Assembly: GCA_001938485.1 (NCBI GenBank)
Contig: MQRK01223826.1
Location: forward strand, 6,352-70,351
DNA: 64,000 nt
Direction of reading: 5' to 3'
Source of the DNA: Girardia tigrina
Lineage: Eukaryota
In this document: in pieces, positions 1 through 64,000 of the stretch
Layout of the letters: each line of letters opens with the position of its first letter
Position numbering within the stretch: position 1 is the stretch's first letter
Made by a program: the position numbers and the translations under genes
Notes under the pieces: generated by a model
Seen by the model: the letters and a program-made list of their open reading frames with translations, nothing else
Told to the model about the DNA's origin: nothing
Database searches by the model: none

Positions 1-346
1 TATGAATTATTATTAATATAATTATCTACTTACAATTGTAAGTAGATAATATGAGCGTTAGTGAAGCAGGCAGGCAGGCAGGCAGGCAGGCAGTGACTTG
101 GGCTTTTATAATATAGATAATAATAAATCACAATAAAATGGAAAAATATCAATTTATTATGAAAAATTCTGTATTTAATGTGGAAAAATATCAATTTATT
201 ATGAAAAATTCTGTTATTATTTCAAAAATTTACCTTACAGCATTAGTGAGGCAGTGAGGCAGGCAGTGAGTGACTTGGGCTTTTATAATATAAAAATATT
301 TGAACCCCCGGCAAGAGAGGGCCGCGAAGCGGGCCGAGCGCGCTAG
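1..346. mobile_element. Helitron-like termini with (GCAG)n microsatellite
   Basis: GC hairpin GGCCGC-GAA-GCGGGCC then CTAG|T at 346. Minus-strand A|TCTATATTATAAAAGCCCAAGTCAC start near 117. Near-identical to 22603-22716. Confidence 0.7.
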
Positions 347-398
347 TATTCAATAATTAATTAATAATTAATCTAAATAAGGTTCATAACGAACTTAC

Positions 399-809
399 AT
401 TTCCATCCATACCCATCGACTCGATCTTTGGATCTTTGCCCCAATCAGTCCAAAAGATTCGTCGAAATTTGGGATGAACTACAATTGATCTGACTTTTGA
501 ACTATTGTCGAATTTCACAAGGACTTTTCGAATGCCACTGGTAACATTCAACACGGAAATCTCATTGTAATAGATATCAGTCCAAAACAAGAGACCGTGA
601 ATCCAATCATACGCAAGTCCAACAGGAGAATGGATTCTATCATTTACAAGAGAAAGATGTTGATTTTGTTCGGGTTTCGAAACCGAATGATAGTTCTGGA
701 TTATTTCTGGAGCTGGTTCAAATTGTGTCCAGAAAATACGTTTGTTTTTATAATCGAAATCTATGCCAACCGGCAAAAATGAGGACTTCTTGTCGGACGG
801 ACTGTATAG
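399..809 (-). CDS. LDL-receptor-family gene, YWTD beta-propeller exon (gene continues beyond window start)
   Basis: aacag|CTA...AAT|gtaagt; IDFDY...IFWT, PVGLAYDWIHGLLFWTD, IFWTDWGKDPKIESMGMDG. The 7 LDLa-2 EGF-YWTD order matches the LDLR/VLDLR/lipophorin-receptor architecture. Confidence 0.93.
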
Positions 810-1459
810 CTGTTGTCAAATTGATATGATCAATGATAATAATTATTATTCTAATCATAATAATGTGTGAGAATTTATTATCCAAAACATTTCAATACAA
901 TTTAGTTGATGAATATGATATGAAATAATTTATAATTGTCAATTTAGAGATAAAAGATCGTTTTTCAAGACAGGCTCCAGTTTCGTTGTTGAGTGTTATC
1001 AGTTTTTGAATCTGAATTCAGAACTGTTCTTTTATCATTTGATTTTTTATTTTCAGTGGTTTTAGAGCTTTTAAAAATTACCTTTACACAGTGACCGACA
1101 AGTTCATTTTTTAACATAAGAACAGTGAATAAAAAGGAGTCCCATGTTAAGTGATAAAACGTGCTGGTGCGAGAGCGGACGCAGCGGTTTTGCGGTCGCG
1201 GCGCGCTGGCGACAGAGTGCGAAAATCGGGTCGGGGGGAGGAAAAATAAATTAACATACCCGGACCTTGCCGGCTTTTGGGACGTTGGACCGCCGCAGAT
1301 ATCGAATTGTCAGTTCGTTTTCCCATGATCGGTTCAAATCTCACTGAAAAATGTTTCCTTTGAATCAGTTCACAAGCCAAAAAGAAAAGAATAATCACAA
1401 TAACAATAATGAAAATCAAATAATATTGATTGTTATTTTCTTCAAGAATCGAATTATAA

Positions 1460-3351
1460 TAAATCACTTCTTTCATCATGTATGCCAATTCTGTTTCGTT
1501 TGGAGCATTTTAGTGATCAGAAGAACAGCATCTACTGTTATGAAATCGATTTTGGCAAATTGCCGAAGACCAGATATTATTCGTATCACAACCCAGTCCG
1601 TAATGCGGGATTCAATCTTTGGTACCAACTGAAAACGTTAACGAGCACGACAGAGATCTCTTAATCGATTCATTGAATCGTATAATTCTCAGAAGGCTAG
1701 GTAGCAGTGGCATTGCGTAATCCTTCAACGGACTCGCGATAATTGCAATAGCTTCCGGTGAGTTCGTGTAAGTAGCCTTTGAATCAGCTTCCGGAGAAGA
1801 GATTCTTAAACGTATTCGCTTAAGCAAACTAAAGCTTTGATAATCTGATTTCTGAATATCTGGTGGGAATGGGACGGATATTCGGAATCACGTTTATCAA
1901 TGGTTATCAGACTGTTCATTTATAAATAATTAATAAATGAATCGCCATTTTCAAAAATGGTCACGCAAGAATCGCTAAGAATGACTTCTTTAATGTCACT
2001 AATGAAGATAGAAAGAATTTCTTGCTGTCTCTGTAATTCGTAGTTAGAACTGTGACATATATAGATAGTCATTGCTTCAACTATAATCGGATGCTCATAA
2101 AGTTTATTGCAAATGGATTTATAATAACAAAAAATATTTTCAAAAAGAGATGAAGTAATTAAAAAATCAAAATCTCTAAAGATCCTTAAAATCCAAACAC
2201 CACAATTTTTGTTTAATTGGTGCCATTGCATATATTGAGGACAATTAGGATATAGAGACTCAAACATACTGAACCAAATAAAAAATTTTTCCAGACATTT
2301 TCTCACAATATCGTGACTAGAAGCAAAAGGAAAAAGTAGGCCAAGGAGATCAGCATAAAAAGAAACCACATGTACGTTTGAATTATCAGAAGCTAATATA
2401 TTCCTGATAATGTTTGTAGCTTTACTAATTATTTCTTCAGAAAAAGTTGTAAAAACATTTTTAATCTGGTCTTGGAATTTGTCATCGCTGTATGGATTGA
2501 TGTCCAATTTAAGCCCGAATTCGATAACCGATAGCAAATGTTCGAGATTCCTTTGATTAGTGATCAGTAACAGTAACGTTGCTGTTCGATCTTCTGGTCG
2601 TCCCTTTCGCTCGAAAATAGTCTCGATGGTTTCAATGATTGCGGAATCGAATTTATCGATGATAAGCGATGGAATAAGAACTGTGAATATTCGATCAGTC
2701 ATTGAAAACAATATGTCGTGTTTAATCTAGCCGCACAATGATAGCCTCTGATCGTAGATTGATCAATACCGACTAGGAATCGACTGGATTCGAAACTATT
2801 TCTAGACAAAAATCCATAATACCCTCGAAATTGTCGATTACATACGATACAACTTCTTCTTTGCGCTTTTCAGGGGCTTGACTATCATCGGGTAGTGTCT
2901 CAAACAGATAATAGAGCACCGCCAAGATCACCGCTTGCGTTATTGTTCCGTAGCTTTTCAATCCGATTAAATCAACAATAAATGTGTTATAATTCTGTGG
3001 ACATTCATGTCGAATGAAATAAACCACAGATTTGGCGATTATCCATCGCATAACTCTCTCGGAATCGTTATTTACATTTATTGATTGATATTTCTGGATT
3101 ATTTCCATCAAATAAGACTGTTTTATTTTTATCCGCTTCATTCCATTTATACAAAATATAATGTTCGAGACATTTCAAACCGAATATTTTCGCTTGTTCA
3201 TTTATAACGGGGCTCAATAGTGTTTTTAAATCTTACAATCCGTACAAATCATTTTGGAATGTATTTAAAATGTGAAAATGTTGATGTCTTTCGTCGTTCA
3301 TAAATTCGGATCAGCTGTTTTCCATAGACTTTCAATTATACTTTCAATCAT
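1460..3351 (-). pseudogene. XPO5: Exportin-5-like intronless pseudogene nested in LDLR intron
   Basis: Colinear XPO5-like blocks across stops and frameshifts: AKIFGLKCLEHYILYKWN (3199-3140; cf. RHFGLQILEHVVKFRWN), RHECPQNY (cf. KREWPQHW), ERKGRPEDR (cf. SRKGKLEDR), LLFPF, EAMTIYICHSSNYE (cf. EALVLISNQFKNYE), DSFINYL (cf. DAFIAYV). Confidence 0.78.
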
Positions 3352-4149
3352 GTTTAAATAATTCACGAAAAATCAGATTTTTTAACGTATATTTATTTGT
3401 ACACAAACAACTCTGATTATTTTTAATTTAATCAAACAAATTCCAAATTAATAATTTGATCGACAAAATTCACATAAATCAAAAAAAAATAATTAAAAAT
3501 TACTGCTTTTTCACAAAATTAATCAATTCCACACCTGTACACAAATTCATTTTTTTTAATTAAGAAAAAAATATTTTTACCACCAATTTTTCCCATTTTT
3601 TTCACAGCGTAAAAAGAAATTGAAATTTATCACAAAACACGTGCTTTACATAGGAGCCATTGTTCAAGTTTGGAAAATAACGCTATGAATGATGTGCTCG
3701 TAAGACTGAAGTTCTAGTTTACTTATCTAAAGGGTTGATGAATCTACTCAATAACATGGCATAAAAATAACTTCTAGGATCAATATTATATAAAACAATA
3801 ATTTTGATTGCGAATTGTGGGTTTACTATAATTGTTAAAATTTTATTAATACAGTAAGATAGACCAATACTAGACCAATAGATGTAATCACCAAGTACGT
3901 TTGACCATATACTTGTAGTGTTCCACATCTTCCTTCAACTAAAGATCTCTCAAAGACCCTTTTAGGTTTATTAATATTTAACCCGATTTTCAATTTTTTA
4001 TTCAGAGTCAAATTAAGAAATGAAGGTAATTATGCGTACATATTATTAAAAATGTATAAATAATACTAAATTTAGAATCAAAGACAAAATAAAAATTAAT
4101 CACAATTTGTTTGAAAAAAATAATTTAATTCGATCTTCACGTGTTTAAT

Positions 4150-4400
4150 GATTTGCGATTTCCTATTTACGTGTCCCATGCAATGAGTAAAAAAATGGGA
4201 CATTAATTCTTGCATCTCAAAATTTTCTCTGTCATTTTTTCAACTTGATTGAAACTTATTTAGTCTTATAAATCCTAGATTAAGAAGGTTCGTTCTTCCA
4301 TCTCTTGTCGTTATCACTACAAAATTCATGAATCTGCGGTTATTAATGTCTCGAGAAGATCTCTTCCGATAAATGTTTTTATGATAAACATTTGAATTGA
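4150..4400 (-). mobile_element. hAT-like transposase remnant
   Basis: Minus-strand NNRRFMNFVV...LNLGFIRL and HCMGH (CxxH) resemble hAT catalytic-domain motifs. Confidence 0.4.
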
Positions 4401-5429
4401 GTCTCTTCTATCACGTAGTACGAAAAAACGTTGGCAATTTGCGATAAATTTTCCAAGATCGCTGCGCCCATCGAAGATTTTTGTCAATTTATTTCACATG
4501 TGGTGTGGTCACCATTAAAATATTTTCCAGAGTAAAAAAAACTAGGAACAAAGTTTATTTAAAAGTAATATATGTGTTACATTGATTTATTAAATCCTTC
4601 TCAGACGTTTACAGAATAATATTATGGATCATATACAGGGTTGGACATTGAATTAAAATAATTATAGATTATATCAACTTTTAGATGTTTTAGATTTTAA
4701 ACTCTGTTTTTGTTTTATATAATTATTTACGTTTTGCAAAATTTTAAATTAAAAATTTTAAATTATTCAGCGAATCGAAAATTTTAACTGACTCTCAAAC
4801 AACTTTATCTTTTTCCAAATTTGTTTTCCAATAGATTTGCATCTTTTTTTTCCTTTGGAAAGATCGTGTCTATCCCATAGTTAGCAGATATCAGAGTCTA
4901 GACATAATCGCTCTCTCAACTTCGTTTACCGACATTGGTTTACATTAAAATGTAAAAAAAAAACAGTTCTGTGCTTCACAGATGTTCTAAATATCTCTTA
5001 CAAATATTGTTTGCGCTTCTTATTTATTTATTTATTTAACATTTCCAATGGAGTCATTAGCGAATTGTCACACATGTTTGCCACAAATGTCAAAGTAGTG
5101 TAAATCACCAAATTAACAGATTAAAAATCCAATGTATTAATTTTATGTAAATTTATATATTATTGAAACTGTATATCTTCTGATTCAGAAGATTCTGAAA
5201 ATATAAAATTTAAATATAAAATTTTTCCTTAAAAGTTTTCCCATATAGATGCTATAGATTTGAGTAACATATTTCTGTGCGGCTATGGTTTACTTATCCC
5301 AAAAATAGTTAACCTAAATCCTAAAGTATAATAATAAAAAATATATAAGAAAAACTGAAAACTTATAACATCCTTTTAATTTTAATTGAATGCTTGATTA
5401 AATAATTTTGTTTATTCATTTATTAGTTA

Positions 5430-7557
5430 CCGTATACGCTTTAATTAGCTCCGTGGTGCTTAATGAGTTTTAATAAATTTTGAACGGGGGTAAATAAAAA
5501 GCAGACTTATATTTTCAATATCGTTTTGTTCATTACATTGGCTTTCGATATCAATCACAATTTCATTTTCTTTCAGCTGCTCCTAATCACTTTCATCCGA
5601 CAAGATTATGCTATTCATATTTTCTAAAGCAATGGTATTTTCTTGTAGCAATGTTTTACGTTTCAGCATCTCAGGACTTTGCAAAGATCACTTCTTCTGT
5701 CATCATCACTTTCATCACACGCAGTGGATATTCCGTAATATAAAAAAGTTTAATTTTGGAAAATGGAATGTTATTCTCAGATGCAATAGGAAGGACCCAG
5801 ATACCTTCCCTGTTAGTTATAGTGAATTCTCTATTCATCATCCAATTAGATGTATAAAGCATTGTTTTTGACTTTGAAAGTACGATTCCAACTAATGTCA
5901 CCTGGGTGTACAAATTTAGTGCAGTCACCCGCAACTACTGCCATAAGAATATTAAAATTTTTAACTTGAGTTTTAAAGGCTGGCATAAGGTGATAGTAGA
6001 AAGAGTATCGAACAAGCAATCGACTATTAAAGCCAATAATCCGATTTAAATAACCTGTTGTTAGTTGGACATCTGTCCATACGTTATTTGAATAAACAAT
6101 ATGACCAACTTATGCCTTTCTATTTCAGGCAATGGTCATTTTCCTTTCAATACGATATCTGGTTTCCATTTGCTGCCATCCGTCTTATCTGTGAGCATCA
6201 CAATACATTTAATTTTTTCGTGACCCGTTGTTAAAATGGTGACATCTTTTGCTCCGATTTTATTAATACTTGTCGATCCAACGCCCTTAAACCAACAAGA
6301 AGTTTCATCACACCCAAAAATGTTTTCTAAGGAATAATTAAACCACAAGCGTAATTGATGAATATGAAGAACAAATTTAACAATTTTCTACAAGTAATCA
6401 GATGGCGGTTTTGTACAACAGCTGTTCTTCACCTATATGTAAAATTGTTTTTATCATTAAATTTCTCAACCCAGCTTTCACACACTTTAAATTCTTTTAA
6501 TGATGGATCTTGACTGTGGAGCTCTAGCCACACTTCTCTTACTTAAATACAAATCGTCTTATTTGTAGCTCTAAGCTTTCCGATTCTTAAATCTTCAATA
6601 AAATTTATTATAAGCTGTTCTAGGATATCGCTAATAATGTGTCTGCATCCACCATCTAGACGAAAACGTTTATTTGGTTTAATTAATGCCATAAAATCGG
6701 CTTTTTTTAAATTTCACAAAATTTAAAGTTGTTGGGGTTCCTTTTGGTGAACTTTAAATTTTTGATATTTTTAAAAATCATATTTATATTTTAAATAAAT
6801 TAAAAATAAATAAAAAAATAAATAAAAATAAAAATAAATAAATAAAATTAAAAATAATATTTTTGAATTTCAAATTTTTGAATTGTATTTTAAATTTGTA
6901 AATTATTGTTGCAATTTTTATTAAAAACAAATAAAAGGTTTTTATTAAAAAGAAATAATTTATAATCGAATGATTTAAAATCAAAGAAAGATATTTAGGA
7001 ATTGAATTTTTAAAATATTTTTAAAGATCTAAATTTCTGCAAAATTGAATAAAATAACATTTATATATTTATCGATATTATTATTTATATTTAGAATTTT
7101 GAGATCTAGATTATGTAATTAAAATATTGTTCCTCATAAATTTGTTTCAATAATGAAAATTGTAGTAGAAATAAAGTTTACAAAATATTTACTTCCAATT
7201 TTAATCACGAACCTAATACCAGTATTTCGAGATGATGGACGTCGGTCTTGGCCTTTTCAATAATTTTTATTTTAAAGTCAATTGAGTATATTTTTCAGCT
7301 TATGTCCTTTGTGAGAATTTCTATCTTTAAAATCTTCTTCATCCATGATTTCAAAAAATAATGAACGTAATTTAAAACTTTACTTAAAACCTAACATTTT
7401 ATAAACTTTTAAATTTTACTTTAACTTTGATAGTATTTAAATAATTTAATTTAATGTTTAATATAATGCGGAGCTTAATTTCACATGTATTGCAAAATGC
7501 GGAGCTAGTTAGAGTGCCGGGCTAAAATGTAAGCGGGGCTAATTAGAGCTCATACGG
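5430..7557 (-). mobile_element. pogo/Tigger DNA transposon (decayed)
   Basis: TA|CCGTATACGCTTTAATTAGCTCCG ... CGGGGCTAATTAGAGCTCATACGG|TA; minus-strand IFGCDET...TTGHEK...DGSKWKPDIVLKGK (DDE_1 type). Confidence 0.85.
6722..7219. repeat. Dispersed AT-rich repeat with mariner-like terminus (second copy ~60712-61590)
   Basis: Long matching blocks in both copies, e.g. TTTTGGTGAACTTTAAATTTTTGATATTTTTAAA and the end TTCCAATTTTAATCACGAACCTAATA. Confidence 0.75.
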
Positions 7558-9068
7558 TAAGTTTTCAACTTTTATAATTACATTATTGGTATTTTTATAT
7601 TTAAAAACTATGATTTTAGTGCTAAAATTACGAAAATATCTATGTATATTAATTACACTTGATGAGGTGGGTTAAATATTAAGCAGTAAGATGTAAACTA
7701 CCCCAATCATTACAAATAATACGAAAATAGAATCATTAAAATATAACAAAAAATCTAATAATAATACAGTAGAAGATTCTATTTGAGCCTGTCAAAGCAA
7801 TGAAGTTTGACATAAAGATTTTTAAATTCAGCTCTTTTTATATATTTATTTCCCCTGCATAAACATACGATGGTAAACATTTCAGGTAGAATATGTTTGA
7901 AAGATTACATATCCATTTCTTGAAACAAATGTTATTTAACCGCAACTTCATGTTATTCAACAGACCAATTTACAATTATTGAATTTGTACTATTTTTGTG
8001 TACGGAGAACACTAGGGTTATATAAGTACGATTTATAATTCCAGTACTAACGTAACGCCTGGCTAAAAAACCGCACGTAGATCCCAAAACGATGAGCTCC
8101 TATTCAGCTTCTTCCATTTAAGATTAAATTATAGAGTACTAATTTAAACGGGTGTATAAAGAATTTTTTTTAATTATGTCCTAAATAGTTGTTATTTGAA
8201 TATTTTAAAATTAACCTTTGTTTAAAAAATACATTTTTACTTATATCATCCACAATAATAAAATACAATCAAGTTTCTCCAACCCGGACTTCTGATGATT
8301 TAGGAAAAATGGGCATTAAGGAAGACTGAAAGCCCGGTGGTTCCAATACTGGTGGTATTGTCGTGACTCTAGTGTGGAATTTTAGTTTACATGAGCTTGT
8401 TACATTTAAGTTATTTATTTTTAGTTTCTTGGTCCTCAAAGGGTTAAATAGCATTTGTTAATAATTATCACAATTAGATTCCCAATAATTTTGTATCTAG
8501 CTGCAAACATGATAATACTTCAATAGTTAATTGGTTGAAATAGGAAGGGAATCTTCATGTAGAAATTATTCCCTCAAAGCAAGTTGGGAACATTAAAACA
8601 AGACGAATAATGCATATCAGCTTTCCTTGTAATCAATTTCGATGGATATACCGCCATCTTCAGACATATCAGTCATGTATCAGCATTTACATATCAAAGA
8701 AATTTTCATGGAATCATTATATAATAACCAAATCAAACAAGTATATTCAAAACAGTTGAAGAAGATGATGTTTGTGCATCAGTTTTAGGATCATAATATT
8801 TTGTCATCAATCCTTCACAAACCATTCGCAGAAATTATTAAACCGTGATCACAATTTTAAAATTACTTATAACAACTCTAGTTAAAAACTCTCTGTTTTG
8901 AGAAATATATCGATTTCACTTTGATTATGTTCGAGGATTCATTTAAAGAGATGACGACAAGTCTTTGCGATGTATGTTGCACCACAACCATTATATATAT
9001 ATATATATATATATATATNNNNNNNNNNNNNNNNNNNNNNNNNNNNNNNNNNNNNNNNNNNNNNNNNN

Positions 9069-9124
<56 letters not shown>

Positions 9125-9849
9125 TATACAAAAGATATCAAATTAAAATTTAACATATTATTCGAGTAACATTTGAAAAAATAATCTGAATTTATAACTT
9201 ATGCAGATGTGAATGAAGCATTCTATCATTTATTTGTACACAACTATTCTTCACAGAATCTTTCAAAAATATGTTAAAATTATGTTATTCAGTATACCTT
9301 ATTCAGTATAAATCCTCAATTTTTTAAGCATATGATATGTATACACACTGTCTTCTGTTTTGATCAGTAAAAGATTTCTTCTATTTGAGATGTTTAAAGT
9401 AATACCTAAATAATTATGTATGCTTATATTTCATTAGGAAAATTGTAGAATTCATGTATTCGACGTAGACAAGTGAACGGAGAAGAACAAATGCATGTTT
9501 GAATACTCTATATCTCGTTGATTACTTGAACAGTAGCACGACAATATTGAGGAATTAACCTCTTCAAACACTTGTTATCAGTAGCGGAAGTCAACTTTGG
9601 TCGTCCATATTTCTTTGGTGATAAGTAATTATGTAGATATTTAGCTTTTTTAATGTGATCGAACTTCATCGATTCACTTATATCTAAAATTTGTTAAATT
9701 TACCTTACTGATTTTCCTTTAACATGAATGATAAATATTTACTCACGCATTTTATTACTCATCTTTTTTCACGAATTATATTAAAAAACGAAAATTTAAT
9801 TGACTCAAATATTTAAACAATTTGAAAGGCTTTTGTTTAAAAGCAGTAG

Positions 9850-10360
9850 ATGGTACAATAAATTTAAAAATAATCTCCCGTACCTAGAAATTGAAAGTAT
9901 GTTTAGTAATAAATCTTCAACACCGTTAAAATTGTGTTCGGATCTCATTTACCAATATACATGTAATGAGTGTAATGCCACATACTTTGGAGACTTCGTG
10001 TCATCTCTGTAAGAGAATCCAGGAACACAGTCGTAAGGAAAGTGGAAGAATTATTGCTGGACATAGTAAACATTGCAAAAGGGAGATAAACATCCATAAC
10101 TTTAAAATTCTGTGCACTCAATTTAAGAATTACTGAGAGAGAGTGACATGTGAAGCGTTATATATAAGATCTTTGGATCCTAAAATTAACGTTCAAAATG
10201 CACTCTCGACAATTTTATTGAGGGTTTATTGATGACGTATTGACTACATAATCATTTCCGGCACTATATAAGTCCATTTATTTTTAAAAAATTAGTTGTT
10301 CTGACGATGACGGTTAATCCGTCGAAATTAATAAACATTTTCAATTGGCTTTCGACTTTT
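9850..10360 (+). mobile_element. Penelope-like element 3' fragment (GIY-YIG endonuclease + pLTR)
   Basis: DLIYQYTCNECNATYFG-ETSRHLCKRIQEH...RVTCEALYIRSLDPKINVQ followed by a hammerhead motif. Confidence 0.85.
10295..10339 (+). ncRNA. Minimal type I hammerhead ribozyme (PLE-associated)
   Basis: TGTT-CTGACGA-T-GACGG-TTAAT-CCGTC-GAAA-TTAA-TA/AACA; palindromic stem-loop III ATTAAT; lies just 3' of a PLE GIY-YIG fragment. Confidence 0.8.
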
Positions 10361-11339
10361 AATAATAACTACGTGTTTTTACTAATAATCCATATTGAAT
10401 TTGAAATAATTCATTGCCTACATTTGTATTATTTTTATTTGATTTTTTCAAATTATTTTATAATTTCATTTAGATTATCATAAAATATCAAATTACTTCA
10501 TCTATAATATCAAAAAGTATTTACTATTTATAATTTAAAATTTTTAATAAAAAATATTTTACGTGTCCAAATACATAAACATATAGGTAAAAATAAGAAA
10601 TTTTAAATTGGATTTTAAAATAAATTTTTGTATTATAATTTCAATAAAAAAATTTTAAAATATAATTTATAACAAGTATGATAAATTATAAATAATCAAA
10701 ATCGGCGAAATGAATCTTAAATTGGGGAAAGAAGGAAAAATTTTGTTTATAATAAAATTATTTATTGTGTTATTAATGACTTCAACTATTGATTTACAAC
10801 TGTTTTTCCATTTCCATTCATCCATACCACCTACCCCATGAAATGTCAAACAAATAATGTAAAAAGATTACATTCTTCTAAATCGATTATTATTAATTAT
10901 CGAAAGAATAAAAATGTTATTTTATTAATTTAAAATCGTATTTTTTGAATTTCCGGGTTTCATTTTTAAATCGAATTCGATTTTCATCCACGTCAACGTA
11001 CCAACAATCCATACACTGCCCTTCATTAACTTCATTTATTCAAAAAAGGATCATTAACTATCACTATTGTATTTTTCATTCATTAAAATTCATTCTAACT
11101 TATCAATAATAATTATTATCATCATTATTAGCATTTTTTTAAAGAATCGTAAACGATTTCTACTGTATTATTACTGTATTAAAACTAATAAAAACACATT
11201 TTATTCGATTTAAAACTATACCTTTTTCATCGACAAATTATATTTTCTCTGTAAAATTAAACAAAAAGTAAATGTAATAATAAATATAATAAATAAATGT
11301 AAAAAGAAATAGAAGAAAACGATGCTTAGATTATGTGTA

Positions 11340-11830
11340 GTCGATTTAAAAGTTAATGGGAGAGAGTGACGTCTGAGGCCTTATTAATACGGCAAATGGA
11401 TCCGAAAATTAATGTTCAGACCTCACTGTATATAAATACAAAAATGATGATGGTGTAATCGATTACATGAAATCACACTAATCGAAAATTCTCAATAAGC
11501 TGGTAGAGACTGCCGATTGAACATTGATTTTAGGGCAACGTGGCCTAATTAACAATGCTTCACACGACACTCTACCAATATATATCAAAATGCTTACACG
11601 GATTTATGAAATTCTCAATTTTAACATCACATTTATATTTTTTTCCTATGTTCTGCAATATTACTCTTACTCTCTTTTCGACCATGTTCTTGAATTCGTT
11701 TACAGAGATGACGGGCAGTCTCTCCAATGTATGTGGCATCGCACCCATTACATTTATATTCATAAACAATATCAGAACAAAGTGTTAAAGGTGTAATAGA
11801 TTTATTACTGAACATATTTTGAATTTAATG
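11340..11830. mobile_element. Penelope-like fragments in tail-to-tail orientation
   Basis: Plus strand WERVTSEALLIRQMDPKINVQ; minus strand DIVYEYKCNGCDATYIGETARHLCKRIQEH. Confidence 0.8.
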
Positions 11831-12396
11831 AGATCGTGATATAATTTTATATTTTATTAATAATATTTTTCCAACTGGACAGCTTCATGATTTCATCCTC
11901 CAAGAACTTCTTACTTTCTTAGTTAAAAAGAACATTTGCAGTGATTGAGTTTAAATATGTTTGATGATATTCAATTGTATTTAGGATAATTTATGTAGGA
12001 ATTAATCCATTAAAAAACTATGATTGAAGAGAATGTTAGGAAGAAAACAAATTACTTTTTTAAAAAATGTCCTTAGTTCTGTGTCACACATTTCTTCCCC
12101 TTAAATGGATTGTTGTCTAACTTCCTCACACGATTTTATAATTTATTTAAAATTTATCTACAAGCTGACATTTGAGTTCGAAGTTTGACTTGCTGTATCC
12201 AAAAAGAAACAGGGATTTTGAAAGTTTCTAGAGGGATAAATATGTAGTTCCAAATAAATATGTATTTTTGTGTTATTTGACGACTCTCTGATCGATTATT
12301 TCCTTCGATATTTTAATAATATTAGTATATTAACGGTTATTAAATGATATCCAGTAAATTTTAAATAAAAATTTTCGAAAGAATGTAAAATCTTAC

Positions 12397-12684
12397 CATT
12401 TCCATATACTGGCGCAACAATCGCAACTCACGAATGGAATTTTTAGCGGCAAATAACAAAAACTTTTCCCCAACAGCTAGACACAAATTGACATTCTCAT
12501 GACTTTTTTGAAATCCTTCAAAACATTCACATTGAAATGAACCTTCGAGATTTATACATTTGTGAGAACAAGTGAATTTGTTGGAGCATTCATCTATGTC
12601 CACGCATTTCGATTCGTTTGTAGGATGAATTTTGTAACCGGGTTTGCATTTGCATTTGTGAGTATGATACAAATTGATACAGAT
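12397..12684 (-). CDS. LDL-receptor-family gene, exon with EGF-A end, Ca-binding EGF-B and propeller start
   Basis: tgtag|ATC...ATG|gtaaga; ICINLYHTHKCKCKPGY...CVDIDECSNKFTCSHKCINLEGSFQCECFEGF...LLFAAKNSIR; 288 nt, phase 0. Confidence 0.93.
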
Positions 12685-12849
12685 CTACAAATATTTAGTC
12701 AATTTATAAACTGTCTAGTATATCTATTTATTTATTAATAAATGCAAAGAATCGTTTTCATAACAAAGGAGTAAGAAATGCAATGAAAAATATAGCATTT
12801 TTTAAAACAAGTGTTTTTAATGAAACAATATTCAATGTTTTAAAAATGA

Positions 12850-13390
12850 TCTTTTACCATCTATTGGCAGCTTTATGATTCCATCCTACCAGAACTTCTT
12901 ATTTTTCTAAGCAAAAAGATGAAACACATATTTTGAATGACTATATCCAAGCCTAATTCCAATAGTTCTTACCGGGTCTACAAAGATGCGTCTAGCCTAG
13001 CGTTTTCCTAATGGACCACAACGCCTTTCAGCTTTCCAAATCCGGTAACTTTTCTTCGATGGCTAACTTGAGATGGTAAATTGTAAACAATACCATACTC
13101 AATTCATTGTTTGATTGTTTGTTAGAATTTTATACATGTTTGCTTCCAATCTCAAAGACAGAGCATGATTTTCAAATAATGAAGACCAACTTTTGGAGAC
13201 GTTAACGGTGGCTCATCTCGTTTGTTTCAGTATCATTTTCGCTTGGCATTGTTGTAAAAAATCCATTTTTCATCGTATGTAGCAATCTTTTTCAAAAATG
13301 GATAGTTTTCATTGAGTTTCAAGGTACCAAAAGCAGGCCGAACATTTTTAGCACCCAAGCATCTTAGCGATTTAAGTTACCACGTCTATT
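12850..13390 (-). mobile_element. mariner transposase remnant
   Basis: Minus-strand mariner-like motifs (KKIATYDEKWIF, KVGLHY, DPVRTIGIRL-type) with many lesions. Confidence 0.55.
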
Positions 13391-14079
13391 TGGCTGATGT
13401 TTAGAATATTTTTTATACATATTTTAATGTTGTATAATGCTCATTATTTACAATCAATACCAAGATTTTACAAAAATCAATCGTATCTTTACGTTTCAAA
13501 CTTGAAACTATTCGAACCACTGCTTAATTCTTCGTTTATATACTACATCATCTCTGTTAGAATCTTGGCGAAGGATAAAATTTTCGAATTTAATATCTAA
13601 ATATTTATATATGATAAATTAAAATCCGTTGATGAAAATCAAATTAAAATAGAAATTATTAAAGATCAAATTTTAAAAATCTAAAACAAAATTAATTTTC
13701 CAAAATAATATAATGTTTTAAAAATTGTTTAATTAGAAATAGTATTTTGTGTAATGTTTAAAAATTAATTGACTGAACACAAATATTAATATCAATTCAT
13801 AATTGAATTAAAAAATTTTTTTAAAAAAATTGCCGAATTCACGAATTCGGCAATTACACAAATTCGGCATAACATATGCATGTTATTGGTCTTTAAACAC
13901 TTTATTCTGAGAACTAATGCAAAAGTGAATTCTAATGAAAATAGGACACGAATTTCTGTTTAAAATAATACCTGCAAAAACAATTATTACTTTTGAATAA
14001 TCATATTTTGGTCTATTTATAAATAAGTATAGAAAATCTAAAATTCTACGGACATCAAATAAGAAAACAAGCACTAACA

Positions 14080-14290
14080 AAGGTTATGATAGAGGGAAGA
14101 GTGGAAGGAGAGAGACCAATAGGAAGACCAAATAGGCAATGGATAGATGGTTTAAAAGAATTGACTGGACTGAGTATGGAATATCTGAGAAAAGAAGCTA
14201 CAAATAGAGAGATGTGGCGAAGGCTTGTTTATAATTGGGTGCACCCACAGCCTAACGGCTAAGGTCAAAAAAGAAAGAAAAAAAAATAGA
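14080..14290 (+). mobile_element. RTE-type LINE 3' end with A-rich tail
   Basis: IEGRVEGERPIGRPNRQWIDGLKELTGLSMEYLRKEATNREMWRRLV, stop codon, then A-rich tail. Confidence 0.8.
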
Positions 14291-15637
14291 AAATAACAGT
14301 TACTTAAAAAATATTTTCTTCAATTTATACATATTTGCTTAAATTTTACAAATATTTTTTGATGATGACTCCAACAGTTTCTGTGAATTTCTATATAACC
14401 GTTTAATTACATATGGTTTTCAGACAAAAACTGAAGATCAAAGTTTTGAAAATAATTGTCTTGATAAAGACACGAGCAAAAGGTTTAGTAATCGAATACA
14501 GAATGATAACACTAGGTCTACTACGTGTAACATAAATTGCAGATTTTATATTATCTTAGACTGGAATATAAAATTCATATCAGTATTTAAGGTATTAAAA
14601 TATTTAGTCCTAGTAAACATTCAAACACTTGTTAAATGTAAGAAGACTTCAAGACATAAACATTTTTACCAAATTAATATTTACCATCAATGTTTAAAAT
14701 CTATTGATAATAATTATTATAGGGGGATCGAAAAACCGCGTCTTCAATAAAAAACATGCATATTTAAAAAGAATTATAATGAGTCCAAATTGTTACAAAT
14801 ATTATCTAGGTCTTGCTGACCATTCTCTTTTTCAGACTTCTTCTCTCACTCTAAGTGCACAAACTATACAGACTTCTTGCATTCGTCGCAGAGACAAAAC
14901 CCTTTCCTGCCACCAGGCATCCACCAGAAGAGAATCAATTTCAGTTGCTTTATAACCATTCTTCTTTAATGTAGCGAGAAATAAATTACAGTTCTCTAAT
15001 GACTCATTCATAATGTCACGCCTAAAATGGCTCTCACAAGTAGCATGAATAACCACAAAATATGCAAATAAAAAATCTAGATACGAAAAAAATATATTAA
15101 AATGTACTTGTGTTTGTAAATTAATAATCGCAAAAAAATCAATAATGGTAAAATAAATACAATAATCGAAAAATGCATTTTTTTTTAATCTAATGAAGAA
15201 GATTATACAAATATTATGGACGATATATTTAATATTTTTGATAATTATTTATATATTTATTATTTTTAATAATTATTTATCTTGTCGAAATAAACATTTT
15301 TTGTAAAATAACATTTGCAAACTGTCCACTTTGTTGTTCGAACTTGATTTTACACTATTTCGAATAAAAAGATCTTTAGCACTGAGACGTGGCAACGTGG
15401 AACATGTTTAATAAAGACCAAATATACAGAGATAGAGTAAAAGAATAAATAAAATGCAATTTGTGATCTCAGAAGAATGTACAAGAAGAATATATTCTAG
15501 ACTTTATCTATGAATTAAAAGAAATAAAAGAATTCACTAACAATTTTAAAAATTATAAGTTTTATCTTTACCTCATTTAGTCTTTTTTTTATATTTTACA
15601 CGAATATTTAAACAAATTAATTCAAATAACATATTAA

Positions 15638-15875
15638 CATTTAACCTGATAGAAGAGTCTTTTGGACTCTTATTTTATTAACCGTACGCAAATCAAAATA
15701 AAAATACTAATTCAAATTCAATATTTTAGCACTTTTTTTTAACTAATCATGAATTTTATTATAAGAATGTTCGAATTTTCAAGGATTTCTTATGTATACA
15801 TTCAATTTTCAGCTTAAGAGTCCTTCGGACTCTTCTATCGGTTTATGTTACAAAAACATTCTATCAAGTTAAAGG
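15638..15875. mobile_element. TTAA-flanked piggyBac-like MITE
   Basis: TTAA|CATTTAACCTGATAGAA ... TTCTATCAAGTTAAAGG|TTAA; inverted subterminal palindromes AAGAGTC-N-GACTCTT at both ends. Confidence 0.7.
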
Positions 15876-16993
15876 TTAAATATTGACAACAAATTTCGGT
15901 CAGTCAGAGCAAACCGAGGATCTATAAGATCAGTAATCAATTTTTTATTATTATTTAATTTTACTTATACATCATTGTATTATAATTATCATAATTATAA
16001 TTGTCCCATAATATATTGGCAAGAATAAATATTTTTTAAATAGAAATTTATTTCACATAGACATTTAAAACAAATGAATAACAACAATAATATGATAATT
16101 TTTCAACAATATTATCATTTCATTAAGTTTTTTTATTTTTCTTGATTATTTAATTTTTTAAAAAATTAAATTACTATTTTGTTTAATTCGATATTAAATA
16201 ATTAACTGAATTCATTGTCCAATAAATACGGAACTCAGAGTTGCTGGGAGGCTTTGGTGTGATGCTTGGTTATACTCACTGATTGCCCTGTTGGCGAGGG
16301 ACGTAATGAAGCCTTTATAACTGTGAGGCCGTATAGGTAATTGTACAATTAAGTCGCGATTATTTTCCTAGTTCGCATTTTTTCGTGAAGACAATGGAAA
16401 TTGATGAATACATAGAACCACTACTCAACATTAAATTTTTGGTGAAATTTAAAAAAAACTCACAGATAATTCATAAAATTTTGACAGTTGCTTATGTAAA
16501 TTCAAAGGAAACAGCTCTTTTCAAATGAAGGATGTAAGGATGAATCGTGTGCGTCTTATACGACCAAAAATATGTGGTGACGGATGGCTTTTGTATCACG
16601 AAAAGGTGCCAACTCATTCTGCAGTCATATTCGAGATTTAGCTCATTGTAATGTCTTTTTATTCCAAAAATACAAAAGGTTCATGTGGTGGCTGCACCGT
16701 GATGATGTGGAGGCGATAAAACGTGAAACAACGAGGCAGCTGAGAGTTTGACTTCTGATGACCTCCATGAATATAAAGATTTACAAGTATTTAATACTAG
16801 AGTTGACTTTAAGGACTTCTATGCATTACTAAGATATGAAAGACTCAAGGAATCTATTTAATATTTGTTGGTATTTTTACATATGTATCATTCATAGACG
16901 AGTAATTTGAAACAGTTTATTTTTAATTCATTTAGTAATTAAATCCAAACAGAATCTTAACAATAAATAGATCAAAATACACTTGATAAATAC

Positions 16994-17496
16994 CTGGTCA
17001 CAATTTCCATTATTAGACTTGCAAGGATTCTTTCTACAATTTTCTATAGAACCACCGGGCCGCTCATCCGACAAATCTCCACAATTGTTCTCGTTGTCAC
17101 AAACCTTCCTCATCGGTATACACGTGTTGTTTTTTACGCATTTAAATTCCTCCAGAGGATGACATTTCACTTCTGTGTCGGGTTTCGGACAGTCTAATTC
17201 ATCTGATTTATCCTTACAATCATCAAAACCGTCACACTTTTTCTCTGCTTCGTAACACGAATCACTTGATTTGCATTTATTCGGCTTGTATGCTGGACAT
17301 TTAAAATTCGGACAGTTTTCTTCATCTAAGTTCGTCCCTGCGCAGTCAAAAGAGCCATCACAGTACCAGTCCATTGATATACAAGTGGTGGTTGACTCCG
17401 CACCGCAGTAGAACTCGTGCGGAGGACAAATGGATGCAGTTTTTGTGACATTTTGCGTGGTTAAATCCGGAATTTTGTCTTTAGTTTTGTTTGGTC
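16994..17496 (-). CDS. LDL-receptor-family gene, exon with linker, three LDLa repeats and start of EGF-A
   Basis: attag|...CAG|gtattt; CPPHEFYC...WYCDGSFDC...CDGFDDCKDKSDE...CDNENNCGDLSDE...NPCKSNNGNCDQ. Confidence 0.93.
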
Positions 17497-18025
17497 CTAA
17501 TATGAGAGAAATTCATGATATTTTTATAGCGAAATAGTTATATTTACTTTCAATTAATTTTAATTTATAAAAGTGTAATATTTAAAATAATGATTAAATA
17601 TCATTTGTAGGTAAAATTAATACTACTCAAACAAACATATCCATTGTACAATATATTTTATAATAATATTTCGACGATTCTACCGATATTTTCAGGAATC
17701 TGGCATTTTATTTTTTTCCCTGCTTCATCTCCTTTTGCAAACAAATGATCAAAGAAATTCAGTGAAATAAAAATAAATATGTCTTCTATATACACGATAA
17801 ATCATTTACAAACACCATGGAAAATGAAGGCAAGGTATTTAAAATTTTTTTTCTTATGAAAATACTTGTTTATGATCATGGAACCGATCACATGCGACTT
17901 TTCGTATTGAAATGGAACAGATGGAAAAAATAAAATGGAAAAAGTTGGCAAAATTTAAAAATTTGAAGTTTTTGGAATTGAAAATGGTTGAAAAAGTTAT
18001 TTTAAAATCACTATCACATTATACA

Positions 18026-18063
<38 letters not shown>

Positions 18064-18067
<4 letters not shown>

Positions 18068-18314
18068 GTTGAGGAATAAGTTCCCACCGTTTTTTGAAAA
18101 ATTAAAATTTTATTTTTTAACAAAAAAGTTACTACAAATTAATTACAAATATAATCTCCGCCATTGTTCTCGACTTCTTCCCAACGTTCAACGAGTTTTT
18201 CAATGCCTCTTTTGTAGAAATCGCCCGGTCTTGACTCAAAAATTGATTAAAATTGATTGACTAAATATTGATTAAAAATTCAAAAAAACGGCGGAAACTC
18301 ATTCCTCAACCTAA
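18064..18314. mobile_element. mariner-derived MITE
   Basis: TA|TTGGGTTGAGGAATAAGTTCCCACCGTTTTTT ... AAAAAACGGCGGAAACTCATTCCTCAACCTAA|TA. Confidence 0.85.
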
Positions 18315-19150
18315 TATATATATACAGGGTGGCCCAATGGGTACGCAGCTTCTAATTTTTGCATTTTCTAATAAATGGATGGATTAAAAATAATGTTCGA
18401 CTAATTAAAATGAAATAATCTTTAAATAAAAAATTTAAGTTTATAGATAATATTTTTTACTAATTAAAATAAGATTAACATTAANNNNNNNNNNNNNNNN
18501 NNNNNNNNNNNNNNNNNNNNNNNNNNNNNNNNNNATATATATATATATATATATTACTTTCCAATTTGTTAATTACTGTTTTCTTCTACTCTCATTTGGT
18601 TCTTTCTCATAGCAAATAAATTATCTTTCTAACCAAATTGTTGAGATGAAATGAAAAAAAGCACGAGGCGACCGACAATGAAAACCAATTTTACAGCAGT
18701 TTTATATTGCCTTCCCAATTGGACAAAACTGAAGCCTTCAATCGAAATACCTTATCACAAGAAATAATCCCTGCTCATATTCTTATTCATAGTCAACATA
18801 ACAGTTGAAAGGAACAATATAAAATGAAATTGTGGTCTTAAAAGATTTCAATAAGAGGAGTAGGGGTACTTTCGAAAAAGGAACTCATATAAGTGTTTGA
18901 CCAGTTCATCTTACATAATCTATAAAACAAGTTGCTCTAATATCAAACATAACTGACCGTTCTTCCAGGTGGAATGACATCCGAGTTGCAGTATCTAGAT
19001 GCTAGCATCAATTTGCCATTAAAACATTAATCGAAAGGCCAAGTAACTTATTGACTTACACTGTTATTTTTTGAGAAGATAATGAATCAATGTATATAGT
19101 GTTTTCACTCTAAATTGGAACTTTCATTTATTTTTATACATTATATATTA

Positions 19151-19412
19151 TTAGGTTGTTGCAAAAGCAATGTAGGTCTTTGAACCTAAACTTTAAACAA
19201 ATGTAACTCAACACAGAATAAACTTGATTAATCGAAATGAAAACCATCAAAATCAATACATTTTTGCCAACGCGAAACAAGTTTATTGATGCTCCTAGTG
19301 TAGAACTCCTGAGTTCTGGATGCGATGAAAGCGTTAAAGGTGTCTGGCTTCATCTTAGGTTTTGAAGCATTTTTCCTGGAGGAAGTTGTGCAGATGCTTG
19401 AAAAAATGGTCC
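19151..19412 (-). mobile_element. mariner 3' fragment (same family as 42573-45055)
   Basis: TTAGGTTGTTGCAAAAGCAATG terminus and interior match 42573-42815. Confidence 0.8.
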
Positions 19413-19807
19413 GGTGTGTAATTTAATTTTTCAAATATGTTGCCATATGGCAACAATGGGCTGGAAAGGGTTAAACATTACAAATTATAATTAAATTAAA
19501 TTAATTATAGATAATTACAATCATAATATTTATCAGTCATCTGAGTAGAAGAGAAAACCCAAATCAACCCACAACCTTCAAACATGAAAACATCAAATAT
19601 GCAAAACATTCCTCACAATAAATATATAATTTAATTGATAATGTTCTGGATTCCAGAAATTCATCCTTCAGAATTTGAAACATATTTCAAATCATTAATT
19701 CTTTTATAAAAAACTTGATTTTTTATCAATAAAAACAAATAAAATCACATATTCCTGGGGACGAAATTTTTAGATCCTTAAATAATAAATAATAAATCAG
19801 TGCTTAC

Positions 19808-20077
19808 TTGAGCAATTGATCTCATCGCTTTTGTCGAGACAATCTGGTGTTCCGTCACAGTAGTAAATGCGCGAGATGCACCACAACTTGCTTGCACATC
19901 TGAAAGAATTACTGTCACACTCGACTACGGCGGACTTGCTCGCCATTTCGCACGCTTCCGGGGACTCGTCTGACTTGTCCTGACAGTCATCCAAGGTATC
20001 GCATACTTTATTTCGACTGATACAATTCATCGGTTTCGTTTTACACATAAACTCGTCTGACGCACATTTATTCTTTT
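19808..20077 (-). CDS. LDL-receptor-family gene, exon with two LDLa repeats
   Basis: tacag|...A|gtaagc; KCASDEFMCKTKPMNCISRNKVCDTLDDCQDKSDE...CDSNSFRC...CDGTPDCLDKSDEINC; 270 nt, phase kept. Confidence 0.92.
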
Positions 20078-20703
20078 CTGTATTATTATTACGATTACTT
20101 GTACGTAATTTTATATTAGTGTAGATAATTTTATTATCAACGTTATTTTTAGTTTAAAATGTAATTTAACATTTCTTGTGAATGAATGAAAATATTGAAT
20201 CGGTTCGTTCATTGAAAGACTAAAATTCTTCAAACAAAACTATAAATGGAATTATTTTATTTTGGATCATCGAAATGGACAGAATTCTAGGACGAGCTAC
20301 CACAATGCCTTCACGCATAATGATTATAGTTACTTTCCCAATTTTTATTTAATGTCTACTTATACTCTCGTTTTGTCTATTTGGAAGAAAAATAATTTAC
20401 CTTTTTACAAAAACTTTTGAGATGAATGAATACTAACATGATACAGTCAGACGACCGGCAATGAAAAAACTATTTAAAAGCAATTTTATGTTACCTTGTG
20501 GATTTGACAAAACGAGAGTCCATGTTAATCTTCAAACGGAAGACCATGCCGAAAGAAAATACCCCCTTGAAAATAGCTTTAGATATTTATTTATTCTATG
20601 TATCTCAACAACCATGAAGGATTTAAATGATTTATAAAATTTTTATTTCCAACTAGAAATTCGCATATGAAGACTTAAAAAAAGACCAAAAAATTTTTTC
20701 GTG

Positions 20704-21066
20704 TACAAGCTTTTATAAATTGTCATTTGTTTGCGGTTCTGTATCTATTTCACCCACTTACCACATTTTTTGGACTGAATTATCAAAGCCTACTAGGCGA
20801 AAACCCGCTTTCTATTTGCATTTAGATGTAGCAAATTTCAAAGCCTACTACTGAGGAAAACATGAGAACGACACTTTAATTACTTTTTGCGGCCAAACTA
20901 AAGGCGGTAGATGAGCAGTGAAAAAGTGTATTGTCACCTGGAATACATCAGTCCTGAAAGTTTCATGTCGCTAGGTGAACGGGAAATGGGTGAATTTTCG
21001 ATCGCAAGATTTGATGCATCCAGACAGACAGACAGACAAATGAAACGTAATAAAAGCTTGTAAAAA
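20704..21066 (-). mobile_element. HINE/DINE-1-like non-autonomous element
   Basis: Inverted TACAAGCTTTTAT / ATAAAAGCTTGTA; (CAGA)n microsatellite; core related to 46017-46130. Confidence 0.55.
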
Positions 21067-22156
21067 CATTTTTAATGATATGGCAGTAATTAGAATTTTT
21101 ACATTAAATAACATTAAAAATGTGTTGAAATATCCGCCGTTATTCACGATGCAAAATTTACAGTTAGAAAGGGGTACGTGCTCAAGAATAGGAAACACAA
21201 CTGATTATTTTAGTTTTTTCGCATCTTTTAAGGAGTTTGACTTTGATGTAGACATTGGATTCGATTGAATAATTTAATTAATAAAAGAAATATTTCGGTT
21301 GGAAAAATCAATCATATAAATATTTCTAAATTAGAGACAAATATATTTTAGGCACAAATAATATATTCACACAATGATAATCAAAAATCATGGACAAATC
21401 ATTTATACACTCATTTTAAATAAAACACACCATACAATTTAATTATGAATATTCAAATAAATTTTTTTATTTATTTTTTTTAATTAATAAAGTTCTTGAA
21501 TTGAAATAATTGTTTATCGTGATTACTTCGATTTCTTTTCCAACAATCGTCTCAAACTTTCATCGAATTGAGATAATATTTGGGGTAAAAAAATGGGCAC
21601 TGCATGAATAGAATTTACAACGGCATGGTGCAGGAATTCAGGATGTGGAAGGCCTAAAGCATTGCAAGCATCATATATACGGATTTTGAGACCACATAAA
21701 GATGTTTGATAGTGTGAAAGATACACCTGTGATTTGATGTATACTCATAAACAGAAATCATAGGTTGATAAATGTGGACTATAGGTTGTTGCTGATAACC
21801 AAGACATAGATGATGAATCTCCAATAACTTATTGATGGACTTGAGCCAGCCCCCTTTCACATAAATATGAAATTATTAATGGCACATTCATTAAAGTTAT
21901 CCCTTAGAAGAAACAGATATTTTATAACATTGATTGTGACAGTTCGCCCGTTCGAAAGTTTGCTTAAAAAAAGAGAAACATAAATAGAGATCGAAATGAA
22001 ACAAATTCAAACTCTTAATCTTGAAATGTGCAAACTAAACTTATCATAAACACGAAAGTTTTCTGTAATGAGGAATTTAACATTCTGCCTATTAAATGAA
22101 CAGTCCTGAAGAAAATGCAATTCGTCGGAGAATTTGATTAAAGTTTCTTTTATATA

Positions 22157-22202
22157 ATTATTGAACATGTTTCGATGTTACATACATCATCATCAGCAAT
22201 AT
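22157..22202 (-). ncRNA. Minimal type I hammerhead ribozyme
   Basis: Minus strand TATTG-CTGATGA-T-GATGT-ATGTA-ACATC-GAAA-CATG-TT/CAATA; GUU triplet. Confidence 0.75.
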
Positions 22203-22282
22203 TTGAAAATTTAGTATTTGAATATTTGAATCTTTTTAATAATATGATTTTAAAAAGTTTATTAATTTTAAATGAAAAAAAT

Positions 22283-22716
22283 TATATATATTATAAAAGC
22301 CCAAGTCACTCACTGCTTCACTAACGCTGACGTAGTTACTAAGAATAGATTTTATTGATTATTCATTGTAGTGAGTGTTTTATTAGAATCTAGACATTTT
22401 TTNNNNNNNNNNNNNNNNNNNNNNNNNNNNNNNNNNNNNNNNNNNNNNNNNNNNNNNNNNNNNNNNNNNNNNNNNNNNNNNNNNNNNNNNNNNNNNNNNN
22501 NNNNNNNNNNNNNNNNNNNNNNNNNNNNNNNNNNNNNNNNNNNNNNNNNNNNNNNNNNNNNNNNNNNNNNNNNNNNNNNNNNNNNNNNNNNNNNNNNNNN
22601 NNCCTTACAGCGTTAGTGAGGCAGTGAGGCAGGCAGTGAGTGACTTGGGCTTTTATAATATAAAAAAAATTGAACCCCCGGCAAGAGAGGGCCGCGAAGC
22701 GGGCCGAGCGCGCTAG
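22283..22716 (+). mobile_element. Non-autonomous Helitron-like element with asymmetric inverted repeats
   Basis: 5' TATATTATAAAAGCCCAAGTCACTCACTGC, its reverse complement at ~22633-22662, then hairpin + CTAG|T; interior is an N gap. Confidence 0.7.
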
Positions 22717-22834
22717 TATATGTATATGTATACATATGTTTTGAACTCCAAATTCATTTTTTAGCCATCAAATTCATATATTAAAGAAATTAAAACTTTA
22801 AGATTTTTAATTTTGAAATCATTTGTTTAGCTTA

Positions 22835-23240
22835 TAAGTTTCCCCCGACTGAATGGATAACTGTGTATTGTAGAGACTACAGTACCAGCACTCACTACAG
22901 ATTAGTGAGTCATAGACTCTGTATCGGGTAGAAACTATAAGTAGACAATACAGAGCCTACTGACTTTCTCTCACGGCTTTAGATGCAAGAATGCGAGCTT
23001 TCAGTGCACAAGCACGCTTCGGTTTCCCAGTCAGAAAGGACCAGTCATGATCCCTCGTACCGTGATTCTGTAAAGCTTTGGCTGTATAAACACGTTTCGT
23101 ACAATGAGTAAAGGGACACTTAAATATCCCTACATCATTTGTATTACTTAACCCTTGGAATCACTCCTGGATCCGTCTCCGCGGTACCGTCGAGGGGCAC
23201 TAACACATCATGCATCGTGATCGGGTTCGAGGATTTTGTA
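22835..23240 (-). mobile_element. Probable LINE 3' fragment with C-terminal C2H2 zinc finger
   Basis: GIFKCPFTHCTKRVYTAKALQNHGTRDH then stop; resembles KGKFQCPFRGC in the LINE tail at ~29400. Confidence 0.5.
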
Positions 23241-23750
23241 CATCCTTTATCTACGTTATTTTGTGAAACACTATTACTACTGGTACGGCCTTAGGTTTGG
23301 TGATCGATCAATAAATGTCTCTTTAACCATCCATCCGTTTTATACGTCTTGTGGCAATTTTCCATGGGACACTGGAAAGATTTGTCACCATTCTGTCGCT
23401 GCAGCGTCGTGACCGACTGCACGTTTTTTTGTTTAGCTTAAATATTTGTCACAAAATTTTAAATTTTAAAGTAAATTATTTGTTTAAACTTAATTATTTA
23501 AATAAAAAAAATAAAGTAACAAATAGAATGGATTGTTTGTCTACTGGAGAATCAAGTTCATTGTAAAATATTATGAATGTAAAATATTCCTCACACTTGG
23601 TATTAAAACAGGATTTTTAATTGTTATTTTATGTCAATCCTCTCTCAGTATCGAGATATCTGATCAGCAATTTAGTTTACATTCTTATACATTGCCGTAG
23701 CTCTTCGGAAATTATTTTTCCAAAAAAAAATTAAAATAAATAAATTTTAC

Positions 23751-23855
23751 CGCAAATTTTTGGATTTTCATCATCAGAACAATCATTATTTCCATCACAG
23801 AGTTGTGATTTCGGGATCTGAACAGTGTCATTGCACGTGAACAAATCGACTGTAT
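23751..23855 (-). CDS. LDL-receptor-family gene, exon (atypical LDLa repeat)
   Basis: Follows a 55-nt GT-AG intron (23856-23910); DTVDLFTCNDTVQIPKSQLCDGNNDCSDDENPKIC; phase-1 junctions consistent. Confidence 0.85.
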
Positions 23856-23910
23856 CTGACACAAAAACAATCATAAAATTTGGGTAATTTACCCAATTAA
23901 TCATATATAC

Positions 23911-24018
23911 CGCAAATTTCATCAGAATTATCGCCACAATCATCGGCCCCATTACATTTTAACGTTGACGGGATACATTTGGTATTTGAACAACGAAATT
24001 CGTATCTTCTGCAGCGGT
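23911..24018 (-). CDS. LDL-receptor-family gene, exon with first visible LDLa repeat
   Basis: ttcag|A...TGCG|gtatat; translates [35 protein letters not shown]. An alternative acceptor ~35 nt upstream is possible, so the 5' boundary and start exon are uncertain. Confidence 0.85.
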
Positions 24019-24747
24019 CTGAATCGATACAACGAGTCATAAAAATTATGCCCTATGTGATAATTGTTCTATAAAGATAAAGTTGCGGTTATAAGTTAAA
24101 TATTAAGTCTTTGAAAGCCATTTTCTGAATGAATTTTCTTTCGGTAAAATTAAATAAAACATGAAAGGTATAGCAAAATCTATGCTTCGAAATATCGATA
24201 TTTTGAGGAATCACTTCAGTCAAAATAATAAGAGATGCCAACATGTTTTAATTTGATCAAAAAATAAAAATACAAAGTTTTAAAATATTGAAATTTTTTA
24301 TACTTTTATTTAAAAGTTTTAAAAAATTCCATTTGTATTATTATATAATATATAATTATAAAATATAATTATTATATTATATACAAGGTAGATTTGAGTT
24401 CATTGTTGTACTTTTTATTTAGAAATTAAGAAGATAATTAAAATAAAATACTTAAGTAATATTTTATGTCGTTAAGAAAAGTGCATTTCTGTTTATTAAG
24501 TTATGTTAAATAGAAATATGTACTGTTTCTAATGTAGTTAAGAAGATATTTGAATAATGGTAATCATCTTAGATATTATCCATCATTATTCAACTACTCC
24601 AAAATTTTTGAAGGCAAAACAGTAGGCGACAGCAGTAGATGATACAATAAATTTAGAAATAATTTCCCGTACCCAAAAAATTGAAAGTATGTTTAGTAAT
24701 AAATCTTCAACACCGTTAGGATTGTATTCGGATCTCATTTACCAATA

Positions 24748-26093
24748 TTAGGTGTACAAGTATGAAATGCGGATTAAATTTTGAAAAGAAATACGTTAAA
24801 AACAAAAGAACGATAAAAAAAGCTTTATTCAAAATATGCTCCATTACTAATGATACATTTGTCCCATCTATATCTCAAATTGTGGATACCTCGCCAGTAA
24901 AAGTCTTCCTTTTTTTCCATGAACCATTCATCGACCCATTTTTGCACATTTTCGTAAGAATCAAAGCGCTGCTGCGCAAGTGCGTGACCCATCGATGCAA
25001 ACAAATGGTAATCTGAAGGAGCCAAGTCTGGTGAATAAGCGCATGAGGTAAAACTTGCCAATTTATTTCCTCCAACATGGCACGAACCGGTTTTGATGTA
25101 TGTGACGAAGCGTTGTCATGGAGAAGAATAACCTTGTGTTGCCTTTTGAGGTATTCAGGTCTTTTTTGAAGCAGCGAACGGTTNNNNNNNNNNNNNNNNN
25201 NNNNNNNNNNNNNNNNNNNNNNNNNNNNNNNNNNNNNNNNNNNNNNNNNNNNNNNNNNNNNNNNNNNNNNNNNNNNNNNNNNNNNNNNNNNNNNNNNNNN
25301 NNNNNNNNNNNNNNNNNNNNNNNNNNNNNNNNNNNNNNNNNNNNNNNNNNNNNNNNNNNNNNNNNNNNNNNNNNNNNNNNNNNNNNNNNNNNNNNNNNNN
25401 NNNNNNNNNNNNNNNNNNNNNNNNNNNNNNNNNNNNNNNNNNNNNNNNNNNNNNNNNNNNNNNNNNNNNNNNNNNNNNNNNNNNNNNNNNNNNNNNNNNN
25501 NNNNNNNNNNNNNNNNNNNNNNNNNNNNNNNNNNNNNNNNNNNNNNNNNNNNNNNNNNNNNNNNNNNNNNNNNNNNNNNNNNNNNNNNNNNNNNNNNNNN
25601 NNNNNNNNNNNNNNNNNNNNNNNNNNNNNNNNNNNNNNNNNNNNNNNNNNNNNNNNNNNNNNNNNNNNNNNNNNNNNNNNNNNNNNNNNNNNNNNNNNNN
25701 NNNNNNNNNNNNNNNNNNNNNNNNNNNNNNNNNNNNNNNNNNNNNNNNNNNNNNNNNNNNNNNNNNNNNNNNNNNNNNNNNNNNNNNNNNNNNNNNNNNN
25801 NNNNNNNNNNNNNNNNNNNNNNNNNNNNNNNNNNNNNNNNNNNNNNNNNNNNNNNNNNNNNNNNNNNNNNNNNNNNNNNNNNNNNNNNNNNNNNNNNNNN
25901 NNNNNNNNNNNNNNNNNNNNNNNNNNNNNNNNNNNNNNNNNNNNNNNNNNNNNNNNNNNNNNNNNNNNNNNNNNNNNNATGAGACACTACATAATTACTC
26001 AATATTATGACATCATTGACTAACCATTGACCTACTTTTTGCATTGTGCACAATCCGTTTTCTGAAATCCGCATTTCATACTTGTACACCTAA
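24748..26093 (-). mobile_element. Full-length-sized mariner element
   Basis: Perfect TIRs TTAGGTGTACAAGTATGAAATGCGGATT; TA duplication confirmed by the empty site at 9956; LLHDNA and YSPDLAPSDYHLF motifs; centre is an N gap. Confidence 0.93.
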
Positions 26094-26442
26094 TATACAT
26101 GTAATAAGTGTGATGCCACATACTTTGGAGAGACTTCGCGTCATCTCTGTAAGAGAATCCAGGAACACAGTCGCAATGAAGGTGGAAGAATTATTGCTGG
26201 ACAGTAAACATTGCAAAAGGGAGATAAACATCCTTAACTTTAAAATTCTGTGCACTCAATTTAAGAATTATTGGGAGAGAGTGACATGTGAAGCGTTATA
26301 TATAAGATCTTTGGATCCTAAAATTAACGTTCAAAATGCACTCTAAACAACTTTATTGAGGGTTTTTAAAGGACTTATTGATGAAGTATTGACTACATAA
26401 TCATTTCCGGCAGTATATAAGTTCATTTCTTTTTTAAAAATC

Positions 26443-26489
26443 AGTTGTTCTGACGATGACGGCTAATCCGTCGAAAATAATAAACAATT
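26443..26489 (+). ncRNA. Minimal type I hammerhead ribozyme (PLE-associated)
   Basis: AGTTGTT-CTGACGA-T-GACGG-CTAAT-CCGTC-GAAA-ATAA-TA/AACAATT; paralog of the 10295 copy. Confidence 0.75.
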
Positions 26490-26639
26490 TTAATTGGCTT
26501 TCGAATTTTGATTTAAATGAATTGCCATTTTTTTAAAATTTATTTACAATTATTATAATTTGATAGTAACATCAACTTACAATTATTTTAATGTGTTTAA
26601 ATGTTTACCAAATATTGTTTTTGTATGGAATTTTATTAC

Positions 26640-27600
26640 ATTACTGTCATATGAATAAAACTAATATCGCAAGCCATCGGATTTTAGAAGAAGTTAATGA
26701 TGAGCAAGATTTAGCGAAGTAAATATAAACAGAAGTAATATCTCAGAAGTAGTTTGTGCGATTCAAGAGCAGTGATTTCGACTTGGAAGACAAGAAACGA
26801 CCTGGATAGCCAAAAAAGTTTGAAGACTGCAGGCATTATGGATGAAAACTTATCTCAAACACTTAAAGCGTTATCCCCATCGCCGGCAGTTGACTTGTCA
26901 ACAGTAGGAAATCATTAAAAGAGCTAGGAATGATCCGAAAAGGAAAGAAATCAGGACGTTGTAAAGCGTATTTTGACCAGAGACTTTTTGCTTCAACGGT
27001 ACAAAAAAAGTTTTTTTACATTGGATTGTTACTGGTGATGAAAATTTGATACATTTATGATAATTCCAACCGTAAGATCTACGCTCCTTCTTTCCATTTG
27101 GTGGGACCAACGATGTGAAATTTATTACGAACTACTGAATCAATAGAATGAACTGAATAGAGCGGAAGGCACAAAATTATTTTGCTGAAGGACAATGCTA
27201 GATCACAAGTCTCAAAATCGGTTCACCCGTACCTGAAAACACTGAACTTAGAACTCTTAGTCCATCCTCGTATTCTCTAGATTTATTTTATATATATTTC
27301 TTCTTTTATATATATTTATATATTTCTATATATTTTTTTATGTATTTCTTCTTCAGATTATCCCCTCATTGTCGGTTGAGAAACTTGCTTCTTCGAAGAA
27401 TGTTAAAATTGGATTGATTCATGGTTTGCCTCGAAGGATGAAGCGTTTTTTATGGTGTGTATATTTCCTACCCGAAAGATGGCAGAAAGTAGAAGCAAGC
27501 GATGGACAATATTTTTAGTAATATATTTTTATAATTAAATATAAAATTAAATTGTTCTTAGTCTGTCAAAAATGATACGAATTATTTCCAATATCAATTA
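26640..27600 (+). mobile_element. Decayed mariner
   Basis: RFKSSDFDLEDKKRPG, FLHWIVTGDE, DNAR and LPERWQKVEASDGQY-like motifs in broken frames. Confidence 0.75.
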
Positions 27601-28074
27601 ATGAAAAGATATACAGTCACATTAGTGTTCTTAATAGAGGGGGATGTTGAATTCTTTCTAATTTTATTAACAATTTAAATTTCTCGGAGATTTTTACAGA
27701 AAAAGACAAAATTAAATTATTTTAAAACAAAAGGCTCTCAAAGAGTCAATCTGGCAAGCCATGCAATACACGACATAGGCAGGCTGTACTACAATATCCG
27801 TCTCTATAATTATTAATCAAAGTCATAATTAAATTTAATTAAAGTAAATTAATTATATATATTTTAATTCACAATTTAATTATAAATTTAAAATAAAAAT
27901 ACTTTAATTAAATAATTATCTTTAAATTTATAATAAAATTTGAAAGTAAAGATAATAATAAAATTAATTAAAATAAATTGAATAATTTTAAATACATTTA
28001 GTTAAATAATTATATTTAATTATGTATTTTATGAATGCTAATTTAATATTTTTGTAAAATAATGTTCGGAAAGC

Positions 28075-28830
28075 TTATTTTAACAAATTCATTATTTAAC
28101 ATGTCTTGAAGTTTCATAATCCATCATTAGCAAATATAATTTAATATTTGTCATTAATGTTAGTATTATAAAATGTGAGTGTTAATTGAATGTTTTTATT
28201 CATTTTAATAATTCAAGATGTTATTGGATAATAAATACACATTATTTGACAATTTTATTTTAAGATTTAAAAAATTAAAACGGTTTTACTTTGTCCATTT
28301 TAAATGTTTATTAATGGATTTTAGTATCTTATTAATAATGATTAAAAAACTACAGCTCATAGTGTGAATCAAAGCCTTTCTGAAAAATATAAAACTCATC
28401 CTTTGAAACAGAATAGATTCTATTTTTACAAAGTAATCAAGGATCAAGCACATTACTCGATCGACTCGATTTCGAATGTTCACTAATACGGGTTTTTAGA
28501 TAATGATTTGTCTCTCCAATGAATGTTCATAACAATTAAATCGATAAACAAATTAGCTTGCAATCCACACATTGTTTTCGATTTATTTGAGAGGATTTTA
28601 TGAACTTTGGATGTCATAGAAACAACTTTGACGCTATCTTAATTCCAGCAAAAATTCTTTTTAAATGCTTTGAATCCTTCAGAATATGGATATTCGATTA
28701 TTTGTTTGTGTTCTTCAATGTTTTGCTTCTTTAATCTTTTTTATCATTGTTTGTGCACATAATTTATCTAATGTAACCTTAATGTTGTGATCTATCTGTT
28801 TTTTTATGTACATGTTGGTTTTTAAGCATC
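28075..28830 (-). mobile_element. Penelope-like 3' fragment with degenerate hammerhead
   Basis: Homologous to 50915-51640 (ANLxYxF, GETN, SEH motifs); decayed hammerhead at ~28093-28135. Confidence 0.75.
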
Positions 28831-28845
28831 ATCTAAGAATATTTT

Positions 28846-29070
28846 AACCCGGGATCGGTTGCTAATCTGTCTAAAAGACCGTAAAATTTTAAATTTGTGT
28901 ATATCGTACAAATTACACAAGCGTCAACGTGTAACATCAAGATATGCTTCAAACATATCCTAACGTATGGTTAGGTAAAAATATATTTAAAGATAAATTT
29001 TTTCGATTGTTTTACTATCATCATCTAAAATTTTACGGTCTTTCAGACCAATTAGTGACCGATCACGAGT
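28846..29070. mobile_element. MITE with ~45-bp imperfect TIRs
   Basis: ACCCGGGATCGGTTGCTAATCTGTCTAAAAGACCGTAAAATTTTA vs right-end reverse complement ACTCGTGATCGGTCACTAATTGGTCTGAAAGACCGTAAAATTTTA. Confidence 0.7.
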
Positions 29071-29229
29071 TACCCACGATCTGCAGTTTCAAAATTGGAA
29101 GATAAATTCAAAACTATGCGAACTCTTGAAACATGTTCTATATATATATATATATATAATTATATTTAATATAATAATTATATATAATTATATTATATAA
29201 TATATAATATATATATATATGTATATGTT

Positions 29230-30600
29230 AACTGGGCCTCCAAATCTCTTTCATTGAGTCTAAGGCTCTTTAGAAGGTCCTGCCAAACTAAAGTCCTTAA
29301 GGGCCCCCGATAGGCCTCCTACGAGGTCAATGGCTTTCCGCCTCTGAGTTATGAGTATGTTACCCACGTAACAACCGCGAAATGGACACTGAAATTTTCC
29401 TTTTGCCTTCATATCAGGTAATTGGTAGTCTCTGTGTGTTTCTCTAGCGTCTTGTTCATTCTGGGTCTCCGGCATACCCACAGTTGCGTCCAGAAACTGA
29501 GGGTTCGATTGGATTGTGGTCGGCTCTTCCTCTTTCTCTCTTACCAAGTTTGTCGTCTCTCTGGGTGTGGGATTGCTCTGGTTCTTCTCGGTGATTCTTC
29601 TGTAAGTGGATCTTCAACCATCCTGTGCACTTGTATTCTTTTGGGCAGTGAAGGCACTTGTATACTCCTATCTTCTGTCATGACTGAGCTGTCATCTATC
29701 TCTGTTTTCTCTCTATTGGCTCTGCTCCGATATGATCCCTCCGGAGATGTCTGTTCAATTCTTTGATCTCTGTGAATTGACGATAACAGTCTTCCACCGG
29801 GCAGCTGTGTTCTTTGAGTCGTGGGAGAATTAATCGCATTGTGTTCTCATCTCGTCTTCTCTCCACTTTCTTTAGCTTGATGACTTTCTCTATTCTTGCC
29901 TATGTTGTTAGTAGGCTCTCCTGCTGAATGTCTCTACAAAAATAAGTAATGCTATACTGGTCTCCGAAGAGCCAGTGCATGTTCAACTTGAGGCATTCAT
30001 CCAGATGTTGCTTCTGTTGTTCGCTTATCTTGTTCCCTCCGATAAGTTCGCATTCGTAGATTTGCTGTACGACTCCTGGACATTCATTCCTCTCGATCTT
30101 CACATTGTGAATAATTTTTCTTCTTGATAGTATTCTTCTTCTTGGATTCGGTAGTTTAATGGATAACTCGTCCATTCTAATCCTCTCGATCTTCGATATT
30201 CCAAGCGTTCTTCTGGTACACAAATTGTGAAATGCTTTCAGCTTCTTCGCGTGGTCTACGTTTGTCCTCCAGTTTTCCCATCTGTAGTATACCACAGGGA
30301 ATACACAACTTGTGATGATATTGTTTTTGTTTCGGAGGGACAACTTTTTGTTCTTCAATACTGGTCTGATCGTTCTCAGCTTTATCATACCTTTCTTGAT
30401 TCTGGCTTTGATGTCAACTCCTGATCCTCCTACCTTCTCTATGATCGAAATAAGGTAGCAGAACTCATCCACCCATTCTACACCGGCACTCAGTTCGTTC
30501 CCTGCCGTTGCATTGAGATTAAGGATCTTCGTCTTCCCAATGTTGATCTTCAGCCCCATTCTCAGAAACACAGTATTTAGGCACGTAAGGTTTTTCAAAC
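29230..30600 (-). mobile_element. 5'-truncated RTE-like LINE
   Basis: GLKINIGKTKIL...VDEFCYL...DIKARIKKG...VVYYRWENW (RT thumb region); long charged C-terminal extension; ends at (TA)n. Confidence 0.85.
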
Positions 30601-30854
30601 TAATGTCTGTTAAGTGTTAACTAATGCCCATGTCACCTGATCAAATAAAATATAAAAAACTGCAATTTTTCAAAATATTTATTTTTCAAGACTTGCTTCG
30701 CAAGTTTTGGTATCGTCAGTTGACAAATTTATAAAAAAATGATGTTCAAATTGATGTCACCGTTGGTACTAATAACCATTTGTGACTCCATTTTCTGAAT
30801 GTACCATTGAATTTGAAAAGGAAATGGTACATCTCGGATGAAGAACAACAAATT

Positions 30855-31545
30855 CACAAACAAACAGATAGATCACAACATTAATGATACGTTGCAGAAA
30901 TTATGTATACTAATAATGGATAAAAATAATAAAGAAAAAAAAATGCAGAGAACAAACAAATAATCGAATTTCCATATTCTGAAGGATTCAAAGCATTTAA
31001 ATAGAGTATTTGCAAGAATAAAAGTAGTGTCAAAGTGGTTCCTACTATATCTAAAGTTAATTGTTTCCTTTCAAATAAATCGAAATTGATTTGGGGATTG
31101 CAAGCTAATCTAGTGTATATAAATTTATTTGTCACGGGTGGAAAAACTCGTATATTGGGGACAAAAATCATCATCACAAAACAATCGAATAAGATTCTGG
31201 TTACTAAGTAAAAATAGAATCTCTTCTGTGATAAAGGATGACTTTTCTGTTTTACAGAAGTGCTTTGATTCACATTTTGAGCGGCAGTTTTGTGAATTAT
31301 TATTAATAAGATATTAAAACCCATTAATAAACATTCAAAATGGACAAAATAAAGCCGTTTCAAATCTTAAAATAAAATTGTCAAAAAAATTGTATATTAT
31401 CCATTAACATCTTGAATTATTAAAATAAATAAAAACATTCCATTAACACTCACATTTTATAAAAATAACAATTATTAAATTATAATTGCAGATGATGGAA
31501 TACTAAATTCCGAAAGATGTTCAATAATCGATTTCTTAAAAACTG
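30855..31545 (+). mobile_element. Penelope-like 3' fragment with degenerate hammerhead
   Basis: Homologous to 52350-52990 (PYSEGF, QANLVYKF, RQFCE); CAGATGA-T-GGAAT-ACTAA-ATTCC-GAAA at 31489-31515. Confidence 0.8.
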
Positions 31546-32500
31546 TAAGAAAATTTATTTTTCAAAAAAATATAAAAATTTATAATTTAAATTTAAAAAA
31601 ATAATAAATCTAATTAAAATAAATTAAATTACTATAAAGAAATATAAAATGTATTACCCTGTTTTTCCGATATAAGTATCGACCCGTTATTAAGCCCGTG
31701 GTTCATTAAAATATTTTAATCTCCAAAACTTTTTAAAATTTATATTAAGCCACTGGCAAAAAAAATATTTTTTTACTCACAAAAATAACGCATCAAAAAA
31801 GGAAAATTCTGATTTGTTTTAGTTGATTACTTTTTGTTGTTACTGCTTGAATATTTTAAAGAAATTTAAAAAAAATCATGTCTCAGAATAAACGTCATTT
31901 TTATTCTGTACAATTTAATCTAGAAGCTGCACATTATGCAATTGAATATTCAAAAGATAAGGCTGCAGAACGTTTTAATGTGAATAGATCTCAAATTGTT
32001 CGATGGGAAAAGCAAAGAGATACATCCTTGTCTGTTCCAAATAAAGAAAAAAAGCACTTTAAGAAAGATTGACCTATACAATAGTCAGCTTTGGAAGCAC
32101 ATTTAAAAGAATGGATTCTCAAACATCGCAAAGAAGGCTTACTGATTTCGGGAACCTCAATTCTTCGAGAAGATATGGTCCAAGCTCCCAAAATGGATAT
32201 ACCAAATTTTATTGGATCAGTTCATTGGATTTTTTCTTTTATGAAAAGAAATCGTTTTGCTTTACGAGCTTTTAGCTCAGTGGGTCAAAAGTTACCCTAT
32301 GTTTGGGAACAAACGTTTGAAATTTTTGTGAATTATGTCAAAGCCAACAAGTTGAATTACACTTTTCAACATAAAGTCAACTTGGATGAAGTTCTGATCA
32401 CTTTTGACCTGCCTTTAAAATTTATAGTTGAACAAAAAGGATATAATGATGTTCGTTTAACTACTGGAGGAAGCAAAACATGTAGAATCACTGTTGTCTT

Positions 32501-32960
32501 TGTGAGGAATATTTGGTGTGTTGATGTTTTTGTGTAGTGTTTGCATGTTTAAATGTTGTGTGTTGGTTTGTGATTGTGCCTCTCCTAATCGGATGGATGA
32601 TTAATATTTTAATTCTTATTATCTGAAACTAATTTATTTAAATTTAGATTTAATATTCAAATTTTTAATTTTTATTATTGTAAATTTTAAATAATTTTAT
32701 TGATTTTATTTTTGTAAATTTTTAAATAATTAAAATCAAATCAATGTTTAAAAATATATATAAAAAGTAATTTTATTTTATCTAATAAAATTTAAATTAC
32801 ATATTTAAAATAAAATAACTTTCAAGTTAGTTCAGATTGTAAGGAGTATTAAAACATTGAGTGATGGAATTAAGTGAAAGTAATACTATTGATCATCATA
32901 GAGATGATCAAAATTGTGAATGTAATAAATGTTCTGTCAAATGTGTGAGTTCTCTTAACA
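32501..32960 (+). mobile_element. Solo-LTR-like element (TGTGAGG...CTTAACA)
   Basis: Interrupts the pogo ORF; flanks GTCTT/GTTTT; AATAAA at 32924, preceded by hairpin TGATCATC-N5-GATGATCA. Confidence 0.75.
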
Positions 32961-33849
32961 GTTTTTAGTTCTCTTAGATTATTTTTCAACGAAAGATGGT
33001 TCCAAAAGAAAACTATCCATCCAATGTAATAATATCAGATAATCAAAATTCATTGATGATACCTGTTGAAACTCAAATTTGGCATGAAAAAGCGTGGTCA
33101 AACGACAAGGTGCAATATGTAATCGAATGTCATTATTGATTCTTGATTCGGCTACAGGTCATAAAACAGAAGAAGTGAAAGAAACATTTTTTGCGGTTGG
33201 AACATTAATCAGCATGATTCCTGGTGGTTTAACAAAGAAACTTCAACCATTAGATAAAAAAGTTAATAAATCTTCCAAGGGTTTATTAAGAAAACAATGA
33301 AAGGAATGGATGGTTAACGGTTTTAAAGAATTCGCAAAATTCGGAAATTTAAAAGGAGCATCACACGAGGACATTTCTAAATGAATTTCACAAGCTTTGG
33401 AAGATGCTATAGATTCTGTTATCAAAGATGGATTTAAGAAAACAACGATTAATTTTTATGATGATAATTCAAATGCTGATGAAATCTCAAAAGATGAAAA
33501 TGAGGAGGAAGATGATGAGTATGATGAAACTGAAGCAATGCAAGATAAAATGGAGGATATTCGGGAAAAACTAATTGGCATTTGCATTGAAACTGATATC
33601 TATCCAATGGTTCCATGTAAAGAGAACCAATTAAAAAGAGTAAAATTAAAGAGTCAACAATAAAAATCGAATTAAATTAATATAATTGAAATAGAATTGT
33701 AATAAATACAGTTTCAATAAAAAGAATATAATAAAATTATTTTTTTGATATTTTATTAATTACTTTAATTTTTTGTATTACTAAAAGAATTTGCAATCAT
33801 AGACTACTAGCAATTCATTTTAAGTAAAATATAATATTTCCTAATTCAT

Positions 33850-34400
33850 CAAACTGCTCAACACGAGTTTTGATTCTTTGAATCTTTTTAAAATTTTATT
33901 TGTGTATGTATATTTTGTCTGTAATTTGCAAGAGTAATATCCAAAATTTGTGAAAACTATGCTCCTTTTTCAAACATACAATTAAATCTCCATATGTTTT
34001 CATGACACACACCAACAGAAGTTGCAAAGGCTCTGTGCCATCCTTCCAAATTATTATTTGTCTTGGGTAAGTTTTTCATGATAGCTTTGTCTGAATTCCC
34101 CATCTCCACAGGAAATACATGCAAATACCGGCTTTCACCTCTTTGTCTTCCAATCCACGTGTCTTCAAAATAATCTAGAAGAGGTTGTATAAGAATCTCA
34201 TTTTGTCAGTAAAAAGCAGTTTCATTAATGTTCCCGTACGCTGATATGGCTGTTGCGACTGGCACATAACTTAATGCAGTTAACAATTTTAAATGCAATC
34301 TAAGGTCGAAATCATTGTCATATTGTTGACGAATATTATTAAGAGTTTGGATCCTTCTCCAAACTGCCTCCTAAAATGAGATATACATCCCCGCTGAGCA
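33850..34400 (-). mobile_element. MULE transposase remnant nested in pogo
   Basis: LDYFEDTWIG and LPKTNNNLEGWHRAF on the minus strand. Confidence 0.75.
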
Positions 34401-35875
34401 ACTGATAGGAAATTTACACACGTAAATATTTAAATTAAATATCCTTTAAATTACACAAATTTTCAAGTTTTTTATATTCTTTTTACTTTTTTGGCTCTTT
34501 TTACTTTGTCTAATTTTACGTGTTACGCTATCCATGTGGCAATGATGTGAAAATGTAGTCATAAAATACAGTAAAAATCACTAAAGGAACACTTTGCTTA
34601 TAGAACTTTAATACATTGATACTCATGAGGAATACATATGTTATTCGAACATTTGCTGAGTAAAATTTTATAAAAAGTGTTACATTACTTTTTCATTTAT
34701 TAAGCCTCTACTTTTTATCAAGTCCCTTTTCGTTCAAAAAATAACTTCTGTGTTCAATTAAATCATTGGCTTATAACGGGAAAACAGGGTATTAATATTT
34801 AGAAATTTCTATTTTCAAATTATTTAAAATTAAATAAATTTCAGTGTGACAATTGCAGTAGAACCTCAAGACACATCAACCGGCCATTCTACTTACCTTC
34901 GGCGGGCAAATTGGTTGCTTAAATCAAGTGGTAAAATCAAAAATTATTCAATCGATTTAATTATTGATTCATCGTTTAAAAGAAAATCATGGAAAATAAA
35001 ATCAATGTCGCTAACCTGCAGCAGTTGAGGCTAAAATGACAATGATACTTATGATTTGGAACGGTCGGATCAACGAACGTCTCATTGTTTTCGTTTGATA
35101 CAGCCGATTTTATCGTATGATAAAAGTAACCTTGAATTTCGAATATTTGCTCTATTTCGACGATAATACGTTTAAACAAATTTGCGACAAAACAAAATTT
35201 GGATTAGATTTTTTTCTATTCATAACTGATTTTGATGAATTTGTTATTTCTTAAACATAAATATTTTTAAATGAAAATATCGAATTTGAAAGAAAAAAAT
35301 TATGAAAAATTTTTTGTTGGTTTTATGATATTTCAAAGATTTTAACCAAATTTAACGTACGTTTTTACAAATAAAAAAATATAATGTTTATGTAATTTTT
35401 AAAAAAATAGAAATAAAAATTACGTAAAAGAAAATAATTTTTCATTTTGTGAAAGCAAATGTTTTTTATTCGTTTGAAAAATTAAATACATTTTTAAAAA
35501 CTTATATGAGTTATTTGAAATTTACCGTCCTAAAAAATAAATATTAAAAAATTTAATAAAAAACAAGATGTGATGTCATTATAAATTTAGGTAAAAATAA
35601 TTGTGATTTTATAACTAACCTTGAAGGGAGATTTTTTAAAATAATATATTTTTTATAGTAAAAAAACATTTGAAAGTGCGTGCTTTATCACGAAGTCAAA
35701 GGAAGAAAACGTAAAAATAACTGCATCAGAAATATTTGAAAAGGTTTATGTACAGTGTCAATCAAGTTAATCCGTCAGTACATTTTTTTATGTTATTTAA
35801 ATTTGTACAAAATTTACCAAACCAACCATTCATGAAATTTTACATGTAACTAACGTAAACATTGAGTAAATTTAT

Positions 35876-36340
35876 TATTAAAAATATCTCATAAAAAATA
35901 AAAATTGATGTATTTATGTAATCACAATTTGAATTGTCACTACAACAATTCTTCGTAAAACTTGCGTAGCTCGTCATCATTTTTGATTCATAATCTTTAA
36001 TAATATTTTTTAACGTCTTATTATTTAAACAAATTTAAAATACAATTTAATCATTACAAAAATAATTTATACTTAAAATTATAATTTAATTATTACAAAA
36101 ATTATTTATAATTGAAATTTAAAATAATTTTGATTTATTTTAAGAAATTATTATTAAAATATTATTTATGAAATATTAGTTTAATTTTAAAGTGATTATT
36201 TAACTTTTAATAATTGATTAAACAACTCGACGTTTTAAAATATTTAAGATATCAATCTTCCATCTGGGTGGGAGAAACACAATCCTAAAACAACATACCA
36301 AACAACACACAATAAACACAATTCAAAAATATTCCTCACA
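35876..36340 (-). mobile_element. Solo-LTR-like element, same family (left end uncertain)
   Basis: TGTGAGGAATATT start, GT-rich tract, TCTCCCACCCAGATGG motif; no TSD at the inferred left end. Confidence 0.6.
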
Positions 36341-36530
36341 ATGTCATTGATACAGCTGGGGACTTGTTACCCGTAGATGTAGAAAATATTTTTATTAAAA
36401 TATATTCTTATTTCTATGCACAAACTGTGTGCGTTGCCATGTTTAGAGGATTTTGTGAAACTGCGGAAGTTGAATATCAGAAAATACTTGAATAAAGTAA
36501 AACGTGATGATTAGCTCTTTTACCAGATGT
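36341..36530 (+). mobile_element. hAT-like transposase remnant
   Basis: DTAGDLLPVDVENIFIKIYSYF...FCETAEVEYQKIL..SKT**LALLP (TRW-motif region, decayed). Confidence 0.6.
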
Positions 36531-37311
36531 CGAAAGAATTTGCTGACTTCATTAACACGATCTCTAATGACGTCGCTACTCGACATATGTCAAAATCTTC
36601 AGAAAGGAGATCAAGTGTTCAGAAATGTATATATGTTTTTCCAAGTCAGTCAACGCGTTTATTATCACTGGTTGGACATAGTTCGAGCTTCAATGCATCG
36701 AGAACGAGAAACGGTCCTCGTACAGCCATAACTATTGATGGAACGAAAAGGAGGGTTCTAATAACGTTTCAAATAATGATCATTTGAAAAGTAAAATGTA
36801 TAAAACATTATAAAAGGATCAAATAAACAACAAATTAAAAAAATTAATATTTCCCTTAAAACATGATATACGTAAATTATTAATTTTCATAAATATGAAT
36901 TAAAAATTTTTGAGTTAAAAATGAATTCTGATATTGAGGTTGCAACAACTTCTCTCAATAATAATAATAACAATAATAATAATAATAATAATTATTATTA
37001 TTATTATTATAATTACAATATTTTTATCATTTAAACTTACTCGTGTGAACATTATATCTCCCGATCAACTTTGTTTAAACTGACAAAATCAAATTATTTG
37101 ATTTTATATTAAATACGTATTTTATTATCTTAACACATTCATTTATTATATGTAATGATTTTTTGTTAAGTTTCAAGTTTCTATTTGTAAAAAAGTAATT
37201 TATAAACAACGAAAATGATAAATAAAAATAATTTAACGATCGTTTAACCAATATTTATTTACCAAACTATTGTTGATGACAAATCATTTCAAATAAAAGA
37301 GCAATTATAAT

Positions 37312-37626
37312 TTATAACGATTGTGTATCTTGTACAACTTTATACAAGGAAGATTTTCTTTCTTTTAATTCATCTATCCAATTTAAATGTTCTTGCTCTT
37401 TCGTACTTGGAAATTTCGCTTTTCGTTTCTCAACAACTTCTTTAATCCACGGAGCTTCGTTTTCTCCTCCTGACCTCATATGCTTTGCCCACACCTTTTC
37501 AACGTCTGTAGAAGATTCTTGCTGACGGTGTCTCACTTGTACCTCTGTCTTCCAAGAAATATAATCATTATTTTTGTTATTTTCTGTATTCATTTTACTG
37601 GTTGAAGATTGATTATACAACGTCAT
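37312..37626 (-). CDS. Unknown 104-aa ORF, copy 1
   Basis: ATG-to-stop ORF inside a ~710-bp segment duplicated in inverted orientation at ~46735-47454; frame open in both copies; no family recognised. Confidence 0.45.
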   Translation of the reverse strand: MTLYNQSSTSKMNTENNKNNDYISWKTEVQVRHRQQESSTDVEKVWAKHMRSGGENEAPWIKEVVEKRKAKFPSTKEQEHLNWIDELKERKSSLYKVVQDTQSL

Positions 37627-37883
37627 TTTTCTTAAAAGTTTTTTGTATAGTTTTATTAGAAACAACTTCACTTAAATAGATTAATGTTGCATAATTTAAT
37701 ACAATTTTAATTTTAAAGGAAAATTAAATAAGGAAATAATAAATAAGACAATTTCGAATCATAAATAAATGAATAATTTTTAACAATGATACTTATTTGT
37801 ATTTCTATAGAATTTTAAACAGTTTTTTTAATTTTGAGTCATTTTAATTGTGTGATCAAATTAAACGCACCGACTAATACGCT

Positions 37884-38281
37884 TATTAAGAACATTTGAA
37901 CAAGTCTCGCTTGAATGTTTATTACAATCACATTTAGAGTCATTATGACTCTCAGAAAGTCTTTCATCGTTTGTCATCCTTCTAATTGGTTTTCTTATTT
38001 CTCTTTTTAATCATGATTATTCGACCAATTTTTCTAAATTATTTTTTAAAATATTTAGCCTCTAAAAATATTAATTAAAAAATAATAATTTTTACCATTT
38101 TTCAATAAATCTTAAAATAATAAAAATGTCATCAAATTATTAAAAATGCATTTAATTTAAATTTTACTAAAAAAATACCAATTTCCATCTGGTTGGGAGA
38201 ATCACCATTCTAAATTCAACATACTAAAATCAACATACCGTATCCATTTACACATTCAAACAAATTAAAATATTCCTCACA
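37884..38281 (-). mobile_element. Solo-LTR-like element, same family
   Basis: Perfect 5-bp TSD ACGCT; TGTGAGGAATATT start; hairpin AGAGTCAT/ATGACTCT next to AATAAA. Confidence 0.8.
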
Positions 38282-39779
38282 ACGCTAATAATAATATCGA
38301 TTAATATTTGATGATTTTTGAATTGGTGAAGGTAGTTCGAAATTATATATTAGGTTAGTGCATAAGTTCGTGTGGTTTTATTTGTTGCAAAATACACACT
38401 AATTGTTGTTGATTTGAGTTATATTCATTCAACTAAGTTATATATTTAAATCCCTAGAAAAAGACCCGTCATACATGGCGGGTAAGCTGAATTTTCGACT
38501 TTGAAAGTTTCTGTATTAATTTTTAAATCGTAATTATTAAAATATATTATTTCGAATTCTATGTTGATTTAACAGTCATTCAGTTCAATCGACTCCCGGA
38601 GCCTTTCGATAAAGGCGCTATACAGACAGAATCGTCTTGCTGCAGACTATGCAGAGTTATCTCAACTTTACGCGGATTCACTCACTGTTTCTCCATTATT
38701 TCGCATTTTATCAGCATATTAATAATCATAGTAAAATTTAAGCTTGACCGACTGTGGTACCGACTGCCGAACCGAGTTGCGGCAACCAACACCTCTTAAT
38801 TGTGCGGGAAATTGTCGCTGGCGGACATGATCGGTCGGTTCCAGTGTCCAACAGTCGATAAGCGGGCGTGCATCGGCGCCTCAAACGGCTCACAGCGGCT
38901 TACCGAAGTGTGTTGGTCCTGTGAACCTCACTTTCTAAAAGAAAGTTACAAAAATCAGGTTCTTTCGATTTCTGAATCTTTACTCGTTCGCCACTAATCT
39001 GCTGTGCAGCCCATTTAATCTTCCTTTTCCAGGAACGTTACAAGTGATGAAAAATGGTGTCTATATGTTAATTTGAAACACAAAAAAGTTTAAGGAAGTC
39101 TTCAACAGCAAATGGATTTATTAGCTCAGTAAACCAGCAATTTTGAGTAATTCAAAGAACAATGAGCGAAGAGAAGAGTTCACAATGATGACAGCAGTAT
39201 CTGCAGTACTCCCAGAGCAGATGGAAGAGTCAAAATTCTGAATCTTGCAAGGAAAGAAAGAGTAGGCAAAAGAAGTTACTAATAAAGCCAAGAATTAGAA
39301 AATAGATACATTAAAGACGTAAAATGAAAATGAAATGGATGTAAATTGTTCAACGGAAGACGTAATTCAATGGAGAATCAAGTCTGATAGATGCTGATAA
39401 AAGATGATCTGTTGAAATACTTCCAGAAAGAGATTAACGTCTTAAAAAAAGGGATGAGATGTCCAATAAGTAGCCGAATCTTGAAAGCAAATTCAATGAT
39501 TGACTCGAATGATATATTATGATCAAACAACATGATTATTTTATCAGATTTAGTGCAATAAGTCATGAAGTATCCTGTGATATTATCCTGTGTTTCGGCG
39601 TCACGAAGGGGATCATTATGCATTATTATATCAACTTTAAACATTGTGTCGGACCCACTCATTAACACGCTGATTTTTTGAGGAAATTTCAGTTAACAAA
39701 ATGAAGAGATAGATCAAAACCACTATCATACAATTTCAAGACCACAGAAGAAATAATGTAACAGGACAGTTTCAAACGA

Positions 39780-41680
39780 TGGTTTCACGGTCAGAGTATA
39801 GACTGAAGGTGCTCTTACGAGCATTTTTGGGGATGGGAATCGATTTCGCTTGACCATTTTGTGTGAATGTCAGATACAGGAAGGTTATGGATAAAATGTA
39901 TATATGTTTGTTTACATGCCTTCATAGGCGATGAATACATCTCGCGTTGACTTCAAATCTAAAATCGGATGCCTAAATTATGACATTTCTTAGATTCATG
40001 AGTAGACAAGGACGGCCTTCCACAGTGGTCAGTGACAATGTCACGAATTTTGTCAGAGCCATAAATGAAATAATTGAGATCAAACTAGATAATTCTAAAT
40101 TGAAAAGATAATTAGAGAAATATGAGATTCGATGAATATTAAATCCTCCGAAAACACCGCATTTTGGAGAAGCTTATGAAGCGGTGGTTAAATGAGTCAA
40201 GAGTCGTGAATATAATTCTACCAGAAGCATAATTTTTTACCTTAACCGTTAGACAGCAGATGTACCCAAATTATGCACAAAACTTTTTGACTTTGTTTTT
40301 ATATATTTTTGAGTGTATCAGTAGGCAAGTAACCTGGTGGTGCCTATATCCTCTCCAGGTCTGGAAGGCCGTTGTCTCCAAGGAGCTCATTTGCCCTTTG
40401 CAAAGTTTTGTTTTTCATCTTGTTGGGAGTCCACATACCCTATTTGTCCAGTTGCTCTGGGTAAAAGAGCCGATTTAGTCGCCAACTATTCGACCATGGT
40501 ACAAGTAGTACAGGTTGACATGCTACATGTTGCTGGCCTGCTTGCCTGACCTGAATATTCAATGGCCCGCGTCTTCCCAATCGGTCACCAAAATAAGTAG
40601 TAACACAAAAGTTTCGTGCCTAACTTCAAAGATCAGACGGAATCCGATGTACCCAACCGATGCACTCAAATTACGGAAGAAGAATTTACAGAAATTGTGA
40701 TAATTACGGAAGGATTGGTTAACAAAGATAGTAACAAGGAAGTACGAAGATCCTTCTGAAGAAACACTATTGTCATCAAATAATTTAATTATTGCAGGAT
40801 GGAATAGAGAAATTCCAGGAAAATTGACGAGATCAATTAAAAAATGAGCCATCGCCCTATAAGGATTGAGGTACGGGCCATCGGATTAAGTTGTGGCGAC
40901 TGGCATCCCTTTAACGTGTGGGAAGTTTGTACCCTAAGAGCTCGGCGCAGCGACCGGACAGTAGCTATCTACTGGTTGAATCCGTCGTTGTATGTTAATC
41001 TTGCAACTGATTCATAGCAGTTCCCCTTCGAGTGGCGGATTTCGTCCCACTGGAGAGATCACGTCGGTCAGTAATGCGCCATCGGTTCGCGTATAACAGC
41101 ACCAGCTTCGGTTCAACCGGCTTGTTTTGCCGAGGGGTAGTATAGTTTGTAATATTTGTAATTTTTTAATATAAGGTCCACGATAACTGAGACAAAACGA
41201 AAAAAATAATTACTTTTTTACGACAATTGACATTTTTTTAGTTTAAATTGAATTCATTTTTTAATTGTCCATTGAATCATTAAAACAGTCGTCAGTATTT
41301 TTTTACAACTTTTACAATTTTTGAGCACCACAAAGATATATTCAGAATCTCACAGAACTCTTTTGAAATAGATGGATAGAATAAGTTCTCATGACGTCGA
41401 GAACTAGTAAAAAGTGGAGACGGGGAGAAATACAATTTATAGATGGATAGAATAAGTTCTCATGACGTCGAGAACTAGTAAAAAGTGGAGACGAGGAGAA
41501 ATACAATTTTCAAAAGAAGACAATGCGTGGATATTGGATGAAAAATTCCGATTGGGACATTGAAAAGTCAAAGAATATAAAAAGTCTCTCCAAGGCGAGA
41601 TAAAGTGGTTAGAATGCCTGTCAACAAAATCTGTATACTGGAATTAGGTGAGGAAAACGCAAACCAGTTAGATCGACAAA
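39780..41680 (+). mobile_element. BEL/Pao LTR retrotransposon integrase remnant (interrupted ~40230-41330)
   Basis: YICLFTCL..IHL...FLRFMSRQGRPSTVVSDNVTNFVRA, NPPKTPHFGEAYE, F*NRWIE, DKVVR-PVNKICILEL; ~71-bp tandem duplication at ~41368-41509. Confidence 0.88.
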
Positions 41681-41703
41681 AATAAAAATCTGAGAAGGGT
41701 GAA

Positions 41704-42078
41704 TGATCAAAGATAGCTGAGATTAAGTTTCGGGAAATTTAGAAGGGTCTTCTGTAGAGACCAATGGCATAAATGAAACCACTTGCCGGTACTAATATCC
41801 AAATGTATCATGAGATCTTGTTATAGACAGTCAAAGTCCAAGTGATTAAGGAGGTGTTTCGGTCTGAGGGGCTGAGAGTCTCAATGAAAGTGAATAATAA
41901 TAAAAGAACCAGGTCCTGGGAATGTTTTTGAGTGTGAATAATATGAATAATGAAGAGTGATGTTGAAGATGGGTTTATGGATAATGTTGAATGTGATGGT
42001 TGATGAGTTTTTCAGTGTGATTGAATGAATTTGAATTTGATCACGAGTAATCAGAAGGGAGAATGTTTGATTCATTCA
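41704..42078 (+). mobile_element. Probable 3' LTR of the BEL/Pao element
   Basis: Purine tract GAGAAGGGTGAA then TGA...; AATAAA near 41899; candidate end ...TCA; no second LTR to confirm. Confidence 0.45.
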
Positions 42079-42572
42079 AAGGGAAAAAACAAAACAAAAA
42101 TGTAACAAAGAAGAAAATATTTTATGTGGAATATGCTCCAAAAAACGTGGCAAAAAGCCATTTGTGAAATCAGCGTCATCAGTCAGACAAAGCGTATGCC
42201 ACAAGGATTCACATCAGTTCAATGACTCGGGAAAATTTACCGACGAAACTCTCTAAAATGGACAATCTTATCATTTGAGTTCAACACAGAAAAATAACAA
42301 CAATATCCAAGGCCGATTAGATTCATTGACAGAAATCATGAAAAAGAATCTCGATTTTCCTACGACGGATTCTAATTCTATAAAAAAATATTGCATAAAC
42401 AATCCCGATGTGCAGAATTATAATATTAATAACGGTTTGTTATAGATGATCATGACTATGATTCAAAATCTTCATCACAACAAGAATAATAATAATATTT
42501 ACAATGTAATTATAATATGATAAAGTCTTGTGTGATCTTTAAAAAAGTAAAAATACGTCAAAAACAATGGTA

Positions 42573-45055
42573 TTAGGTTGTCGCAAAAGCAATGCAGGTT
42601 TTTGAACCTAAATTTTAAACAAATGTGACTCAGCACAGAATAAACATTATTAATCTCAATAAAAACTGTCCGAATCAATACATTTTTGCCAACGAGAAAC
42701 AAGTTTATTGATGAGTTCTGGATGCGATGAAAGCGTTAAAAGCGTCTTTGAAATCGTCTTGGTTTTCAAAGAATATTTCCTGGAGAAAGTTTTCAGATGC
42801 TTGAAAAAATGATAGTCGGTGGGCGAGAGGTCTGGTGACTAGGGTGGATGAGGCAAAGTTTCGCAGCCCAACTCGTTTAGCTTTGAAGGGTCAATTTTGT
42901 GATGTGGCTGGGCATTGTCGCGGAGGAGAATTGGTCCCTTCATATTGACCAATCTCGGGTTCATATGTGGTGCGATCCCTAAGTCCTTAGACTTGTTGAT
43001 AAATAAGATTATGACGTATATGTCATTGTTATTATAATTAGATGAGCTATCATTGGTTACAGATATGACTCACCATACAAAACCTATGTGTGTGAGTGGT
43101 GCGTACAGCCATTATTTCACTTTTTACTGTAGACATGGACAGTAACGTCGAATATCGCAGCGTGATAAAATCTCTGCTCCTGCGCAATAATAAAAGCTGC
43201 AATATTTTGCAGCAGTTGCAGGAAGCTTACGGTAACTAGTACCCATCACGTGCAAAAGTGTATAATTCAATCAGAGACTTTAAACATGGCCGACAATCCG
43301 TTTTTGATGCTGAGAGATCAGGACAACCGTGTGAAATTTTACCTGGGAAAAGTGATTTGTGTATGAAGATTGTGTCGGAAGAGAGACAAATAAGCATCCA
43401 TCAACTACCATTCTACATATGATATTCTGCAATAATTTGGAGTTCGCAAACTGTGTTCACGTTTTGTTCCCCGATTCCTATCCAGTGAAATGTCCGACAA
43501 ACGTTTGCAATGTTGCTCTACCAATTTGTAGTTGCTTCGCACTCATGGTGATCGCTTCATCAACAGCATCGTTACACAAGATGAAACCCCGGTGAGCTTG
43601 TATGTGCCTGAGAGCAAGCGTCAATCTTCTGAGTGGTGCTTCCCCTGTGAAAGTGCTCCCCGAATACTTCGAAGCGGCACCTCGCACAAACGAGCAGCAA
43701 TGCTGACTGTGTTCTGGGATTCCCATGGCATTATTAACATTCATTTCCTTGAGAAAAGACTGACAATGAAAAGTGAGTATTATGCTGAATTACTTCGAGA
43801 TGTGAGAAAGTCTCGTAGAAGCCAAGAGGGATCCAATTGTGTCACCTTCAAGACAATGCACCCATTTACACTTCGCGAGCAACTTTGACTGCTGTGGACA
43901 ACTGTGGCTTTAAGTTGGTTTCCCACCTCCCCCTATAGCCCTGACCTAGCCCCAAGTGATTTTGCGTTGTTTAAACACCTAAAGAAACATTTGAAAGGTG
44001 TCCACTTTGATTCAGTTGATGTCCTCAAGGAGAAAGTCCTTGGTATTCTCAATTCTTTGGCTCCCAATTTTTACAAAAATGCGTTCTCTGATCTTGTTGC
44101 TGGCTGGTGTAAGTGGGTTGATGTACACGGCTCATACATTGTGAAAGGATTTACTTTGATGTCATAAACTGATTCTGGAAAAATAAAGTTGATTGGACTT
44201 TGCATTCTTGTCGATTATAAGGAATAATGGATCGCACCACGTACTTCGGAGCTGGTGATGCATTTTGTAAATTTGTTGGCAGTAATTCTCTGCGTTGATT
44301 GTTTCACCAGTATTCAGAAGTCTGTGATGGATGAGACCGGCTGCGGACCACCAAACAATCACCATAACCTCATTTTGGTGGAGTTTCGGTTTCGAAAAGT
44401 AGTGAGGAGCCTACTCACGGTACAACCATTGTGCCGAACGTCGCCAATTGTCGTAGAGAATCAACTTCTCATCACTTGCCACAATCCGATCGAGAAACGG
44501 GTTGTTGTGCAAAAGAAACGCGGAAGACACCTCAAAATGACGTTTTTTGACTTTAGTTCATTTCATGAGGCACCCATTTATCGAGCTTTGTCGACTTTTC
44601 AATTTGCTTCAAGTGAGTGCCCAAACACTTGTGCGTGGATCGGCTTCCACCAGTTCCTTCAATTCTTCGTTGTCAATTGACGATTGGCGGCTGCCATGAG
44701 GCTCATCATCTAGGTTTGTATTGCCAGAGCAAAACTTTTGAAACCAGTGCTGCACCGTAAATTCGTTGACACTTCCCTTGTCCAAAACTTCGTTGATGTT
44801 TCCAGAGGGTTGAGCTGCATTACTCCCTAGATTGAGAGCGTATTTGTAAATGTGTGGAAAATCACGTTTTGACATCTGCAATTACAATCAAAATTATTAA
44901 CAAAAGAAACATTATAATAAGTTTTAGACAAATATATCTGAAAGAGTATAAATTACAATTTCGAATGACTCATAACATCATACATGCTTTAGTCGTATAA
45001 CATTGCGGTAAATACAAAAAAATCAAAAACGTGCATTCCTTTTGCAACAACCTAA
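42573..45055 (-). mobile_element. mariner element with nested mariner
   Basis: TA|TTAGGTTGTCGCAAAAGCAATGCA ... TGCATTCCTTTTGCAACAACCTAA|TA; TVQHWFQKFCSGNTNLDDEPHGSR and VWWSAAGLIH. Confidence 0.9.
42966..44241 (+). mobile_element. Nested full-length-sized mariner (frameshifted transposase)
   Basis: TA|TGTGGTGCGATCC ... GGATCGCACCACG|TA; IVTQDET, VFWDSHGII, QDNAP, PYSPDLAPSDFALF. Confidence 0.92.
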
Positions 45056-46016
45056 TAAATTTGATATTTCTGTGAACTGGTGTTTTACACTTGATTTACA
45101 TTTTTCCGTTTATTCTTTGCCTTTTTTCGATGAAAATTATTGTTAATTAAAAACGGTTGAGTAAAAACATTATACAGATTGAAAAAAATAATCTATAAAG
45201 TGAAAATAAAGAAATGATGAAATTATATAAAAGTGTCTCCTTGGTTTGTCTAAACCGGTCAGTTTTTTTCTTATCGTTTGTTAAATGTTTAAAATAGAGA
45301 ATTTGCTCAATATAAAAAAAGATTGATATATGACGCAAATATAAATTGGAAAATTTTGGAAAAAAATTATCTTGTTATAAAAAAAATTAAGTGTTCAAAA
45401 GAAAGTATTTTGGCTTATAATTTTTTTGAAATAAAAAATGGATGAAAACAATCTTTAAAAAATGATGATTGATTACGAAAACGAAAGCGAATCAAAACGT
45501 CGTGACACTCGAGGTAGTCTTCGACGAAAGTTTCGAATCGTTGAACCGAATTTTACACCGACATATAACAAGAAAAAAATGGGAAATCTAGACCGAGTCG
45601 TTCGATTGCGATATGAGAAACACTTGATGTTCAATAGCGAGTTCTCGACGATTGGCGTACCGCCAAAAGCCAATTTTGCAGCCGAGTCGATACGGAAATC
45701 TAATTGAAGAGTGAGAATGGTCTTCTCCTTTCGTATCCGTGAAATGATTCCAACAATTGTTCGGACTCGACTCAGAAACTCCACACGAATGCCGGGGCTC
45801 TGCGACCTCGCTCCGTTCACTTTGCTAATACCATGTACAGTAAAATATAAATAATTCTTTGTAAAGAGTAGATAGTTTCCAGAAACGACCAACATTTTCT
45901 TCATCAAACACTGACTGGCAGATATGTTTGAACTGGCACATCTATTGGTAGATTGTGATATGATATGAACATAAATTATCATAAGTTTTCTGCAACTGAT
46001 TCAATATTTGCTGATT

Positions 46017-46644
46017 TTACCACGTTTTTATTAGCTTGCTTTCTTGTCTGTTTGTCTGTCTGGAACAAATCTTGCGATTGATTTTTCGACCACTTTCAGT
46101 CATCCAATTGAGCTGAATTTTTTTATACANNNNNNNNNNNNNNNNNNNNNNNNNNNNNNNNNNNNNNNNNNNNNNNNNNNNNNNNNNNNNNNNNNNNNNN
46201 NNNNNNNNNNNNNNNNNNNNNNNNNNNNNNNNNNNNNNNNNNNNNNNNNNNNNNNNNNNNNNNNNNNNNNNNNNNNNNNNNNNNNNNNNNNNNNNNNNNN
46301 NNNNNNNNNNNNNNNNNNNNNNNNNNNNNNNNNNNNNNNNNNNNNNNNNNNNNNNNNNNNNNNNNNNNNNNNNNNNNNNNNNNNNNNNNNNNNNNNNNNN
46401 NNNNNNNNNNNNNNNNNNNNNNNNNNNNNNNNNNNNNNNNNNNNNNNNNNNNNNNNNNNNNNNNNNNNNNNNNNNNNNNNNNNNNNNNNNNNNNNNNNNN
46501 NNNNNNNNNNNNNNNNNNNNNNNNNNNNNNNNNNNNNNNNNNNNNNNNNNNNNNNNTAGGTATAAAATTTCGCACATGTCTAGAAAAAAAATTATTTTCC
46601 TCTTTTTAGTGCATTGGTAATGCTTGAAAAACGTGGTTGTTTTT
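46017..46644 (+). mobile_element. HINE/DINE-1-like non-autonomous element
   Basis: T-rich insertion site; CCACGTTTTT ... AAAAACGTGG short inverted repeats; (TGTC)n; GCATT-GGT-AATGC hairpin near the 3' end; interior gap. Confidence 0.55.
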
Positions 46645-46907
46645 ATAAAAATTTTTTTTTATTAATAATATTTTTATCATCAAGTAAACAAATAATTTAG
46701 TAGTCAACCATAATTCAACAGGATGTAACAATACAAAAAAAATATCATGGTTAAAAATTATTCATTTATTTCTGACTCGAAATTGTCTTATTTATTATTT
46801 CCTTATTTAATTTTCCTTTAAAATTAAAATTGTATTAAATTGTGCAACATTAATCTATTTAAGTGAAGTTGTTTCTAATAAAACTATACAAAAAACTTTT
46901 AAGAAAA

Positions 46908-47222
46908 ATGACGTTGTATAATCAATCTTCAACCAGTAAAATGAATACAGAAAATAACAAAAATAATGATTATATTTCTTGGAAGACAGAGGTACAAGTG
47001 AGACGCCGTCAGCAAGAATCTTCTACAGACGTTGAAAAGGTGTGGGCAAAGCATATGAGGTCAGGAGGAGAAAGCGAGGCTCCGTGGATCAAAGAAGTTG
47101 TTGAGAAACGAAAAGCGAAATTTCCAAGTACGAAAGAGCAAGAACATTTAAATTGGATAGATGAATTAAAAGAAAGAAAATCTTCCTTGTATAAAGTTGT
47201 ACAAGATATACAATCGTTATAA
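46908..47222 (+). CDS. Unknown 104-aa ORF, copy 2
   Basis: Five substitutions seen versus copy 1 (3 non-synonymous, 2 synonymous), no indels; AATAAA ~55 nt after the stop. Confidence 0.45.
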   Translation: MTLYNQSSTSKMNTENNKNNDYISWKTEVQVRRRQQESSTDVEKVWAKHMRSGGESEAPWIKEVVEKRKAKFPSTKEQEHLNWIDELKERKSSLYKVVQDIQSL

Positions 47223-47768
47223 ATTATAATTGCTCTTTTATTCGAAATGATTTGTCATCAACAATAGTTTGGTAAATAAATATTGGTTAAACGATCGTTA
47301 AATTATTTTTATTTATCCTTTTTGTTTTTTATAAATTACTTTTTTACAAATAGAAACTCGAAACTTAACAAAAAAAAATCATTAAATAAAATAAATGAAT
47401 GTGTTATAGAAATAAAAAAAATCATATAATATAAAATCAAAGAATTAGATTTTAAAATGTAACTAGGAAGGGAATCAGTCAAACTCAGAGAGTTCTTTTG
47501 ACGTGACCTACTTGAGCCATTGAAACTGCGATTTATCTATGAGATCTTGTTTGCTCGTCGGTATTAACTATTTGAACTTCTTCTTGACCATGACTCAACA
47601 TTGCTCAAAGGAATTAAGATCTAAACACGAACCTGGCCATTGATCCAAAAGACTTATGTTTTCGGATGTTAGCCGTTGTTTGATAATTTTCCTCTTGTTA
47701 TAAGACATTCCATTTTAACGTACCAACAGTACGTATTTCAATAAAGTTGAAGAGGATGGTGTTTGGAC

Positions 47769-47989
47769 ATTGATTTTAGGATCAAAAGATTTGATCAACA
47801 ATGCTTCACACATCACCCTCTCCCAGTAATTATCAAATTGTGAACACAAAATCTTAAAATTACTTACATCAACTTTACTATAAAGTTGATGTAAGTAATT
47901 TTAAGATTTTGTATTCACAATTTGATAATTACTGGAAGAGGGTGAAATGTGAAGCATTGTTGATCAAATCTTTTGATCCTAAAATCAAT
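47769..47989. repeat. Near-perfect palindrome of PLE GIY-YIG sequence
   Basis: ~109-bp arms around 47878-47880; right arm reads NFKILYSQFDNYW...CEALLIKSFDPKIN. Confidence 0.9.
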
Positions 47990-49548
47990 ATATTGGTTTC
48001 TTGATTTTTTAACGTTTGTTTAAATATTATGATAAAGTTGTAACTCTACTCAAAATTATTAGGATTTGTGCCCTTCTCTGCACCAGAGTTTTATAATAGT
48101 TTGTGTATTTGTAAAATCCTTTTTTTCTCTCTCTGCCTCTGATATCCAAATTTTTCCGCCATTCGTCCCGGTTCCGTCATTTGTAAGGTTTTCATTTCTA
48201 TCTGATATTATAAGAAGAGTCGAACACAACATACTTTCTGGAAGATTTAAGCATTGGCATCATTTTGATGAGCCCTCACATTTCTCCAAACCCCCTCCCC
48301 CTATTCAAAAATCATAAAAAAGTCTGAACCTCCTCTCCCCATAGGTTCCTGACATCATTTAGAGACGGCCCAAGAAATTCAAATCGTCTCACAATAGCAA
48401 TTTTGTAAAACTCAATTTGTTTCTCAATAGCAATATGGCATTTTGCGTACCACAACATTGTAACAGCAAAAAACATAAAAAATCTATTTTTTATGTAAAA
48501 AATACTTAGTTTGTTGTGTATAAAAACTGTTTCTTTCAATGTAAAAAATTATTCCCTAATGTAAATAAAAACAATACTCATAAATGACATTGTTTTACTG
48601 TAGTAAATAATAAAATTTTAAAAATGACCAAATTGATTTCTTTTTAAAAAACAAAATTCATTCAATTTATTTCGATTCATTCCGTTTACTCGATGGTTTC
48701 AAATCACTGATGAAATTTGGTCCACCCTAATCGAGAGTGCTGCGGACGTCCCACAAGCAAACGGCCGACCCGGCAACCAGTTAAACCGAATTTTATGTCG
48801 GTAGCCGCCACTAACTGGACGATTCAGGTCGAGTCAATAATCTTAAATAATAAGACAGTTCGTTGTACTTAGGCAGTCTGAAAGCCCATCAAATACAGTA
48901 CTTAATGTGACCTTATCATGCCTTGATTTTTTCTCCTTTCGGAAAGATTGTCTCCTTTTAGAACGCCGAACCGGTCTGTGCGTGAATTACGCGTTTACCG
49001 GTGCATCGCTTGTTGAAACTTGCGGTTTTTGATTCGTAGACTTCTAATCGCATATCGGTGGAGTTAACCATCATTAAATATGACAGGCAATAATGTCCAA
49101 ATATAAAAGATTATATTCTTCGAATTTGAAAATAACACCAAAATTTTATTTATTTAAACTAATTCATGAAATAATTCATGAAAAAACAACGTGTTCTTTA
49201 TTACTGCACATTAAATGTTTATTTTAATATGAAAAAATAGATTTTATTTAGATAAATTTAAACTCACAAAAAGATTAATTTCCAACGACAAAATCTTTTA
49301 AATACAAAATAGATTTTAACAATAAATAACTCTCTTGGTCGTGTTTATTTTTCTAGTTTGGATTATAAATTAGAAGAGATTCGTTTGTTTTCTTGTCTCA
49401 TCGAGTCACAACTCTTCAAATTGTCTTCAATTTATCAAAGAGTTTTTGTAAAGTAAATAAATTTTATTCTGTGTATTAAGTTAATTTTTTCTATTTTAAA
49501 GACACAATCTTAATAAAATATATTATTCGTTTTTTATATCTTTTGATT

Positions 49549-52500
49549 GAACATATTCTGGATTTTATGTTTAGATACTATTTTAAAATTCAAATTCATA
49601 GTAATAATTGATTTCAGAATAGAAGATTTAAATTTTTTACCTTCAGAATAATGGATCGGTTAATGCGTAGCCACAATTAAGTCTCTCATTAGTTCCTATG
49701 TCGGGTTTCAAATTATTCTTTCCTTCAATTGTTTTATTAACACCATCTTTAAATAATTCATCATTTGTTTCACTAGTTAATTTCTCAAGGAAAGATTTTG
49801 ATTAGTCATTCTTATGTAAGTGATCACTCAACTTGTTGAAACTAGAATTGGCCTTGGAATAAGTTGAAGACAAAGACCAAGAACGAAACACCAAACCTTT
49901 ATCATGCTTCGATTATCTTTGGGTTCACAAACACTTTAATACTGTGAATTTAAATTTAAAAATAGTATCTAAAACATTTAAAATCCAGAATATGTTCAGC
50001 AATAAATTGAAAACTTTAAGTTAATGCTCCGATCTTGTGTATAAATTTAAGTGTAATCGGTGTAACGCCACATACTTTGGAGAGAAGGTCCTTCATCTCT
50101 GTAAACGGGTTCGTGAGCATGGATATCTAAGGGGTAGTAGAAATATATATGAACATAAAAAAACAGTACATAATTACTGTTGAAATAAATAATTTTAAAG
50201 TTTTATGCAGCAATTTTAAAAATTACATTGAAAGAGGCATTAATAATTAAAGCGATTAATCCAGCAATTAATGTCCAATTAAGTGACTCATAAACTTTGT
50301 TGAAAGTGTTTACGTAAAACGGTAATTGCATAATCATCATTACAATAATGATAAAAATTCCTGGTGATGACCGATATTCCGTCGAAATATATTTCATTAA
50401 TAAAAAATTTTATTTTAAAATCGCGTTTTTTTAATTTTTAAAAATAACTTGTCGTTATTTTTGAAATTTATCTGTAATAAATTCCTTATTAATATAACCA
50501 TTTGCAGGATTTTTCTATTAATCCTCCTTTTAAAAATCATAATTTGATTTATCTGAATTTTATCAACTTGTCTAAGACGAGTAAATTTAGAAAACACAGT
50601 AAAACCTATTTGCATAAAAGGTTCATTCAAAGCAAGTAACTTCAGCATGTTCAATTTTATTGAATAATAAATAATATTTTATTTATTATTATTATTTTAT
50701 ATTATATATTAATTGAAGAATTTTATTATTGAGGCTGCCTTTACTTTGACATTTTAGATATCAACCAATTAAGCATCATCTCATAATGAAAATGATAATT
50801 ATCAGATACTATAACCAATTGATTTATATCACAAATGGAAATGTAGAGCAGTTTCAATATTAAATATCTTATATTAATATATAATATAAAATATGCTAAT
50901 AAATAAATAAGAAATTAATTGTACATGTTTTGGAAATTCTTTTTCCATCATTAACAATTATATTTGAATTACATTTTTAATGTTACTTTTTTATAAAGTT
51001 ATTTGAAAAGGGAAAAATATTTATTTATTTATTTTAAGATATTATTGGATAATAATGACAAAATGTTTTAAAATTTTTAATTAAAAATTTGAAGATTTAA
51101 AGCGGCTTTACATTGTCCATTTTGAATGTTTATTGATTGGTTGTAGTGTTTTATTCATAATGATTCACAAAACTACTGCTGATAGTGTGAATCAAAGTTT
51201 TTTTCTGACAAACAGAAAACTCATCCTTTGAAACAAAAGAGATTCTATTTTTACAATATAAATAATGATCAAGAACCTTACTCGATCGACTGAATTGTGA
51301 ATGTTCACTAATCAGGGTTTGGAGATGACGATTTGTCTCTCCGATGTACGAGTTTTTACATCCGTGACAATCAAATTTATAAACCAGATTAGCCTCCAAT
51401 CCACAAATCGTTTTCGATATTTTCTAGAGGAAACTTTGACCTTTGGATTTTATTGAAACCAATTTGAGACTACTTATATTCTTGAAAATACTCTTATTAA
51501 ATGCTTTAAATCCTTCAGAATATTGAATTACGATTATTTGTTTGTGCACTTCAATGTTTTCTTCATTTAGTTGTTCCTACACCCGACTAATAATCTGAAC
51601 ATAATCTGTCCAATGTAGCCTTAATGTTTTGATCATTCTTTTTGTCTGTGTCTATTTTATTATACAGAACTGCTTTGATTCACACTTTAAGCAGCAGTTT
51701 TGTGAATCATTATTAATAAGATACTAGAACCAATTAATTAACATTCAAAATAGACAAATGAAAGCCATTTCAAATCTTAAAATTTTTAAAACATTTTGCC
51801 GTTATTATCCAATAATATTTTAAATTAAATAAATAAATAAACTTTTCCTTTTTCAAATAACTTTATAAAAAAGTAACTTTAAAAAGAGTAACTAATAAAT
51901 ATAATTGCTGACGATGGAAAATGAGTTTCCGAAACATGTACAATAATCGATTTCTTAAAAAAGCTTTAACTAAATTATTTTCAAAACTACTGCTGATAGT
52001 GTGAATCAAAGTTTTTTTCTGAAAAACAGAAAACTCATCCTTTGAAACAAAAGAGATTCTATTTTTACAATAAATGGAATATTTAAAAAAATAGAATTTT
52101 TAGAATATTTTATAATTTATTAAAGTATTATTGGGTAATAATGGCAAAAATATTTTAATTAAAGATTTTAAATATTGAAATAACCTTACTTTGCACATTC
52201 TTTGCTACTGAAGAATACAAACAAATCATAAAATTTTAGAGAGGGTATGATAAAAGGGCTTGTTCACAGAGTTTGGAATTTTTCGTCCAGTTTTGAAATT
52301 GCAAATCATGGTTTAAATATTCTTAGAGGGCGCTTGAGGGATAATATGTATACAAACAAGCAAATAAAACACAACATTAGGGTAACATTACACAAATTAT
52401 GTAAAGAGGCACGAATAAGAAACAATTAAAAGAAGAAAATACTGAAGAATACAAACAAATCATTAAAATTCCATATTCTGAAGGATTTAGAGCTTTTAAG

Positions 52501-52990
52501 AAGAGTATTTGTAGAACAATAAGTAGTGTCAAAGTAGTCTCTGTCACATTCAAAGTTCAAAGTTTCCTCTCAAATAAATCGAAAACAGTAAGGTTCTTGA
52601 TCATTGGTTATGTTGTAAGGATAGAACCTCATCCATTTCAAAAGATGAGTTTTCTGTTCTACAAAAGGGATTTGATAAGCATTATGAACGACAGTTTTGT
52701 GAATCTCTACTAATAAGACACTACAACCCATCAATTAACATTTAGAATGGGCAATATAATGTATTTTAATACTTACAATTTTTAATTAAAATATTTTTGC
52801 CATTAGTACCTAATAATACTTTAATAAATTATAATATATTTTAAAAATTATTTCATTTAAACTTAATGTACCTTTTAAAATCATATTATTAAGAACAAAT
52901 AAAATATTATACTACTCAAATATTTAAATACTAAATTTCCGAATATTGATGATGATGTATGTATGTAAGCATCGAAACATGTACAATAAT
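49549..52990. mobile_element. Cluster of Penelope-like fragments in alternating orientation
   Basis: MIKGLVHRVWNFSS, VYKFKCNRCNATYFG, ANLVYKFDCHGCKNSYIGETNRHL; inverted pairs 49549-49605/49940-50000 and 50919-51200/51670-51945; one intact and three degenerate hammerheads. Confidence 0.85.
51901..51947 (+). ncRNA. Minimal type I hammerhead ribozyme (PLE-associated)
   Basis: ATTG-CTGACGA-T-GGAAA-ATGAG-TTTCC-GAAA-CATG-TA/CAAT; palindromic ACATGT stem-loop III; GUA cleavage triplet. Confidence 0.82.
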
Positions 52991-53898
52991 TATATAAAAA
53001 AGCTTTAATTAAATTATGTATACATATATAGATATATGAATATAATGATCAATTAATTTGAAATTCATAAATATTATTGTGTATGTGTTACTATTTATTT
53101 ATCTATTTCTAATTAAAAACCTTCATAAATCACATATAAAATAATTAGCATTGCTGTAGTCATGAGATTGAAATGAAAGTGTACAAAGAATCGCGAGACG
53201 CTGTCTCAATATTGATACACAATTAAATATTTGAAGGACAAACGAGTTTATATTTCGATAACTCTCTTTTGCTAGCATTCCCCAATCGATATAGTAGCTG
53301 AAGAGAGCTTTGATGAAAATATTCTGAAAGGAATGGATTGTCATTACTTGCGAGCAATATTTAACAGAATCCCCTCTCAAATCTCTGCTTTTCATTGATT
53401 ATCTTCTTCAAATTTGATTCGTTACGAATTATATTTACAATTTTTTGAGGAGAAAATTCAATTTTTTCTTGAAATTATGTGGATTTTAAAACAGTTGAAG
53501 GTAAATTTGGTTTTGTGTTTCATTTAGTTTCCAGGAAAAATTAGTTAAAAGAAAATTTTTATTTCTATTTTTTAACACCAAAAAAATAAAATATTACAAC
53601 ATAATCCTGTTGAGACTGCTTTCTTTGTATAAAGAAAAAATTTTATTATTATTATTTCATCTAATAATATCAATAAAATAAAATAATGATTGAATTAAAA
53701 ATTATTTAAAATTAGACTTCTCATATTTAAAGAATATTTTCTTATGAATATTTTACTAAAGCTTTGGAATTTATCGTGACTCGCCCATTTTAAAGAACGC
53801 TGACTTAGAAAATACTTTTATGTTTATTTAATCTATAAATATAATTTTGATTATTTGATTATTTCAAATGGTCTTTGTGTTATAAAATATTGTATTTG

Positions 53899-55266
53899 TG
53901 TTAAGAGCACCGACACAATTACTATGCACACATTTATTACTATTACATTTAGAGTGAGCATAACTCTCAGAAGTTCTTTCACCATTTCTTATTATTCTAA
54001 TTAGTGTAGTTTCTAATTTTTTATAATGATTATTCGAAATAATTTCCTAACATTTATTATTATTTTAACTTTAAAATATTTCATAAAAATATTAAAAAAT
54101 AATTAAACTAATTGAAAAATTATTCAAACGGCTAAAATGTCTTTAATTAAAACATTAAACATGCTTATATTAATTTTTGAAAAACATTAATTACATTAAA
54201 AATTACAATTTATTATTACTTTTTAAATTTCAATTTTATAGATTAATTTAATTTTCATTAATTTTACAAATGTAAATTCTGTTCGAATACAGGCATACCT
54301 CGATTAACGTTACCTCTTTTAGCGCTGTTTCGTTATAGCGCTCTTTTGATTTTATGAAAAAAAAATAATTTTAACTTCAAAATATTTTTAAAAGGTTTTC
54401 TTTTTCTAATTTCATAATAAAATTGTTACTATTTAGAATAGTTACTATTACAGAAATAATGGAAATAGCAAATGATATTGGATTTGAGGAAGTTGATGAG
54501 GGAAACATTCAATAACTAATTGAAAGTGATGACCATGGTATCTCCAATGAAGATCTGATAGCTAGTTTATCACAAATTCAGCCAGAAATTGCGGAGCCTA
54601 CGCTAGAAANNNNNNNNNNNNNNNNNNNNNNNNNNNNNNNNNNNNNNTTTGGAACATAATCTAGGGATAATCCAAAATGCCTTAGAAGATTTAAGTGAAA
54701 ATGATCCCAATTTTGAAAGGTCCTGCGCTATAAAACGAGGAGTAATGAACACTTTATCACCCTACATGGAAATTTAAAAGAAAAAAGAAAACTGTTTAAG
54801 CAAACAAGCTTACCCACATTTTTTAAAAAAAATAGTTAAATATGAATTTACGCCTTTATTTTGTGATATGTATTAATATATTTTTTTTGTTTTTATTGAA
54901 ATTGTTTTGTTATATTGAATTCTAATTTATTTTCTAATTTTTAAATGAAGTATAAATGAAATAAAAATTTTATTTCAAAATAAAAATACTATCTTTTTTT
55001 ATTTTTCACTTCAAAGTACCAAAAAAAATTGGTTAGGAACGTAACCCCATATTTTAGTGTAAATAGCACCTCTTTTAACGCTGTTTCTGTAAACGCTCAA
55101 TTTTCAGGAACGCAATATGAGCGCTAAACGAGGTATGCCTGTATATCAGTAATCGCAAATACAATAAAACACCAATTTTCCAATTGGGCGGAAGAATCGC
55201 AATTCCAATTTCAGCACACTCAAATAAACACACAACATCCATACACAATTTAAAATTTTCCTCACA
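53899..55266 (-). mobile_element. Solo-LTR-like element, same family, split by a Tigger derivative
   Basis: Plus-strand TGTTAAGAG ... TTCCTCACA; AGAGT-N7-ACTCT hairpin beside TTTATT; flanks ATTTG/ATTAA. Confidence 0.7.
54290..55141 (+). mobile_element. Tigger/pogo deletion derivative
   Basis: TA|CAGGCATACCTCG ... CGAGGTATGCCTG|TA; GFEEVDEGNIQ...DPNFERS...KQTSL C-terminal remnant. Confidence 0.85.
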
Positions 55267-55775
55267 ATTAAAATATAAATAAATAATTATCTCAAAGAAA
55301 ATGTGGTTTCATGTTATCTTTTATGAATCTCTTTACACAAAATACATTTGAATTATAAGATTTAAATATGCTTTGTAAAACGGGAGTTTCGTTAGGAAAC
55401 AATAATCAATAAAATAGGTTTATTTACATAATATAAAGAAAAATAGCAATTAATGAGTGAAAACATTTATACTTGACAAATTATTGAAAAGAACACGAAA
55501 TCATTTTATTTATTGTGAGTAGTTTTTGTCGACTAGTATTAATAAAAAATAATTTAATAGAATAGAATTAATTTAATAGAATAAACATAATTTATTTTAC
55601 AAAAAACTCTTTGATAAATATTGAAGACAATTTGAAGAGTTGTGACTCAATGAGACAAGAAAACAAACGAATCTCTTCTAATTCATAATCCAAACTAGAA
55701 AAATAAGCACGGCCAAAAGAGTCATTTATTGTTAAAATCTATTTTGTATTTAAAAGATTTTGTCGTTGGAAATTA

Positions 55776-55928
55776 CCCTAATTTCTTGCATATAACCCGC
55801 ACCAGTGTATAACCCGCACATTAAAAATATCAAAAATTTATATGAAAAGGATAACCCACATCCTCGAATTTTCGGGAAAACTTACTTTTTTTTCATATAA
55901 CCCGCGGGTTATACACAAGAAATTAGGG
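55776..55928. mobile_element. 153-bp pogo-type MITE
   Basis: TA|CCCTAATTTCTTGCATATAACCCGC ... GCGGGTTATACACAAGAAATTAGGG|TA; empty site in the paralog near 49276. Confidence 0.9.
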
Positions 55929-56749
55929 TAATCTTTTTGTGAGTTTAAATTTATCATAATAAAATCTATTTTTTCATATTAAAATAAGCATTTAATGTGC
56001 AGTAATAAAGAACAAGTTGTTGCTGGAGGACAACAAAATAAGTGAGCGTTTCATTATTTAGTTACAAAAACAGGACAGTAATTCCGAACGAGTTACCTCA
56101 AAAAAATATATTTTAATTTTTTAAACAAAAATATTTAATACATATAAAAAATAAAAGTAATTTCTACCATTTTGTTCTGCCCGATCCCCGAGTTGCCCAG
56201 AAAACCGGAGGGTGGCAGCAGTGACGCACTTGGAATAATTACGGAGCTCGGTATCGGTGTGCTGGGCCCCTTATATTTTAGATCTTTTGGTGGAAATTAT
56301 TTAGCGGTCACTGATATCGATCAGTTGTATCATCAAGTTTTTATTAGCTGAAAATTTTAATTTCAATTTGAAAGTTTCACAAAACGTTCCGTTTTTCAGT
56401 TTCATCAAAATAGGATTATGTATTTTTATTCGATTATATAAAGTCGATTCACTGAAATTATCCATAGATTTATCTATATTGACAATGAATTTTGAATAAT
56501 AAAACAATATAATAAGCGCAATGACAGCTCTCTTTTTTTAAAACCTTGATAAAATTCAAATAGAGGATGCTTTATTAATCGAGAGAGAATTATTCGAGAA
56601 AATCGTCTCAATAAATCAAACGCTCGAGCAAATATTAAATCAAAATGTTCAAACAAATTCAATCAAATAATATTTTAAGGTGTTCGATAAATAAAAAAAA
56701 TAAATCAAAGCATTTGATCGGCCAGCCAATCAGAGCGAGTATTTCACAA

Positions 56750-58203
56750 TATCAACCAATAAGCGTTACAACACCATCCTCGATCTTAGAAACCATCTGG
56801 TGTCTTTCCCACATCACGACCATTTCTTCTGGCAACTTCTACAACAACAGATGATACAGAAAACCGTTGCCTTGCTCGCCGATCTTACGCAAGTCTCACA
56901 AGCGCAATACGAGGCTCTCCAGCAGAAACAAAAACATGTACAGTTGTTTCACATCTTGATATATCTTTCTAAAATCGGTTACCTTTTTCATAATGGCCGT
57001 GTAATTCCGACTATCACTTCGGTAACGTTTTTCCAGTTTTTCCAACATTTCACGCTATGCTTCTCCGCCGAATCCGAAATTCCGCACAAACACTCGTGCT
57101 TAACCTTCCAAACATTCTTCCAATTATAGTTGCTTATCGACTTCAGGAAGGTTAACTTTCCCAACACATTCATCAAAGGTTTTACGCCATTTTCGGTACT
57201 CCATGATCTTCCCGTAGAATCGAGGCAGCTCAAGCCTCTTCAATCTGAACTTATTCAAATCACAATTTGAAGCCATCGTTGATTCTTTCGTCACCAGAGT
57301 TGAAGAACTGTTAATTTCCTTTTTTCTCTGATTTCCAAATATTTTCCAGAATTTGTTGTATTTCTCATTGATCTAGTCTTATTCTTTGGATAATTTGTTT
57401 GCTTCATCTTTATTTTTATTTTATTTTCTGATTGCTTCCTTCTTCCCACTGCGTTTCTGACTTTTCGTCCTTTATGCTATCTTTTTCACTCCCTCCTTGC
57501 AAACACAAGACGAAATGGAGTGTAGAGTCCTTCTGAATGTTATAATCACCCAAAGTTTTTCCGTTCTCGAGTTATTTCCCAGCGAAAACCAATTTCTGTT
57601 GATCAGGAGGAACACCTTCTTTATCCAAAACTTTTTCCTTGATATTTTCCATTGTTTCGCCTGACTCAACTTCTAAGACAAGTGTTTTACCGGTTAGCAC
57701 TCTAATAAAAATTTGAGATGTGACATAGGATTTAGTTTCGGAGTCGTGTTGATCGGTCGTTTGTTTGAATGAGATAACGGGGCCCATTTCCACGTTATCC
57801 ATCCAGAGAGCTATTTTGACGGACTCCTCTGATTTGAATTCGATGCAAGCGGAAATTGAGTCGACATTCCCATCGCATGAAAGACAATTACCGAAATTTT
57901 TGAATATATTCAACGCGCACTTGTCCTTATCATAAACCTTATCAATCACAACAGATTTACCGCGAAATTCTCCATTTCGATACGATCGATCGAATATCGT
58001 CACACACGAATCCCGAACGATCCAATTTCGTTTAATTTCAATCTCCGATCGATCTTCTCTGATTGTTTCGTTTATTTCTTTCGTACTATCTTTCACGTTT
58101 GATAATCTCATGCAATCCGATTGAAGCGCGATCAGTTTTGAGTCTTTCAATGCAATTTTTTTAACCTTTAATTTATTTTTTTTACATTTTTGCTATTTGG
58201 CAT
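56750..58203 (-). pseudogene. Decayed chimeric ORF: RRM-like + ubiquitin + BEL/Pao Gag (DUF1759-like)
   Basis: RRM-like IFKNFG...[15 protein letters not shown]. Ubiquitin at 57718-57491 (76 codons, one TAA, ends GG). After a 1-nt frameshift near 57420: RLKRLELPRFYGKIMEYRKWRKTFDECV...LPEVDK.L*LEECLEG*AR...LEKLEKRY...LL*KLPEEMVVMWE. Confidence 0.8.
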
Positions 58204-58692
58204 TTTTTATTTAATTATTTTTTATCTAATTTCAAATAAAAATTGCACAAATATAAAATAAAAATTCACCACTGAAAATACAAATCAAAAACCAATTCCA
58301 AACAATTCTATCACAATTAAAATTACCAAATCAATTCATTAATTATTCGAATTTAAATCGATTTGATTTTCAGTTTGCAATTTTAAATTGTTTTAACGTC
58401 TTTTCCGGTTTTCTTGGTTGTTGTCTCAAAGTTTCGATTAATTTTCGACTATTTCTTCCCATTCCTTCTTACAATGGACCTTTCGGATTTTTTTACCAGT
58501 AAATAGATCAATGATAAGCAATTCAAGCAAGGAATAAACATTCAAGGCGATAAAAAGGCAAATAAAAGAATGACTCAAAGTTTTCTGGAGATAAATTTGA
58601 CTTGATTGTCGTTTGGGCAAGAGAAGATGGATGCTTTGAATTATTAACCGTTTACCTCATATTACCGGCCGGAGCGGCCATGTCCACTTTTA

Positions 58693-58725
<33 letters not shown>

Positions 58726-59825
58726 NNNNNNNNNNNNNNNNNNNNNNNNNNNNNNNNNNNNNNNNNNNNNNNNNNATATATATATATATATATATCTTTT
58801 CCTAGAAATATAAGTAAAAAATTTAATTTTTAATGAAAAATATTATTATTGATATTTTTATTCAATTTAACTAATTTAAATATCATATAAATTGATACTG
58901 GCCTCTCAGGTCGGTAGGCGATGGATAACTGACAAAACAGTAGTATGGGGTTAACGGTTAAGAAAAATAAACCGTCACATGCACAATCATAATAAATTTC
59001 GAAACAATAATAATAATATTAATAATAGCAGTTGTAAAACAATTAAAATAAAAATATTAAGAAACATTAAAAAATTAATAAATGTTTCCTTCGTTTCCAT
59101 TTGAAATTTTATTGAAGCAGTGAAACTTCTTTTACTTTAAACGTATTCTTTAAAAATAAATAATATTAATAAAATAAATACAAACTAATATATCTAAAAT
59201 TAAAATAAATATTTGTATTGCAATTTTATATAAAAATAGAATCTTGCTTCAGTTACATTAGACACAAACAATCTCTTGTCCATTTGAAGAATTCTTAAAG
59301 ATTGAGGAGTACAAAAAGGATTCTTTAAAAAATGGCTCATGAAGTTCTAAAATAAAAAATTCGTTTATAATAATTTTATTCGGTATTTTCAATACTTCTT
59401 TTTTTACTCGAATAATTTAGAGAATTAATAATGTAAAAATGGAAATACTTTTATGTTGTTAAGATCAATAAAAAATTGTTTTTTATTTATTCCAGAGATC
59501 AGTGGACAGAAAGGATGAGCGACTTCCTGTTGCCGAAGAGGTACTCGTAGACGAAGCTGAGGAGATTCATTTCCAAAATCAGAATCGCTTTTCGACAATT
59601 AAATTGTTAGTGTCATAAAATATACAATTATTATTTTTGTATTTTTAGATGTTATATATATATACATTGTAAGGTAAAATCTATATAATAGGGATAAAAA
59701 CAAGACGACGCGTTTCGATATAATAAAAATCCCATCATCAGGTCAGAAAATGTACCAAGTAGGTACACTATATGGAAACTCTCAGAAAATAAATAAAATT
59801 TATCCAATAAATTATTGGATGAAAA

Positions 59826-60237
59826 TAACTTTATTTCACTTTTCCTTAAAATTAAGAAAAATTTACTAAATGCAATCAATCTCATTCTCGCAAACCAACT
59901 ATTGGCAGCTATCAATTGCCATTTGAGAAAATGATATGTTTTCTCTATCGTTCCGTACTTTACAAGGTAACGGAGACATATGATAAAGATGACAACTAAC
60001 AGCACACCAAAAGCTAATCTTTGAGATGAAACTTCTTACACTCAATACAATCAACTTAATTTTAACCTTCCCATCAAACTCATATGTCTACGTTACCTTG
60101 TAAAGTACGGAACGATATAGAAAACATATCGTTTTCTCAAATGGCAATTGATAGCTGCCAATGGTTGGTTTGCGAGAATGAGATTGATTGCATTTAGTGA
60201 ATTTTTCTTAATTTTAAGGAAAAGTGAAATAAAGTTA
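59826..60237. repeat. Long inverted repeat (158-bp arms, 96-bp spacer)
   Basis: 59826-59983 is the reverse complement of 60080-60237 with a few mismatches; the right arm runs into an N gap. Confidence 0.85.
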
Positions 60238-60319
60238 NNNNNNNNNNNNNNNNNNNNNNNNNNNNNNNNNNNNNNNNNNNNNNNNNNNNNNNNNNNNNNN
60301 NNNNNNNNNNNNNNNNNNN

Positions 60320-60362
<43 letters not shown>

Positions 60363-61627
60363 TTTTGTATGGGAAATAGTATCTCTGAAGTATAATTGTC
60401 AAATTATAATTAATTAGAATTAAAGTAGTTTCCATTCTATTTGTTTACGCTTTTTAAAATATAATAATCTTAAAAATATAAACAATAAATTTTGTAATTT
60501 TTTTCAGTGATAATTTTTTTTATAATAATTGATGGAGGAATCTCAGTCGAGAAGGTTATAAACTTTTGCAGTGAGAATAAATGCAGTAAAATATGAATCT
60601 CCTCCTAGCCATAACGACATGAAATATATATGTTTAAGATATAAATCAGCGAAGACTAATTTAAATGATCTTACGAGCCCCTTTAAAAAACCATCATAAT
60701 TCCACGGGTCACATTTGTTGGGGTTACTTTTGGTGAACTTTAAATTTTTGATATTTTTAAATTTTTGATATTTTTAAAAAATCATATTTATATTTTAGAT
60801 AAAGTAAAAATAATGTCGATTAATTAAAATGAAATAATTCTTTAAAATAAAAATTTAAGTTATAGATAATATATTTACTAATTAAAATAAATAACATTTT
60901 TTAAAAAATATATTTTTTATAGTAACATTTCTACTAATTAAATCGAAATAATTTTTGTAAAAATTATAGTTCACAGATAGCATATTACTAATTAAAATGA
61001 AATAAGTTTTTAAAAAATTTTGGAGTAATGATAATATTTTAATTAAATTTGGACAATTTTTTATAAAAATTAAGTTTTAAAAAATTCACAATGAAATATC
61101 ATCTTCGAAGTTAAAGAATATTGTAAAGAAGATTTTGATATATTTTGTAACACTATTTAAAATAAAATCCTAATACTTTTTAATGTATAAAACCAATATT
61201 AAGCAAAATAAATTTTAAAAAGAATGCAATTTTATTAAAAACAAATAAAAGATTTTTATTAAAAAATAATTTATCATCGAATGATTAAAAATCAAAAAAA
61301 ACTTTTAAAAATTGAATTTTTAGAAAATATTTTTAAATATCTAAATTTAGATTTCAATTAATAAACATTGTAAAAAATTAATAAATCAAAAAACAACATA
61401 TGATTTATACAAAATTGAATAAAATAACATATTTGTATATTTATCGATATTATTATTTATATTTAGAATTTTGAGATCTGGATTATGCAATTAAAATTTT
61501 GTTCCTCATAAATTTGTTTCAATAATGAAATTGTAATAGAAATAAAGTTTACAAAATTATGAATTCCAATTTTAATCACGAACCTAATAACATTAAAAAT
61601 TATATATTTTCATGTAGGATTTTAACG

Positions 61628-61672
<45 letters not shown>

Positions 61673-62289
61673 GAGTTAGAAATGAAACATAATGATTTAT
61701 TACTATTGTGTTTACTAATATTCTTACATATTAACATGAATAATATATTAATAATGATAATAAACGAATATTGTAAAGAAATATATACATATAATAAAAT
61801 AAAAAAATGAAATCATTAAAACATTTATTTTATTAATGCGATATTTGTTTCTCCATTCTTTTACTTAGATCTTGCAAATCGATTTCTATGTGGCTATTTG
61901 CAAATCATAATTGGTCTTGGATGTTAGCTTCTATTATGTTTGACCGTGTTTTGTGTTTAGTCATTTTCATTTTCAAACGATTTGAAGGTGTAAGTTAACC
62001 CCAAAGCGCTAACAACTTTTTATGCAAGATTTCTTAAATTCTAAATATATATTCACATGCGGCCCGTGGGCCCTGGATTTGTCATTCCTGATATAAACAA
62101 TACTTTGTAAAAAACAGATTGAACATGTAAGTAAATTTGAATAAAAAATTATTTAAACCATGTTTCATAAACCAACAATGACTTTACAAGTAGGCGCTCA
62201 TTTGGCTTTGGATGAATGACGTATTAGTTAATCCAAAGTTAAGCCAAACTGTATTTGTTCCATTCTATTTCCATTCTTTAAATTAACTC

Positions 62290-62340
<51 letters not shown>

Positions 62341-63241
62341 CCATGGAATTTAGAAACCTGTTTTTGAAGACCTTCTACTCAATCGATTTTCTTCAAACTT
62401 TGCACACTTACTCATTCTTTGTTTTATGATCCCAAAATGGGAATAAAACGGAAAATTCGGAGTTATCGAAAAATATTAATTGCAAGATATCTATTTATAA
62501 ATTATAAGTAGTTGATATTAATTTTAATGTTTTTTTAATTGAAATTTTTTAAATTTTAAAAACTTTGTTGGTAAAGTAGAGTTCTGTCTGCATAAAGAAT
62601 GGATATAAAAAAATTAATTTTTTGATTTACTAGTTCTCAATGTATTTTGTCCAGAGTGTTGTTTTACATAGAGGTGTCTCTCCCGATAATGGTAGTTGTT
62701 TATAGCATGTTTTAATATTGGGTTTTTTTAATAATAGGTACATCTTGCGGTCGGGAAGAAAAAATAAAAATTGATTTACCTGATTTTACAATATTGTTCT
62801 TTAAAAGGCAAAATTATTCGTGATGAGTGGTTTCCAATATTCTCTGTTTAGTGCTTATTATTTTCCCCATTTTATACTTTTAAATCTAACCATTTGTAGT
62901 CAATAACAGTCGTACAAGGTTTTTAAATTTATGATATTGAGAATCATTATATTTTTACTTTATTACTGTTGTATTTGGACATAATTTATTAACCCGTATT
63001 GGAATCGAACTGAAGAAGGAAATTAGACATAATTTCACAATTTTGTTTTAATACCAATTTCTGTTTTTTAAACAAATTTCCGAGGAACATAATTTTTTAT
63101 TCAGAAACCTTTATAAATAAATCTAGTGCAATATAAATGCGAATACGTTAAAAAATTTAAATTTTACTGTTAGGATTTCGCTGCCATAAAATTTTTAAAC
63201 TTTTATATTTAAAATTGTAAAAATTTTTAATTTTAAAACTA

Positions 63242-64000
63242 TTGGGTTAATGCATAAGTTCCCGCCGTTTTTTAAACATTTATTTTCAAAGAAATCAAAG
63301 AATTTTAACAACCAAAATAATGACTCAGTTAATTATATATTTAATGAAATCATAAAATTTTAACAGCAAAAATAATAACACTTCAATCAATTATGTACTC
63401 TCTTTCATTGTTCACTACTTCTTACCATCTTTCCACCAGTTTGTTGATTCCATTTCGCCAGAAATCCTTAGGTCGAGTCTCGAAGAAGTTGTTGAGTCAA
63501 TTCTCAAGATGATCCTGATTTTCGAAGCTAAGACCCCTCATTTCATTTGAAAGGCAGCAGAAGAAATGGTAATCCGTCAGGTCGACGTCTGGGGAATAGG
63601 GAGAATGTTAAAGGACCACCCAAACGAGCTCTTGGAGTGCCATCTTGACAGTTTTGCGGTGTTTGGTCGAGCATTGTCATGGAGAGGATCACCTGGCCTT
63701 GTCGATTCGGTCTTTTTTGTTGAATTGCCTCATTGACTCGATGCAATTGGTCTTTACAGAGATTCTTTCCAAGCATTTCCCAGTGGATTAGACCTTCTCA
63801 ATCCCACCATACGCAAATCATTGTCTTCATCGGGTTTAGATCTTTCTTCATCATGGGCTTAGACTAACCCACTCTTTCATTTGTTTTATATTCATTTAGA
63901 GACACCATTTCTCGTCTCCAGTGACGATTCTGTATAAGAAACTTTGCCTGTGTCCATGGGTTCCTTGGTATCGAGGGAGATTTTGAAAATGGAAAGCCGC
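63242..64000 (-). mobile_element. mariner element, 3' portion (continues past window end)
   Basis: TA|TTGGGTTAATGCATAAGTTCCCGCCG terminus; FLYRIVTGDEKW, MICVWWD, HDNARP and SPDVDLTDYHF-like motifs. Confidence 0.85.

Follow-up and report, generated by a model that had tools for sequence, protein, structure and literature searches.

A BEL/Pao retrotransposon clade of Girardia tigrina with a ubiquitin-type domain before Gag and host mRNA pieces in its LTRs

Background

The elements described here share with the BEL/Pao retrotransposons (Belpaoviridae) a DUF1759 Gag, the order protease, RT, Peptidase_A17 and integrase in one frame, TG...CA LTRs with a 5-bp target duplication, a polypurine tract and a tRNA primer site. 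They differ from them in a ubiquitin or ubiquitin-fold domain (ending in RGG) before Gag, in a frame that starts in host mRNA sequence within the LTR and, in one branch, in CCCH fingers. A frame that begins in the LTR is known from the copia-type element Ty1 of yeast, whose Gag frame passes through the tRNA-Met primer site and has a start codon of its own. This arrangement is shared, whereas Ty1 has neither captured host pieces nor ubiquitin. In a paper on BEL/Pao elements (PMC3118150), the word 'ubiquitin' occurs 0 times.

LTR-mediated retroposition by template switching has been described by Tan et al. 2016 (PMC5131818). Its chimeras resemble ours in that spliced, partial host mRNA is joined to the element, that mosaics of several genes occur and that short words are shared at a junction. 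However, the pieces there take the place of sequence within the ORF in non-autonomous chimeras, whereas those reported here lie within the LTR, in at least about 40 places each, and in phase with Gag.

Ubiquitin within a polyprotein is known from cytopathogenic pestiviruses, where captured ubiquitin acts as a processing signal and host hydrolases free an authentic N-terminus (PMC8310069). Variable upstream sequence and a GG before the downstream protein are further likenesses. The pestivirus insertions are sporadic recombinants of an RNA virus, whereas we describe a fixed and exchangeable module that spans Gag lineages only 32–59% alike, is coupled to LTR captures and is putatively cleaved. 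In engineered Gag-ubiquitin fusions (PMC2958808), ubiquitin is C-terminal, lacks its GG and was built to stay attached; in the elements described here it is N-terminal and the GG is kept. Among the papers listed in full-text searches, none described a ubiquitin-Gag fusion in LTR elements or in-phase host 5' ends in LTRs; an earlier account may exist in repeat databases such as Repbase and GyDB or in subscription literature. The new aspect is likely to be how the BEL/Pao Gag frame begins and how it is probably processed.

Results and discussion

The ubiquitin-Gag fragment in the window

The DNA analysed (the window) is a stretch of 64,000 nt from the Girardia tigrina assembly GCA_001938485.1 (contig MQRK01223826.1). 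A sequence-only reading had noted an RRM, a ubiquitin and a Gag in succession on its minus strand (56750-58203). The ubiquitin was confirmed: a domain of 76 codons lies at 57718-57491 (Pfam E 1.5e-24), without Met at position 1, with one internal stop and with the ending LCLQGG, where the family has RLRGG. The identity of 51/76 that had been counted fits our alignment, which gives 52/76 against the polyubiquitin unit of this genome and one fewer against human ubiquitin. Alignment with relatives places the start of Gag directly after the GG, with Ser as first residue (57490-57414). The remainder of the charged N-terminal Gag linker follows at 57413-57220 (translation and alignment), then the DUF1759 core, likewise as had been read (57219-56797, Pfam E 1.2e-13), and the final Gag residues (56796-56761), where the copy ends; family homology stops at 56771-56761. 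The Gag frame holds seven stops, some of which interrupt DUF1759, so that the copy has eight in all. What had been taken for a single 1-nt shift near 57420 is really a 149-nt deletion with its breakpoint at 57414, as judged against L002, L008 and L016, the three of six relatives that aligned cleanly; the windows of the other three gave no consistent alignment.

Upstream of the ubiquitin, the 3' remnant of the element's leader (57913-57719) corresponds in alignments with relatives to the last two thirds of an RRM-like segment. Comparison of copies sets the beginning of family homology at 57913-57915, and the DNA beyond it belongs to another repeat; 58203-57914, including the first strand of the presumed RRM, is therefore not family sequence. 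This other repeat is present in two pieces (58496-58153 and 58144-57913), with 80–91% matches in many contigs. It is an unclassified high-copy repeat with an internal deletion at this place, and no protein family was found in it. As a candidate for the family's LTR it was rejected. Neither ubiquitin nor Gag occurred in any of its 14 fetched copies.

For the RRM-like domain that had been read at about 57955-57780, there is no Pfam match in the window copy, and full-length RRM-like segments in relatives score 17.4 and 18 bits with RRM_1, below the cut-off of 20.7. Their match to a solved structure is weak (Nab3 RRM, E 0.8), and a model of the segment (pLDDT 33) shows a partly fitting order of helices and strands and was too poor for a fold search. 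The piece is present in one group of lineages only. The RRM appears to be a weak, optional remnant, and a succession of RRM, ubiquitin and Gag is not supported as the defining architecture.

No primer site was found in the window, even with up to three mismatches allowed, and the copy has no zinc fingers, Pol or LTR. It is a truncated, dead, LTR-less fragment of a BEL/Pao retrotransposon. Elsewhere in the window, 47769-47989 and 59826-60237 are long, near-perfect inverted repeats with arms of 109 and 158 nt, which are probably MITE-like.

Family size and anatomy

A 501-nt probe gave at least 45 matches in the genome (40 of 91 candidates scored). With the unbroken natural frame of one copy as query, we obtained at least 107 protein matches (101 of 4187 candidates scored), many of them free of stops from ubiquitin through DUF1759. 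Ubiquitin, linker and Gag recur in this order in dozens of copies, and the fusion is a trait of a multi-copy family whose Gag lineages are 32–92% identical to one another.

The relatives supply the anatomy that is missing from the window. DUF1759 was found by Pfam in the window and in relatives. RT and Peptidase_A17 are present in L069 and L084, the latter also with integrase domains. In these two relatives and in P0283, the domains stand in the order known from BEL/Pao elements, with a single frame that leads from Gag (DUF1759) and aspartic protease to RT, Peptidase_A17 and integrase. The primer site consists of 18 nt that are the exact complement of the 3' end of this genome's tRNA-Met plus CCA; we take this tRNA to be the initiator. 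Exact primer sites number 372 in the genome, compared to 0 for a reversed control. Solo LTRs are about 0.9–1.4 kb long, and four of eight had TG...CA ends and 5-bp target duplications. A polypurine tract precedes the 3' LTR in six copies. By all these tested features, the family is a clade of BEL/Pao LTR retrotransposons.

The copy on C227539 has two matching LTRs (92%). This is why the unlike LTRs of two other two-LTR copies, C223367 and C236717, are read as the outcome of later recombination or truncation. The former (L037/L038) has a coatomer-epsilon LTR at its 5' end, while at its 3' end a truncated Gag adjoins an LTR of the VAC14 type. The 5' LTR of the latter (L084) looks by eye as though assembled in series from pieces that also occur in three other LTR types (L157, L181 and L214). 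Two further variations concern the part downstream of DUF1759. Tandem CCCH zinc fingers follow it in one branch (L005, L065, L069 and P0283), and CCHC-like knuckles were seen by eye in another. L033 and L039/L040 (C227539 and C250359) are without RT, and their Gag or protease is followed by a long, repeat-like stretch rich in Glu; they are likely to be non-autonomous partners.

Host gene pieces within the LTRs

In intact copies, the ubiquitin-Gag frame extends upstream without interruption across the primer site and U5, and the front parts of this open frame are pieces of host genes: VAC14, PSMC2 and coatomer epsilon. The VAC14 piece corresponds to host exons 1–3, including the start codon, without the 57-nt and 4.8-kb introns. 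It ends inside exon 3, and the four-nucleotide word ATTT is shared at this one VAC14 junction. The PSMC2 piece corresponds to host exons 1–5 without the four short GT-AG introns and ends inside exon 5. Both begin at the 5' end. Of four host genes sought, these two were located; those for the Rab and SMC pieces were crowded out among the matches listed. The first PSMC2 host candidates had proved to be LTR copies or another gene. Pieces of VAC14, PSMC2, Rab and SMC each occupy at least about 40 genomic places. A full-length, intronless PSMC2, 67% like the host gene, was also seen in several copies (L289, C231973:1-6500, and L298), possibly from a co-assembled organism.

A wider sample of LTRs was drawn from 90 of the 100 primer sites at the head of the list. 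Upstream DNA was sufficient at 82 of them, which formed 48 clusters. Ubiquitin was seen in the fetched stretch at 37 of the 90 sites, many contigs being short, and some of the sites may belong to other elements. Among 100 stop-free sense segments from 50 LTR representatives there were 10 matches to host Pfam domains (SH3, PRMT, VAC14, ODR4, ThiF, DCB, HSP70, SMC, SNF and Ras) and one to a transposase, compared to a single match among 111 antisense segments, an innexin piece upstream of the primer site (L207:1327-1656). Beta-tubulin (residues 11–100) and HSP90 are two further captured pieces. Those of HSP70 and SNF derive from internal parts of the protein, which shows that captures are not always plain 5' ends. 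PRC1 and PKN were guesses at the identity of two leaders and were not confirmed; the labels PP1, cyclin and kinase, which we presumed for some leaders, were left out of the counts.

Contigs of four runs cover most of the intact stretch, and one of them bridges U5, primer site and leader. We do not count these contigs as proof of expression, since three of the runs are RNA by guess, no single piece spans the whole and neither start nor strand is given.

A model of how the Gag frame begins

We consider it probable that the frame is led by host mRNA sequence from the LTR and that host deubiquitinases cut after the GG of ubiquitin, which would free a uniform Gag. In this model, reverse transcription would switch templates to a co-packaged host mRNA and so bring pieces of it into the LTR. 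Translation would begin at the captured host start codon and run from the captured piece through U5 and the tRNA-Met primer site into ubiquitin (RGG) and Gag-Pol. Deubiquitinases would then remove the leader and leave Gag with a fixed first residue. A cleavable module would make any leader tolerable, so that the LTR could renew its sequence repeatedly; and if translation starts at the captured codon, only captures in phase would survive. The observed parts of this scheme are the anatomy and the spliced captures described above, together with phase bias, GG retention, selection and module swapping. Capture by template switching, initiation at the captured ATG and cutting after the GG are inferred, the first and the last by analogy with the systems in the Background.

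Reading frame across the primer site

In the 318 nt that precede the primer site, 41 of 58 loci have a sense frame with no more than one stop, compared to five with such a frame in antisense. Any captured coding piece has one open frame to begin with, and these numbers therefore weigh less than tests of phase. At all four gap-free sampled loci with a named host piece and ubiquitin (L096, L102, L209 and L214), both lie in one frame. The best frames above and below the primer site agree at 23 of 42 loci and in 16 of 28 LTR clusters (p 0.008 against an expectation of one third), while 12 of the 28 show no such agreement. A zf-A20 match in L082 is off frame. The frames of the HSP70 and SNF pieces depend on gap lengths, and the phase tests are small.

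These data bear on an alternative that we regard as unlikely, in which ubiquitin stands at the true N-terminus as a cleavable aid to expression or folding, as in the ubiquitin-ribosomal fusions, and translation starts downstream of the primer site, at an internal Met. Host pieces would then be passengers in the LTR or act at the RNA level only, as promoter, untranslated leader or small-RNA decoy. In many copies, in-frame Met codons do lie after the primer site and ahead of ubiquitin, where translation could begin internally, and 17 of 68 ubiquitin units keep Met1. A donor-like word, GTGAG, precedes U5 in several LTR types, so that splicing could bypass the leader. There is also no clear constraint at the protein level on the captured pieces, where silent changes among shared variants number 7 versus 6.0 and 5 versus 4.3 expected, numbers that give little power. 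On the other hand, Met1 is missing from 51 of the 68 units, and the frame agreement across the primer site counts against internal initiation. So does the finding that the frame through this site continues without stops into Gag, in a phase that differs between subfamilies (two phases were seen), and again in P0283. Initiation at a captured host codon is therefore preferred here. One result counts against a leader that is purely disposable: private variants of VAC14 show a slight silent excess (32 versus 22.6, p 0.014), which such a leader does not predict.

The ubiquitin module

At the junctions of linear ubiquitin fusions, cutting after the GG is established. Among 91 distinct ubiquitin-Gag junctions of the family, GG is kept in 69, RLRGG in 62, and Ser is the next residue in 82. 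By comparison, GG is found in none of eight junctions between ubiquitin and an upstream ubiquitin remnant, which probably share one ancestor. These remnants point to a capture from polyubiquitin mRNA. The idea that the GG serves as a processing site, already put forward in the sequence-only reading, is supported by its retention at the Gag junction.

That reading had also suggested that ubiquitin diverged under selection at the protein level before the window copy decayed, and this agrees with our results. Pairwise dN/dS declines from 0.48 among close copies to 0.15–0.25 among older pairs. Shared and private variants were treated separately in a test of silent changes that allows for the mutation spectrum. 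Among shared variants, silent changes in ubiquitin exceed the expectation both in the group of the window copy (33 versus 16.4) and in a near-host group (10 versus 5.9), as do those in Gag (25 versus 12.5). Private variants of ubiquitin and Gag are neutral.

A second alternative holds that Gag keeps its ubiquitin, which would attract ESCRT or other readers of ubiquitin for the traffic or release of particles, a use that the sequence-only reading had entertained. Of 68 units, 54 have retained L8, 58 I44 and 63 K48, and fused ubiquitin can replace late domains (PMC2958808). However, V70 is kept in just 40 of the 68 units, the domain that replaces ubiquitin in some lineages (see below) is only 20–25% like it, and no env gene was noticed in a general reading of the copies. 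The position at the N-terminus and the GG left in place are the opposite of the engineered design, and retention of the GG at the Gag junction favors cutting. We thus consider a retained ubiquitin quite improbable and return to cleavage after the GG as the more plausible fate of the module.

Exchange of the module between Gag lineages

The near-host type of ubiquitin requires at least six changes on a quick Gag tree, from which copies with less than 200 codons or more than three stops were excluded (L189 and L215 are too short). For example, L234 and L240 are 96% identical in Gag (after the GG) and 64% in ubiquitin, and L234 and L082 are 66% identical in the same part of Gag and 94% in ubiquitin. 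These sequence comparisons show that the ubiquitin module has been swapped between Gag lineages.

In L016 (1004-1310), L112, L189, L215 and P0283, the place of ubiquitin is taken by a divergent domain that also ends in RGG. It matches no Pfam family, and its scores in the ESM Atlas were all under 0.8. The predicted structure is nevertheless that of a ubiquitin fold (pLDDT 84; Foldseek E 2e-5, TM 0.71; VIA Z 9). L016, with this alternative domain, is the nearest relative of the window copy in the Gag tree. The features that stay constant are the ubiquitin fold and the GG that immediately precedes Gag.

P0283, an ENA record, encodes an intact Gag-Pol of 1926 residues with the alternative domain, in a frame that reads through the primer site. 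P0269, a JGI protein, combines ubiquitin with DUF1759. Both closely resemble lineages of this genome, and their source may be the same animal or a relative of it. Protein searches with ubiquitin in the query gave only polyubiquitin-like proteins and are uninformative on the spread of the fusion. A search with Gag only among long proteins gave no match, scans of metagenome and viral contigs gave none that was confirmed, and the ESM Atlas held no usable match for ubiquitin-Gag.

A domesticated capsid gene, as had also been proposed, or a ubiquitin pseudogene that happens to lie next to a Gag fragment would fit a window copy that lacks LTR and primer site and borders on the unrelated repeat, but these readings can be set aside as extremely improbable, since the order of ubiquitin, linker and Gag is found in dozens of copies, the relatives have LTRs, target duplications and Pol, and the locus is not a single-copy intact frame without LTR or Pol, as a domesticated Gag would be, but a dead member of a multi-copy family, broken by eight stops and a deletion.

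We would give slightly less than even weight to the wider proposal that this clade outsources its translation start: it would repeatedly incorporate 5' ends from housekeeping mRNAs in its LTR and begin Gag-Pol at the host start codon, and its module, an exchangeable ubiquitin or ubiquitin-fold domain, would be a universal adaptor for cutting by deubiquitinases.

Conclusions

If the model holds, the clade would represent a natural and stable ubiquitin-Gag fusion and a new route by which a retroelement starts translation. It would also account for the uptake of dozens of different host gene starts into an LTR without harm to Gag. The 5' ends of host genes are scattered across the genome, with 94 matches to one proteasome domain alone, which matters for gene annotation and exon shuffling. 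The turnover of LTRs into host-like sequence could shield the element from silencing by small RNAs. This opens the question whether such LTRs escape the piRNA pathway, or whether small RNAs are turned against the host genes instead.
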